Virus record (IMG/VR): IMGVR_UViG_3300029115_000083 | DNA length: 39,765 nucleotides | Source: a virus | Direction: 5' to 3' (one strand) | In this document: positions 1 through 39,765 of the stretch, piece by piece | Numbering within the stretch: position 1 is the stretch's first letter | How the letters are laid out: each line of letters starts with the position of its first letter | Made by a program: the position numbers and the translations under genes | Notes under the pieces: generated by a model | Databases searched by the model: none | What the model saw: the letters and a program-made list of their open reading frames with translations, nothing else | Told to the model about the DNA's origin: nothing

Positions 1-99
1 GGCTCACTCTCCCATTTCTTCTTTATTCTCCGCCATCAGTGAATGTACAGGTCCTCCATCCGTCTGTGGTGGTTGCAGTACCCTTTGTGATTTCTCCGG
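1..99. repeat. Terminal direct repeat, copy 1 (identical to 39667-39765)
   Basis: Base-by-base comparison of ggctcactctcccatttcttc...tttgtgatttctccgg at both ends gives 99/99 identity. Confidence 0.95.
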
Positions 100-526
100 C
101 CGCTTTAAAGCTGCCTTTGTAAATCAGGGCATCCGTGCCGTCACCTTCTGTGTCCGGAATTACACTCCATGTTCTCTTTCGTGCGGTACAAGTTGTTTCC
201 GATGTCTTCTGTTCAAACAGATCTACCACCACAATATCAACCTGCGCTTCTGTTCCGAGAATCTCATCGTCAGTAATTGCTGCAATCTTTTCATGTACCG
301 GATCATTGGTATACCGGTCAAATTCGTAATCGATTGCCGGCGCATAACCGACTACGTCACTTCTTTCAGACGCCTCATCCACATACTGCCGGCTGTACTC
401 TGTCGAGTTCTTTCCATCCGACAGCGATGTAAATCCCGTCATTCTGGTAAATGTTTTTCCTGATCCGTCAGCGTCCATAAAAGCCACTCTCTTATGTCTG
501 CCAACTAACATTTTTTCACTTGCCAT
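23..526 (-). CDS. Major tail protein (phi13/TP901-1-like)
   Basis: 167-aa ORF with SD aggag upstream of the ATG. It follows four connector ORFs and precedes the chaperones and TMP across the junction. The sequence (VGRHKRVAFMD...TFTRMTGFTSL...) looks like siphovirus major tail proteins. Confidence 0.8.
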   Translation of the reverse strand: MASEKMLVGRHKRVAFMDADGSGKTFTRMTGFTSLSDGKNSTEYSRQYVDEASERSDVVGYAPAIDYEFDRYTNDPVHEKIAAITDDEILGTEAQVDIVVVDLFEQKTSETTCTARKRTWSVIPDTEGDGTDALIYKGSFKAAGEITKGTATTTDGWRTCTFTDGGE

Positions 527-539
527 TTCTTCACACTCC

Positions 540-962
540 TTACTTATAAATCAATCTGCATATCATCTGATACCGTCCCAGATCGACCTCTGTACTAAAT
601 AAATAGCCGGACTGCATCACTTCCACCCTAATAGCATTGTGACCGTCCAGCTGAGGTACGATATCATTTAAGTTGTTCTGTTCTGTCCACTCTTCAAAGT
701 TCTGATAAAAACCACTGTTGGCAATACCGGTTCTTGCATCCCCATCGTAGGCTTCCTTACTTGTCAGAGCAAACTGGAACTGTTTCAGACAGCTCCCATC
801 CGTATATTTTTTATAGACAGGATCTACGCCGATTGGATCAATGGAATATTCCATTCCATCACCAAGATAATCAATATTGATCTTCCGGTTATCGATATCT
901 GGATAAGTCCTTACATACTCCCGGATACTATCAATAATCGGTTTCCGTTTACTGTCCGGCAA
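540..962 (-). CDS. Tail completion / head-tail joining protein (position of SPP1 gp17)
   Basis: 140-aa ORF immediately upstream of the major tail gene. It has a TTG start with aaggag upstream and overlaps the previous ORF end by 14 nt. Confidence 0.6.
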   Translation of the reverse strand: MPDSKRKPIIDSIREYVRTYPDIDNRKINIDYLGDGMEYSIDPIGVDPVYKKYTDGSCLKQFQFALTSKEAYDGDARTGIANSGFYQNFEEWTEQNNLNDIVPQLDGHNAIRVEVMQSGYLFSTEVDLGRYQMICRLIYK

Positions 963-1332
963 GTTTCTCAGCTCCTTCCCTTATGGCATCTTTATGACTC
1001 GCTTTCATTGTTTCAAACCATCTTGCCTTAGTTTTATGTTCGTAATACTGCCGGCGGGCATACGGGGCAAGATATTCAATGGATCCGGAACCGATCACTG
1101 TACCAAGTGTCCCAGACTTAATCAGCATCCCGGTTCTTCTCGGTGTCAATGGATTCATGTAGCGCAGACACTCGGAATCCACAAATGCCTGCGCCCTTGA
1201 AAATCCCTCCGCTTTTTTCTGTGCGAATCCCGGAGCCCATTCCAGCCGTGCCGTGGTAGAACCATTCTTACCAGTCATCGTAAATACGCTGCCTCTCGGA
1301 GTTGTGATCCGGAATTCTTTCTTTCCTGCCAT
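949..1332 (-). CDS. Head-tail connector / minor capsid-family protein (HK97 gp10-like position)
   Basis: The ORF track gives 949-1371. An internal ATG at 1332 is preceded by ggagg plus an 8-nt spacer and lies 1 nt after the upstream stop. The LAPYARRQYY motif is typical of this connector family. Confidence 0.65.
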   Translation of the reverse strand: MAGKKEFRITTPRGSVFTMTGKNGSTTARLEWAPGFAQKKAEGFSRAQAFVDSECLRYMNPLTPRRTGMLIKSGTLGTVIGSGSIEYLAPYARRQYYEHKTKARWFETMKASHKDAIREGAEKLAGQ

Positions 1333-1333
1333 C

Positions 1334-1735
1334 TTACTCGCCTCCGATCCGCCAGTGCGGAGTCGTACCAAACCGGTTGTCCGACCAGCTTGTCACCTTG
1401 CAGTGCTTCTGGAACACGGCTTTCAGATCTGCAGGTCTTTCAATCTCAATCTGACACTCTCCCAGGACAATCTGATCATCATTCTGTATGGTCCAGTATC
1501 CATAACCGCCACAGCAGGCGAACTGATCCGGCGGAAGATACTTCTCTGCTTCCGGAATATCCGCAGGAATCCGAATTTTGTAAACCTCCGCACTTTTCAG
1601 TCCGTTATCCGTAACTGCAGTCTTATGGTCCACATGGACGTGGACACCGTGAAGAACGGTTCTATGCCAGGTATCATAATTGGATGCATCTCCACTTATT
1701 CTGTTATAAACAGTCACATCTGCATTTGTGATCAC
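1334..1735 (-). CDS. Head closure / connector protein (NADVTVYNR family)
   Basis: The ORF track gives 1334-1795, which would overlap the upstream gene by 92 nt. A GTG at 1735 preceded by ggaaggtgg reduces the overlap. The start remains uncertain. Confidence 0.55.
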   Translation of the reverse strand: MITNADVTVYNRISGDASNYDTWHRTVLHGVHVHVDHKTAVTDNGLKSAEVYKIRIPADIPEAEKYLPPDQFACCGGYGYWTIQNDDQIVLGECQIEIERPADLKAVFQKHCKVTSWSDNRFGTTPHWRIGGE

Positions 1736-2117
1736 ATTGCATCGCCACCTTCCTTGACAGCCACCCGGTAGGGAGAAGATATGGATATGCTGCATCGTAT
1801 GCTTTCTTCTTCACTACCTCTTCCGCTGTTTTTCCGTCACTTTGTTCTGTGACGTAGGTTACACTGTACCCGTCATTGTTTTCCGACTTAACAGGCGAAG
1901 TACCGGCCTGTTGCTGTGCATTGTATTTGTAATATACCTCCGCTACAGCACAGACCGCATCATTCACCGCTTCATTTTCTTCTACGAAGATATCTCCTCT
2001 AGCGTATGTCAAATGCCGGATATAAGCCTCTGCCTGTTTCTTAGCTTTCTTGAAGTCCTGTTCCGGGATGATGTTACCGCCATATTCATCTGCGTAGTAT
2101 CCATACGTGATCTGCAT
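1704..2117 (-). CDS. Head-tail adaptor (gp6-like connector)
   Basis: 137-aa ORF directly after the capsid gene. MQITYGYYADEYGG...EAYIRHLT resembles gp6-like adaptor proteins. Confidence 0.65.
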   Translation of the reverse strand: MQITYGYYADEYGGNIIPEQDFKKAKKQAEAYIRHLTYARGDIFVEENEAVNDAVCAVAEVYYKYNAQQQAGTSPVKSENNDGYSVTYVTEQSDGKTAEEVVKKKAYDAAYPYLLPTGWLSRKVAMQCDHKCRCDCL

Positions 2118-2133
2118 GGATCATCACCTTCCC

Positions 2134-3132
2134 TTACTCACCTGTTTTCAGAACTGCACCTGCTTTCAGAACTGCAAACGGGCATCTCTTGTTTTTGTCC
2201 GTCTTAAGAGCGTTGATCGGATTCGGGATCTCCCATCCGAGACGCATTACTGCACGAAGAGCGACCATATCGTTCTGCATCAGGTTGTATGCGATAGTTC
2301 CGTCTGTGTTCTGTACAACACCCTCTGAGAAGAGTTTGAACGTGATGTCCTGACGGATAGAGTATACGAGTTGTGAGAAATCTCCGGAAATCATAAGCGC
2401 CTTTGACTTATCAAACGCTCCATTGTTCGGGAAGTTCATCGGAGATCCGTCAAGCGCATACTGTGTGGTTCCCTGCAGATCCTGTTTGAACAGCGGATCC
2501 CCGTTTGCGTTCTTCAGGCCTCTGAGTTTTGCTCTCATGGAAATGTCTGCCATGTGACCGTTTACAAAGTATCCGCAGTCTTCAATATGTGCGATCACCC
2601 CGTCCTCTGCCATGATCTTGTCATACAGACTGTCTGTCGCTCCTAATGTTACGACTGCTCCCGCTTTTGTCGCGGTTGTAACCACATCTTCTCTCCATGT
2701 GTTCGGTTTATTTTCACCGAACAGCACTGCACTGTCGATGACCTTCCCAAATGCTTCTGTAACTCTCGGTTTTACTTCTCCCCAGATGTCATACTCAGAA
2801 TCATCCAGAACTGCTTCCGGAATCGGAACAATGACTGCAATCTCTTCGGCAGTGATGAACTTCTTGTCCCATGCCTGCTTTGTAGTTTTCTTCTGTCCGG
2901 TATCACCGTTTACGAAATATGCAATCGGCAGCATATCCAGTACCGGCATTTTGTACTGTCTGCTTGTCATGTTTGCCAGTTTACGACCTCTTGACAGGAC
3001 GGCTGACTGTGCGATCGTTCCCTGAATGATCTCATTGGATTCCTGAGTCGGAATCAGAGTCTCCGCTCCAGTACGATCAATGATGTTTACATCTTCTTCA
3101 AACAATCTTAAATTCATTCTTTTATTCTGCAT
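2134..3132 (-). CDS. Major capsid protein, HK97 fold
   Basis: 332-aa ORF with ggagg SD, placed after the scaffold gene. The central and C-terminal sequence is typical of HK97-family capsids. The N-terminus MQNKRMNLRLFEED carries a Prp-type leader. Confidence 0.9.
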   Translation of the reverse strand: MQNKRMNLRLFEEDVNIIDRTGAETLIPTQESNEIIQGTIAQSAVLSRGRKLANMTSRQYKMPVLDMLPIAYFVNGDTGQKKTTKQAWDKKFITAEEIAVIVPIPEAVLDDSEYDIWGEVKPRVTEAFGKVIDSAVLFGENKPNTWREDVVTTATKAGAVVTLGATDSLYDKIMAEDGVIAHIEDCGYFVNGHMADISMRAKLRGLKNANGDPLFKQDLQGTTQYALDGSPMNFPNNGAFDKSKALMISGDFSQLVYSIRQDITFKLFSEGVVQNTDGTIAYNLMQNDMVALRAVMRLGWEIPNPINALKTDKNKRCPFAVLKAGAVLKTGE

Positions 3133-3146
3133 TTACTCTACCTCCA

Positions 3147-3746
3147 TTATCTTCGTGCGGCAGCTCTGATCCGGTCATTGATGGAAGCGTTCATGTTTCC
3201 ACCAGCACCATTGGAAGCATTACCTGCTGAAGAATCTGCAATCCGGTAAGAACCGCCACCGGCAAATCTCGGATTCTCCTTCAGGAACTTCTCTGCTGCC
3301 TTTTCAAATGTCGTTTTATCATCTACCATTTTGGAAACCTTGTAAGTCACATAGTCCAGATCATCCGCCTTGACACCTTTTCCGGATAAAAATTTCTCGT
3401 TCTTCATCTGCTGGACTTCATTTCTGGAATTTTCCAGATCCTGCTGCAGCTGTGTCACATTCGGCTGATTCTTTTTCTGCTGTTCCTTATAATCGGCAAT
3501 TGCCTGATTCACCTGCTGTTCTGTCATTCCCTGCTGCTGAAAATAAGAACGAAGTGCCGCTTTTTCGGCTCTGTCTGCTCTCGCATTGGCAATCTCTTCT
3601 GCCTGCGCAAAGCTGTATGAGCCCTGATTTCCTGATCCACCGGCATTTCCCTGGCTGCCGTTACCTGCTCCAGCGTTTCCACCCTGTCCACCAGAGCCAA
3701 CTCCGCCGCCGTCTTCAAAGAGCTGTAAAAACATTCTTTTTCTCAT
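3147..3746 (-). CDS. Scaffolding protein
   Basis: The ORF track starts at 3794, but the ATG at 3746 has ggagg plus a 5-nt spacer. The product starts MRKRMFLQLFEDGGG, followed by a Gly/Asn/Ser-rich tract and charged helical sequence. It lies between the Prp and capsid genes. Confidence 0.8.
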   Translation of the reverse strand: MRKRMFLQLFEDGGGVGSGGQGGNAGAGNGSQGNAGGSGNQGSYSFAQAEEIANARADRAEKAALRSYFQQQGMTEQQVNQAIADYKEQQKKNQPNVTQLQQDLENSRNEVQQMKNEKFLSGKGVKADDLDYVTYKVSKMVDDKTTFEKAAEKFLKENPRFAGGGSYRIADSSAGNASNGAGGNMNASINDRIRAAARR

Positions 3747-3834
3747 GCTTACCTCCAAATATGAGTGTTTTTCCAGAGCTTTTTCTGTCTTCATGTTTTG
3801 GACATAATAAAAAGCACCCTCACTGGATGCTCAT

Positions 3835-4122
3835 TTACTCAAATTGTATGCAATTGTATTCCTGGTCAATTACTGCAATCCCCAGGAACCATGAATCCAC
3901 CAGAAGTTTCCCACCATCTGACAGATCTTCCCATTCGATCACAGTCATCCCACTGGCTGTTTCTGCACGGATTCTGTCACCTGTCAGATCTTCCAGGGAA
4001 TTGATCAGGTTGCAGGTCAATGCTGATACCGCAGCACAGGCACGATCGATACCATCCGGACTCTTCTGGCAGGCATGACCGTTCATGCAGATGCTGTGAT
4101 CTGTTATTTTGATCGTTATCAT
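3835..4122 (-). CDS. prp: Prp-family cysteine protease (ribosomal-processing protease homologue, DUF464)
   Basis: 95 aa with the GHA...DRACAAVSALT His/Cys motif characteristic of Prp/YsxB. SD aggagg is present. Confidence 0.8.
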   Translation of the reverse strand: MITIKITDHSICMNGHACQKSPDGIDRACAAVSALTCNLINSLEDLTGDRIRAETASGMTVIEWEDLSDGGKLLVDSWFLGIAVIDQEYNCIQFE

Positions 4123-4181
4123 TTGAACCTCCTAAAAATGAGTACAAAAATACCACCGGTCATTTCGACTGGTGGCAAAAA

Positions 4182-4496
4182 CTATGGAATCAAATCCGTT
4201 ATTCCTTTTGCCGCTTTATACATCTTCTGCATAATACTGTTTTCGCTCAAATATTCAAGACCTTTTAAAGTAATCTGAATATCTTCCGCATCAACGTTTG
4301 TCTCTCCGGTTACATACTTCTGGATTGTTACCCCTTTGATGTAACCAGCATCTAAAAGCATCTCGATATATTTATTCCAACGCTCATTGGATATTTTCAA
4401 CGCCTTCGGACTAATGCTATCCAAGTTGCATTCTTCCAAGTCCATTGATTTTTCCAATGCTGAAAGTATCTTATAAATGATTTTAAAATTATCCAT
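4182..4496 (-). CDS. YjcQ-like winged-helix protein
   Basis: 104 aa. MDNFKIIYKILSALEK...LLDAGYIKGV...ITLKGLEYLSENS matches the YjcQ family pattern. SD aggagg is present. Confidence 0.7.
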   Translation of the reverse strand: MDNFKIIYKILSALEKSMDLEECNLDSISPKALKISNERWNKYIEMLLDAGYIKGVTIQKYVTGETNVDAEDIQITLKGLEYLSENSIMQKMYKAAKGITDLIP

Positions 4497-4506
4497 AACG
4501 TACCTC

Positions 4507-4758
4507 CTAGTTCGTTTGATAATATATATCGTCTCTTATAGACTCTAACATACACGTTTTCGGAGTAGCCTCATAATCCTTTCCTATCCAGTATACAGAC
4601 TCATCTTCGATGTAATCCATGAAAGCAATTTTTGTATCTACATCTATCTCAAATCTCCTGTTGTTTTCAGATGTTAATACTTTTTGCACTAACGGATTAT
4701 CCGCATATTCTTTTTTTAAAAAATCTATTTGCTCTTGACTCAGTTCAAATTTACGCAT
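4507..4758 (-). CDS. Hypothetical protein; candidate immunity partner of the MuF C-terminal module
   Basis: 83-aa ORF whose ATG overlaps the MuF stop by 8 nt (translational coupling). It is acidic and I recognise no domain. Confidence 0.6.
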   Translation of the reverse strand: MRKFELSQEQIDFLKKEYADNPLVQKVLTSENNRRFEIDVDTKIAFMDYIEDESVYWIGKDYEATPKTCMLESIRDDIYYQTN

Positions 4759-6475
4759 TGTGCAGTCTCCTTACCAAATCCTTATCCGTCGGATTACATT
4801 GAATCAACATCCCGTTTTCCGGATTTATCGAAACAGTTGCTTTCTCACCGATATATCTCTGGCTTATTCTTCCGTTCCTATCAGCTTTTGGATTTTTCAA
4901 ATCAAGTGGGCTTCTCAGTGCATTTATGATTTCCTCTATCGTTACCCCTGATCGAGATCTCTTCGTCTTCGGATCTTCCATCGTTCCGATTACACGTTCC
5001 AGAAAATGTTTACTCTGACCGGTAATTCTTACGCCATTTGATGTCTTAATGCCAACCACCGTCTTCTCAATTTCCTTATGAAGCTTAACATAATTCTCAA
5101 AACTTGACATCGGGGAAATCATTCCTTCTTTAACCGATTTCATGTAGGTCTGAAGTAGCTCCCACTTCTTACTGTCATTATATTTCACCTGACCGAACTT
5201 TACAAGTGATCCAACGGAATCTCCCAGAACTTCTTTGTACCGCTTGTACTGTGCGATATCTTTTGAAGCGTTTTGGATCATCTCCGGTGGAAATAGCTTA
5301 TTCTGCGTTTTACTATTGGTGGCAATTCTTCCTCGTCCATCAATATAAATCCGCTCTCTTTCCTCTTTCAATCCCATTTTCCGAGAAAATGCTGCATATT
5401 CGTTAAGCTGTCCCTGATATTTGGCTTTTTGGAGCATAACTTCCTGCCGATCAGCACCGCCATCCTGAAGCATCTGTACCTTTTCTCGCTGCGCTCTCAT
5501 TGCCGTTTCCATTTGGCGTTGTCTCTGCTTTGCCTCATACAGGGTGTACTCTTTGCCCTGGAACTCTTTTGGCTTGCTTTCCTTCCGGTTCTGTTCTTCG
5601 AGCCAGTCATCCGACCAGTTGCGTTCCGATATTCCCGGAAAGAACGGATAGTATGTGTGGTAGCAGTTAGCTCCCAGAAGTCCGGTCACGGTACCAAGTC
5701 CACAGACCGAATACAGCTGCTCCTTTGTCCAGACACGTCCTTGCCATACCGAATGCGTAGGTCGTGCTCCGGCATGCCATTCAACCTCGAAATACTCTGT
5801 TCCAAGCTTCTTGGCATTGTAGCCTGCTATTTCTCCGGTAAGATTCGCCACACCAGTCATCACAGCTCTTCTGGCAGCCACTTCTACCCGGCTTGCATAT
5901 CCGGATCCATACTCAATCTTCCGAAGCCCACTGTTTGTCAGCTGCGTAACCACCCGGCGTAATACACTGCCATAGTCAAATGCTCCAGTCACAACGTCAA
6001 AGCAGGCATTGTCCAGATAATTTGTATAAACCTGCGATAGTGGCGTCAGAATCTTTCTTCCATTGTAATCCAGATAAAATCCAAGGGACTGGGTTACATT
6101 TTCAAGGTCTGCCAAGCTCTGCTGGATGATCGCATCTGTGATCTGCTGCAATTGCTTATTCTCTTCATACGGGATAAACTCAGCATTGATCTGTTCGTAA
6201 ATGTCCTTGTTCCGAACATATTCCCAGTCAATTACCTTATCGTACAGCTCAAACATTTCCGGATAAGACGCATCCAGTGTTTTCTTGATCTCTCTTTCGA
6301 TATCCTCGGAAGAATATCCCAGAATCCGAAGTCTATTGATCTGCCAGTCTGCTGTACTGGTGATCTCGCCGGTCTTTTTGATCCGCCGGGCAATGTCCTG
6401 CAGAATCCGTTCTTCCAGGCTTATGTACAGCGCTGCAATCTTACTGGCAATCTTTTCTTTGTAATCATCCCGCAT
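4751..6475 (-). CDS. Minor head protein, MuF/SPP1 gp7 family, with extra C-terminal toxin-like module
   Basis: 574 aa directly after the portal gene. The MuF core includes YFEVEWHAGARPTHSVWQGRVW. A long charged linker is followed by a roughly 110-aa C-terminal module (GQSKHFLERVIG...SINPENGMLIQCNP). Confidence 0.85.
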   Translation of the reverse strand: MRDDYKEKIASKIAALYISLEERILQDIARRIKKTGEITSTADWQINRLRILGYSSEDIEREIKKTLDASYPEMFELYDKVIDWEYVRNKDIYEQINAEFIPYEENKQLQQITDAIIQQSLADLENVTQSLGFYLDYNGRKILTPLSQVYTNYLDNACFDVVTGAFDYGSVLRRVVTQLTNSGLRKIEYGSGYASRVEVAARRAVMTGVANLTGEIAGYNAKKLGTEYFEVEWHAGARPTHSVWQGRVWTKEQLYSVCGLGTVTGLLGANCYHTYYPFFPGISERNWSDDWLEEQNRKESKPKEFQGKEYTLYEAKQRQRQMETAMRAQREKVQMLQDGGADRQEVMLQKAKYQGQLNEYAAFSRKMGLKEERERIYIDGRGRIATNSKTQNKLFPPEMIQNASKDIAQYKRYKEVLGDSVGSLVKFGQVKYNDSKKWELLQTYMKSVKEGMISPMSSFENYVKLHKEIEKTVVGIKTSNGVRITGQSKHFLERVIGTMEDPKTKRSRSGVTIEEIINALRSPLDLKNPKADRNGRISQRYIGEKATVSINPENGMLIQCNPTDKDLVRRLHNA

Positions 6476-6476
6476 C

Positions 6477-7892
6477 CTACTCCATCACCTGATTCTGCTC
6501 TGGCAGATTCTTTTTTGCCTGTTCCACTGTTTCACCGTACCATTTTGCACGGTACTCTTCATGCCGCATCACGCCCATACTGACGTCCTGACGGTCCTGC
6601 TGACGCTCTGCGCCCTTATCCTCAATGATAGAATCATCGAAATCAATCACAATATCTGTGTTCTGGTCCAGTGTATTTCCTGTCACAATACCGAGCCGGA
6701 TAATGATTCTGACCAACCGTTTTAGGACATCTTCCAAGATTATCTCATGCTTCTTTAGCATACGGTACATATCTGAGTTCTCTGAAATGATCTCGGTTGC
6801 TGTCTTCGCTCCTGCTCCGTCAAACCGGTATCTTTCCGTACCGAATCCGCATTTCAGAGACAGATAATTCAGGTCATCATTGATTGCCTTACTGTGCTGT
6901 TCTACCCGGAGGCTCATGTCCACTTCCTTGATCAGACCGGTCTGGCTCTTATCGTAATCTTCCGGAAGTGAATAGAACACGCCATCATCCGGATCAAAGG
7001 TTGGGGATCCATCCTCATTCGTCAGCATTTCCGGAGCGACAAAGATTCTTTTTCTTCCCAGATCGAACTCCTTGCAGTAGGAATCAAACTCCGTGTCCAG
7101 TTTTTTTAAGGTATCTATGGCGTTTGCAAAAATCGCAATTCCCATTGGATTACATTCGCCCACATTGTTTGTGATATTCAGCCTGTCAATAACAAACTGC
7201 GGCTCTGTGGATCCTGTCTCTGTTCTGGCTACTAGATTTGCAAATGGTTTCAGCTGTTTCCATTCCTGTTCTGTCAGTTCACAACCTTCCACACTGCCTT
7301 TTGTGCATTCCAGGACGCTGTTTTCAATCACATACATCCCTTTTGATCCTATCTGGTGAAACTGAATCTGCACGTATTTCTTTTGACGAACTGTATGCAC
7401 GAACGTAAAAATGCACTCCGTAACCTCCCCATTATTCCAGCTGACCGGATAAATGTTCTTGGCATCCACATAGTTGATTCCAATCTCACCTGCAGATATC
7501 GTTCCATCTTCCTGCACAACCGCATTGTACAGATAAGGGATATATGCCACGGTCCCGGAATACGCTTTCCGTTCCTGGTAGTCATTTCCCATAACCAGGA
7601 AGTGATTGTTATCCAGAACCTTCTGCACAAATTCCTGTGTCGTTTCATCCTCCAGCGTGATCATAACTCTCTCATTGAAGAGCAGATCTGCAATATCCTC
7701 TGACAGTTTCTTTGCCATTCCCATGCTCTTCCTACGGCATCGTTTACTTGTACCTCGTCCGGTATTCACCTTGTAGAACGTAAACTGCCGGACATTGGAA
7801 TTGTACCAGCTGATCCACTCATCGATCTTCCGGTAGAACGAAGCATCTACCGTATCGATTCCTTTTTTCCTGAAATAATTAAAGATATTCAT
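6477..7892 (-). CDS. Portal protein (SPP1 gp6-like)
   Basis: 471-aa ORF between terL and MuF, with size and sequence typical of SPP1-type portals. Confidence 0.85.
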   Translation of the reverse strand: MNIFNYFRKKGIDTVDASFYRKIDEWISWYNSNVRQFTFYKVNTGRGTSKRCRRKSMGMAKKLSEDIADLLFNERVMITLEDETTQEFVQKVLDNNHFLVMGNDYQERKAYSGTVAYIPYLYNAVVQEDGTISAGEIGINYVDAKNIYPVSWNNGEVTECIFTFVHTVRQKKYVQIQFHQIGSKGMYVIENSVLECTKGSVEGCELTEQEWKQLKPFANLVARTETGSTEPQFVIDRLNITNNVGECNPMGIAIFANAIDTLKKLDTEFDSYCKEFDLGRKRIFVAPEMLTNEDGSPTFDPDDGVFYSLPEDYDKSQTGLIKEVDMSLRVEQHSKAINDDLNYLSLKCGFGTERYRFDGAGAKTATEIISENSDMYRMLKKHEIILEDVLKRLVRIIIRLGIVTGNTLDQNTDIVIDFDDSIIEDKGAERQQDRQDVSMGVMRHEEYRAKWYGETVEQAKKNLPEQNQVME

Positions 7893-9285
7893 CCTCTTCT
7901 CTCACCTCCCTGCTGCTGATATCGCATATGTCTATTTCTTCCGGCGTTTCATCTTTAGGTAGCCAATGTTTGATCTTGCTCCAGGCGCCCATAACCACAT
8001 AGCGTATGGCATCCATGCAGTGATCCGCTTCCTTCACCGGCACTTCTTTTCCTTTTTCAATGGATTTCTTATCATACTCGTAGGTTCCAAATTCCTGCAC
8101 CGCATACTCTTGCTTCGGAGAAATCGACATGATATCGAATACCAGTACTTTCTGTACCCGGCTGATTCCAAGCGCCACGTCATTTTCCGCATCCCGCAGA
8201 AACACCTGATAGTCCAGTCCGGTTCTGGTGGCTCTTCTAACCTCTTCTGCCAGACCTTTTGCAGATGGATCCAGAAAAATATAAAAGATCCGGTTCTCAT
8301 ACTGTTCATGCAGCTCATCCATGAACTCAACCAGATCTCTTGCATATTCAGACGGACTCTTCTGCCTTCCAGATTCCCGTCCACTGTGATAATATTCTCC
8401 AAGTCCCGGAAATTTCTTCCGGTAGGTGTCCAGGCCAAACGCTTCAAAAGTTGTCGCATTCTGCTGACCGTAGTCACCACCGATGTAAATCCGGTCATAT
8501 CTCCTGTCCGGATCCGGCTTTTGTCTGTGCCGATCTGAAAACATATAATAGATCAGCTCATCCACGCCAATCGCTTCGCCGAGCCATACCCACCGGTACA
8601 TCTTCGGATCTGCTTTCTTCATCATCTCCGCCGATGCAATCAGATCAGGACCTAACCAGTCCACCGGCACATCCCGGTAATCCGTATGAATATGGATGCA
8701 GTCCTCACGTTTTTCCATCTTCTTGCACCACAGGTTAATCGGGGCATTCGGGTTCTTTGGTGGGTTATACAGATAGATCATCTGGAATCCACCCTTATTT
8801 CCACGGACGAACGTTGCTTCAATGTTGGTCAGCTCATCTTCGCCTTCACCATCATCGAAGAACTCTGTCAGTTCATCCAGGACAACCAGCTTGATCGGTT
8901 TATCCTCGTCAATGATACCCTTTGTATCGTCAATACCGTCTGATCCGGCAAAGTACATTGTTGTCCCGTACTTCTTGTAAGTGATTTCCATCGGGGATTT
9001 CGTAATCCGGAACTTGTTTTTCGGTATCTGCAAACGGCTGATTCCCCGCAACATTTCCTTGTATACCGTCTTCCTGAGCTTGTTATGGTGCTTACGCAGC
9101 ACTACAACCGAACCATTGGCATCTGATACAAGCTGATAGTCTGACCGGATGGAAGCATAGCTTGATTTCGTTCCGGCTCTTCCGGATGTGAGAATGATAT
9201 GTTTGATACTCCGGTTATTAAATATCTGCAGATACTTCGGAATTATGATCTCCGATATCCGGACCTGTTTCTTCTGGTGCATCAT
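7879..9285 (-). CDS. terL: Terminase large subunit (PBSX/Terminase_3-like)
   Basis: 468 aa with the Walker A-like SGRAGTKSS, an acidic VVLDELTE motif and a C-terminal nuclease region. It sits downstream of terS. Confidence 0.9.
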   Translation of the reverse strand: MMHQKKQVRISEIIIPKYLQIFNNRSIKHIILTSGRAGTKSSYASIRSDYQLVSDANGSVVVLRKHHNKLRKTVYKEMLRGISRLQIPKNKFRITKSPMEITYKKYGTTMYFAGSDGIDDTKGIIDEDKPIKLVVLDELTEFFDDGEGEDELTNIEATFVRGNKGGFQMIYLYNPPKNPNAPINLWCKKMEKREDCIHIHTDYRDVPVDWLGPDLIASAEMMKKADPKMYRWVWLGEAIGVDELIYYMFSDRHRQKPDPDRRYDRIYIGGDYGQQNATTFEAFGLDTYRKKFPGLGEYYHSGRESGRQKSPSEYARDLVEFMDELHEQYENRIFYIFLDPSAKGLAEEVRRATRTGLDYQVFLRDAENDVALGISRVQKVLVFDIMSISPKQEYAVQEFGTYEYDKKSIEKGKEVPVKEADHCMDAIRYVVMGAWSKIKHWLPKDETPEEIDICDISSREVREEDEYL

Positions 9286-9988
9286 TGATAATCTCTACTC
9301 CTTCATCCTCATCACCGTTTCCACCACTCATTCTGGCGGTGTTTGTGCGGATCTGCTCAATTCTGGCTTTTTGTTCTTCGCTTGCAGCTTCCCAGTCTTT
9401 ATGCAGCATTTCATCATACTGCTTGATCATTGCCCGGAGCTCCCCCTGCGCTCTTGCCTGAGCTTTCAGGAAGTTCTCCTGTTTATCCCAGGCTTGCTGT
9501 ACTTCCCATTTCTCACCAATCACATTTCCATCTTTTTCTTCTACCTTCTCAACAGTCTTGTCTGCCTGATCCTTGACATATGCAATCCTCTGCGCCCTGA
9601 CAATTGCAGCATAAGCAATCTGTATCTGATGCCACAGCAGATCAAGTGGATCAGCCTGTTCAATGGCAGAAAAAATCTCCCGTGTTTCCTCCGGGAGATA
9701 CTTGCTGAAGAATCCGTATTTTTCAGCATTCTTATTCTGTTCAGGTGCTCCACCGCCATTTCCGACAGCATTTTTATTCTTTGGCTGTCCACCTCTTTTT
9801 CTTATCCGAACGTTCGTTTTCTTATTCGAGCTCCTATCCGAGCGTTCGTTTTCCCATTTATGAGTACACTTCCAACGCCGAACTGTTCCTTCTGGCAAAC
9901 TTAGCCGGTTTGCAATCTCAACCAACTTCATGCCCTGTAGGTACATGGCTTTCGCCTGTTCAATTCGTGGATCCGGTGCTCTCGCCAT
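9218..9988 (-). CDS. terS: Terminase small subunit with N-terminal HTH
   Basis: 256 aa. The N-terminal IEQAKAMYLQGMKLVEIANRLSLPEGTVRRW is an HTH. It lies immediately upstream of terL, with a 68-nt overlap. Confidence 0.8.
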   Translation of the reverse strand: MARAPDPRIEQAKAMYLQGMKLVEIANRLSLPEGTVRRWKCTHKWENERSDRSSNKKTNVRIRKRGGQPKNKNAVGNGGGAPEQNKNAEKYGFFSKYLPEETREIFSAIEQADPLDLLWHQIQIAYAAIVRAQRIAYVKDQADKTVEKVEEKDGNVIGEKWEVQQAWDKQENFLKAQARAQGELRAMIKQYDEMLHKDWEAASEEQKARIEQIRTNTARMSGGNGDEDEGVEIINDAPEETGPDIGDHNSEVSADI

Positions 9989-10025
9989 GTACCATCACCT
10001 CTCATTCGTGTTGTTTTGACTTTTG

Positions 10026-10508
10026 CTAATGCTCATCATCTTCCTGAAATACCAATGCGCCAACCGGTATTGTGGCGTCTTCATTCTTTTTTATTTCTTC
10101 TCTAATCTCCTTATTTTTGCCCCTTGTTATCGTATCTTTTAATGCCGCCCAAACTGCAATGCACACTGCACAACACACAACAATTTCTATAACTCTCATC
10201 AACAATTTCTCAGGTCTTTTTGTATCGAAAATTGCAAGCAAAAATGTTCCTACAGTAGACATTCCAAAACCGATATTCAAATTTGTCTTTTCTGCCACAA
10301 TTCCTTTTGCCAATCTATAAGCCTTCCGCTTTTCTTCTTTTATTACTTTAACTTTTCCTCTGTCATTCTTAAGCAACGGTAATCTAGCGCTTGCATTTTG
10401 CACACCTTCTAGGATATTATCCTTCCCCATATTTATTCCGTTTAATGAAGCAAATAAAAGTCCCATTATCACCAAACTATTTCCAATTCCCCATAATATT
10501 ATATCCAT
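10026..10508 (-). CDS. Hypothetical multi-pass membrane protein (AT-rich moron-like gene)
   Basis: 160 aa with about 3 hydrophobic helices and SD ggtggaggg. One 60-nt line counted by hand is 28% G+C, against 47% in a capsid-gene line. Confidence 0.7.
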   Translation of the reverse strand: MDIILWGIGNSLVIMGLLFASLNGINMGKDNILEGVQNASARLPLLKNDRGKVKVIKEEKRKAYRLAKGIVAEKTNLNIGFGMSTVGTFLLAIFDTKRPEKLLMRVIEIVVCCAVCIAVWAALKDTITRGKNKEIREEIKKNEDATIPVGALVFQEDDEH

Positions 10509-10537
10509 ACTTTCCCTCCACCGATAAATCTAACCTC

Positions 10538-10566
10538 ATAATACCTCTTTTTCTGGCACTTGGCAA
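10538..10566 (-). promoter_or_regulatory. Sigma-70-like promoter TTGCCA-17-TATTAT upstream of the 160-aa membrane protein and late operon
   Basis: On the minus strand, ttgcca (10566-10561), a 17-nt spacer and tattat (10543-10538) lie about 30 nt upstream of the ATG at 10508. Confidence 0.4.
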
Positions 10567-10567
10567 C

Positions 10568-10593
10568 GAAAAAGACGACCTGTCACCAGATCG
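10568..10593 (-). terminator. Candidate intrinsic terminator between late activator and late genes
   Basis: The minus-strand RNA cgaucug-guga-caggucg forms a 7-bp stem with one G-U pair, followed by ucuuuuu. Confidence 0.4.
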
Positions 10594-10693
10594 CCCTTTT
10601 ATCACACTTACCGTCGGAGAACTTATTGTGAAAATGTCACATCCGAAAAGCTCTTTTCTTTCGCTTCTCGATGTTATCATAATACCACAGATG

Positions 10694-11125
10694 TTACTGA
10701 CATTCACTGACATCTTTCCTCGGAAGCCGAAAATTTACCAGTGCCTTCCCGTGAAATCTGTAGATCTGTCGTTCTGAAAACTTCATCTTCTCTGCAATCT
10801 CCCACCAATCCATCCCACGAATATACCGGTAAAACAGCACGTCTTTCTCATTTTCGCTCCGCAGCCTTTTGATCTGCCGTACAATCTCCTGATATTCCAC
10901 CATCCGCATATATCGTTCTTTTATCAGCTCCGATACCATACGGTCAAGCTCTGCTGCATAACCGGACAGATCTCCCTGACTGCTCCCGTGTGGCATCCCA
11001 TCATTATTCATCGATGGGGAAATCTTCATAGATCGCAACTCTGCTATTTCCGCATTGATTCTATGTATCCTCCGGACATGGATCCTGTACTGTCTCAGAT
11101 ACTCTTTCTTTTTCTCATTTTCCGT
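10694..11125 (-). CDS. Late transcriptional activator, sigma-70 region-4-like (RinA/ArpU/DUF1492 type)
   Basis: The C-terminal DVLFYRYIRGMDWWEIAEKMKFSERQIYRFHGKALVNF is a region-4 HTH, and the gene sits just upstream of the packaging genes. The start is ambiguous (11125, 11176 or 11200). Confidence 0.7.
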   Translation of the reverse strand, partial: TENEKKKEYLRQYRIHVRRIHRINAEIAELRSMKISPSMNNDGMPHGSSQGDLSGYAAELDRMVSELIKERYMRMVEYQEIVRQIKRLRSENEKDVLFYRYIRGMDWWEIAEKMKFSERQIYRFHGKALVNFRLPRKDVSECQ

Positions 11126-11327
11126 CATTTCTTTTTCTTCGGTCTGCAATGGTATCCACCTCCGCTGTAATGTCATACTTCTTCGCCAGATATTCCGCAA
11201 CGCTTACGCTCTGGTAAGCCGGTCTTTTGAATCTCTCCAACGCCTTTGCATCATGCCGGCTCTCCAGTTCCTCATAATGCTGCTGTCTATCCCTCCGCTG
11301 CTCTTTTCTGCTTCGTTTCTCCTGCAA
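11115..11327 (-). CDS. Hypothetical small basic protein
   Basis: The ORF track gives 11115-11372. A TTG at 11327 is preceded by aaggtg right after the upstream stop. I recognise no domain. Confidence 0.4.
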   Translation of the reverse strand: MQEKRSRKEQRRDRQQHYEELESRHDAKALERFKRPAYQSVSVAEYLAKKYDITAEVDTIADRRKRNDGK

Positions 11328-11338
11328 ATTATCACCTT

Positions 11339-11638
11339 CTATCCTCTGAACACTTCCGGAAGCGGCATCCACGCCACAACCTTATACGGTTCTCCCTGTT
11401 CATCGAACCAGACACCTGTCTGGGAATAATACAGCGTTGTTGCCTTATCTGCTCCCTCGATCGTGACCAGAAACTCCGCTGCATATGCACTTCTGACATA
11501 TGATTCTATGAACTCCCGTTGATTTGGGAGTCTTTCTGTTGTTGGAATCCATCCATGCTCTTCCTTGTATTTTTCTACCGCATCCTGCCGAAGCATCTCA
11601 ATCAATTCTGCAATATTCCCTGTATCACTCGATTTCAT
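11339..11638 (-). CDS. DUF551-like protein
   Basis: 99 aa. GWIPTTERLP...VVAWMPLPEVF matches the DUF551 pattern (W..LP...WMPLP). Confidence 0.6.
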   Translation of the reverse strand: MKSSDTGNIAELIEMLRQDAVEKYKEEHGWIPTTERLPNQREFIESYVRSAYAAEFLVTIEGADKATTLYYSQTGVWFDEQGEPYKVVAWMPLPEVFRG

Positions 11639-11644
11639 TATCTC

Positions 11645-11842
11645 TTACCTCCAGACTTTTTCAAAACATCCCCGATGCAAAAATACTTCTGTCCCACGTT
11701 TTGTTTTTATGTATTCAACATCTGCCAGTTCATCACTCCCCCGGATATATTCTTTACACCCGGGACAAATGGCACATCCCCCATGCCTTTCCTTGTACTT
11801 CTCCAATAGACTCTTTTTTTTCTTGTCCGTTAATTCAATCAC
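11645..11842 (-). CDS. Small Cys-rich (zinc-finger-like) protein
   Basis: 65 aa with CAICPGC...HRGC. Its start overlaps the SNF2 stop by 4 nt. Confidence 0.55.
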   Translation of the reverse strand: MIELTDKKKKSLLEKYKERHGGCAICPGCKEYIRGSDELADVEYIKTKRGTEVFLHRGCFEKVWR

Positions 11843-13227
11843 ATTATCCCCTCCTGACGGATCTTCCGGATTCTTGCTTTCAGGCTTTCCATTACCCAGT
11901 TCTGGACATCCTCTTTCTTCTCCAGTGCTAGCATGACGTCCTCATCACGGGTTCCACTGCACACCAGATGATGAATGATCACTTTTTCTTCCTGCCCTTG
12001 TCTATGCAGTCTTTTATTTGCCTGCGTATATAATTCATAGTTCCAGGTAAGACCAAACCAGATCACATGGTTTCCACCCTGCTGTAGGTTCAATCCGTAA
12101 GCACTGCTTGCCGGATGCGTCAGTAAAACGTCCACCTCATGTCGGTTCCACGCATCCTCGTCCTCAGTTGTCCTCAACTCCCTCACCCGGAGTTTTAACT
12201 TTTCCAGTGCTTTCAGAATCCGTACCCGGTCATGCTGAAAATTATAAAACACAAGGACGGATTTTCCATTCAGGCTCTCAATCAGTTCAAGGAATGCCTC
12301 TATCTTGCATCCGTGGATTTCATGTACTTCATGATCCTCGTCATAAATCGCCCCGTTCGACAGCTGTAGTAATTTATTGCTCAACGCTGCAGCACTGGTA
12401 ACACTTATCTCCTCTTCGTCTTCCGGAAGAGCCAAAACCATCTTTCTTTCCAGTTCACGGTATGCCTTTTCCGCTTTCACGTCCAACGTGACCGGGATCT
12501 GATGGTAAATGATATCCGGAAGCTGCAGGTAGTCTTCCGCTTTCATGCTGATGCAGATATCCGAAATCTTTTCCAGAATGCTCTCTTCCGTTCCTGGTTT
12601 TGCCCTGTAGTTATAAATCACATTCTGTCCTCTGTCTCCCGGATCAAAATACCGCTCCCGGAACTGGGTATATCTTCGGCCAAGTCTTTCACCGCCGTCC
12701 AGTAAAAAGATCTGGCTCCAGAGATCTTCCAGTCCGTTCGGTGAAGGTGTTCCGGTAAGTTCCACCATCCGGTTAATGTGACCACTCATACTTGCTAGTG
12801 CTTTGAACCTTTTCGCTTTGTGGCTTTTGAAGGATGAGGACTCATCCACGATCACCATGTCAAACGGCCATGCTTGCTTATAATAATCCACCAGCCAGCA
12901 TACGTTTTCCCGGTTGATGATATAAATGTCTGCCGGTGTATTCAGCGCCCGGATCCGTTTTATCTGGCTTCCCAAAACCTGGGATTCCCGAAGCATCTTT
13001 GTATGCTCCCATTTGTCTTTTTCTTTTGTCCAGGTTCCTTCTGCCACTTTCTTCGGCGCAATCACAAGCACCTTCCTCACCAGGAACCGGTTGTATTTTA
13101 ATTCTTTTACTGCCGTCAGTGTTGTGACGGTCTTTCCAAGCCCCATATCCAGGAACAACCCGATCTTGTTAATCTCTAAAATCTTTTCGATGCAGTGTGC
13201 CTGATATGCATGTGGTTTAAATTCCAT
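11839..13227 (-). CDS. SNF2-family DNA helicase/translocase
   Basis: 462 aa with Walker A LDMGLGKT, a DESS (DExx) box and C-terminal helicase motifs (QANKRLHRQGQ). Confidence 0.9.
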   Translation of the reverse strand: MEFKPHAYQAHCIEKILEINKIGLFLDMGLGKTVTTLTAVKELKYNRFLVRKVLVIAPKKVAEGTWTKEKDKWEHTKMLRESQVLGSQIKRIRALNTPADIYIINRENVCWLVDYYKQAWPFDMVIVDESSSFKSHKAKRFKALASMSGHINRMVELTGTPSPNGLEDLWSQIFLLDGGERLGRRYTQFRERYFDPGDRGQNVIYNYRAKPGTEESILEKISDICISMKAEDYLQLPDIIYHQIPVTLDVKAEKAYRELERKMVLALPEDEEEISVTSAAALSNKLLQLSNGAIYDEDHEVHEIHGCKIEAFLELIESLNGKSVLVFYNFQHDRVRILKALEKLKLRVRELRTTEDEDAWNRHEVDVLLTHPASSAYGLNLQQGGNHVIWFGLTWNYELYTQANKRLHRQGQEEKVIIHHLVCSGTRDEDVMLALEKKEDVQNWVMESLKARIRKIRQEGIM

Positions 13228-13501
13228 TCCACATCTCCTCCAAAAAATTTTCTACGTCCTTCGCTCCATACAGTACTCTCACATTCTGACCAAGTTTTTC
13301 CAGTCTTGTGATCTGCACTTTCTGCAGACTGGATAATTTTCCCGACTCCGTTTTCAGTTCCACAAACATCGGTGCCGTATCCGGCAGAACCACGATCCGG
13401 TCCGGCACACCATCATTCCCCGGACTGACGAACTTATATGCCCTGCCGCCCATTCTCCGGACACCATCCACCAGTTTTTTCTCAACCTCGCGTTCAAGCA
13501 T
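13217..13501 (-). CDS. VRR-NUC domain nuclease
   Basis: 94 aa. GVPDRIVVLP...FVELKTESGKLSSLQ is the VRR-NUC PD-(D/E)XK signature. Confidence 0.85.
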   Translation of the reverse strand: MLEREVEKKLVDGVRRMGGRAYKFVSPGNDGVPDRIVVLPDTAPMFVELKTESGKLSSLQKVQITRLEKLGQNVRVLYGAKDVENFLEEMWNGI

Positions 13502-13504
13502 TTA

Positions 13505-13705
13505 TCACACCTCCAAATACCAAAACCAGTTCTCCGTAGATTCTCCATCAGCCGTTTGGTGAAATGTTTTTACTCCCAGATTCTTTCTTGCGGTCTTTAA
13601 CTCTTTGCGGGTAAATCCATTTTTTAACGCCCGTTCCCTTACATCATCGCAGAGTACTGTTCCCTCTGTCTGCAACAATATTTCCAACCATTTCTCGCAA
13701 TTCAT
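13505..13705 (-). CDS. Hypothetical small protein (possible wHTH)
   Basis: 66-aa ORF with SD aggagg, the first gene after the 260-bp non-coding ori-like region. Confidence 0.6.
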   Translation of the reverse strand: MNCEKWLEILLQTEGTVLCDDVRERALKNGFTRKELKTARKNLGVKTFHQTADGESTENWFWYLEV

Positions 13706-13723
13706 TTCTGCCTCCTGTGTTAC

Positions 13724-13999
13724 TGTTCCTCACGTACACATGTATATGGACCCCCGTATTATGTACGTTATATACGTCATGTACGATTTTTATTATTTAT
13801 TTTTTTATTCATATATAAATTATGGCAACATTAGTAACATATTATAGAAAACCCTTTATTTATCAGGCTTTCAGCGTTGCTTTGTCTGTTGCCTTTTCTA
13901 TTTTCTTATGCAACATTGGCAACATCTCTATTTTTTGCCCGTTGCCGTGTTGCCGTTAAGTTGCCGTTATTTTTCAAGTATGTCAACACTTCTGGCAAC
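13724..13999. repeat. Iteron cluster plus AT-rich tract; candidate replication origin
   Basis: GTTGCC/GGCAAC hexamers occur at 13824, 13888, 13918, 13941, 13949, 13960 and 13994, with near-copies at 13876, 13910 and 13982. Three form a tandem GTTGCCGT array. An A/T-only run lies around 13785-13822, and TGTACG repeats lie at 13735-13790. Confidence 0.5.
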
Positions 14000-16390
14000 G
14001 CGTTCAAACCCTTTTTGGATTCCGTGTGGACCATATCTGCGCTTCGACCGATTTGGTTTCCATCCTTTAATCCCACTGAGTATCTGGTTGATCTCCCTAC
14101 TGTCTGTCCGTTTCATATATCTTGCATCACCGCCAAAACACTCTGTCCATATTTCTAATGAACATACTTTATCCCTGTCTACAAGCTCCGTTTTTTCGTC
14201 CAGATGGAGATTCCCATTCCAAAACTGTTTCCTCTGAAGCAGGCTCATTGAGTCCCAGTTATCCGGTATTTTCCGTTCCAGAAACTCCCGGATAATCCCT
14301 TCTTTTCCGGAAGACTCCCTGTGGCTTTCCTGCATCTCCAACGCCATTTCTTCCTCTTCTTTTGACATATACAAGGGCTCTCCCAGTTTCCAGTACATAT
14401 AGGCTTCCGCCCATATCTGATCCACTTCTCCGGGCAGATCATTCCACACGGATTTCTTAGCCGGATGCACGCCCACATCCACTGGCCAGAACCGGCGGTT
14501 TCCAGTCATATCCTTTAAAAATTCCTCTTCATTACTGGTTCCGAAGAATACACAGCGTCTTGGATATTTATTCGTCCTGCGCCCATATGCCGCACGGTAA
14601 ATGTCGTCTGTCTTGCTGAGAAACTGTTTTACCGCATTGGTTTCCTGCTTGGTCATGGCAGTCAGTTCCCCTACTTCATTGATCCACGTGCCTTGGATCA
14701 GTTCCGCGGATTCTTTTCCTTCAAATGAAGTCAGAGAATCCGAAAACCATTCCTTTCCAAGAATGCTCAAAAAGGTGCTTTTTCCGATACCCTGCGGACC
14801 TGTAAAGATTGGCATGTAATCATATTTCACTGCTCCGATCACAGCCCTCGCAACTGCAGCACACAGAGATTTCCGTATAACCGCCTGCGTATAAAGATTA
14901 TTTTCTGCCCCCAGATAATCGGAAAGCAGTGTATTTACCCGCCTTACCCCATCCCAGGTAAGACTTTTCAAATATTCTTTCACGTCATTGATTTTGTTCT
15001 TACTACTCACGATCAGGAGCGCGCTGTCCAGCTTATCCCTGCCGGTAATGCCGTAGAATAATTCCATATAATTATAAAATCCGGCGTCGTCTTCATCTTT
15101 CCATCTGCGCTTTCCGTCTTCTTTGCTCCATGGAACTCGTCCCAGAATGAGTCCACAGCTTGCAAATTCATCCGTAACGATCTTCCCTTTTAATAAAGGA
15201 TCATTCTCCAATACCAGTACCGCATTGTTGATTGTCTTTGAGAATTTGCCATTTCCATCCCTTGCAAGACGGTCCAGCCACGCAAGATCTGGTTCCTCCG
15301 GATCAGTTTCTTTTGTATCATAAGAATCCTGTGCCTTCTCAAAGGTTTCTTTTGCCATCAGCCCGGATACCGTTTTATCATTGCTGGCAAGCTTTGTCAT
15401 TGCTATAAAAGATGGAAGCTTACTGTTTGGTGTTCCCTCTTTCGCTTCCTGATCCCGATCTCCAAATTTATGTAAACGGACCAGATCGAATGCATTCACC
15501 AGAAGACCGGAGCATGGATCGGTTGCGTGGTGGCTGTATAAAAACAGATCCCCATCATAAACGATTGCCCCTCCTACCGTTGTTCCACCTGTATAGGTAT
15601 ATCTTCCTTCCATATCTGTAGGTTCATATAATCCTGGAATAAATTTCTCCATCGCCTGCGTGATACTGTAGGTTCTGCAGAATGCTCCGATGATCCCCTT
15701 CTTTTCTGTTGGATTTTCCTGTTTTGCCAGTCTGCGCTTCTCAATTGCTTCTGCTCCTGGTACTCTTGGCCACTGTACAATATCTGTCCAGTCGCCATAC
15801 ATTCCCAGAAGTCCCTGCAGGCTACAAAACGGGCGGTCGTATACTTCACATACGTACTCACTGTTTTTACAGCAACTTGGCCAATACATCAGCCGTGCCA
15901 CGTCAAAGGTTGTCGGATCACAAAACTCGATTCCGATCAGAGATGCCAACTTTCTTGCTGCAGGCTCATACTCATCTGCCGAAGCTGTCCGGTCTAATGG
16001 CACAATCACCCTCAGTCTTGGCGCATAGCCACTATGCTTTCTTGTGCTGTAGACTGCAGCATTACATCCAAGTCCTGCCACACGTTTCAGAATGTCCTCT
16101 GTCTTTCCTGCTGGGATATTATCCAAATCCAGCGTCAGCAGATCTCTTCCTTCCACGTATGCTGCTTTCCGGATATCCCCGGCAAATGTACCTCCGACAA
16201 ATCCACCAACATCCTTCAGCTCGTCCTGCTTTACCTTGGCATAGCTTAAATACTCTTCCAGTGTCTCTGTACTCCGGGCTGGTGTTCTTAATTTTTCGGT
16301 GAACTCAGCCCATGTAATTTCCGTTCTCGGCCAGTGTTTGGTTTTTCTGGTCCCTGCTGTACTGATCAGCATCTTTCTGTTATTTTCCAA
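13967..16390 (-). CDS. DNA primase-helicase (N-terminal AEP prim-pol, C-terminal VirE/D5-like P-loop NTPase)
   Basis: 807 aa with N-terminal LLTLDLDN (DxD), Walker A GPQGIGKST and VirE-family sequence around FFGTSNEEEFL. Confidence 0.85.
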   Translation of the reverse strand: MENNRKMLISTAGTRKTKHWPRTEITWAEFTEKLRTPARSTETLEEYLSYAKVKQDELKDVGGFVGGTFAGDIRKAAYVEGRDLLTLDLDNIPAGKTEDILKRVAGLGCNAAVYSTRKHSGYAPRLRVIVPLDRTASADEYEPAARKLASLIGIEFCDPTTFDVARLMYWPSCCKNSEYVCEVYDRPFCSLQGLLGMYGDWTDIVQWPRVPGAEAIEKRRLAKQENPTEKKGIIGAFCRTYSITQAMEKFIPGLYEPTDMEGRYTYTGGTTVGGAIVYDGDLFLYSHHATDPCSGLLVNAFDLVRLHKFGDRDQEAKEGTPNSKLPSFIAMTKLASNDKTVSGLMAKETFEKAQDSYDTKETDPEEPDLAWLDRLARDGNGKFSKTINNAVLVLENDPLLKGKIVTDEFASCGLILGRVPWSKEDGKRRWKDEDDAGFYNYMELFYGITGRDKLDSALLIVSSKNKINDVKEYLKSLTWDGVRRVNTLLSDYLGAENNLYTQAVIRKSLCAAVARAVIGAVKYDYMPIFTGPQGIGKSTFLSILGKEWFSDSLTSFEGKESAELIQGTWINEVGELTAMTKQETNAVKQFLSKTDDIYRAAYGRRTNKYPRRCVFFGTSNEEEFLKDMTGNRRFWPVDVGVHPAKKSVWNDLPGEVDQIWAEAYMYWKLGEPLYMSKEEEEMALEMQESHRESSGKEGIIREFLERKIPDNWDSMSLLQRKQFWNGNLHLDEKTELVDRDKVCSLEIWTECFGGDARYMKRTDSREINQILSGIKGWKPNRSKRRYGPHGIQKGFERVARSVDILEK

Positions 16391-16404
16391 TTTCTGACCT
16401 CCTG

Positions 16405-18375
16405 CTAATCTTTCATGTAATAATTACCTTCAAAGCCGGCACCTTTCAGGATAAGCCCCGGCGCCCATGCAATCGGTTCTGCCATCAGATCACAGATCTC
16501 TTCCACGGTAGTTCCCGCCGGCGCATCAATGATCACTTCATCATGCACGTGGAACACAACCTGCAGCCCCTTTGCATCAATTCTTCTTAATGTCTCTGCC
16601 AGGCAGTCTCTCGCAATTGCCTGGACAATATTCTCTGTCATTTTTCCACCATAGGTAGAAGTCACTTCCCATTTTCTGGTCTGCTGTCCCACGGTGTAAT
16701 AATGGATTGCCATTTTTCCAAACTGATTTTCTTTCAAAAATGGTCTTGGATAGTATAATTTTCTCCCACTTGGGAGCTGTACCGTCAGGAAACTTTGACC
16801 ATAAACAATATCGCTCTCCAGATTAAAAATCAGGTTATAGATTGCCTGTGGCTGCGCTGTCTGCATAACCGCAAGAGCAGCTTCCTCTACTGCATACCAC
16901 AGATCCCGGATTCGTGGGTTCGCTGTTCTCCACCGCTGTACAATATCCGGAAGTTCTTCCTCTGTCAGTCCCATATTCAGCGCCCCCATTGCAATCAGTG
17001 CATTGGATCCGCCCTGATATCCCAATGCAAGTGTCGCTACTTTCCCTTTCTGTCTCAGGGCGTACTCCGGGTTTCCTTTTGCTATTTTTTCAATCGGTAC
17101 ATGGAACATCTGGGAAGCTGTTGCCTCATAAATCTTTCCATGAGTGGCAAATACTTCATTTACCCATGTCTCTCCAGCAAGCCAGGCAATCACTCTGGCT
17201 TCAATTGCAGAAAAATCCGCAACTACAAACTTATTTCCTTCTGACGGAATAAATGCAGTCCGGATCAGCTGCGATAAAGTATCCGGCACATTTCCATACA
17301 GAAGCTTAATACCGGCATAGTTTCGTTCTTTTACGAGTTTCCTCGCATAATCCAGTGTCTTGATATAATTTCTTGGAAGATTCTGCATCTGCACCAGACG
17401 TCCCGCCCAGCGCCCGGTCCGGTTGGCGCCGTAATACTGCGTCAGTCCACGAACCCTGTCATCCGGACCTTTTGCAGTGTCCATAGCCACATACTTTTTA
17501 ATGGATGTCTTCCCCAACTGCTGTCTGATCTCAAGCGCCCGCCTTACATTTTCCGGTAGCTCTGCAGATAATTTTTCGGATACGGTTGCCTTCTGCAGGT
17601 TTTCCATTTCCACTCCATTTTCATGCACCCAGTTAAGAAGCTGCGCGGAGCTGTTCGGATTTTCCAATCCCGTTAACTTCCTTGCTTCATTTTCGAGAAG
17701 AGCGGTACTTTGTTCGTTGACCTGCAGCGCGCCATCGATCAATGCAGTATCTACCTTTACCCCGAATGCATTCATGCGGATATCCATCTGCCATAATTTT
17801 TCTTCTTCATCCGGTACCGGGAAAACATCCAGTCTCCGGAGGATCTCGCTCTCAGTCACAACGTCCTGTCTGCAGTATTCTTTGAATAACTCCCACTTCT
17901 CCGGTGCATGTCTCGGAAGATTCCATGTCCTGTTTCCATTACTCTTTGTAGGTTTACATGGTACGCAAAAATACCGGATCAAAGCTTTTCCGGTTGCCAG
18001 CTTTCTTTTATCCTGCGGAAGTCCGATCGCCTTTCCCGTAGCATCAAGTCCTGCGGTATACCCACAATAAAGTCCGTGAATCATAGTACATCTCCACTGT
18101 TCCAATGGTGTCACGTACCCCGCACGATTCAGACAATACCATTCAAATGCTGCGTTATATGCATGCTTAACTGTTTCTGGATCCTTTAGTGCTGCAACGA
18201 CTTCATCCGGTATTTTCTCTCCCTGTTCCAGATCAACAATCTGAACAGCATCATCCTTAAACCGGTATGCAAACAAAAGTATCTTAAAATCATCTGACTG
18301 TGCATACCGGTACAGTCCAGCTTTTCCAATATCAATGCTGCTCCTTGTTTCAATGTCGATGCTCAACTGTTTCAT
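16405..18375 (-). CDS. Family A DNA polymerase with 3'-5' exonuclease domain
   Basis: 656 aa with Exo I SIDIET, motif A DFSAIEARV, motif B RQKGKVATLALGYQGG and motif C VHDEVI. Confidence 0.92.
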   Translation of the reverse strand: MKQLSIDIETRSSIDIGKAGLYRYAQSDDFKILLFAYRFKDDAVQIVDLEQGEKIPDEVVAALKDPETVKHAYNAAFEWYCLNRAGYVTPLEQWRCTMIHGLYCGYTAGLDATGKAIGLPQDKRKLATGKALIRYFCVPCKPTKSNGNRTWNLPRHAPEKWELFKEYCRQDVVTESEILRRLDVFPVPDEEEKLWQMDIRMNAFGVKVDTALIDGALQVNEQSTALLENEARKLTGLENPNSSAQLLNWVHENGVEMENLQKATVSEKLSAELPENVRRALEIRQQLGKTSIKKYVAMDTAKGPDDRVRGLTQYYGANRTGRWAGRLVQMQNLPRNYIKTLDYARKLVKERNYAGIKLLYGNVPDTLSQLIRTAFIPSEGNKFVVADFSAIEARVIAWLAGETWVNEVFATHGKIYEATASQMFHVPIEKIAKGNPEYALRQKGKVATLALGYQGGSNALIAMGALNMGLTEEELPDIVQRWRTANPRIRDLWYAVEEAALAVMQTAQPQAIYNLIFNLESDIVYGQSFLTVQLPSGRKLYYPRPFLKENQFGKMAIHYYTVGQQTRKWEVTSTYGGKMTENIVQAIARDCLAETLRRIDAKGLQVVFHVHDEVIIDAPAGTTVEEICDLMAEPIAWAPGLILKGAGFEGNYYMKD

Positions 18376-18420
18376 GTTGTTCTCCTTCTGATAGCTGAAG
18401 AGGGCTTTTTGCCCTCTCCC

Positions 18421-19026
18421 TTACCACGGTAATCCTGTGATCGGATTGACTCTCCCAGTCCCGACTCCATCGGTTGGCTGTACACCTGTTCCAAACACTG
18501 CGGATGCTTTTGGTGCGCTTCCACCGAGTGCTTCCCCGTCCTCCAGTTTCTGTACCGGACCAAGTCCGCATCCGATTCCTTTCTTTCCACCAAACATATA
18601 CGGGAAAAAAGTTACGTTGACTCGACCATACATCCCGCTATAAACTTCCGACTGGTTGATGATCGGATTTCCCATTGAATCAACGATCTCAGGCGGGTAA
18701 TCTGCCTTTGCAGATGCGGTAAATACCCAGTGTCCTTTACACTCCGGACCAAATGCCATTCCATCCGAAGGTCTTACCCCGTCCCCGTCATAAACCGGAT
18801 TGGAAACGATTGGCGGGCATACGCCGTTCCATTTCTCTGCCGTGCCTTTCTGCTTCGCTGCTTCGATGGCAGCATCGATTCTCGCTTTAGTATCTACATC
18901 ACTTTTCGGGACCAGAACAGTTGCCTGATATTTTTCTTCCTGTCCCTGCTGATAAGCATATGGTTTATAGAGATGTACATATGAGAATCTTACTTTTCCA
19001 GTTGTTACGTTACATAAATTATCCAT
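18421..19026 (-). CDS. DUF2815 family protein (phage SSB-like)
   Basis: 201 aa. TGKVRFSYVHLYKP...KYQATVLVPK is the typical DUF2815 N-terminus. It is paired with DUF2800 and PolA as in related phage replication modules. Confidence 0.75.
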   Translation of the reverse strand: MDNLCNVTTGKVRFSYVHLYKPYAYQQGQEEKYQATVLVPKSDVDTKARIDAAIEAAKQKGTAEKWNGVCPPIVSNPVYDGDGVRPSDGMAFGPECKGHWVFTASAKADYPPEIVDSMGNPIINQSEVYSGMYGRVNVTFFPYMFGGKKGIGCGLGPVQKLEDGEALGGSAPKASAVFGTGVQPTDGVGTGRVNPITGLPW

Positions 19027-19027
19027 G

Positions 19028-20203
19028 TTAGTTTTCCTCCTTAAATACCTGTGCGGCTGTCACTTTGTTTGTAATTGCTTCCCTCTTATCGGATTCCTCC
19101 ACCAGTGTTGGTTTTCCTGCTTTCTTCTCGATGAATTCCCCGACTGCTTCCTGAAAGTCTTTCTTTCCGATCATCTTTTCTACCTGCGCCAGGGTTAATG
19201 GTTTCTTTTCATAAAGCATTTCTTCCAATGTGACTCCCGTACTGATCAACTTATCAAAAGCTGCATCCATATCCGTCCAGTCTCTTACGCTCCGTCCTTC
19301 AACGGCTTTCCATCCAGGAACTTCTTTTCCCGCAAGGCATTCACTTAAACACCATTCCTGCAGGTCTTTCTGATACTTAACTACGTCCCGCAGTTCAATA
19401 AGTCTTTTTCCGGCTTCTTCCGTGCTGATCAGCGGTGGTAGTTCTCCAATTCCAAATGCTTTCTTTACATTGAAATCAGATCTTGCCCTACACTGTGCTT
19501 TCGCCCTGCAGAACCTGCAGGCTTTTTCCCCTGGGTGATAGTCCCCTTTCCCTTCAATAGCAAGTGCCGCTTTTTCCTTAACCACTTCACCAAACGCCAA
19601 CAGTTCATCCAGCGTACAGGACCATTCAGAAATATGATCAATCCGCGGCTGTATGATCGTCATGCAGATCTTCTTGACCGGATACAAAATCTTATATGCT
19701 GCATAAGCACCCAGCGCATAAATCATCATCTGCGGATTCTGCTCTGCATCCACCTGCACGCCTTTTCCATACTTGAAATCAAAGACATGGATCGTATCCC
19801 CATAAACCATCACGCAGTCTGCAGTTCCAAATCCTTCCGGGATCCATGCAGTCAGATCAAGCTTCTGCTCAATCGCAACATACGGCGCAGATTTCAAATT
19901 AAGTGCTGTCCCTTTTATGTAATCCAAATATTCATCCGTATGCCGTTCCATCTCATCCTGCCAGAGATCTTCTTTCTTCAATTTGTTCAGCCTTGTAGTA
20001 TACTTCCGTTTTCCAAAGTCTGGTGTATAGAAGTAATGTCTGACTTTTATTTCTGCCAACTCATGAGCTAACGTTCCCTCTCTGGCGGCTTCCGATGTAC
20101 TATCCGGAAACTGTTCTTCCAGTCTTGCGCTCGGCGGGCACTCCATCCAGCGGTGCGCGCCGGATGGACCTAAAAGTGCATGGCTTCTTTCTGCATGTCC
20201 CAT
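19028..20203 (-). CDS. DUF2800 / Cas4-like PD-(D/E)XK nuclease
   Basis: 391 aa. LLGPSGAHRWMECP at the N-terminus, DFKYGKG, and the C-terminal Cys cluster CRFCRAKAQC. Confidence 0.8.
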   Translation of the reverse strand: MGHAERSHALLGPSGAHRWMECPPSARLEEQFPDSTSEAAREGTLAHELAEIKVRHYFYTPDFGKRKYTTRLNKLKKEDLWQDEMERHTDEYLDYIKGTALNLKSAPYVAIEQKLDLTAWIPEGFGTADCVMVYGDTIHVFDFKYGKGVQVDAEQNPQMMIYALGAYAAYKILYPVKKICMTIIQPRIDHISEWSCTLDELLAFGEVVKEKAALAIEGKGDYHPGEKACRFCRAKAQCRARSDFNVKKAFGIGELPPLISTEEAGKRLIELRDVVKYQKDLQEWCLSECLAGKEVPGWKAVEGRSVRDWTDMDAAFDKLISTGVTLEEMLYEKKPLTLAQVEKMIGKKDFQEAVGEFIEKKAGKPTLVEESDKREAITNKVTAAQVFKEEN

Positions 20204-20643
20204 TAGATATTTGCCCCCATTCCACGAAGTGCCGTTGCGAAGTTGCCATACTGGTTCTTTGGAAGTGCCGGCAGAGCTTCCACGCCATATCCGGCAAGCA
20301 GGTTCTGAAGCTGTGTCTGCATTCCCTTATCCATCAAGGTCATTGCAGCATTCGCCAGATCATCCAATGTATAGGTATGCTCTACAGTTGGTACGACCGG
20401 AGCTACCGGGGCAACCTGTACCGGTGCTGCAGTCTGTACCGGTGTCGTCTGTACAGGTACTGCCGGCTGCACAGGCGGTACAGCTGCCGGCGTCTGCTGG
20501 ATTGGTGCTGCGCTCTGGGCTCCGTTTGTACCCTTACTTTCCCTATATACCGGGTATGCCTGTTCATCTGCTACGCCAAGGATTTTCTTTGAAAAATCCA
20601 CCAGTTCCTCAAAACTTTCAAACTTAAGTTCAATCTGTGCCAT
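20203..20643 (-). CDS. Hypothetical protein with central Pro/Val/Ala/Thr-rich linker
   Basis: 146 aa. AAPIQQTPAAVPPVQPAVPVQTTPVQTAAPVQVAPVAPVVP is a low-complexity tract between two small globular ends. ATGA overlaps occur at both ends. Confidence 0.6.
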   Translation of the reverse strand: MAQIELKFESFEELVDFSKKILGVADEQAYPVYRESKGTNGAQSAAPIQQTPAAVPPVQPAVPVQTTPVQTAAPVQVAPVAPVVPTVEHTYTLDDLANAAMTLMDKGMQTQLQNLLAGYGVEALPALPKNQYGNFATALRGMGANI

Positions 20644-20879
20644 TATTCTTTACCTCCTAATTTTTCAAGCCCTGCCTGGGCAATCTCTATGAATTCATCC
20701 TTTGAAAGGCTGATCCCTTTTGTCATTTTTGAGTGGTCATCCGACCATCCCCTGATATCCAGCTTATCCGGCTTTCCGTACCAGCTGATTGTATTTAACT
20801 CTTTGTGATAGACATCCGTTTCATTTTCCTTCGGCAAAGAAAGGATCGTCTCTTTAATCTCATAATTCTTATCATTCAT
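20643..20879 (-). CDS. PC4/YdbC-like ssDNA-binding protein
   Basis: 78 aa. ELNTISWYGKPDKLDIRGWSDDHSKMTKGISLSKDE matches the YdbC/PC4 pattern (LNLVSWNG..KYDIRDW...GKGITL). Confidence 0.65.
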   Translation of the reverse strand: MNDKNYEIKETILSLPKENETDVYHKELNTISWYGKPDKLDIRGWSDDHSKMTKGISLSKDEFIEIAQAGLEKLGGKE

Positions 20880-20927
20880 CCGCTTGATTCTCCTATCTTT
20901 TATAATTCTTTAGGTACACATCTTCCT

Positions 20928-21182
20928 CTAAAGTGGCAGATTTTTCAGAAGCATCATCACTTTACCCATTGCCACCATTGCTTCCTGTGTGACTTCTTCA
21001 TCTGTTGCAAAGCCAAGCCTTACTGCCTGTTCAACGAGTTTTTTTGTTTCAGCTTCGCTATAGTCTCTTTTCTCCACCATGGCTGTTCTAATGCTTCGGA
21101 TAATATATGATAGATCCGTCATTATATCCGGAACTCCATCCCCTGCCTTAATTTCACACATTCCATTTTCAACTTTGATCAT
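20928..21182 (-). CDS. Hypothetical early protein
   Basis: 84-aa ORF in the early operon. I recognise no domain. Confidence 0.5.
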   Translation of the reverse strand: MIKVENGMCEIKAGDGVPDIMTDLSYIIRSIRTAMVEKRDYSEAETKKLVEQAVRLGFATDEEVTQEAMVAMGKVMMLLKNLPL

Positions 21183-21210
21183 TGACTTTCTCCTCCGATT
21201 TTCCTATAAT

Positions 21211-21441
21211 TTAGTTGAGTTTTTTGTTATGTGCGCCACTGGAAGTTGCCGCTTCCGGGCGCATTTTTATTGTCTTTACGCCTTTATCATCCAGGCAATC
21301 TGCAAAATTCTTTAGATATGCGATTGCCATCCGTTTATGGTAATCCGCAGTCTTGTCTACTCTTTCCAGAGATTCAAGTGTTTCGATCATCTTGTCGATC
21401 TCGCCTACTCTGATGCTCTTACGCTGCTTCTCTTCTGGCAT
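21211..21441 (-). CDS. Hypothetical early protein
   Basis: 76-aa ORF in the early operon. I recognise no domain. Confidence 0.5.
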   Translation of the reverse strand: MPEEKQRKSIRVGEIDKMIETLESLERVDKTADYHKRMAIAYLKNFADCLDDKGVKTIKMRPEAATSSGAHNKKLN

Positions 21442-21655
21442 GCTCCCTCGCCTCCCTTATCTTTCTTTTCCTGTGCCGATATTCCAACATCCGGAAGTAT
21501 TCCAGCGCATACGCTCCAACCGCAAACACTGCAAGTCCAAGAGCTTCATACAGGTAAAACAACTCCTGTTGTTCTACCGAGCACCCACCAACCATGCACA
21601 TAAATCCAAATACAATCGCTGTTTTGCTTAATATCTTTGCAATCTTATAAAACAT
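21419..21655 (-). CDS. Small membrane protein
   Basis: 78 aa with two hydrophobic helices and a basic tail. SD aaggaggg is present. Confidence 0.55.
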   Translation of the reverse strand: MFYKIAKILSKTAIVFGFMCMVGGCSVEQQELFYLYEALGLAVFAVGAYALEYFRMLEYRHRKRKIREAREHARREAA

Positions 21656-21691
21656 CTCTCATCCCTCCTTTGCTTGTCCAACTGGTACCGC

Positions 21692-21790
21692 TTACGCGGT
21701 TTTCTCAATGGTATATGTAATTTTCACTTTTTCCTGTTCTTCCAATAAAGAAATCATCACCTGTATGATTTTTTCGATATCGGGTTTCAT
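21692..21790 (-). CDS. Possible 32-aa micro-ORF (MKPDIEKIIQVMISLLEEQEKVKITYTIEKTA)
   Basis: Translated by hand; it is below the ORF-track cutoff. SD aggtgg lies 5 nt upstream of the ATG. Confidence 0.3.
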   Translation of the reverse strand: MKPDIEKIIQVMISLLEEQEKVKITYTIEKTA

Positions 21791-21839
21791 GCTTACCACC
21801 TACTTTCTATTGAAGTTTATGCGGTGCTGGTTGTACTTG

Positions 21840-21869
21840 TTGATTTGTCCTACTACTGTCTGGTATAAT
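21840..21869 (+). promoter_or_regulatory. Near-consensus promoter TTGATT-18-TGgTATAAT for the plus-strand 202-aa gene
   Basis: ttgatt at 21840-21845, tataat at 21864-21869 with a TG at the extended -10 position, 31 nt upstream of the ATG at 21901. Confidence 0.55.
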
Positions 21870-21900
21870 TTCCGTATCAAATTATGAAAGGATAATCATC

Positions 21901-22509
21901 ATGCTTTCGTTTGTATCAAATATCGATTTAGAAAAAATTATAAATATTTTATTAGAGCCATCTGTCACTCTTACTCTTGGCATCTTTACATTACTAATTA
22001 GTCGAAACTCTAATTTATCTACTTTAGCTCGTGAAAGACTAGATAAGGTATACCATCCACTCTTTTTAGAAATCGAACCTTTTTTATACAAAAAAGTATC
22101 TCTTAACGACATAAATGCTTTTCTTTCTAAATACTATGAATTAGAAAACTCACATTCTCTTCTTATTGATCCTGTTTTACGTCAAGAGATTCGCTGGCTT
22201 GAAAAACCATCTGCTCTGCAAGAGGATAAATATGGCTATAATCAATGGTTCCGAATTTGCGATCAGATTTCCAAAACATATGACAAACTATGTAAACAAG
22301 CTCATCTCCCTGTTCGCAGTATTTCTTATCGGATTAACTACAGGCAATATCGTTCAAAAATTCGTATGATATTCGCTCTTATATGGATTGAACTACCAGC
22401 AATTGCATTTTTTAGCCTATTACTCGGTTTCGCATCTCCACGTCTTTTAGCTGTTACATATGCATTGTTCTTTTTATTTTTGATGAAGACATTTTTGGAT
22501 AACTTGTAA
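21901..22509 (+). CDS. Hypothetical membrane protein, counter-oriented moron
   Basis: 202 aa with one N-terminal and two C-terminal hydrophobic helices. It is AT-rich (37% G+C in one hand-counted line) and on the opposite strand to the surrounding early genes. Confidence 0.7.
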   Translation: MLSFVSNIDLEKIINILLEPSVTLTLGIFTLLISRNSNLSTLARERLDKVYHPLFLEIEPFLYKKVSLNDINAFLSKYYELENSHSLLIDPVLRQEIRWLEKPSALQEDKYGYNQWFRICDQISKTYDKLCKQAHLPVRSISYRINYRQYRSKIRMIFALIWIELPAIAFFSLLLGFASPRLLAVTYALFFLFLMKTFLDNL

Positions 22510-22623
22510 TACAACGATTGCGCAAAGGAATATAATAGCTACTCTTTCTCTGGGATATCTGTTTATCAGGTATCCCATTATTAAAGCAATTCCAACAATA
22601 TACAGGACAACCACTATTTCCAT
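22474..22623 (-). CDS. Possible 49-aa membrane peptide
   Basis: An internal ATG at 22623 is preceded by aaggaggg. The product is two hydrophobic helices. Its 3' end overlaps the convergent 202-aa gene by 36 nt, so one of the two may be mis-bounded. Confidence 0.3.
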   Translation of the reverse strand: MEIVVVLYIVGIALIMGYLINRYPRERVAIIFLCAIVVLQVIQKCLHQK

Positions 22624-22695
22624 CTCATCCCTCCTTACTTTTCCAGAAAATAATCCACGGTTACGCCGAAGTAATCTGCGCTCCCTCTTCATCTG

Positions 22696-22724
22696 TTGCA
22701 AATAATTGTATTTTCTCCTATACT
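22696..22724 (+). promoter_or_regulatory. Promoter TTGCAA-17-TATACT for the plus-strand 108-aa gene
   Basis: ttgcaa at 22696-22701, a 17-nt spacer and tatact at 22719-22724, upstream of SD aaggag and the ATG at 22771. Confidence 0.45.
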
Positions 22725-22770
22725 TTAACTACCGGCACTGCCATGCTGAGTAATTATAAAAGGAGACACT

Positions 22771-23097
22771 ATGATGCAACTTACAAACGATACATACAGA
22801 ATTCTTCGTCTTATCTACGATGAATATCAAAACCGAAGAAAAATCGGTATGTCTAAAACAGAGGCTATTCTCTTTTCTTACCCCTCTGCTCTCCAGACAG
22901 AATTTCTTCAAGGAATTCTCGAAGACGATATTGCTGATGCCCTTACCGAATTATCCACAAACGGTTTGATAAAACTTTATTCTGATTTTGGATTTTTACT
23001 GAAAGATTCTGCCATTATCTACATGGAAAATCGTTTACAAAATAAAGTGAATCTAATTTTTGACATAATCAGCAAAATTGTATCGATGCTACATTAG
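22771..23097 (+). CDS. Hypothetical protein, possible YjcQ-like winged helix, counter-oriented
   Basis: 108 aa. TYRILRLIYDEY...LTELSTNGLIKL has a layout reminiscent of YjcQ-type wHTH. It has its own SD and promoter. Confidence 0.6.
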   Translation: MMQLTNDTYRILRLIYDEYQNRRKIGMSKTEAILFSYPSALQTEFLQGILEDDIADALTELSTNGLIKLYSDFGFLLKDSAIIYMENRLQNKVNLIFDIISKIVSMLH

Positions 23098-23282
23098 TTT
23101 TTCTCGCTTACTTCCTGGCTGTAAAGCTCATCCCTCGTGATTAAAAGTGACCATTTCCCATTGTTGAATTCCAAACAGCACCGGCTCACCATTGAAAGCG
23201 CCTCACCATTTAATAAGCAAATTCCTTTATCGATGTCGATGTGAATTGATTTGAATGGTTTTCTTTCTACTGTCTCAGGCAT
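23094..23282 (-). CDS. Hypothetical small early protein
   Basis: The ORF track starts at 23318. The ATG at 23282 is preceded by agaggtgag. 62 aa. Confidence 0.45.
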   Translation of the reverse strand: MPETVERKPFKSIHIDIDKGICLLNGEALSMVSRCCLEFNNGKWSLLITRDELYSQEVSEKN

Positions 23283-23286
23283 TTTC

Positions 23287-23505
23287 TCACCTCTCTCCCT
23301 CTTCATCTTTCTCAACAATTATTCTTATCGGCAATTCATTTGATATAAGGCATGTTCCCACAACGCTGATGCTCAATAAACCAAGCGCCATCAATATCCG
23401 CATCACCATAATGCTTATATCTGTTGGAAAATAACGTTCGCCAACAGTCACAAGAAGTAATGGCACAAAAACCAGTATCCAACCAATTATTTTTCTTAGT
23501 TTCAC
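23287..23505 (-). CDS. Small membrane protein (early)
   Basis: 72 aa with a GTG start preceded by agaggtgag and two hydrophobic helices. Confidence 0.5.
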   Translation of the reverse strand: MKLRKIIGWILVFVPLLLVTVGERYFPTDISIMVMRILMALGLLSISVVGTCLISNELPIRIIVEKDEEGER

Positions 23506-23552
23506 ATTCTCACCTCTCTCCCTCTATCTTTTTTATCAATTTAATTTGATTA

Positions 23553-23750
23553 TTAGGGTAAAAACATATACTCCAATGGCATATTGTAAAGCTTACTAAG
23601 TTCTCTGCTTTGTGAAATTGTAGGCTCTGACTTACCTTTTTCCCAATTTACCACTGTATTTTTCGAGACATGCATCTCCTTTGCTACATCTTCTTGAGTC
23701 ATTTCAGCATTTACTCTAGCCGCCGCAAGGGAAATTTTTAACTTATTCAA
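23553..23750 (-). CDS. Cro-like XRE-family HTH regulator
   Basis: MTQEDVAKEMHVSKNTVVNWEKGKSEP is an XRE HTH. The likely TTG start at 23750 lies 6 nt after gggaggtg; the ORF track extends to 23768. It is divergent from the cI-like gene. Confidence 0.8.
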   Translation of the reverse strand: MNKLKISLAAARVNAEMTQEDVAKEMHVSKNTVVNWEKGKSEPTISQSRELSKLYNMPLEYMFLP

Positions 23751-23794
23751 TTTATTCACCTCCCACAAATCTTATTTTTCCTCGTTACGCTTAT

Positions 23795-23823
23795 ACTATA
23801 AGTCAAATTTAATTTGATGTCAA
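23795..23823 (-). promoter_or_regulatory. Early (PR-like) promoter TTGACA-17-TATAGT
   Basis: On the minus strand, ttgaca (23823-23818), a 17-nt spacer and tatagt (23800-23795). The spacer is exactly the palindromic operator. Confidence 0.65.
23803..23817. promoter_or_regulatory. Palindromic operator TCAAATTtAATTTGA
   Basis: Perfect 7+1+7 palindrome. A related copy lies at 23536-23549 (tcaatttaatttga), and the half-site AGTCAAATT repeats at 23861-23869. Confidence 0.6.
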
Positions 23824-23852
23824 CACTAAAATACAATTTTTTTGATTTTTAG

Positions 23853-23881
23853 TTGATTTTAGTCAAATTATATTGTAGTAT
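23853..23881 (+). promoter_or_regulatory. Candidate repressor-gene promoter TTGATT-17-TAGTAT
   Basis: ttgatt at 23853-23858, a spacer containing the agtcaaatt half-site and tagtat at 23876-23881, 25 nt upstream of the cI-like ATG. Confidence 0.4.
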
Positions 23882-23906
23882 GTGATTATGAAAGAGGTGA
23901 CAAAAT

Positions 23907-24536
23907 ATGACTGATATAGAACAGAAAAAAATTTTTTCTAAGAACTTAAACTTTTATTTGTCCAAAGCAAATAAAACCCAAAAAGAAGTCGCTGATGCGA
24001 TATCTGTTTCTCCACAAACATTTAATACATGGTGTCAAGGTATAGCTTTGCCAAGAATGGGAAAAGTTCAACGACTTGCCGATTATTTCCATATTGAAAA
24101 ATCTTTTTTAATAGACGAACATACCGAGCAACCTTTTCCTAAATCTAATATAATAAAAGTTCTTGGACGCGTTGCCGCCGGCATTCCACTAGAAGCCATT
24201 ACGGATATTGTAGATGAAGAAGAAATCCCTGAAGAATTAGCAAAAACAGGTGAGTTTTTTGGATTAAAAATTAGTGGTGACTCAATGGAACCAGATATTC
24301 ATAACGGAGACACAGTAATTGTTAGAAAACAAGATGATGCCGAGTCTGACGAAATCGTTATTGCTCTTATCAACGGAAACGATGGCGTATGTAAAAGGCT
24401 AAAGAAATATGCAGATAGTATTGCTCTTATTTCGCTAAATCCTAATTACGAACCTATGTATTTCAGCCAAAAAGAAATCAGCGAGAAGCCTGTTAAAATT
24501 ATCGGGAAAGTTGTAGAACTACGGCGAAAATTTTAA
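23907..24536 (+). CDS. cI/LexA-like repressor (XRE HTH + S24 peptidase)
   Basis: 209 aa with N-terminal HTH KTQKEVADAISVSPQTFNTW and a C-terminal S24 domain (Ser in ISGDSMEP, Lys in VCKRLK). Confidence 0.9.
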   Translation: MTDIEQKKIFSKNLNFYLSKANKTQKEVADAISVSPQTFNTWCQGIALPRMGKVQRLADYFHIEKSFLIDEHTEQPFPKSNIIKVLGRVAAGIPLEAITDIVDEEEIPEELAKTGEFFGLKISGDSMEPDIHNGDTVIVRKQDDAESDEIVIALINGNDGVCKRLKKYADSIALISLNPNYEPMYFSQKEISEKPVKIIGKVVELRRKF

Positions 24537-24590
24537 GCGGATACAAACACACATTCATGTATTTATTTTTAACGCAGATTGGAGGATTTT

Positions 24591-25115
24591 ATGAATAAAA
24601 CAGTTAGAATTATTGTAACTATTTTGGGTGGATGGTTTGGTCTTCATAAATTTATTGATAAAAAAATTGGAATGGGGATTCTTTACCTTTTCACATTTGG
24701 TTTATTCGGAATTGGATGGATTTACGATATATTTAAAGCTTTTTCTTCTTCACCTTCATCGTTCCAGTTAAAGCAGTATATCGCGCCTTCTGTTCCTGGA
24801 ATATTACATATTAATGATAATTCTTATAACTTAGCGTACAATTATAATCAGGTTAACCTCTACACTAAAGAACCTTTTTATTTCGATATTCCATTCGGTT
24901 CTTCGCTTGGTATTCAGCCGGAACCAACAAACAAATACGATAGCCGTGCAATTTTTTTCACTTGGAAAAATACAAATATCGGTTATATCCATAAAGGTCA
25001 ATTGCAGGACATGATACACGATTATCTTTCTCCGAACCGTTATGTAATAGCAACATACGAATCCATAGATTGCGGAAATGTAATGATCACTCTGTCATTT
25101 TATAAAAAAAAGTAA
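24591..25115 (+). CDS. TM2-domain membrane protein fused to a C-terminal HIRAN-like domain
   Basis: The ATG at 24591 follows ggagg; the ORF track uses a TTG at 24579. The N-terminus ILGGWFGLHKFIDKKIGMGILYLFTFGLFGIGWIYD is a TM2 motif. The C-terminus LGIQPEPTNKYDSRAIFFTWKNTNIGYIHKGQ matches the HIRAN core (EP.N.YD..AI....iGy). Confidence 0.7.
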   Translation: MNKTVRIIVTILGGWFGLHKFIDKKIGMGILYLFTFGLFGIGWIYDIFKAFSSSPSSFQLKQYIAPSVPGILHINDNSYNLAYNYNQVNLYTKEPFYFDIPFGSSLGIQPEPTNKYDSRAIFFTWKNTNIGYIHKGQLQDMIHDYLSPNRYVIATYESIDCGNVMITLSFYKKK

Positions 25116-25225
25116 TAAGTACGGAATCTGTAAACAGGTAGATAATTATGTGGTGTATTTTATACCACAGTTGTCTGTGATGAAATTGGTATAACCGCAT
25201 ATGCGATTATATAGAAACACTTTTT

Positions 25226-25684
25226 ATGAGGAGGTTCAACTTGAATATTGATGAATACATAGATCAACGACTGGATGCACAGATAAAATGGTATAGTGAA
25301 AAATCCTCTCACGCTCAAAAAATGTACAAACGTTCTCAAATTATAGAAATAGTCCTTGCTTCTAGTATTCCTCTTCTTTCAGGATATACATCAAATCGGA
25401 TTTATATTTCTATAATAATTGGTGTGTTTGGAGCTATAATAGCCATTATCGAGTCATTATCCAAACTATACAAATGGCATGAAAATTGGATTCAATATCG
25501 CACAACTAGCGAATTATTGAAATACCATAAACATCTATACTTAACCCAGTCGCCACCTTACACCACTGGCGATGCTACTATAGAGAATATTTTTATAAAA
25601 AACATCGAAGATATTATTTCTTCCGAGAATAACCAATGGAAAGCGAATGCTGCATCTGATTCTTCAAAGAAATCTTCTAATTAA
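25226..25684 (+). CDS. DUF4231/SLATT-like two-TM protein
   Basis: 152 aa. LDAQIKWYSEKSSHAQKMYKRSQIIEIVLASSIPLL (TM1), IYISIIIGVFGAIIAIIESL (TM2), then YKWHENWIQYRTTSELLKYHKHLY. An alternative TTG start at 25241 follows gaggagg. Confidence 0.7.
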   Translation: MRRFNLNIDEYIDQRLDAQIKWYSEKSSHAQKMYKRSQIIEIVLASSIPLLSGYTSNRIYISIIIGVFGAIIAIIESLSKLYKWHENWIQYRTTSELLKYHKHLYLTQSPPYTTGDATIENIFIKNIEDIISSENNQWKANAASDSSKKSSN

Positions 25685-25859
25685 CTGGCTCATATGTTTT
25701 TTCAAAAACATCTGGCTTACAAGGATACTGTTCTCCTCTAATGCCAGTGATAATCCAATCGCCTGGAGCGGCTCTCAAAGGGCCTTCAAGTGTTTGAATG
25801 ATCATCTCTTCGTCAGTTTGATATGCTTCAATTACTATTGGTTTTTTTCTAAATTTCAA
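25677..25859 (-). CDS. PGDYG-like small protein, antisense between the SLATT and TIR genes
   Basis: FRKKPIVIEAYQ...PGDWIITGIRGEQYPCKPDVFEKTYEPV resembles PGDYG-domain phage proteins. The likely TTG start at 25859 follows gaggtg; the ORF-track GTG is at 25868. Its 3' end overlaps the SLATT stop by 8 nt. Confidence 0.55.
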   Translation of the reverse strand: MKFRKKPIVIEAYQTDEEMIIQTLEGPLRAAPGDWIITGIRGEQYPCKPDVFEKTYEPVN

Positions 25860-25891
25860 ACTATTCACCTCGTTTCAGAAAGGAGTTAATT

Positions 25892-26311
25892 ATGCCAAAC
25901 TTATATAACTATCGTTTATTTATTAGCCACGCATGGAAATATGGACCAGACTACATTCGTTTAGTAAATCTTCTCGATAATGCATCATATTTTTCATACC
26001 ATAATTATTCTGCACCTAGAGAAAAACCTCTTTTTCCTTCTGGTACACCTTACACATCTACAGATATTGCAAATAAAATAACCGATAAGATTCGTCCAGC
26101 CCAAATTACTTTAGTTATATCTGGAATGTATGCTGCTTATAGTGATTGGATGAAATATGAAATAGACGAATCCAAAAGAATGGGAATGCCTATTTTAGGA
26201 ATTGTTCCTTACGGTCAAGAACGGATTCCTCTCTATGTTCAGCAGAACGCAACTGAAATTTTGCGTTGGAACACTGCCTCCATCGTATCGGCTATAAGAC
26301 GTTATGTTTAA
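25892..26311 (+). CDS. TIR-like protein, ThsB/DUF1863 type
   Basis: 139 aa with SD aaaggag. YRLFISHAWKYGPDY (beta-1) and SDWMKYEIDESKRMGMPILGIVP parallel ThsB RWVRYEIMKSIEKGNKIIGI, including the conserved Glu. Confidence 0.7.
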   Translation: MPNLYNYRLFISHAWKYGPDYIRLVNLLDNASYFSYHNYSAPREKPLFPSGTPYTSTDIANKITDKIRPAQITLVISGMYAAYSDWMKYEIDESKRMGMPILGIVPYGQERIPLYVQQNATEILRWNTASIVSAIRRYV

Positions 26312-26443
26312 GCCATTTTCATTATACCAATATTTTTTTGCTGTTTCAATGCATGCGCAATTTACTTTGTATAGCAAAAAACATCCTTGTTTCAATAGGC
26401 AATAATATTTTTATATTTCTTTTTTCAGAAAGGACGTGATCAC

Positions 26444-26989
26444 ATGCCATTACCAAAACCAAACACCTACACAGTTGAAGATATCTATCTTCTCCCAGAT
26501 GGACAACGCGCCGAGCTGATTGATGGTCAGATCTACAATATGGCTCCACCAAGTCCATTGCATCAGAAACTTGTAATGGAATTATCTGCAACCATCAGAA
26601 ACTACATTAAATCAAATAGTGGTTCCTGTGAGGTTTATCCTGCTCCATTTGCTGTTTTTCTTAATCAGGATAATTATAATTATGTTGAGCCGGATATCTC
26701 CATAATATGTGATCCAAACAAAATGAACGACAGAGGATGCAACGGCGCTCCTGATTTCATCATTGAAATTGTATCGCCAAGCAGCCAGCGCATGGATTAC
26801 CTTACAAAATTATTTAAGTACCGTACAGCCGGTGTCCGCGAATACTGGATTGTCAATCCAATGACACGGATCGTCCAAGTCTACTGTTTTGGTGAGCCAG
26901 AAGATTCTACGCAATATTCTTTTGACGAAGAAATCAGCGTGGGAATCTACAATGATTTAAAGATCCGTATTGCCGATCTGCTGAAATAA
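26444..26989 (+). CDS. Uma2-family (DUF820) PD-(D/E)XK endonuclease
   Basis: 181 aa with ELIDGQIY, APDFIIEIVSPSS and REYWIVNP, which are hallmark Uma2 motifs. Confidence 0.85.
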   Translation: MPLPKPNTYTVEDIYLLPDGQRAELIDGQIYNMAPPSPLHQKLVMELSATIRNYIKSNSGSCEVYPAPFAVFLNQDNYNYVEPDISIICDPNKMNDRGCNGAPDFIIEIVSPSSQRMDYLTKLFKYRTAGVREYWIVNPMTRIVQVYCFGEPEDSTQYSFDEEISVGIYNDLKIRIADLLK

Positions 26990-26996
26990 ATAAAAA

Positions 26997-27020
26997 CCGC
27001 TCCTGCGCCAACAGGAACGG
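26997..27020. terminator. Hairpin after the Uma2 gene (imperfect 9-bp stem)
   Basis: ccgctcctg-cgccaa-caggaacgg pairs at 8 of 9 positions. An A-run precedes it on the plus strand, so the U-tract sits on the minus-sense side. Its function as a plus-strand terminator is uncertain. Confidence 0.3.
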
Positions 27021-27192
27021 TCGAGCGATGAAACATACACCAATATGTTTCTCTATTAAGTACTCCGAAGAGATACCCAATTTTCAAATAATATTGTATC
27101 ATCTCCGGAGCAGCCACGCAAGAGAACAAAAGTTCTCGGGCTGTTATTTTTATACTCATTTTTACGTATATTGAAGAGAAAGGTGATATAAT

Positions 27193-28584
27193 ATGCCGAG
27201 TAAAATTGAACGCTGTGCCATTTACATCCGTGTGTCTACCGCTGAACAGATGATGCACGGTAAATCCCTGGAAGCGCAAAAGCAGTACCTGACCAATTAC
27301 GCCAAAGAACATAATATGACCGTTGCTGGAGTTTATGCTGACGAGGGTAAAACTGCCCGTAAAGAATTAAAAAAGAGAAAAGCTATCCATTCACTCCTCG
27401 AAGATGTAAAAGCCGGAAAAATTGATGTGATCATCTTCTGGCGGATTGACAGATGGTTCCGTAACCTGTCTGATTTTTACAAGGTGCAGGAAGTCTTGGA
27501 TGATAATAACGTCCATTGGATCAGCACCAGTGAACCCGGAATCAATATGGAAACCAGAGACGGTCGACTGCAGCTGAATGTAGTTCTATCTATCGGTCAG
27601 AATGAGGTCGATACCACCAGCGAACGTATCAAATTCGTAAATGAAGCATCTATCCGTCAGGGAAAGCTGATCTTCGGCGATGTGAATATGGGATATGGTT
27701 ATAAATCCGGAATCATTGACGGCGTAAAACGCATGGTAAAAGATCCTGATCGAGAAGACACTGTAAATGCCTTTTATCGTTTTTTCTTTAAGCACCATGC
27801 AAAAGGGCTTTCCATGCGCTATATTCAGGAAAATTATGATCCGGATTTTACATGGGCGAATATGCGAACACTGCTATCGAGTGAATTTTACAAAGGAACC
27901 TATCGCGGGATTCCATACTGCCCTGCTTACCTGACAGAATCTGAATGGAACAATCTGCAGGAAATACAGAACGCAAATGTTAAGCGTGCTCCTTCTGGCC
28001 GGATTTATCTTTTCAGTGGCATGATAAATTGTCCGATCTGTGGACGCAGGCTTAGCGCAAGAGGCGGTTCGTCCATTATCAACAGGAAAACCGGTGCCAA
28101 AAAAGTATACTGCTATTACCGATGCAATAAAGCTTTTATTGATCACAAATGTACATACAAGCACATGGTAAGTCAAAATCTCATAGAACAATACCTGATT
28201 GAGCATCTGGAATACGAATACAATAAATTTAAAATAAAATGTAAAAAAATTGAAAAGGAACAAGAAAAAAAGAAGAAAATTCAGACTCCGGAAAAGCTCC
28301 AGAAAGAATTGGAACGATTAAATCTTCTCTTCCAGAAAGGAAGAATCGAATGGGATTATTACAGCAAAGAATATGATCGGATTGAAAACGAACTGAATGA
28401 ATTGTTAAATGCGGCTCCGGAATTAGAACCTGATTATGCTTATCTGGAAGAGCTGCTGAATACAGACTTTAGAACAATGTACTACAATTTAACCCAAGAA
28501 AACCGCAGAGCTTTCTGGCACTCCATTATCCGGGAGATTCACCTGAATACTGATCATACCGTTGACTCTGTTGATTTCTTATAG
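27193..28584 (+). CDS. int: Large serine recombinase (phage integrase)
   Basis: 463 aa with the resolvase catalytic motif AIYIRVSTAEQ, a recombinase domain, the zinc ribbon CPICGRRL...CYYRC and a C-terminal coiled coil. Confidence 0.92.
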   Translation: MPSKIERCAIYIRVSTAEQMMHGKSLEAQKQYLTNYAKEHNMTVAGVYADEGKTARKELKKRKAIHSLLEDVKAGKIDVIIFWRIDRWFRNLSDFYKVQEVLDDNNVHWISTSEPGINMETRDGRLQLNVVLSIGQNEVDTTSERIKFVNEASIRQGKLIFGDVNMGYGYKSGIIDGVKRMVKDPDREDTVNAFYRFFFKHHAKGLSMRYIQENYDPDFTWANMRTLLSSEFYKGTYRGIPYCPAYLTESEWNNLQEIQNANVKRAPSGRIYLFSGMINCPICGRRLSARGGSSIINRKTGAKKVYCYYRCNKAFIDHKCTYKHMVSQNLIEQYLIEHLEYEYNKFKIKCKKIEKEQEKKKKIQTPEKLQKELERLNLLFQKGRIEWDYYSKEYDRIENELNELLNAAPELEPDYAYLEELLNTDFRTMYYNLTQENRRAFWHSIIREIHLNTDHTVDSVDFL

Positions 28585-28585
28585 C

Positions 28586-28637
28586 GTCTTGTACTAACTG
28601 GTTGACTCCGTTTGGAGTAGATTAGTTAGTACAAGAC
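28586..28637. terminator. 52-bp concentric palindrome between convergent int and endolysin genes; bidirectional terminator and/or attP candidate
   Basis: Perfect 14-bp arms gtcttgtactaact (28586-28599) and agttagtacaagac (28624-28637). The inner arms actcc/ggagt share the same centre, between 28611 and 28612. Confidence 0.6.
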
Positions 28638-28645
28638 AATATTTA

Positions 28646-29836
28646 TTATTTTACCCGTAGCTTCTGTCCGGCGTAGATCAGATTAGGGTTACTTATTCCG
28701 TTAAGCTGCGCAACCTTCTGGTAGGACGTGCCGTATTTAGCTGCAATACCGGAAAGCGTATCTCCGCTCTGCACGGTGTAATACTGTGCGGATGAAGCAC
28801 CTGACTTACCGTTCACGATATTCTGAATCGTATTGTAGTCATATCCGGCAGCTGAAAGACGATTCTTTCTGTCGTTTCCGTTGCCCCACTTACCGGCAAG
28901 AACTTCCTGTGCGATCTGCTCATTTGATTTTCTGGCAAACGCAGCGTTGATCTTGTTCTGGACTTCTGTGTAACGACTACCGAGAACAACCTTTCTTGTG
29001 TCACCGTTACCATATTTACCAGCTTTCACTTCGTTCACCAGTGTATCTACGGATGCAGAATAGATATGGTCGATGAAGCTCTGCACTTCCGTATACCGTG
29101 TTCCGAGGGCGTTCTTGCGGTTGTCACCATCACCGTACTTGCCCTGCATGACTCCAACAACCAGATCGAGCGTGGATCCGCCCGGAGTATTCACTGTCGG
29201 TTTCGGTGTTTCTGCCGGTTTGGTTGTGTTTCCTTTTCCGGCATACTTGTTCCATGCGTCCTTGTCGCCGTAGAATTTATCCAGATCGAGATTACCGCCC
29301 CATCCATTCAATCTACCACAAGAGCTATACTGCCGGATAACACAAGTATAAGCTCCCTCATTCCACGGCTTATCCTGATAGCCTGTGGCGTTCATGTCTG
29401 CGTACTGTGCAATCCAGAGTCCATAGTTTCCGATATTGTTGAATTTATAGGCTACAGACTGCGAACAATACAAAAGAGGTCTTACGCCTGTTTTCTGGTA
29501 TACATAGTCAAGCCAGCTCTTGCACCATGCAAAATCCGAGCTACCGAATGCCGGGTTGCTCTTCCCCTCCCAGTCAAGACAGAGAATTGCTTCGCCTACA
29601 CGTTTTCCGATTCTATCAAGGAAGTAATCTGCTTCTTTCTGGTAATCTCCACCATTCGCATAATGGTAGATACCGAGACACTTTCCGGCGTTCTTAGCCT
29701 GTGCGTAAGCTCTTGTGAAATCTGGATTCACGTAGCCTGTTCCCTCTGTTGCCTTTACGATCACAAAATCGCACGGGACCACACTGAGGTCAATTCCTGC
29801 CTGATAACTTGCAATATCAATTCCATTCATTGCCAT
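28646..29836 (-). CDS. Endolysin: GH25 muramidase + 3 CW_7 repeats + C-terminal LysM
   Basis: 396 aa. [10 protein letters not shown]...VIVKATEG is GH25. Three repeats follow GK(Y/W)GNGxxRKxxLGxRY..VQ, with the third being [53 protein letters not shown]...[10 protein letters not shown] is LysM. Confidence 0.92.
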
Positions 29837-29863
29837 AATGTTTCTCCTTTCAAAAAGAGGGCG

Positions 29864-30346
29864 CTATTCGCCTTCTGAATCATTATCTACTTTCACCTGA
29901 TCTTCCACCTGCGATCGGATGTGCTTCACAAGCGGCTGCATAAATGCCGGGATATTCACTCCCATGTCCTGAATATTTTCTAAAATCGAAATAATCTCAT
30001 TGCAGATCAGCCACATTGCCACGACACATGCCACCAGAAATGTGACTGGTGACTTCCAACCAATTGAAGTTGATGCATATAGAAGCATTTCATCTATTAT
30101 TGCTCCTACAACAACCAGCAGCCACATAGATACCTTTTTGAAAATTCCTCTGATACTTTTATAGGAATTGATATCCTGTGCTCTGTATTTGCTTGCCATA
30201 AGTCCGGTAGCATAATCAATCAGATTGCATGCCACCAGCAGGATCACCGGCACTGCAAGCACTCCAAGAAGCGCTGACAGGAAAGCAAATACTGCTGTAA
30301 AAATTGCTTTGATATAGTTTGCCTGTTCCACTTTCATATTCCTCAT
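29864..30346 (-). CDS. Holin (phage_holin_4_1 / TcdE-like)
   Basis: 160 aa with several TM helices, immediately upstream of the endolysin. NLIDYATG...ICNEIISILEN are family motifs. The N-terminus MRNMK offers two possible starts. Confidence 0.85.
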   Translation of the reverse strand: MRNMKVEQANYIKAIFTAVFAFLSALLGVLAVPVILLVACNLIDYATGLMASKYRAQDINSYKSIRGIFKKVSMWLLVVVGAIIDEMLLYASTSIGWKSPVTFLVACVVAMWLICNEIISILENIQDMGVNIPAFMQPLVKHIRSQVEDQVKVDNDSEGE

Positions 30347-30353
30347 TCTTTCT

Positions 30354-30515
30354 TTATGAATTTACCGGCTTTGCTGCTCCGGTATAAGATATCGGATAAT
30401 CGTATGGATAGTCATACGGATAATCAACCGTTTCCTGGATCTGTACAGAAATCGTAAATTTTTCCCCGGTCGCAACCGTATTTTTGCTTAATTTCACATC
30501 TGTAATTTTAAGCAT
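30354..30515 (-). CDS. Unlisted 53-aa ORF with DYPYDYPYDYP repeat
   Basis: Hand translation: MLKITDVKLSKNTVATGEKFTISVQIQETVDYPYDYPYDYPISYTGAAKPVNS. Its ATG overlaps the upstream TAA (TAATG). Confidence 0.5.
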   Translation of the reverse strand: MLKITDVKLSKNTVATGEKFTISVQIQETVDYPYDYPYDYPISYTGAAKPVNS

Positions 30516-30781
30516 TAAACCACCTCAACTTCTATCCTTGCTTTCCTGATCGAATCCGCAACCGTATAAGTCACTTCCAATATATGTGTTCCTTTTTCTT
30601 TCGGAGCAATCTTGCAGTCAAGATAATGCTCATTGATATCACACTCTCCTTGCACCACAATGTCTGTGTAACGTGCCAGCTCATAAGATGCTGTCAGAAT
30701 CGTAAATGGCTCATCGTTAGGACTTCGCACCAATAGCTTAACGTGCTTGTCTTCGCCCAGGATAAATCTAATTTTGTTCAC
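30515..30781 (-). CDS. Hypothetical beta-rich protein
   Basis: The ORF track starts at 30799. A GTG at 30781 is preceded by gaaggggg, which reduces the overlap with the upstream ORF to 14 nt. Confidence 0.5.
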   Translation of the reverse strand: MNKIRFILGEDKHVKLLVRSPNDEPFTILTASYELARYTDIVVQGECDINEHYLDCKIAPKEKGTHILEVTYTVADSIRKARIEVEVV

Positions 30782-31151
30782 AACAACACCCCCTTCCATG
30801 TATCGGATAAATTACCTCCACAAAGAGCGGATCTGGCTCTGCGATAACTTGATACTGCTCCGGAACTGCCTCTACAGCATAGTCTTTCGGAATAACTGTA
30901 ACCTTACAGTCTTCCGGAACAATTTCCACCATATAATCAAGTGGAACAAGTCTTACGCATAGAGTAGCCGGATCAACAATCAACAGCATCTTCGTGCAGT
31001 ATGCGATATTGCCTGCATCATTTTCTGCCGTCAGCTCCACCACATACATTCCATCTAAATCATAAGGGACCGTGGCATTCCACCGGTCCCCTTCAGCTCT
31101 TTCGAATATTACTTCTTTTCCATCTATCTTACCGCTTACCTTTACTACCAT
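30768..31151 (-). CDS. Hypothetical protein with N-terminal Ig-like segment and VP-x-DY short repeats
   Basis: 127 aa. RWNATVPYDLDGMYVVELTAENDAGN parallels KWEATVTAP...VKATDAAGN in the upstream 294-aa protein. LVPLDYMVEIVPEDCKVTVIPKDYAVEAVPEQYQV is repetitive. Confidence 0.55.
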   Translation of the reverse strand: MVVKVSGKIDGKEVIFERAEGDRWNATVPYDLDGMYVVELTAENDAGNIAYCTKMLLIVDPATLCVRLVPLDYMVEIVPEDCKVTVIPKDYAVEAVPEQYQVIAEPDPLFVEVIYPIHGRGCCCEQN

Positions 31152-31162
31152 AGGCGCACCGC

Positions 31163-32047
31163 CTAGTCGGTAATCTCGACTGCAATAATGAATGTCTTTC
31201 CGCAGTCTACTGGATTCGGAGTAAGAGTCACTGACTTAATCACCGGAGCTGACGTATCGACAGTAACCTTGCGTGTGACTGTAGTAGTCTTTCCGGCTTT
31301 GTCTTTAGCTACGATTGTGATGGTGTTTGCACCCTCAGCAAGAGTCACGTCCTTAGTAAATGCTCCGTCTGTTCCGACCGTTACAGTTGCTCCATTTACC
31401 GTTACTGTAACTGGCTTAGATGATACGTCATCTGTTTTACCACTTACCGTTACCGTCTTCTTGTTGGTTATAAGGTCATTTGATGGAGCCGTGATCTGCA
31501 GTGTCGGAGGCACTGTATCAACTGTAAATGTTGCTGTCTTAGCTGCAGCTGCATTACCATCGTTGTCGGATGCTTTGACCGAAATCGTATGTGATCCATC
31601 TTTTAACGTCGGTGATGTGCATGTGCACTTATATCCACCGTCAATAGCAGTCTTTGTTACCGTCGATACGGCTGTACCATCAACTGTGACTGCGATTGTT
31701 CCTGCATTTACTCCGGAGTCTGTATCTTTTACCTGGAATTCGATAGTCGGAGTTGTATTTGTGATATAAGATCCTGCAGACGGAGACGTGATCGTGATAG
31801 TCGGTGCTGTCTTTTCTTTTACACGGAGTTTAAGTGATGCGCCGAGAGTAGCATGACTCTGATCTACCGTGGTAGTATTGCCGGCCGCATCTGTAGCCTT
31901 TACTGTTCCGCCGAGAACATGATCCGGCTGATTATAGCTCGACTTACTTGGAGCTGTAACCGTAGCTTCCCATTTCCCGGATGTCGAATTATAGGTCAGA
32001 TTGTATGCCTGACCATTAAATATATATTGAGCTGTTTTTACTGCCAT
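31163..32047 (-). CDS. Ig-like (Big-type) multi-repeat protein, putative tail/fibre-associated adhesin
   Basis: 294 aa, Thr/Val-rich with repeated beta-sandwich-like units (APTITITSP..., VPPTLQITAP..., SAPVIKSVTL...). Confidence 0.7.
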   Translation of the reverse strand: MAVKTAQYIFNGQAYNLTYNSTSGKWEATVTAPSKSSYNQPDHVLGGTVKATDAAGNTTTVDQSHATLGASLKLRVKEKTAPTITITSPSAGSYITNTTPTIEFQVKDTDSGVNAGTIAVTVDGTAVSTVTKTAIDGGYKCTCTSPTLKDGSHTISVKASDNDGNAAAAKTATFTVDTVPPTLQITAPSNDLITNKKTVTVSGKTDDVSSKPVTVTVNGATVTVGTDGAFTKDVTLAEGANTITIVAKDKAGKTTTVTRKVTVDTSAPVIKSVTLTPNPVDCGKTFIIAVEITD

Positions 32048-32060
32048 CTACGCTTCACCT

Positions 32061-32201
32061 CTACTGCTTGTCTTCTGTTACCAGATCTTCTGCTCCGGAA
32101 TCAATCAGGACCTCTTTTACCTTGTCCTTTAAAAGTCTCGGTACCTGTGAATAAGTTTTCTTTCCTAACATAATCTGCTGTGCCCATAACATTGCCATCA
32201 T
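32061..32201 (-). CDS. XkdX/CD1375-like small protein
   Basis: The ORF track starts at 32312, overlapping the upstream gene. The ATG at 32201 is preceded by aggagg plus a 6-nt spacer. MMAMLWAQQIMLGKKTYSQVPRLLKDKVKEVL resembles XkdX/CD1375-type peptides found between fibre and lysis genes. Confidence 0.55.
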   Translation of the reverse strand: MMAMLWAQQIMLGKKTYSQVPRLLKDKVKEVLIDSGAEDLVTEDKQ

Positions 32202-32259
32202 TTCTTTTCCTCCTGAAATTTGTAATAATATGAATAAAATGGTTAATACAATTATCGTT

Positions 32260-32673
32260 TTACTGATATACCGTTTCAGACATTTCCAAAATGCATCCTT
32301 CGAGCATTTCATTTTTCTCCTCCGCTTTTTCGACTCTTGACTGCAGGTTCGTATTTTTCTCTTCTGCTTCTTTAAGTCGTGCCTCCAGAGCTGCCATCCG
32401 GCTGTCCGGATCTTCTCCTTCCCGGTACATCAGCACACCAAGGATGCCGGCTGTGTACTTCACGATTGCATCGAACTTTGTGTAGTTTTCATACACAACG
32501 GTATCTTCATCCCGTTCGCTCACAGACATTCTCTTAGTTGTTGTCGGATCAGAGAATAAAGTCTTCAGCTGATCCTCGGATGCTGAAATGGTCTTGATCA
32601 AAAGTGCGCCATCCGTCTGCTCAGTGACCTGCTGGATCTGCAGTTCCTGACCATCATTGAATGTGATTTTCAT
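32260..32673 (-). CDS. Hypothetical protein with C-terminal coiled coil (XkdW-like position)
   Basis: 137 aa. ALEARLKEAEEKNTNLQSRVEKAEEKNEMLE is a heptad-like segment. Confidence 0.6.
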   Translation of the reverse strand: MKITFNDGQELQIQQVTEQTDGALLIKTISASEDQLKTLFSDPTTTKRMSVSERDEDTVVYENYTKFDAIVKYTAGILGVLMYREGEDPDSRMAALEARLKEAEEKNTNLQSRVEKAEEKNEMLEGCILEMSETVYQ

Positions 32674-32701
32674 TTTTCTGTTTGCCCCTTTCTTCTTTTT
32701 A

Positions 32702-32744
32702 GAGGGATTCTGAACTAAAATTGCTACTTAGTTCAGAATCCCTC
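32702..32744. repeat. Perfect 17-bp-stem hairpin in an intergenic region
   Basis: gagggattctgaactaa (32702-32718), a 9-nt loop, then ttagttcagaatccctc (32728-32744). No U-tract follows on the minus (operon) sense. Confidence 0.7.
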
Positions 32745-32832
32745 CTTTAACTGGTTGATAAAGTTACATATATAAAAGCGCATAACAAAAACACCCGACC
32801 AATGCCGAGTGTAAATAAATAAGTTTATTTAC

Positions 32833-33234
32833 TTATGCGCTTAAATATTTAAAGTGATGATACCGTACACCTTCCTGATTCACTGTACAATATCGCATGG
32901 TTGTCTCTGACTTTGCGTGTCCCGCAAATATCATAGCCTCCTGCAGAGGCATTCCGCGGTTCAATGCATTTGTCAGAGCCGTCCTCCGGAATCGATGCGG
33001 ATGCGCATTTTCTACGCCCGCCTTCTCTCCAATCCGCCGGATGATATCCTCAATTCCTGTTTTCGTCAGCCGGCTATTCGGTTTCTTGCTTCCGACAAAT
33101 AGTGCCGGATTATTATCTTTTCTGCTTTCCAGATATTCTTTCAGGTACATATTGGTTCGTTCATTGATGTACACCGCCCTTTCTTTCGCTCCTTTTCCAT
33201 ATACAATCAGTTCGTCATAAGCAAGTCTCTGCAA
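32833..33234 (-). pseudogene. 5'-truncated tyrosine recombinase (XerC/D/phage-integrase C-terminal fragment)
   Basis: 133 codons from a TTG, with an in-frame stop 2 codons upstream. It retains GKGAKER, HPHRFRRT (HxxR) and GHAKSETTMRY (H...Y) but lacks Arg-I and the whole N-terminal core-binding domain. Confidence 0.75.
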
Positions 33235-33277
33235 ATTCTACCTTTTATTTCCAGTTTTGTTATATATGTGTGTAGTG

Positions 33278-34141
33278 TTAAGAAAGTGGAATAAAAATAC
33301 ATCTAGTACCCCAACCACTCCAGTTTCCACCATTTTTGTATGATGTGATATGAATTCTATCACCCTTGGAACATTTTCCGGAAAAAATGGATGTCAGTGT
33401 GTAGTAATTCCCGTTTTTTCCAATTATAACATCATTCAACTTGCAAGTGATTTCTTGCGCGTAAGTCCCACTATTCAAGTTCGAGTTTACTGCAACAACA
33501 AATGCATACGTAATGCCGGATTTTAAAAAATTGGTTGTGTCAAATGTAACACTTCCTGTTGACGTTGAATCAATGAATATTGGTTTCCTATTCTCTAAAA
33601 CAGTGTTGGCTTTTGCAAGATTCGTATTCGTATTTGTCAATTTTCTACTTAATCCAGAAAGTCCATCCGTCACACTCAACAAACTCTTCACTTCTGTAAC
33701 ATTGATTCCATCATAATGCACTTCAAAAGCCGGGCATTCATCCACAAGATCTCCATTCTGCAAATTTCCCGAAGTGTATGCCGGCACTGCCGGATTACTT
33801 GCAACCGGTTTTCCCTGGATTACCTTCCAACTACAGTTTTCAACCTCTGTCTCTGCATTTCTGGTATACCGATTTACAATAAGATCAATCCTTTTCATTC
33901 CCTGACTACCATTTGTCAGTGTAACCTCATCATAAGTACCAATGTCCACGCAAGATATACAGCCGTGATGCGCCATCATCCCACTTCGGATTTTCAGCAG
34001 ATTATTACTGCTAAGTTCCGGTTTCAGATTCTCTCCACTTGTTATAATATAACTCCCCTGCCCGATAATCCCCTCCAGCATCTGCCGGAACTGCTGCGAA
34101 GTCACATGTGGTGATCCGGTTCTTCCAGATACAATTTTCAT
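33278..34141 (-). CDS. Tail fibre / receptor-binding protein candidate
   Basis: 287 aa, the last gene of the tail-tip block. The N-terminus MKIVSGRTGSPHVTSQQFRQM is conserved among Firmicute phage fibre-like proteins, and the C-terminal half is Asn/Ser/Thr/Gly-rich. Confidence 0.6.
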   Translation of the reverse strand: MKIVSGRTGSPHVTSQQFRQMLEGIIGQGSYIITSGENLKPELSSNNLLKIRSGMMAHHGCISCVDIGTYDEVTLTNGSQGMKRIDLIVNRYTRNAETEVENCSWKVIQGKPVASNPAVPAYTSGNLQNGDLVDECPAFEVHYDGINVTEVKSLLSVTDGLSGLSRKLTNTNTNLAKANTVLENRKPIFIDSTSTGSVTFDTTNFLKSGITYAFVVAVNSNLNSGTYAQEITCKLNDVIIGKNGNYYTLTSIFSGKCSKGDRIHITSYKNGGNWSGWGTRCIFIPLS

Positions 34142-35136
34142 TCTTCATCTTCTCCTTCCAGTTTATAAGTAATTGATTCCACATCATTCGTAATCTCATA
34201 AATGATATTTTCGATAGGTTTTGACATATACATCCCAGTCAGGTAATCCCTGCCACCGACAATATCTCCGATCCCAACCTCGATTCCAAGCTTTGCAACA
34301 TCCATCTGAAATGTCTTTTTATTCATCAGCTTCTGCAATTGTTCCGCGGACGTTTTCTCCAGCTCTGCTGTTTCTGTGCTCGTATTTTCGTATACTGCTG
34401 AGATCTCATTCAGTCCTTTGTAATACTGCGTCTTTCCAATGCTTCCATCTTTCTGCACATACAGATGGAATATGTTCCTCTCCTGCATTTCCCCTTTTCC
34501 GGTTACGACCAGATGATTTACGCCATTTTGTTTATCATCCATCGTGAAATTCAGTCGACTGTCCTGTGACAATTCAATCTGCGCAGAATAATCAGTAATC
34601 GGAACTGCTTCAATCAGAATATAACATGGCTCGTCCTGTTCTTTGATCAGTCGGATTTGCAGGCGGTATCCGACACTTTTCAGCATTTTAGTAAGACCTT
34701 CCAGTAATGTGCAGTACCGGTCAAATTGAAAATTCTTTACAGATATACCCGTGTCTTCTGATGAAACTCTGAATAATCCATCAAACTCCGGCTCGATCAG
34801 TGTTTTCATTACCTGATTCAGTTCTCCGGATACTGTTTTATAATCCGATCCGGCAGGCGGCTCGATCACCTTATACTGCAGTCTTCCCCGCCATGTGATT
34901 CCCTTCAGCTCCACATAATCCAGCGTTGTATCTGTCAGCACCTCTCCGATAATGCCTCCATATTCCGTCTCCGTAATATACACATAACTTGAAAAGGTCA
35001 GCTCCGGATACCAGTTCGACCTTGCAATCTGTACAGAGAATTCGTACTCGCCATTCGTATCCACTGTGATATTTGAGTCCAAAATCGCTCCCAGTTCTCT
35101 TCCATCACTATCTGCAAGAATTATGTCCTTTACCAC
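34138..35136 (-). CDS. Tail tip / baseplate protein (Sipho_Gp37-like)
   Basis: 332 aa following Dit, with 4-nt overlaps at both ends. The N-terminal pattern ILADSDGRELGAILDS...EFSV resembles Gp37-like tail proteins. Confidence 0.6.
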   Translation of the reverse strand: MVKDIILADSDGRELGAILDSNITVDTNGEYEFSVQIARSNWYPELTFSSYVYITETEYGGIIGEVLTDTTLDYVELKGITWRGRLQYKVIEPPAGSDYKTVSGELNQVMKTLIEPEFDGLFRVSSEDTGISVKNFQFDRYCTLLEGLTKMLKSVGYRLQIRLIKEQDEPCYILIEAVPITDYSAQIELSQDSRLNFTMDDKQNGVNHLVVTGKGEMQERNIFHLYVQKDGSIGKTQYYKGLNEISAVYENTSTETAELEKTSAEQLQKLMNKKTFQMDVAKLGIEVGIGDIVGGRDYLTGMYMSKPIENIIYEITNDVESITYKLEGEDEE

Positions 35137-35912
35137 GGCGGCTCCCTCCTGTTCAAAAATAAAGTCAGGTCAAATCCATAATCCCCGGACCAGTTAATAT
35201 TTAAAAGCCCGGATGGTATTCTCTCGAAAACAGTTTGTTTCTGTGCTCTCTGATTAAATAAATTTTGTACCGTTCCATTCGTCAAATACCTTCGGATCGT
35301 TCTTTTCTGGCTATCTATGATCAGATATTCCCTGCTTTCAAGCGTTACGAAAAACTCATAAGGATAATCGTTGATCAGAATCTTCGGATTTACACATGGT
35401 CCGTAAATGATCATCCGGTACTCGCTTGGAATGATGTGATCAACATCCCATGCTGCGATTCCTCTTTTTTCTCCGGCAAAATCAAACGGATAGTCATACT
35501 GAAAGTCGATTCCGGATGCTGCCGTTTCTTCCAATTGTGGAAAAAACTGTCTTGTCGCTTCTACTACCCATACAAGCTCCGGAGCCTGGAAGGTGATCTC
35601 CACTTCCGAATACACATACCCCTTCCATCCTTCTTTCGCTGACTTCAACACCCTGCATCTTAAATATGCACCATTCACGTACAGCTTCCCGTAGGCATCA
35701 TTTTCTGCATCAACTGCAATGATCCGGTATAGCTGCTCCATATTCGACTGAAATTCTTCCCGCTTTCCAAATACATCAATCGTCACTGTTTTTTCATATC
35801 CGTCCGAAGACTCTGACCAGTCCGCATCGAACCAGTCAGTCTTCGTTGTACGAAAAGGAGCTTTCAAAAGATTCAGCTTTTCGCCATTCATATTTTCATA
35901 ATACACAATCAT
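35130..35912 (-). CDS. Distal tail protein (Dit)
   Basis: 260 aa immediately after the tape measure gene, with a 4-nt overlap. Size and position are typical of siphovirus Dit. Confidence 0.7.
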   Translation of the reverse strand: MIVYYENMNGEKLNLLKAPFRTTKTDWFDADWSESSDGYEKTVTIDVFGKREEFQSNMEQLYRIIAVDAENDAYGKLYVNGAYLRCRVLKSAKEGWKGYVYSEVEITFQAPELVWVVEATRQFFPQLEETAASGIDFQYDYPFDFAGEKRGIAAWDVDHIIPSEYRMIIYGPCVNPKILINDYPYEFFVTLESREYLIIDSQKRTIRRYLTNGTVQNLFNQRAQKQTVFERIPSGLLNINWSGDYGFDLTLFLNRREPPW

Positions 35913-38443
35913 ACCTGTGGCACTGCTCCTTTCGGTAATGGTCTGTCTATACGTTTCGTATCCAGGAATACCGGCTTATTGCCATTTTCTTTTGCAATCT
36001 TCCTCTGGATACGTTCAAATCTGTCGTAATCAAATCCTTGATCCTTAAAGATCGGATTATTCTTTATTCCGCCTACCGTTTTATCCGGATTAACGGATGT
36101 TGTAAGCTGCACACTTCTTTGCAGACTCTGGACTGCTTTTTGTACTCCGGCATTCATGGATCCGACCGGAATATTCTTCTCAAATCCGATTCCCATACCA
36201 AGAGCCATCATCTTACCAACCTGGTCCCGGAATACTCTCGATGGAGAATGAATACCAAGTTTTGACTTGATTGCATCTAATGCGCTACTTGCCACAGATG
36301 TTGCCGCGCTGATCAGGCTTCCTACCGCACTGGATATACCACTTGCAATTCCGGAAATGATATTCATACCAACACTACCCCAGTTTACACTGGTAAATGC
36401 ATTTTTGATCTGGCTGATCATGGATGGAATCTTACCAAGTAACGCCGGGATTCCCTGAACCAGTCCGACTGCGAGCTGCGCGATAATCTTCACACCAGTC
36501 TGTATGATCTTCGGCAAATTCGTGATAATCGTAGATGCCAGCTTGCCGATGATAACCGGTGCTTTCGCTGCCACCTGCGGAATCGCGTTTGCAATTCCCT
36601 GTGCCAAGCCTTCCATTAACTGTAATCCGGAAGTTATTAACTGCGGAAGATTACTGATCAGCGACTCAACCAGAGTCAGGATCATCTGTACCGCTACCGG
36701 AATTAACTGCGGAAGTTGTGCACCCAGGCTACTTACCAGAGTTGCTATGATGCTTGCGCCTACGGAAATGAGCGATGGTAGATTTGCCGTAATTGCATTC
36801 ATCAATCCCAGGATCAGGGTTGCACCTGATGAAATCAGTCCCGGAAGCGCTGCTGTGATTCCTGCTCCAAAGTTGGATATGATCTCCGGTCCTTTGGTCT
36901 GCGCCAGAAGCAGGATCTGGTCAATCTGTGTACCAAACTGACTGTAAACCAGTCCAAGACCGGCTACCACAACGGCTGCAACTGCACCGAAATTCATCAA
37001 CCCTACAAATGACGGAATAAAGCCGGCTACTGTTCCAAGAACTCCCTGCAAAGCAGAACCAATCTGTCCGCCCCATGCTCCCAGATAACCGGCAGTATCT
37101 CCAAGTAGTGAAAACGCGCTTGTAATTCTGGGGATTTTTGATGCGATTGCAGAACCGATTTTGCTGACTGCCCCACCGATTTTTCCCGGAACACTGGAAA
37201 CTACCTTGCCGATTTTTCCGACAGTAGCTGACAATTTCGGAGTCAGTACCTGAAATGGTCCCGTAACTGCACTGCCGAGCCCTTTCAGGCTACCCGTAAA
37301 ATCTTTCCGGAAATTTGCAGCCGATTTTGTTGCACTTTTGAATCCCTTCGGAAGCTTTCCAAGTTCAGATAAAACACCAGTTGTAAGTCCGCTGAATCCG
37401 GATACAGCTGACTGTACATTACCGATCTGTGATCCGAATAATGAGATCACCGGTCCGGCTCCTGCAAGCACTGCTGCAGTCTTGCCAAGATTCATGAGCT
37501 CATCCGTGCTCATGTTCTTTAACCTATCTGCTAATTTTCCGACACTATCTGTAAGTCCCTTTAATTGCGGAACCGCTTCACCGATTTTTCCGGATAAGGA
37601 TTCCACCACATCCATTCCGGTCTTTCCCAGACGCGGGATCATTTGACCAAGATTATTTAAGATATTCTTTGCCGCTGTCCAGAATGTGTCAACCAGGTCG
37701 TTCGCACTGATTACACCGGCTTCAAAATTTTCCCAGGCGGCTTTAGCAGAATTAACAGAACCTTCAATCGTTGTAGAGGCTTCTTTTGCGGAAGTTCCTG
37801 TGATTCCGAGATTTTGCTGGACTTTGTGAATTGCCTGAATCATCTGGTCAAACGTTACATTATCCAGATCTTCTATTTTTTCATTTAAGATACCGGAATC
37901 ATTGATCAATCGGATCATTTCCGACTGTGTACCGCCGTAACCTAATTTAAGGTTATCCAACATTGTGTAATTCTTCTTTGCAAAGCCCTGATAGGCATTC
38001 TGGATATCCTGCATATTCGTACCCATCTTATTGGCATTGTCTGCCATATCAATGATCGCCATATCCGCTATCTCTGCAGCCTTTGCAGTATCTCCGCCTA
38101 AGCCCTGTAGTAATGATGCTGAAAAGCTTGTAACCGTTGACATGTAATCATTAGCAGAAAGCTGTGCTGTTTTGAACGCATTGTTTGCGTTTCTGATCAC
38201 TGTCTTGGCACTATCTTTAAATAGTGTCTCTACACCACCGACCTGCTGCTCCATATTGGCGACTACACCAAGAGAAGACTTTACAATCGCCGCTGCTCCA
38301 GTTCCTACAACTGCAACAACTCCGGTCATTGCCTTGCTGACTACAGATAAGCCACTTTTTCCAAGACTTCCAAGCTTATTTATGCCTTCATTGAACCCAC
38401 TCTCATTGATTTTGGTATCAAAATTCAAATATCCATCTGCCAT
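35909..38443 (-). CDS. Tape measure protein
   Basis: 844 aa, the longest tail gene. It has Ala/Gly/Ile/Ser-rich helical repeats and hydrophobic segments and follows the chaperone genes. Confidence 0.9.
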   Translation of the reverse strand: MADGYLNFDTKINESGFNEGINKLGSLGKSGLSVVSKAMTGVVAVVGTGAAAIVKSSLGVVANMEQQVGGVETLFKDSAKTVIRNANNAFKTAQLSANDYMSTVTSFSASLLQGLGGDTAKAAEIADMAIIDMADNANKMGTNMQDIQNAYQGFAKKNYTMLDNLKLGYGGTQSEMIRLINDSGILNEKIEDLDNVTFDQMIQAIHKVQQNLGITGTSAKEASTTIEGSVNSAKAAWENFEAGVISANDLVDTFWTAAKNILNNLGQMIPRLGKTGMDVVESLSGKIGEAVPQLKGLTDSVGKLADRLKNMSTDELMNLGKTAAVLAGAGPVISLFGSQIGNVQSAVSGFSGLTTGVLSELGKLPKGFKSATKSAANFRKDFTGSLKGLGSAVTGPFQVLTPKLSATVGKIGKVVSSVPGKIGGAVSKIGSAIASKIPRITSAFSLLGDTAGYLGAWGGQIGSALQGVLGTVAGFIPSFVGLMNFGAVAAVVVAGLGLVYSQFGTQIDQILLLAQTKGPEIISNFGAGITAALPGLISSGATLILGLMNAITANLPSLISVGASIIATLVSSLGAQLPQLIPVAVQMILTLVESLISNLPQLITSGLQLMEGLAQGIANAIPQVAAKAPVIIGKLASTIITNLPKIIQTGVKIIAQLAVGLVQGIPALLGKIPSMISQIKNAFTSVNWGSVGMNIISGIASGISSAVGSLISAATSVASSALDAIKSKLGIHSPSRVFRDQVGKMMALGMGIGFEKNIPVGSMNAGVQKAVQSLQRSVQLTTSVNPDKTVGGIKNNPIFKDQGFDYDRFERIQRKIAKENGNKPVFLDTKRIDRPLPKGAVPQV

Positions 38444-38487
38444 ACTATCATCCTTTCTGATAGCACGGCTCAGGGGCTCACAAGTGC

Positions 38488-38643
38488 TTAATTCTTAATT
38501 TTTATCTCCACCTCCCGTCGGCATTTGCGGCATTTTACATACAGTCCGCTGCACACTGCAGTATCTGCGTAAACAAGCAGATGCTGACCGCAGTACGGAC
38601 ACGGATACCACTCACGCCGTGTCGGTATTTTAATTTCCATCAT
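38488..38643 (-). CDS. Unlisted 51-aa zinc-ribbon ORF (Cys-rich KTR-like)
   Basis: Hand translation: MMEIKIPTRREWYPCPYCGQHLLVYADTAVCSGLYVKCRKCRREVEIKIKN. It contains CxxC...CxxC, and its ATG overlaps the upstream TGA (ATGA). Confidence 0.5.
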   Translation of the reverse strand: MMEIKIPTRREWYPCPYCGQHLLVYADTAVCSGLYVKCRKCRREVEIKIKN

Positions 38644-39215
38644 GAGAACATATCTCCAATCTCATAATCATCAAGCTTTCGCTGTTTCTTTTTCAGTGCA
38701 ACAGCTCTCTGGATCTTCTTGATCCGTTTACGTTCGTCCTTGTCCCGGATTGTTCCAGGATCAATCGAACGATACATAATCCGTTGTTTAATCTCTGTAC
38801 CATCCGGCAACCAGTCAAACAAGCTCCGGAACTCCCACCAGTGCATATAATCGATCTGCTGCAGGTCAATTCCATATGCCTCCCGGAACGCTGCATAAAT
38901 GCAGCCGGCATCTTCCGAAAAAGAAAATACCGGCTTCCCACTTTTCTGCTGCTCTTCCTCTTCATCTTCCAGATCATCCTGGTACATCCTTTTGCACATC
39001 AGGAAATCTCCGAGTGCATAAATTGCAGCTTCAATATCTTCCGGAACCTGATCCAGATACCACTGCAACAGAAGTCCACATTTGATCCGCCACGGAACCG
39101 AGTCGTCTTCAACCAGCTCCGTAAAACGGATCCATTCACGGAAATCTGTCACGATCGGGTAGTACTCCCCGTTCACCTTGATTTCTTCCGGAAACTGCTC
39201 ATATAAAATATTCAT
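38640..39215 (-). CDS. Phage Gp15-like protein (tail assembly region)
   Basis: 191 aa. MNILYEQFPEEIKVNGEYYPIVTDFREWIRF resembles the Phage_Gp15 family. It lies between the chaperone and the TMP. Confidence 0.65.
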   Translation of the reverse strand: MNILYEQFPEEIKVNGEYYPIVTDFREWIRFTELVEDDSVPWRIKCGLLLQWYLDQVPEDIEAAIYALGDFLMCKRMYQDDLEDEEEEQQKSGKPVFSFSEDAGCIYAAFREAYGIDLQQIDYMHWWEFRSLFDWLPDGTEIKQRIMYRSIDPGTIRDKDERKRIKKIQRAVALKKKQRKLDDYEIGDMFS

Positions 39216-39221
39216 GCTCTG

Positions 39222-39665
39222 CTACCTTCCGGTATTGGAATATTTTCCCTTACCATACTGTTTCTGGTAGTTTCTTCTCCGCTGACGGTTTCCGCTTGAC
39301 TGTGGCTGTGGATTAGGAAACTGCTGCGTTGTATTTTGATTTGGTACGTACTTATCATATTTATCGTCCAGTTTCTTTGCTTCTGCTGTTTCAAAGTCTA
39401 ACAATGATTCAGCCGCTTCGTTACACAGCTTGATGCTGTTCTTTCCACAAAGGATCCGCTCCCCTGCTCCCTCGCCAAACAGGGTATCGAAGAACACATA
39501 AAAACACGCACACCGCGCGCGGATGATATCACTGTTCTTTCCGACTACCGGAACATTCTGCTCCGCTTCAAACATTTCTGCTTTTGCTTCCTCTAACACA
39601 TCTAAAAAATCCGCATCCGTGAAATCCACTTCTGCTTCAAAATCTCCAAATTTCCAAAGGCTCAT
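39222..39665 (-). CDS. Tail assembly chaperone
   Basis: 147 aa with an acidic N-terminal half (FEAEVDFTDADFLDVLEEAK) and a Gln/Asn/basic tail. It is the first gene after the major tail protein across the circular junction. Confidence 0.65.
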   Translation of the reverse strand: MSLWKFGDFEAEVDFTDADFLDVLEEAKAEMFEAEQNVPVVGKNSDIIRARCACFYVFFDTLFGEGAGERILCGKNSIKLCNEAAESLLDFETAEAKKLDDKYDKYVPNQNTTQQFPNPQPQSSGNRQRRRNYQKQYGKGKYSNTGR

Positions 39666-39666
39666 A

Positions 39667-39765
39667 GGCTCACTCTCCCATTTCTTCTTTATTCTCCGCC
39701 ATCAGTGAATGTACAGGTCCTCCATCCGTCTGTGGTGGTTGCAGTACCCTTTGTGATTTCTCCGG
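39667..39765. repeat. Terminal direct repeat, copy 2 (identical to 1-99)
   Basis: Same 99-bp string as the window start. It contains the 3' end of the major tail protein gene. Confidence 0.95.

Follow-up and report, generated by a model that had tools for sequence, protein, structure and literature searches.

What is lodged between the repressor and the integrase of a temperate phage, whether the genes found there act as one defence system, and what the single gene that runs against the others might contribute are the questions raised by the 39,765-nucleotide stretch of viral DNA analyzed here (the window). The host type of this phage is gut Lachnospiraceae-type Bacillota, and the interval of interest holds five ORFs, which a first-pass annotation had described as four plus-strand genes and one antisense PGDYG-like ORF. 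All five ORFs, and the domains assigned to them, were confirmed by Pfam searches. The borders of the slot and the genes that it contains are as follows:

23907-24536, plus strand: cI-like repressor with HTH and S24 peptidase domains (Pfam Peptidase_S24, 103.8 bits; HTH_3), left border of the slot
24591-25115 (ORF 24579/24591-25115), plus strand: TM2-HIRAN membrane protein (Pfam TM2, 44 bits; HIRAN, 20.8 bits, below the gathering cut-off)
25226-25684, plus strand: putative ThsH-like SLATT/DUF4231 membrane effector (Pfam DUF4231, 77.8 bits; SLATT_1, 46.3 bits)
25677-25868, minus strand: PGDYG protein gene, 60-63 aa (Pfam PGDYG, 28.4 bits; phrog_419, E 1e-25)
25892-26311, plus strand: ThsB-like TIR protein, putative signal synthase (Pfam ThsB_TIR, 46.6 bits; PADLOC ThsB, E 3e-9)
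26444-26989, plus strand: Uma2-family (PD-(D/E)xK-like) protein (Pfam Uma2, 112.5 bits; PADLOC candidate PDC-S03, 163.6 bits, full length)
27193-28584, plus strand: large serine integrase (Pfam Resolvase, 100.7 bits; Zn_ribbon_recom), right border of the slot

Taken as a whole, the island is ordinary: temperate phages gather cargo genes between repressor and integrase, and the expectation that this interval is a cargo hotspot was borne out by the presence of cargo in the same slot of related phages and prophages. The cI-like repressor is probably co-transcribed with the cargo, and LexA-like repressors were the commonest gene upstream of the SLATT/PGDYG/TIR triad (8 of 34 modules). The AT-rich character of the block, from which a foreign origin had been proposed, was evident in its G+C content (35.1%, against 43.4% for the whole window and 45.5% for the structural region at 1-21000). 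The adjoining early/lysogeny region (21000-24578), however, is equally low at 36.2%, with cI at 34.9% and both Uma2 and int at 40.7%, and the low-GC tract spans positions 21000 to 27000 approximately. Since low G+C is common to the early/lysogeny region and not specific to the island, it provides no evidence that the island in particular is foreign.

Set against about 140 related loci, the interval divides into three separate units: TM2-HIRAN, SLATT/PGDYG/TIR and Uma2. Near-identical phages have the segment 25111/25114-26988 in common at 96-99.6% identity and different DNA upstream of it, with the homology break falling exactly at the TM2-HIRAN stop codon (25111-25114), and one related phage presents an insertion or junction exactly after the Uma2 stop (26988/26989). 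Of the two options initially left open for the block, these junctions and the existence of solo relatives uphold several independent cargo genes and speak against one multi-gene system.

TM2-HIRAN is an independent single-gene cargo. Its probable start, as read from the sequence, is the ATG at 24591, after GGAGG, and its relatives do carry PF05154 together with PF08797, the HIRAN family matched here below the cut-off. In other prophages, homologues with 56% and 38% identity stand by themselves, flanked by a repressor/ImmA gene and a tyrosine integrase. Uma2 is likewise an optional stand-alone add-on: just 4 of 34 distinct modules have it 3' of TIR. PDC-S03 is itself no more than a candidate defence family. 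We therefore regard it as highly improbable that all five genes constitute one defence island of the 2TM-1TM-TIR kind, comprising two membrane proteins, a TIR protein, a nuclease and a small protein. The genes do lie together between cI and int, most of them in one orientation, no strong terminator separates those on the plus strand, and Uma2 accompanies the triad in the closest relatives; yet nearly all related loci lack TM2-HIRAN, its homologues occur alone, Uma2 seldom follows TIR, and PADLOC reported no multi-gene system, its matches being ThsB and the single-gene candidate PDC-S03.

The more specific likeness to 2TM-1TM-TIR systems that had been pointed out was not supported either. Like Rst_2TM_1TM_TIR (Rousset et al. 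2022, PMC9122126), the locus combines membrane proteins and a TIR protein on a mobile element, but the domains differ, ThsB is the sole named system matched by PADLOC (the remaining matches being to PDC-* candidate families), and the three-gene unit is lacking, with TM2-HIRAN unlinked to the SLATT-TIR pair and absent from almost all related loci. The pair fits type VII Thoeris instead, a system defined by a ThsB TIR protein and a ThsH SLATT effector that uses canonical cADPR as its signal (Yirmiya et al., bioRxiv 10.64898/2025.12.03.692087).

Several features of the two proteins are consistent with this assignment. The TIR protein is a small member of the ThsB family in which residues W86, E90 and D92 are invariant, E90, the catalytic glutamate, being conserved across 11 relatives and lining up with the W..YE-motif Glu in Bacillus cereus ThsB (6LHY/9B7D), and its identity to the ThsB of Pseudohongiella nitratireducens, a validated type VII protein, is 29% (E 2e-21). 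The SLATT/DUF4231 protein encoded alongside it, as in all related loci, matches phrog_7395 (E 1e-40) and has a hydrophobic segment at residues 51-77; its probable start, again as read from the sequence, is the TTG at 25241, after AGGAGG. No SIR2-SLOG (ThsA) or Macro-TM effector domain, as in Thoeris types I and II, was detected by Pfam or PADLOC in any ORF of the island. The SLATT-TIR pair appears to be a type VII Thoeris-like abortive-infection pair, within the three-gene unit that would form the functional core of the interval. In validated type VII systems two genes suffice, and these have consecutive gene identifiers and no PGDYG (bioRxiv 10.64898/2025.12.03.692087). The version in the window differs in being borne by Bacillota phages and satellites and in having a third, opposite-strand gene between the pair, with a promoter beyond thsB; thsB and thsH are not directly adjacent, and a minus-strand PGDYG gene separates them in 34 of 34 modules with this architecture (architecture A).

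The pair itself belongs to an already known defence type, described in late 2025, and loci of this kind have been met before. A conserved pair of TIR and 2TM SLATT genes, accompanied in some cases by an HTH or zincin peptidase gene, was reported in Firmicute phages including SN10 and Javan281 (Iyer, Burroughs, Anantharaman and Aravind 2022, PMC9503650). Those loci are of the same kind, and some of the phages are identical to those analyzed here, but the PGDYG gene, the opposite-strand layout and the promoter were not described.

The antisense PGDYG ORF had initially been treated as an oddity, and the comparative analysis reversed this view. The PGDYG gene is protein-coding and under strong purifying selection: its ORF is intact in 10 of 10 diverged loci, it is the sole frame open in every locus, and pN ranges from 0.02 to 0.25 against a pS of 0.5-0.9. 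Its probable start is the TTG at 25859, the proteins of its relatives beginning with MKFRKKP, and it converges with the SLATT gene, the 3' ends overlapping by 8 nt. Across related loci, PGDYG retains 48-82% identity, compared with 25-57% for SLATT and 9-71% for TIR, making it the best conserved and most constant member of the unit. SLATT and TIR types are shuffled around PGDYG, the sequence of which does not co-vary with either.

SLATT(+)/PGDYG(-)/TIR(+) is a conserved three-gene unit. In this architecture, in which the SLATT gene is always 5' of PGDYG and TIR, the order was observed in 30 of 30 viral loci, even at SLATT and TIR identities of approximately 30% and 37%, in 21 of the 80 genome loci that a TIR profile retrieved, nearly all of them from Bacillota, and in the cultured Clostridioides difficile phage phiCDKH01. 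A second order, SLATT->TIR-><-PGDYG, again has PGDYG running against the other two genes, with 3' ends that overlap. This order was seen in Staphylococcus phages 187 and S-CoN_Ph21 (22 records matched), in Streptococcus phages Javan199 and Javan616, in the satellite Javan281 and in Enterococcus phage IME197; among 34 phage records with that SLATT family, PGDYG held this position in 7 of the 7 lineages inspected. What is new here is an opposite-strand third partner kept with the SLATT-TIR pair in phages of Clostridia, Negativicutes, Staphylococcus, Streptococcus and Enterococcus, and in satellites.

This linkage bears on the reading that PGDYG is an unrelated accessory gene, serving host-directed counter-defence or host takeover and lodged in the cargo slot with no functional coupling to its neighbors. 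PGDYG is widespread in many contexts, the repressor-integrase slot is a cargo hotspot, and defence and counter-defence genes are frequently clustered, all of which would be expected under such a reading. PGDYG nonetheless stays between SLATT and TIR through saturated synonymous divergence while the flanks vary freely, is independently adjacent to the pair in the second order, in phages of Staphylococcus, Streptococcus and Enterococcus and in satellites, and preserves its 3'-end overlaps, and the placement of its promoter puts thsB inside the predicted leader. We consider this reading quite unlikely.

The promoter in question is situated just past the TIR stop codon and is directed back into the TIR gene:

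26321-26349, minus strand: predicted strong extended -10 promoter (TTGAAA-17-TGnTATAAT; 11 of 12 consensus matches plus the TG)

No other promoter-like site was found on the minus strand between 25870 and 26350, and this site would serve as the PGDYG promoter. Because it sits beyond the TIR stop, the predicted PGDYG mRNA begins antisense to the entire thsB gene and ends over the 3' end of SLATT; with a predicted start at about 26314, its leader would comprise some 450 nt antisense to all of thsB. An equivalent antisense promoter was detected in 18 of 34 distinct modules (53%), compared with 3% of random windows, and in none of 28 SLATT-TIR loci devoid of PGDYG, while that of phiCDKH01 is weak (9 of 12 consensus matches). 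In the second order, a separate extended -10 promoter lies directly upstream of PGDYG. No cI-operator-like motif was found at the antisense promoter, which from its sequence looks constitutive.

The predicted layout is reminiscent of convergent-promoter transcriptional-interference switches, such as the pR/pL switch of coliphage 186, in which two face-to-face transcription units overlap and the activity of one lowers that of the other. It departs from them in that the predicted overlap takes in a defence gene from end to end and the interfering RNA also codes for a conserved protein. A possible reading is hence that antisense RNA and convergent transcription are themselves the switch on thsB, with the PGDYG protein taking no part in the Thoeris pathway. 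The promoter position, with its predicted leader over the entire thsB gene, and the overlapping 3' ends, which leave no space for terminators, agree with an RNA switch. Strong purifying selection, however, acts on the PGDYG protein, the best conserved part of the unit, and in the order seen in Staphylococcus and Streptococcus the promoter lies directly 5' of PGDYG, so that antisense transcription over thsB would need read-through. An RNA-only role is accordingly very unlikely.

Beyond this locus, PGDYG (PF14083) is a very large family of 22,572 sequence clusters, present in 869 of 50,697 phage records (about 1.7%), including those of strictly lytic phages, and homologues with 69-77% identity occur in phages with neither SLATT nor TIR. 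Of the recognisable fusion partners in 89 multidomain PGDYG cluster representatives, the Tad2-like domain PF11195 is the most frequent (5 proteins; P0389, E 3e-22), and in one protein (P0163) PGDYG is fused to Sequestin (PF21825). Fusions are promiscuous, with 72 partner clusters among the 89 extensions, and other partners include HTH, NrdR-like Zn-ribbon, Lar and DUF4406 domains. One PGDYG-containing gene adjoins an Acb2/Tad1 sponge gene; PGDYG neighborhoods in other phages were mostly uninformative. Tad2 and Sequestin are proven anti-Thoeris sponges, and the fusion logic behind the discovery of Sequestin is the same as that of the PGDYG fusions to Tad2 and Sequestin.

PGDYG has its small size, phage origin and abundance in common with the known anti-Thoeris proteins, namely the sponges Tad1, Tad2, Sequestin, Lockin and TadIV-1 and the glycosidase RyDEP, but none of the latter has been reported within a defence operon. 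Membership of the Tad1, Tad2, Sequestin, Lockin or TadIV-1 families was rejected: PGDYG has no sequence or fold relationship to them, and its only Pfam match is PGDYG. Its AF2 model (pLDDT 89.6) is a mini-domain of five strands plus a helix, whereas Sequestin and TadIV-1 are helical. Its monomer is acidic (pI 5.0); the known sponges are characterised as homo-oligomers with a positively charged pocket for a cADPR isomer. For Lockin there is no Pfam family, and INPHARED does not contain it. Searches of the PDB with PGDYG returned no sequence match and no fold match (best E 0.5), fold searches of BFVD matched uncharacterised PGDYG proteins only, and a full-text literature search for 'PGDYG' retrieved no paper on this protein family.

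The breadth of the family also bears on a positive role for PGDYG, as a ThsB sensor or adaptor or as a SLATT assembly factor that forms an integral part of the defence, its opposite-strand location providing separate dosage control. Strict linkage to SLATT-TIR in two gene orders, very high conservation and a constitutive-looking promoter with no repressor operator would suit such a component. We hold it to be unlikely, given that close homologues are common in phages lacking SLATT or TIR, lytic ones among them, that validated type VII systems need two genes only, that PGDYG is fused to anti-Thoeris sponges and not to defence domains, and that its sequence does not co-vary with TIR or SLATT type.

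We favor instead the interpretation that PGDYG is a built-in antagonist or self-immunity element. This reading rests on the family being very large in phages, including lytic phages and phages without SLATT or TIR, on its fusions to the anti-Thoeris sponges Tad2 and Sequestin and its proximity to an Acb2/Tad1 sponge gene, and on the fact that no inhibitor of type VII Thoeris is yet known, given that the sponges Tad1 and MoTad2 fail to block it. It also draws on two precedents. In the TERi systems of Listeria phages, the defence gene occupies one strand and the self-immunity genes, which belong to the early lytic operon, the other (bioRxiv 10.1101/2025.02.27.640495), and BstA/aba (PMC8585504) pairs a prophage defence with a self-immunity element. 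Both pair a prophage defence with an element that spares the carrier's own lytic cycle, as PGDYG would do here, and the separate transcription seen in them has its counterpart in the opposite-strand location and predicted promoter of PGDYG in both gene orders. Their proteins and mechanisms are unrelated to PGDYG, and PGDYG differs from TERi in having a predicted promoter to itself, at which no sign of control by a repressor was seen.

The unit can then be pictured as a Thoeris VII-like pair with the antisense PGDYG gene as a built-in, two-level brake, an interpretation to which we give an even chance. By homology, the ThsB-like TIR protein would detect an infecting phage in the lysogen and convert NAD+ into a cyclic-ADPR-type signal, which would activate the ThsH-like SLATT protein and breach the membrane. 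At a first level, convergent transcription and antisense RNA would hold ThsB down; at a second, the PGDYG protein would neutralise the pathway, most likely by binding the ADPR-derived signal or breaking it down, and less probably by targeting the fast-evolving TIR or SLATT proteins. Such a brake would stop self-killing from leaky signalling, and would permit the element's own lytic cycle, or the helper-dependent cycle of a satellite, once repressor-linked SLATT-TIR transcription stops.

Some observations run against a brake. A potent inhibitor with constitutive-looking expression would silence the defence, unless its effect depended on dosage or a threshold, and validated type VII systems work without PGDYG. 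The antisense promoter scores highly in just 53% of modules. The Tad2 fusions are a minority, leaving room for a regulatory or nucleic-acid-binding role, and PGDYG is acidic with a fold unlike that of any solved sponge.

More broadly, and as a tentative proposal that may well prove wrong, PGDYG could be a new, very large phage family that neutralises TIR/ADPR signalling, perhaps in the branch that uses canonical cADPR (Thoeris VII/VIII) and against which no inhibitor from phages is known, with the antisense copy acting as a built-in off-switch or threshold setter in Bacillota elements. If the brake is real, the unit would be a defence system carrying its own counter-defence gene, wired in by convergent transcription. 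An antagonist PGDYG would show how phage-borne abortive infection spares its own carrier, an open question for most prophage defences, and would provide the first candidate inhibitor of cADPR-based Thoeris, as well as a function for one of the larger uncharacterised families of phage proteins.

Two further predicted elements lie within or beside the cargo block:

25149-25169, plus strand: hairpin between TM2-HIRAN and SLATT, resembling a weak terminator with a poor T tract
26995-27022, minus strand: intrinsic terminator for minus-strand transcripts (12-bp stem with 6 GC pairs, T tract)

The terminator would shield the cargo from leftward read-through out of the lysin gene and the antisense strand of int, and several related loci have a similar minus-strand terminator immediately 5' of their antisense promoter. 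The hairpin, in turn, moves together with the SLATT cassette in related phages.

The five ORFs that the first-pass annotation had placed at 24579-26989 are all present, flanked by an HTH/S24 repressor (23907-24536) and a large serine integrase (27193-28584), and Pfam searches upheld the domains ascribed to them: TM2, DUF4231/SLATT_1, a ThsB-type TIR, Uma2 and, on the minus strand, PGDYG. A reading of start sites suggests that three of the ORFs are slightly shorter than called:

likely start ATG 24591, plus strand, TM2-HIRAN (TM2 44 bits; HIRAN 20.8 bits, sub-threshold)
probable start TTG 25241, plus strand, SLATT (DUF4231/SLATT_1 match)
probable start TTG 25859, minus strand, PGDYG (Pfam 28.4 bits; phrog_419 E 1e-25)

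The HIRAN domain (PF08797) is carried by relatives of the first protein, and Uma2 matches the PADLOC single-gene candidate PDC-S03. In a simple hydropathy scan, SLATT and TM2-HIRAN each showed one strong transmembrane segment, with a weaker second helix in both 2-TM domains. No structured RNA or tRNA was detected in the window, and near-identical DNA in the phage collection was limited to an 89-nt piece at the lysin edge. The block had also been described as compositionally foreign. Its G+C content (35.1%) is indeed below that of the window (43.4%), but similarly low values characterize the early/lysogeny region at 21000-24578 (36.2%) and cI itself (34.9%), so the low-GC tract is a trait of the whole regulatory arm and not of the cargo, and a foreign composition can be discarded.

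To establish which genes travel together, all window proteins were mapped onto 30 viral loci fetched via the TIR and SLATT proteins. SLATT(+), PGDYG(-) and TIR(+) occurred together and in this order in all 30, even where identity fell to ~30% for SLATT and ~37% for TIR. TM2-HIRAN was found in just one related phage, and Uma2 was limited to the closest relatives and one other lineage. The comparison with related phages proposed for a swappable cassette was made by BLASTN alignment and showed junctions at the stop codons of TM2-HIRAN and Uma2 and pieces that move separately. Four near-identical phages match the window at 96-99.6% identity from 25111/25114 through 26988 and further on, and diverge upstream of the TM2-HIRAN stop codon; one of them carries a 755-nt insertion with a Fic-domain ORF directly 3' of the Uma2 stop. 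In other prophages, homologs of TM2-HIRAN (56% and 38% identity) are the sole cargo in the interval from a repressor/ImmA gene to a tyrosine integrase. Among 34 distinct modules with the order of the window, the commonest upstream neighbor is a LexA-like repressor, and what follows downstream is in most cases an integrase of one or the other class, Uma2 (4 cases) or a gene resembling an antirepressor. Breakpoints, solitary homologs and varied neighbors hence define three units: TM2-HIRAN, the SLATT/PGDYG/TIR triad and Uma2. The block is a mosaic of cargo genes rather than the single defense island envisaged, and as originally described it is mostly ordinary. The view of the repressor-integrase interval as a cargo hotspot holds, since the triad, TM2-HIRAN homologs and further cargo occupy such slots. 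TM2-HIRAN and Uma2 are each single-gene cargo.

Several relatives illustrate the traffic through this slot. The inserted ORF in IMGVR_UViG_3300010278_000214 (L017:7763-8518, a locus also fetched as L004) encodes a 246-aa Fic/DOC-type protein with a HPFQDGNGRTGR motif, located after the Uma2 stop and ahead of the integrase region, indicating that the slot goes on gaining cargo; a Fic gene also lies just past PGDYG in the satellite Javan281. IMGVR_UViG_3300029236_000202 (L016/L003) retains cI, TM2-HIRAN and the triad, and its homology skips from inside Uma2 (window 26787) to the lysin region. It has neither the Uma2 3' end nor an integrase, and may have arisen by deletion or be a prophage in decay. 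In the window, the start codons of TIR and Uma2 both follow the same 12-mer, TTTCAGAAAGGA (25873-25884 and 26423-26434, respectively), which gives the two genes the same ribosome-binding context, though they are separable cargo.

The triad is a conserved three-part unit in which PGDYG runs opposite to the other two genes. Ten diverged loci all retain an intact PGDYG ORF with good starts, and no other frame is open in all ten; at most loci the PGDYG frame terminates 8 nt into the 3' end of the SLATT ORF. A plus-strand ORF of 80 aa over PGDYG (25647-25889) was considered as an alternative, but it contains stops in six of nine diverged relatives and matches no Pfam or PHROG family, and every plus-strand frame is closed in at least one of the ten loci. 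Values of pN for PGDYG (0.02-0.25) are well below those of pS (0.5-0.9), at which synonymous change is saturated. Identity between lineages is 48-82% for PGDYG, 25-57% for SLATT and 9-71% for TIR, and SLATT and TIR types recombine independently around PGDYG: two relatives (L009 and L011) combine the TIR type of the window with a different SLATT type, and the reverse is seen in L022-L030. Such exchangeable partners would fit a diffusible signal better than specific protein contacts.

The name type VII Thoeris was given in December 2025 to two-gene operons of TIR and SLATT (ThsB and ThsH), in which ThsB responds to infection by making canonical cADPR and ThsH is proposed to breach the membrane as an oligomer (bioRxiv 10.64898/2025.12.03.692087); pairs of TIR and SLATT genes in phages of Firmicutes had been recognized before that naming (PMC9503650). 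The window TIR aligns over 133 residues with the validated ThsB of Pseudohongiella nitratireducens (sequence from Table S1 of the type VII preprint) at 29% identity (E 2e-21). Residues W86, E90 and D92 of TIR are invariant among its relatives. E90 lines up with the glutamate in the W..YE motif of B. cereus ThsB, the catalytic E85. At the level of sequence, the window pair is homologous to type VII Thoeris. A genome-wide scan with a TIR profile sorted loci into three arrangements: adjacent TIR-SLATT, with TIR first (22 loci, mostly Proteobacteria and Chloroflexota), overlapping SLATT-TIR, with SLATT first (6 loci), and SLATT/PGDYG(-)/TIR (21 loci, essentially all Bacillota). No PGDYG gene was present within the 10-kb locus of any case of the first two arrangements. 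The sole locus with the order of the window and no Bacillota label is a contig labeled Tidjanibacter massiliensis (L033, Bacteroidota), with proteins ~71% identical to those of the window; misbinning or a host range that truly crosses phyla could account for the label. In an uncultured Oscillospiraceae MAG, another TIR-like protein (FLSHSYADKEYV...SKWCPWELG) is encoded directly upstream of the triad (L051:3670-4215), making two TIR genes at that locus.

A second, independent arrangement is found in Staphylococcus phage 187, in which SLATT (ORF032) adjoins TIR (ORF035) and PGDYG (ORF082) converges on the TIR gene and overlaps its stop, with the integrase next. The same layout appears in other Staphylococcus records (22 matches), in Streptococcus phages Javan199 and Javan616 and the phage satellite Javan281, and in Enterococcus phage IME197, where TIR is a 197-aa variant. 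Across 34 phage records with this SLATT family, PGDYG abuts the pair on the opposite strand in all seven lineages inspected, among them C. difficile phage phiCDKH01, which has the arrangement of the window. In IME197, an Abi_2-family abortive-infection gene (L136:717-1679) lies immediately upstream of the unit on the opposite strand, so that this lysogeny module stacks at least two defense units.

The transcription layout of the region was outlined by the following predicted elements:

26349-26321, minus strand, predicted PGDYG promoter (TTGAAA-17-TATAAT with TG), the best promoter-like site of the region
27022-26995, minus strand, terminator shielding the PGDYG unit from leftward read-through
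23801-23818, 23860-23877, 23538-23550 and 27084-27098, operator-like motifs from motif comparison

The promoter-like site sits ~10 nt beyond the TIR stop. Given that no other minus-strand site was found between it and PGDYG, and that the PGDYG and TIR start codons are only 24-33 nt apart, the predicted PGDYG transcript starts at ~26314, and its leader should span ~450 nt, antisense to the entire thsB. PGDYG has a predicted promoter of its own, with thsB embedded in the leader. Of the 34 distinct modules, 18 have a high-scoring site at the equivalent position, versus 3% of random windows and 0-6% on the other strand, and none of 28 SLATT-TIR loci without PGDYG has one; the promoter sequence varies by lineage and retains the consensus elements. 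In phiCDKH01 the equivalent place holds just a weak 9/12 site. In the staphylococcal/streptococcal order, PGDYG has an extended -10 promoter-like site of its own 20-30 nt upstream. No plus-strand consensus promoter was found between TM2-HIRAN and SLATT, and in phiCDKH01 SLATT starts 9 nt past the repressor gene; SLATT-TIR is therefore probably co-transcribed with the repressor.

Control of the antisense promoter by the repressor gained no support from motif comparison, which found no operator-like motif at 26321-26349. Motifs of the TCAAATT..ATTTGA type lie in the cro/cI intergenic region, which contains the perfect 15-nt palindrome TCAAATTTAATTTGA, and upstream of int. A related 15-mer, TCAAATTATATTGTA, has a one-mismatch copy, TCAAATAATATTGTA, ~95 nt upstream of the integrase start. 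This recurrence suggests that the repressor may bind in front of int too.

A full-text literature search returned no paper mentioning the PGDYG family. It comprises 22,572 clusters at 50% identity, and 869 of 50,697 phage records contain a member, among them records of actinophages and of lytic phages of the SPO1-like, Twort-like and T4-like kinds. The family is not a SLATT-TIR-specific subfamily: homologs 69-77% identical to the window PGDYG lie co-oriented in ordinary gene strings of unrelated phages, and neither SLATT nor TIR is found close by. AF2 models the protein with confidence (pLDDT 89.6) as five strands and a C-terminal helix. Membership in a solved or known sponge fold is not supported by any sequence or fold match in the PDB, and TadIV-1, Sequestin, Lockin and RyDEP belong to different families. 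Fold matches in BFVD were only other uncharacterised PGDYG proteins, many within larger proteins. The most informative lead on function comes from domain fusions. Tad2-like PF11195 is the commonest recognizable partner, in 5 of 89 multidomain representatives (P0389, E 3e-22), and Sequestin PF21825 occurs in one; both Tad2 and Sequestin are proven sponges of Thoeris signals, and Sequestin was itself discovered via fusions to sponges. Other partners are Lar, DUF551, DUF4406, HTH, an NrdR-like Zn ribbon and a second PGDYG copy. Gene 61 of Curtobacterium phage Serenabean (L032:2081-2620) encodes a transmembrane segment fused to a complete PGDYG domain and adjoins an Acb2/Tad1-family sponge gene. 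The N-terminal membrane segment has a weak PnuC/NMN-transporter-like match (E 0.018), and the deposited annotation, 'nicotinate ribosyltransferase', is probably misleading. In lytic phages FADO, Minnie, Danyall and vB_OCPT_Ben, PGDYG neighbors are nearly all hypothetical proteins, the sole hints being a nicotinamide riboside transporter eight genes off and a nearby Nudix gene.

The noteworthy part of the block is a phage- or satellite-borne type VII Thoeris variant with a conserved antisense PGDYG gene. By homology, ThsB would sense infection and make a cADPR-type signal, and SLATT would then kill the cell. Genomic context points to PGDYG as a brake, in which convergent transcription and antisense RNA would limit ThsB and the PGDYG protein would neutralize the pathway; the most plausible route would be to capture the signal or break it down. 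Action at the signal level is favored because PGDYG does not diverge in step with TIR and SLATT, and its sequence is little changed in phages without the pair. Such a brake would suppress autoimmunity in the lysogen and let the element, or the helper of a satellite, complete the lytic cycle after repressor-linked SLATT-TIR transcription stops. Taken whole, we give this proposal an even chance of being correct, and its specific chemistry less. The chief problem for this view is the seemingly constitutive promoter, with which the effect must be quantitative and not all-or-none. Type VII/VIII Thoeris is not inhibited by Tad1 or MoTad2, and the literature search found no further paper on type VII inhibitors. 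Prophage defense with cognate self-immunity is known from BstA/aba (PMC8585504), and in TERi, defense and immunity genes likewise lie on opposite strands (bioRxiv 10.1101/2025.02.27.640495).

The triad thus suggests a testable function for a very large phage family that has so far gone uncharacterised. This family also includes giant proteins (P0320, 3743 aa; P0323, 1452 aa; P0322, P0327 and P0449) with 4 to ~30 tandem PGDYG repeats, which could be polyvalent or even eukaryote-associated; P0320 additionally bears annexin repeats and a C-terminal zeta-toxin/AAA_33 kinase-like domain.

Follow-up and report, generated by a model that had tools for sequence, protein, structure and literature searches.

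A probable phage-borne type VII Thoeris system from gut Clostridia with a PGDYG-family gene lying between thsH and thsB

The locus described here raises the question whether two closely spaced genes of a temperate phage, one coding for a SLATT membrane protein and one for a ThsB-type TIR protein, constitute a single defence system and, if so, whether this system is new. The window, i.e., the whole stretch of 39,765 nucleotides that was analysed (IMG/VR record IMGVR_UViG_3300029115_000083), represented a complete temperate phage. The lysogeny arm and its border displayed the following features:

23553-23768, minus strand: gene for a Cro-like HTH protein, divergent from the repressor gene
23907-24536, plus strand: gene for a repressor with HTH and Peptidase_S24 domains (LexA/CI-like; Pfam Peptidase_S24, E 5.9e-30, and HTH_3), heading the cassette-bearing lysogeny arm
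25226-25684, plus strand: thsH-like gene for a single-domain SLATT_1/DUF4231 protein with two transmembrane helices (Pfam, NCBIfam, and PHROG profile matches)
25677-25868, minus strand: small gene of the PGDYG family (Pfam PGDYG, PF14083; phrog_419), convergent with thsH and divergent from thsB
25892-26311, plus strand: thsB, coding for a ThsB-type TIR protein of 139 amino acids (Pfam, PADLOC, and PHROG profile matches)
26321-26349, minus strand: sigma-70-like promoter, by consensus match only (TTGAAA, 17-nt spacer, TG-n-TATAAT), just downstream of the thsB stop codon
27193-28584, plus strand: gene for a serine integrase (phrog_95, E 3e-97), closing the lysogeny arm
28646-29836, minus strand: endolysin gene (phrog_291, E 1.1e-82), convergent with the serine integrase gene

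Besides the cassette, five ORFs were called in the arm (23553-28584), namely those for the Cro-like HTH protein, the repressor, a TM2-HIRAN protein, an Uma2 protein, and the serine integrase. A promoter scan revealed a strong minus-strand promoter at positions 23823-23795. Megablast of positions 24500-27200 against 50,697 phage records returned no match. Related prophage cassettes were invariably flanked by the repressor/ImmA genes on one side and by the integrase gene on the other; this integrase was of the serine type in some cases and of the tyrosine type in others, and the integration sites differed. The carrier is very probably a temperate siphophage of gut Clostridia and the cassette its lysogenic-conversion cargo, a judgement that is made jointly with that on the nature of the cassette itself.

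The combination of a TIR and a SLATT protein is known as type VII Thoeris (ThsB and ThsH), which was validated experimentally in December 2025 in the hosts E. coli and B. subtilis, its signal being canonical cADPR (Yirmiya et al., bioRxiv 10.64898/2025.12.03.692087). In that study, cADPR was made by type VII ThsB upon infection only, externally added cADPR poisoned cells carrying a type VII system, the Bacillus system included, and the SLATT effector was put forward as the cADPR-binding component, with the binding pockets lying between its protomers. A preliminary description of the present locus, made from the sequence alone, knew of no characterised system with exactly this architecture, a statement that is now outdated; its term 'sensor-less' is a misnomer too, as the SLATT protein of type VII is itself the proposed cADPR receptor. 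A Firmicute-phage neighbourhood of TIR and 2TM-SLATT genes was described as early as 2022, with Javan281 and SN10 as examples and with HTH and zincin (ImmA) genes alongside (Iyer, Burroughs, Anantharaman, and Aravind, Viruses 14:1977; PMC9503650). It is exactly the kind of cassette found in the window. This purely computational work, in which the PGDYG gene goes unmentioned, predicted a membrane effector gated by an ADPr derivative and limiting superinfection. Signalling from a TIR protein to a membrane effector for abortive infection or superinfection exclusion, as put forward in the preliminary description, is hence retained as the best reading of the locus, but not as a new idea, given the proposal of 2022 and the validation of 2025.

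Both ORFs were retrieved at 25226-25684 and 25892-26311 with all peptide strings that the preliminary description had quoted, and its assignments, i.e., a SLATT/DUF4231 protein with two transmembrane helices and no SIR2, SLOG or Macro domain alongside, and a ThsB-type TIR protein with the catalytic Glu, agreed with the profile searches. Indeed, the first ORF matched DUF4231 (E 9.4e-22) and SLATT_1 (E 5.2e-12) of Pfam, exceeding the family cutoffs (PF18181/PF14015; 77.8 bits versus 24.7 and 46.3 versus 26.3), as well as SLATT_1 of NCBIfam (NF033634; E 2.9e-35, 121.1 bits, cutoff 41) and phrog_7395 (E 1.4e-40). The protein displayed a hydrophobic hairpin (approximately residues 33-50 and 54-76). 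Structural and PADLOC checks had been suggested beforehand. The AF2 model consisted of four helices (pLDDT 88); the best Foldseek hit had an E value of 0.44, and a profile search of the PDB gave no match. PADLOC 2.0.0, the library of which is older than type VII, matched its ThsB1 model to the TIR protein (E 2.9e-9), but none of its models to the SLATT or PGDYG protein; the missing SLATT match was weighed against the type VII reading. Neither the SLATT protein nor its neighbours gave a Pfam match to SIR2, SLOG or Macro. The length of the SLATT protein is 152 amino acids from ATG 25226 or 147 from TTG 25241. The latter is most likely the true start codon, because homologues begin at that position; an AGGAGG Shine-Dalgarno sequence (25229-25234) lies six nucleotides ahead of it.

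The homology with ThsH was assessed by proxy, using SLATT proteins encoded beside close relatives of validated ThsBs instead of validated ThsH sequences. The SLATT protein of the window was 43% identical (E 6e-32) to a 156-amino-acid SLATT protein adjoining the ThsB of B. altitudinis, the latter ThsB being 75% identical to the validated type VII ThsB of B. licheniformis. It thus resembles the single-domain SLATT proteins of the Bacillus branch to which this validated system belongs. For the proteobacterial branch, the best Pseudohongiella relative used was 90% identical to the validated ThsB. Relatives of the validated proteobacterial ThsH are tandem SLATT_3 and SLATT_1 proteins of about 294 amino acids, whereas the effector of the window is a single SLATT_1 protein of 147-152 amino acids; BLASTP between the two gave no significant match, with Pfam families being shared. 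The lack of BLAST similarity between these tandem relatives and the 147-amino-acid SLATT protein was counted against a type VII assignment.

The second ORF matched ThsB_TIR of Pfam (E 4.7e-12) and phrog_6988 (E 3.6e-38), in addition to the PADLOC model. The Glu of its KYEID motif (E90; codon 26159-26161) aligned with the catalytic Glu of every ThsB that the type VII study lists and was conserved in at least 97% of an alignment of 121 homologues. The phage protein phiCDKH01 gp14 was 70% identical to it. Identity with ThsBs that the type VII study lists or assayed (type VII of Pseudohongiella, type VIII, and type IV) was 29-41%.

Concerning the pairing, both genes were present in 74 of the 80 SLATT-anchored viral loci and in all 16 TIR-anchored prophage loci, which is far beyond chance. 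The earlier reading of the pair as one module, carried in the lysogeny arm of a temperate phage, is thereby borne out, and the module is a conserved one. Chance adjacency was rejected on this synteny across loci. In the window, thsH lies upstream of thsB with a gap of 207 bp, both on the plus strand. The two genes had first been presented as an adjacent pair, overlooking the minus-strand PGDYG ORF (25677-25868) between them. With this opposite-strand gene between them, co-transcription of thsH and thsB would be no more than a conjecture, which was weighed against the type VII reading. The two genes overlap in phage X2, and related phages carry overlapping thsH and thsB genes with the PGDYG gene downstream.

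The locus is thus read, with considerable confidence, as a phage-borne type VII Thoeris system of a temperate siphophage of gut Clostridia. The analysis itself shows the domains, the catalytic residue, the homology with proteins of validated systems, the conserved synteny, and the prophage setting; from signal identity and ligand binding to membrane disruption and the defence phenotype, we infer the following course. In a lysogen, ThsB would sense infection by another phage and, through E90, cyclise NAD+. The product would be a second messenger derived from ADP-ribose, with canonical (N1) cADPR as the most probable candidate. This messenger would bind the cytoplasmic helical part of the two-transmembrane SLATT protein, which may then oligomerise and breach the membrane, so that the cell would die or arrest before the invader matures, i.e., by abortive infection or superinfection exclusion. 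The same logic, from infection over cADPR and SLATT oligomerisation to membrane damage, is expected from the likeness with type VII Thoeris, namely a ThsB-type TIR protein with its catalytic Glu encoded near a SLATT membrane protein, the ThsBs being homologous. Differences concern the location, as the cassette is phage-borne and lies in a lysogeny arm, and the gene order (thsH, PGDYG on the minus strand, thsB), as opposed to the overlapping thsB-thsH pairs of the proteobacterial examples. The locus is therefore chiefly one more member of a known system; its novelty lies in the PGDYG lead, as the PGDYG gene is the only part of it without an earlier description.

The PGDYG protein counts 63 amino acids from GTG 25868 or, probably, 60 from TTG 25859. 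The ORF overlaps the end of the SLATT gene, stop codon included (8 bp), and a distance of 23 bp separates its start from the ATG of the TIR gene. It scored 28.4 bits against a Pfam cutoff of 27, covering profile positions 1-34 of 102 only, hence a short form of the domain, and matched phrog_419 (E 1.4e-25). An ORF artefact was rejected on account of 18,329 homologous cluster representatives and the existence of Pfam and PHROG families. Small genes at the same position of the cassette, encoding proteins 54-95% identical to PGDYG, occurred in phages or prophages of Clostridioides, Staphylococcus, Enterococcus, and Bacillus, and Streptococcus phage Javan199 showed a PGDYG profile match (E 1e-32) at the same cassette. 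A full-text literature search for 'PGDYG' gave no match, and the single-sequence AF2 model was unusable (pLDDT 52.5).

As a working guess, PGDYG may act in the cassette as a phage-side off-switch or self-immunity factor. An extension of the type VII reading to a three-gene cassette, in which PGDYG would be a phage-made inhibitor that soaks up the cADPR-type signal as a sponge or else antagonises ThsB or ThsH, is advanced here tentatively. Several observations point to it. Firstly, PGDYG adjoined the SLATT gene in 77 of the 80 SLATT-anchored viral loci, and in 35 of 35, 18 of 18, and 5 of 5 viral SLATT clusters dereplicated at 90, 70, and 50% identity, respectively. This near-constant adjacency spans three gene orders, three TIR clades, and several genera of Bacillota (Clostridia, Clostridioides, Staphylococcus, Enterococcus, Streptococcus, and several Bacillaceae). 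Secondly, PGDYG is the best conserved of the three genes, with cross-genus identities of 54-66% versus 35-43% for SLATT. Thirdly, the gene was found at none of 10 non-Bacillota loci with a single SLATT and a TIR gene, and the proteobacterial type VII systems were validated as two-gene pairs of TIR and effector (bioRxiv 10.64898/2025.12.03.692087), which argues that PGDYG is not needed for defence. Fourthly, PGDYG homologues (about 70% identity) were fused in one ORF to a Tad2 sponge domain, known from anti-Thoeris proteins, at 18 viral loci (8 clusters), with single representatives fused to PF21825 (Sequestin) and to Lar; fusion to Tad2 or Acb4 was the very criterion by which the Sequestin sponge was discovered. 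Pfam revealed no Tad2-like (PF11195) or PF21825 domain in the PGDYG protein of the window itself.

Lastly, the orientation of the gene is always that of the lytic genes, in the present phage that of all of them, and the antisense promoter-like site beyond thsB is kept in position. In the window, this putative promoter (11 of 12 consensus positions plus the extended -10 TG) tied for the best in 23400-27300. Minus-strand sites of the same quality occurred no farther than 180 nt from the thsB stop codon in 22 of 63 distinct related loci and no farther than 25 nt in 15 of these; on the opposite strand, such a site was present in one locus only. A transcript from this site would cross the whole of thsB antisense and enter the PGDYG gene. 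The same tentative reading includes that PGDYG is transcribed antisense to thsB and enables the phage to silence its own Thoeris system when going lytic, and that stand-alone PGDYG copies in other phages serve as counter-defence against type VII Thoeris. However, the operator motif of the repressor (GTCAAATT repeats in the cI-cro region) was sought near the antisense promoter and not found there, so nothing links that promoter to induction, and PGDYG, if expressed constitutively, would cancel the defence of the prophage itself. Moreover, the family is huge and promiscuous, about half of the closest relatives lie far from TIR or SLATT genes (in head, lysis, and early modules), most of the domains to which it is fused have no known anti-defence role, and sequence and profile searches of the PDB yielded no homologue of known function or structure.

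By analogy, PGDYG resembles the Tad2 and Sequestin (PF21825) sponges in being small and phage-specific, in its scattered positions in lytic orientation, and in its Tad2 fusions, although it lacks sequence similarity to any known sponge. Prophage self-immunity is exemplified by BstA/aba, in which aba is a DNA element and not a protein; it is plausible that a prophage encoding an abortive system has to exempt its own lytic cycle from it in some way. Tad1 and MoTad2 were ineffective against type VII Thoeris (bioRxiv 10.64898/2025.12.03.692087), and no phage countermeasure to canonical cADPR is reported in the papers considered here. It is conceivable, at less than even chance, that PGDYG inhibits type VII Thoeris, for instance as a sponge for canonical cADPR, so that the prophage could retain an abortive-infection system for the benefit of its host and yet disarm it during its own lytic cycle. 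If so, the PGDYG genes of other phages, which stand alone or are fused to Tad2 and number thousands, would form a large, unrecognised anti-Thoeris family. An off-switch or antidote of this kind would explain how a prophage can harbour a suicide system and still not abort its own lytic development. It would also be the first inhibitor of bacterial immunity based on cADPR, and a family that counts more than 18,000 protein clusters but no literature would have been assigned a function.

A further alternative keeps the type VII architecture but assumes another messenger, such as N7-cADPR, 2'cADPR, 3'cADPR or a new ADPR derivative; we regard it as rather unlikely. The nearest ThsBs (40-41% identity) pair with the caspase-like effector of type IV, which uses N7-cADPR as its signal, or with an unverified '3TM' effector, so the TIR clade does not fix the signal. 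In addition, identity with the cADPR-making, validated type VII ThsB of Pseudohongiella is only 29% (E 2e-20), and one TIR cluster serves several types of effector (bioRxiv 10.64898/2025.12.03.692087). Against this, canonical cADPR was the product in all three validated SLATT-type systems, which represent three different TIR clusters, and the Alteromonadales-scaffold and B. licheniformis systems responded to added cADPR but not to 2'cADPR or 3'cADPR, which speaks for the type of effector as a predictor of the signal; type VIII ThsBs, 35-36% identical to that of the window, produce cADPR too (same study).

It is very improbable that the TIR protein is a self-contained NAD+-depleting effector without a second messenger, with the SLATT protein being unrelated or merely regulatory. 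Many bacterial TIR proteins do act in this way, and the type VII study itself cautions that the TIR may be an NADase effector in unverified configurations (bioRxiv 10.64898/2025.12.03.692087), but the present one is a bare ThsB-type domain of 139 amino acids without a sensor or partner domain, it falls in clusters of signal-producing ThsBs, its SLATT partner is strictly conserved, and the published SLATT-type systems are activated by cADPR. That the two genes are independent morons, near each other by accident, is scarcely credible: the gap between them does hold a minus-strand gene, but they co-occur almost totally over genera, TIR clades, gene orders, and integrase types, and overlap in other arrangements, such as that of phage X2.

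Other known systems resemble the present locus in part. In type II Thoeris (ThsB plus TM-Macro, with His-ADPR), a TIR-made signal likewise switches on a membrane-spanning effector, but this effector has a Macro sensor domain and the signal is different. Types I and II were rejected, as no SIR2, SLOG or Macro domain was present. CBASS with SLATT or 2TM effectors also has a nucleotide second messenger gating a SLATT membrane effector, although its signal generator is a CD-NTase (SMODS). It was rejected, since no such cyclase is encoded in the arm, the five other called ORFs of which were all assigned to other families.

Of four type VII systems of Bacillus assayed in B. subtilis, a heterologous host, three gave no defence (bioRxiv 10.64898/2025.12.03.692087), an outcome that was counted against the type VII reading. 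PGDYG may bear on the failure of several Bacillus systems that had been cloned with their native flanks. The system is common in prophages of human-gut Clostridia, single protein clusters occurring in hundreds of assemblies.

The lysogeny arm of the phage contains a three-gene cassette that is a genuine, phage-borne and probably functional example of type VII Thoeris, as the combination of a TIR and a SLATT protein has been named (Yirmiya et al., bioRxiv 10.64898/2025.12.03.692087). Its genes are:

25226-25684, plus strand, SLATT (thsH-like) gene, matching Pfam DUF4231, Pfam SLATT_1, NCBIfam SLATT_1 and phrog_7395
25677-25868, minus strand, PGDYG gene, product of 63 aa (GTG start) or 60 aa (TTG start at 25859)
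25892-26311, plus strand, thsB TIR gene, matching Pfam ThsB_TIR, PADLOC ThsB1 and phrog_6988

Both plus-strand ORFs, with the peptides quoted for them in the preliminary description, were retrieved, and their assignment to SLATT/DUF4231 and to ThsB-type TIR proteins with a catalytic Glu was borne out. Indeed, profile searches with the product of 25226-25684 yielded Pfam DUF4231 (E 9.4e-22) and SLATT_1 (E 5.2e-12), NCBIfam SLATT_1 (E 2.9e-35; 121 bits, cutoff 41) and phrog_7395. This protein contains a hydrophobic hairpin, and its structure, predicted on the basis of 84 homologues (pLDDT 88), consists of four helices (3-47, 54-77, 79-101 and 114-145). Because TTG 25241, which is preceded by an AGGAGG box, marks the point where its homologues begin, its true length is probably 147 aa. 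Similarly, 25892-26311 matched Pfam ThsB_TIR (E 4.7e-12), PADLOC ThsB1 (E 2.9e-9) and phrog_6988, and in alignments its E90 (codon 26159-26161) occupies the position of the catalytic Glu of published ThsBs, its conservation being at least 97% among 121 homologues. The pairing of these two genes stood, but the minus-strand PGDYG ORF between them had been overlooked.

The architecture, for which the preliminary description knew no characterised example, is already characterised, given the type VII report and the TIR + 2TM-SLATT neighbourhood known in Firmicute phages since Iyer et al. 2022 (PMC9503650), who proposed a role in limiting superinfection. The term sensor-less was inaccurate too, since SLATT itself is the proposed receptor. 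The mechanism put forward is essentially the published one. According to Yirmiya et al., systems from an Alteromonadales scaffold and Pseudohongiella defend E. coli and that of B. licheniformis SCCB 37 defends B. subtilis; the TIRs of these three systems produce canonical cADPR, upon infection only. Added cADPR, not 2'cADPR or 3'cADPR, arrested carriers of the Alteromonadales-scaffold and B. licheniformis systems, the only two tested thus, and in their model ThsH forms an oligomer that spans the membrane and has positively charged pockets where protomers meet. Judging from the effector type, the signal of the window cassette is probably likewise canonical cADPR, an assignment that is the least certain step.

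Compared with the TIR sequences of Table S1 of the same study, the window ThsB is 41% identical to a '3TM'-associated TIR, 40% to the TIR of E. coli 328 (type IV), 35-36% to two cADPR-making type VIII TIRs and 29% (E 2e-20) to the ThsB of the validated type VII system of Pseudohongiella. That study places every one of these sequences in its cluster 2734565194. Downstream of the genes for Pseudohongiella ThsB relatives (90% and 69% identical) lie those for 294-aa tandem SLATT_3+SLATT_1 proteins, whereas the Bacillus branch of type VII possesses, as the window does, a single-domain SLATT. This is the case for B. altitudinis, where a 156-aa SLATT precedes a ThsB that shares 75% identity with the validated one of B. 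licheniformis. Because the window SLATT is 43% identical to this 156-aa protein (E 6e-32) and has no direct BLAST similarity to the 294-aa tandem proteins, the cassette is to be placed in the single-SLATT branch of type VII. A Providencia stuartii contig (locus L184) carries two complete, adjoining, type VII-like ThsB + tandem-SLATT pairs (1523-4313) in a defence island with integrase, BrxA, PIN_12 and TnsA-like genes.

The conserved antisense PGDYG gene is the only new element of the locus. Its overlap with the SLATT stop measures 8 bp, and its start lies 23-32 bp from the thsB ATG. The product, which is short for a PGDYG-family protein, matches Pfam PGDYG (28.4 bits, cutoff 27) and phrog_419 (E 1.4e-25). 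The window SLATT matches 34 records of annotated Staphylococcus, Streptococcus, Enterococcus and Clostridium phages. The layout, SLATT(+)/small ORF(-)/TIR(+), is identical in C. difficile phage phiCDKH01, and in S. aureus phage X2, Enterococcus phage IME197 and Streptococcus phage Javan199 a small minus-strand gene comes after SLATT-TIR. For Javan199 (MK448702.1, 3004-4019), GenBank shows short hypothetical CDSs only; the actual genes are intact (SLATT 3004-3438, TIR 3435-3833, PGDYG 3825-4019 on the minus strand). All 16 prophage loci retrieved via two abundant TIR homologues have SLATT(+)/PGDYG(-)/TIR(+), flanked by ImmA/repressor genes on one side and an integrase of the serine or tyrosine type on the other; their chromosomal sites differ, and a variable cargo gene lies upstream. 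Of 80 SLATT-anchored viral contigs, 74 contain all three genes and 77 PGDYG; of the four contigs in which PGDYG or TIR is missing, three break off no more than about 550 nt from the SLATT gene, the fourth being L139. Two loci with SLATT and PGDYG lack TIR, namely L139 (IMG/VR 3300045988_103231; none within about 3 kb downstream) and L041, and may be decayed cassettes or pairs using a TIR encoded elsewhere. After dereplication, PGDYG adjoins SLATT in every cluster (35/35 at 90%, 18/18 at 70% and 5/5 at 50% identity), across three gene orders (SLATT-PGDYG-TIR, SLATT-TIR-PGDYG and TIR-SLATT-PGDYG) and three TIR clades, and it invariably converges with the plus-strand gene before it. It is also the most conserved of the three (54-66% identity between Clostridia and Staphylococcus, Enterococcus or Bacillus, versus 35-43% for SLATT). 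Among species-representative genomes, PGDYG occurred in 6/6 Bacillaceae/Sporolactobacillus loci, mostly recognisable prophage settings, and was absent from 10/10 non-Bacillota single-SLATT+TIR loci. There is thus strong genomic evidence that PGDYG belongs to the Bacillota/phage form of the cassette. In retrieved Bacillaceae loci, including one of B. altitudinis with the ThsB most similar to that of Bacillus sp. P003, whose system does not defend, PGDYG abuts thsB; Table S2 of Yirmiya et al. lists three of four Bacillus type VII systems 'under native promoters' as not defending.

PGDYG is not exclusive to the cassette, as it stands alone in 43 of the 80 viral loci that are nearest to the window PGDYG. 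There, it is part of head, lysis or early modules and mostly co-oriented with its neighbours (upstream 38/41, downstream 35/42), which include PF21825/crAss001_48, DHH and methylase genes. The family (18,329 cluster representatives at E<=1e-3) comprises single domains, N-terminal modules and tandem arrays of up to 28 repeats. At least two copies occur in 22 of the 150 nearest representatives, among them P0361 (3743 aa); arrays reach 28 copies in one giant protein. Domains fused to PGDYG in 144 nearest representatives include Tad2-like (4), DUF551 (5), PF21825 (1) and Lar (1), and a viral-contig scan retrieved single-ORF PGDYG-Tad2 fusions in 18 loci (8 clusters at 90% identity), none with SLATT or TIR nearby. 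Sequestin (PF21825), a 3'cADPR sponge, was discovered through its fusion to Tad2 or Acb4 (bioRxiv 10.1101/2025.07.12.664507), a feature that PGDYG shares through its Tad2-fused homologues. Type VII is unaffected by Tad1 and MoTad2 (Yirmiya et al.), and no inhibitor of it is described in the literature cited here. Orientation, distribution and fusions tentatively suggest PGDYG as a self-immunity or anti-Thoeris factor, a role that is possible and rather doubtful.

The window represents a whole temperate siphophage, with DNA polymerase, primase-helicase, terminase, portal, tape measure and endolysin genes on the minus strand and those for a LexA-like repressor, a TM2-HIRAN protein, SLATT, TIR, a Uma2 protein and a serine integrase on the plus strand. 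Hence, PGDYG is the sole lysogeny-arm gene oriented like the lytic genes. Consensus matches to promoters in 23400-27300, which are not evidence of function, were best for an early promoter preceding the Cro-like gene and for a minus-strand site (26349-26321, TTGAAA-17-TGnTATAAT) 10 nt past the thsB stop. As there is no promoter space between PGDYG and thsB, the PGDYG transcript would start there, antisense to the entire thsB mRNA. Among 63 distinct related loci, an equally good same-strand match lies within 180 nt of the thsB stop in 22 and within 25 nt in 15, and one on the opposite strand near this stop in a single locus. Motif comparison found no repressor-operator motif common to the cI-cro region and the antisense site.

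Directly downstream of thsB, a Uma2-family 'putative restriction endonuclease' gene (26444-26989, plus strand; Pfam E 2e-32) matches phrog_16228 and the PADLOC candidate single-gene defence PDC-S03 (E 1e-48), and is probably a further defence-type moron. The gene between those of the repressor and SLATT (24579-25115, plus strand) encodes a TM2-domain protein whose C-terminal region is weakly HIRAN-like. This slot looks like a variable cargo hotspot, since its content differs among related prophages (DUF1828/1829, T5orf172/MUG113, an HSDR_N-domain protein or unknown 277-355-aa proteins). Lastly, a strong terminator-like hairpin (26995-27022, minus strand; 12-bp stem, T tail) between the Uma2 and integrase genes could block late-operon read-through into the cassette in antisense.
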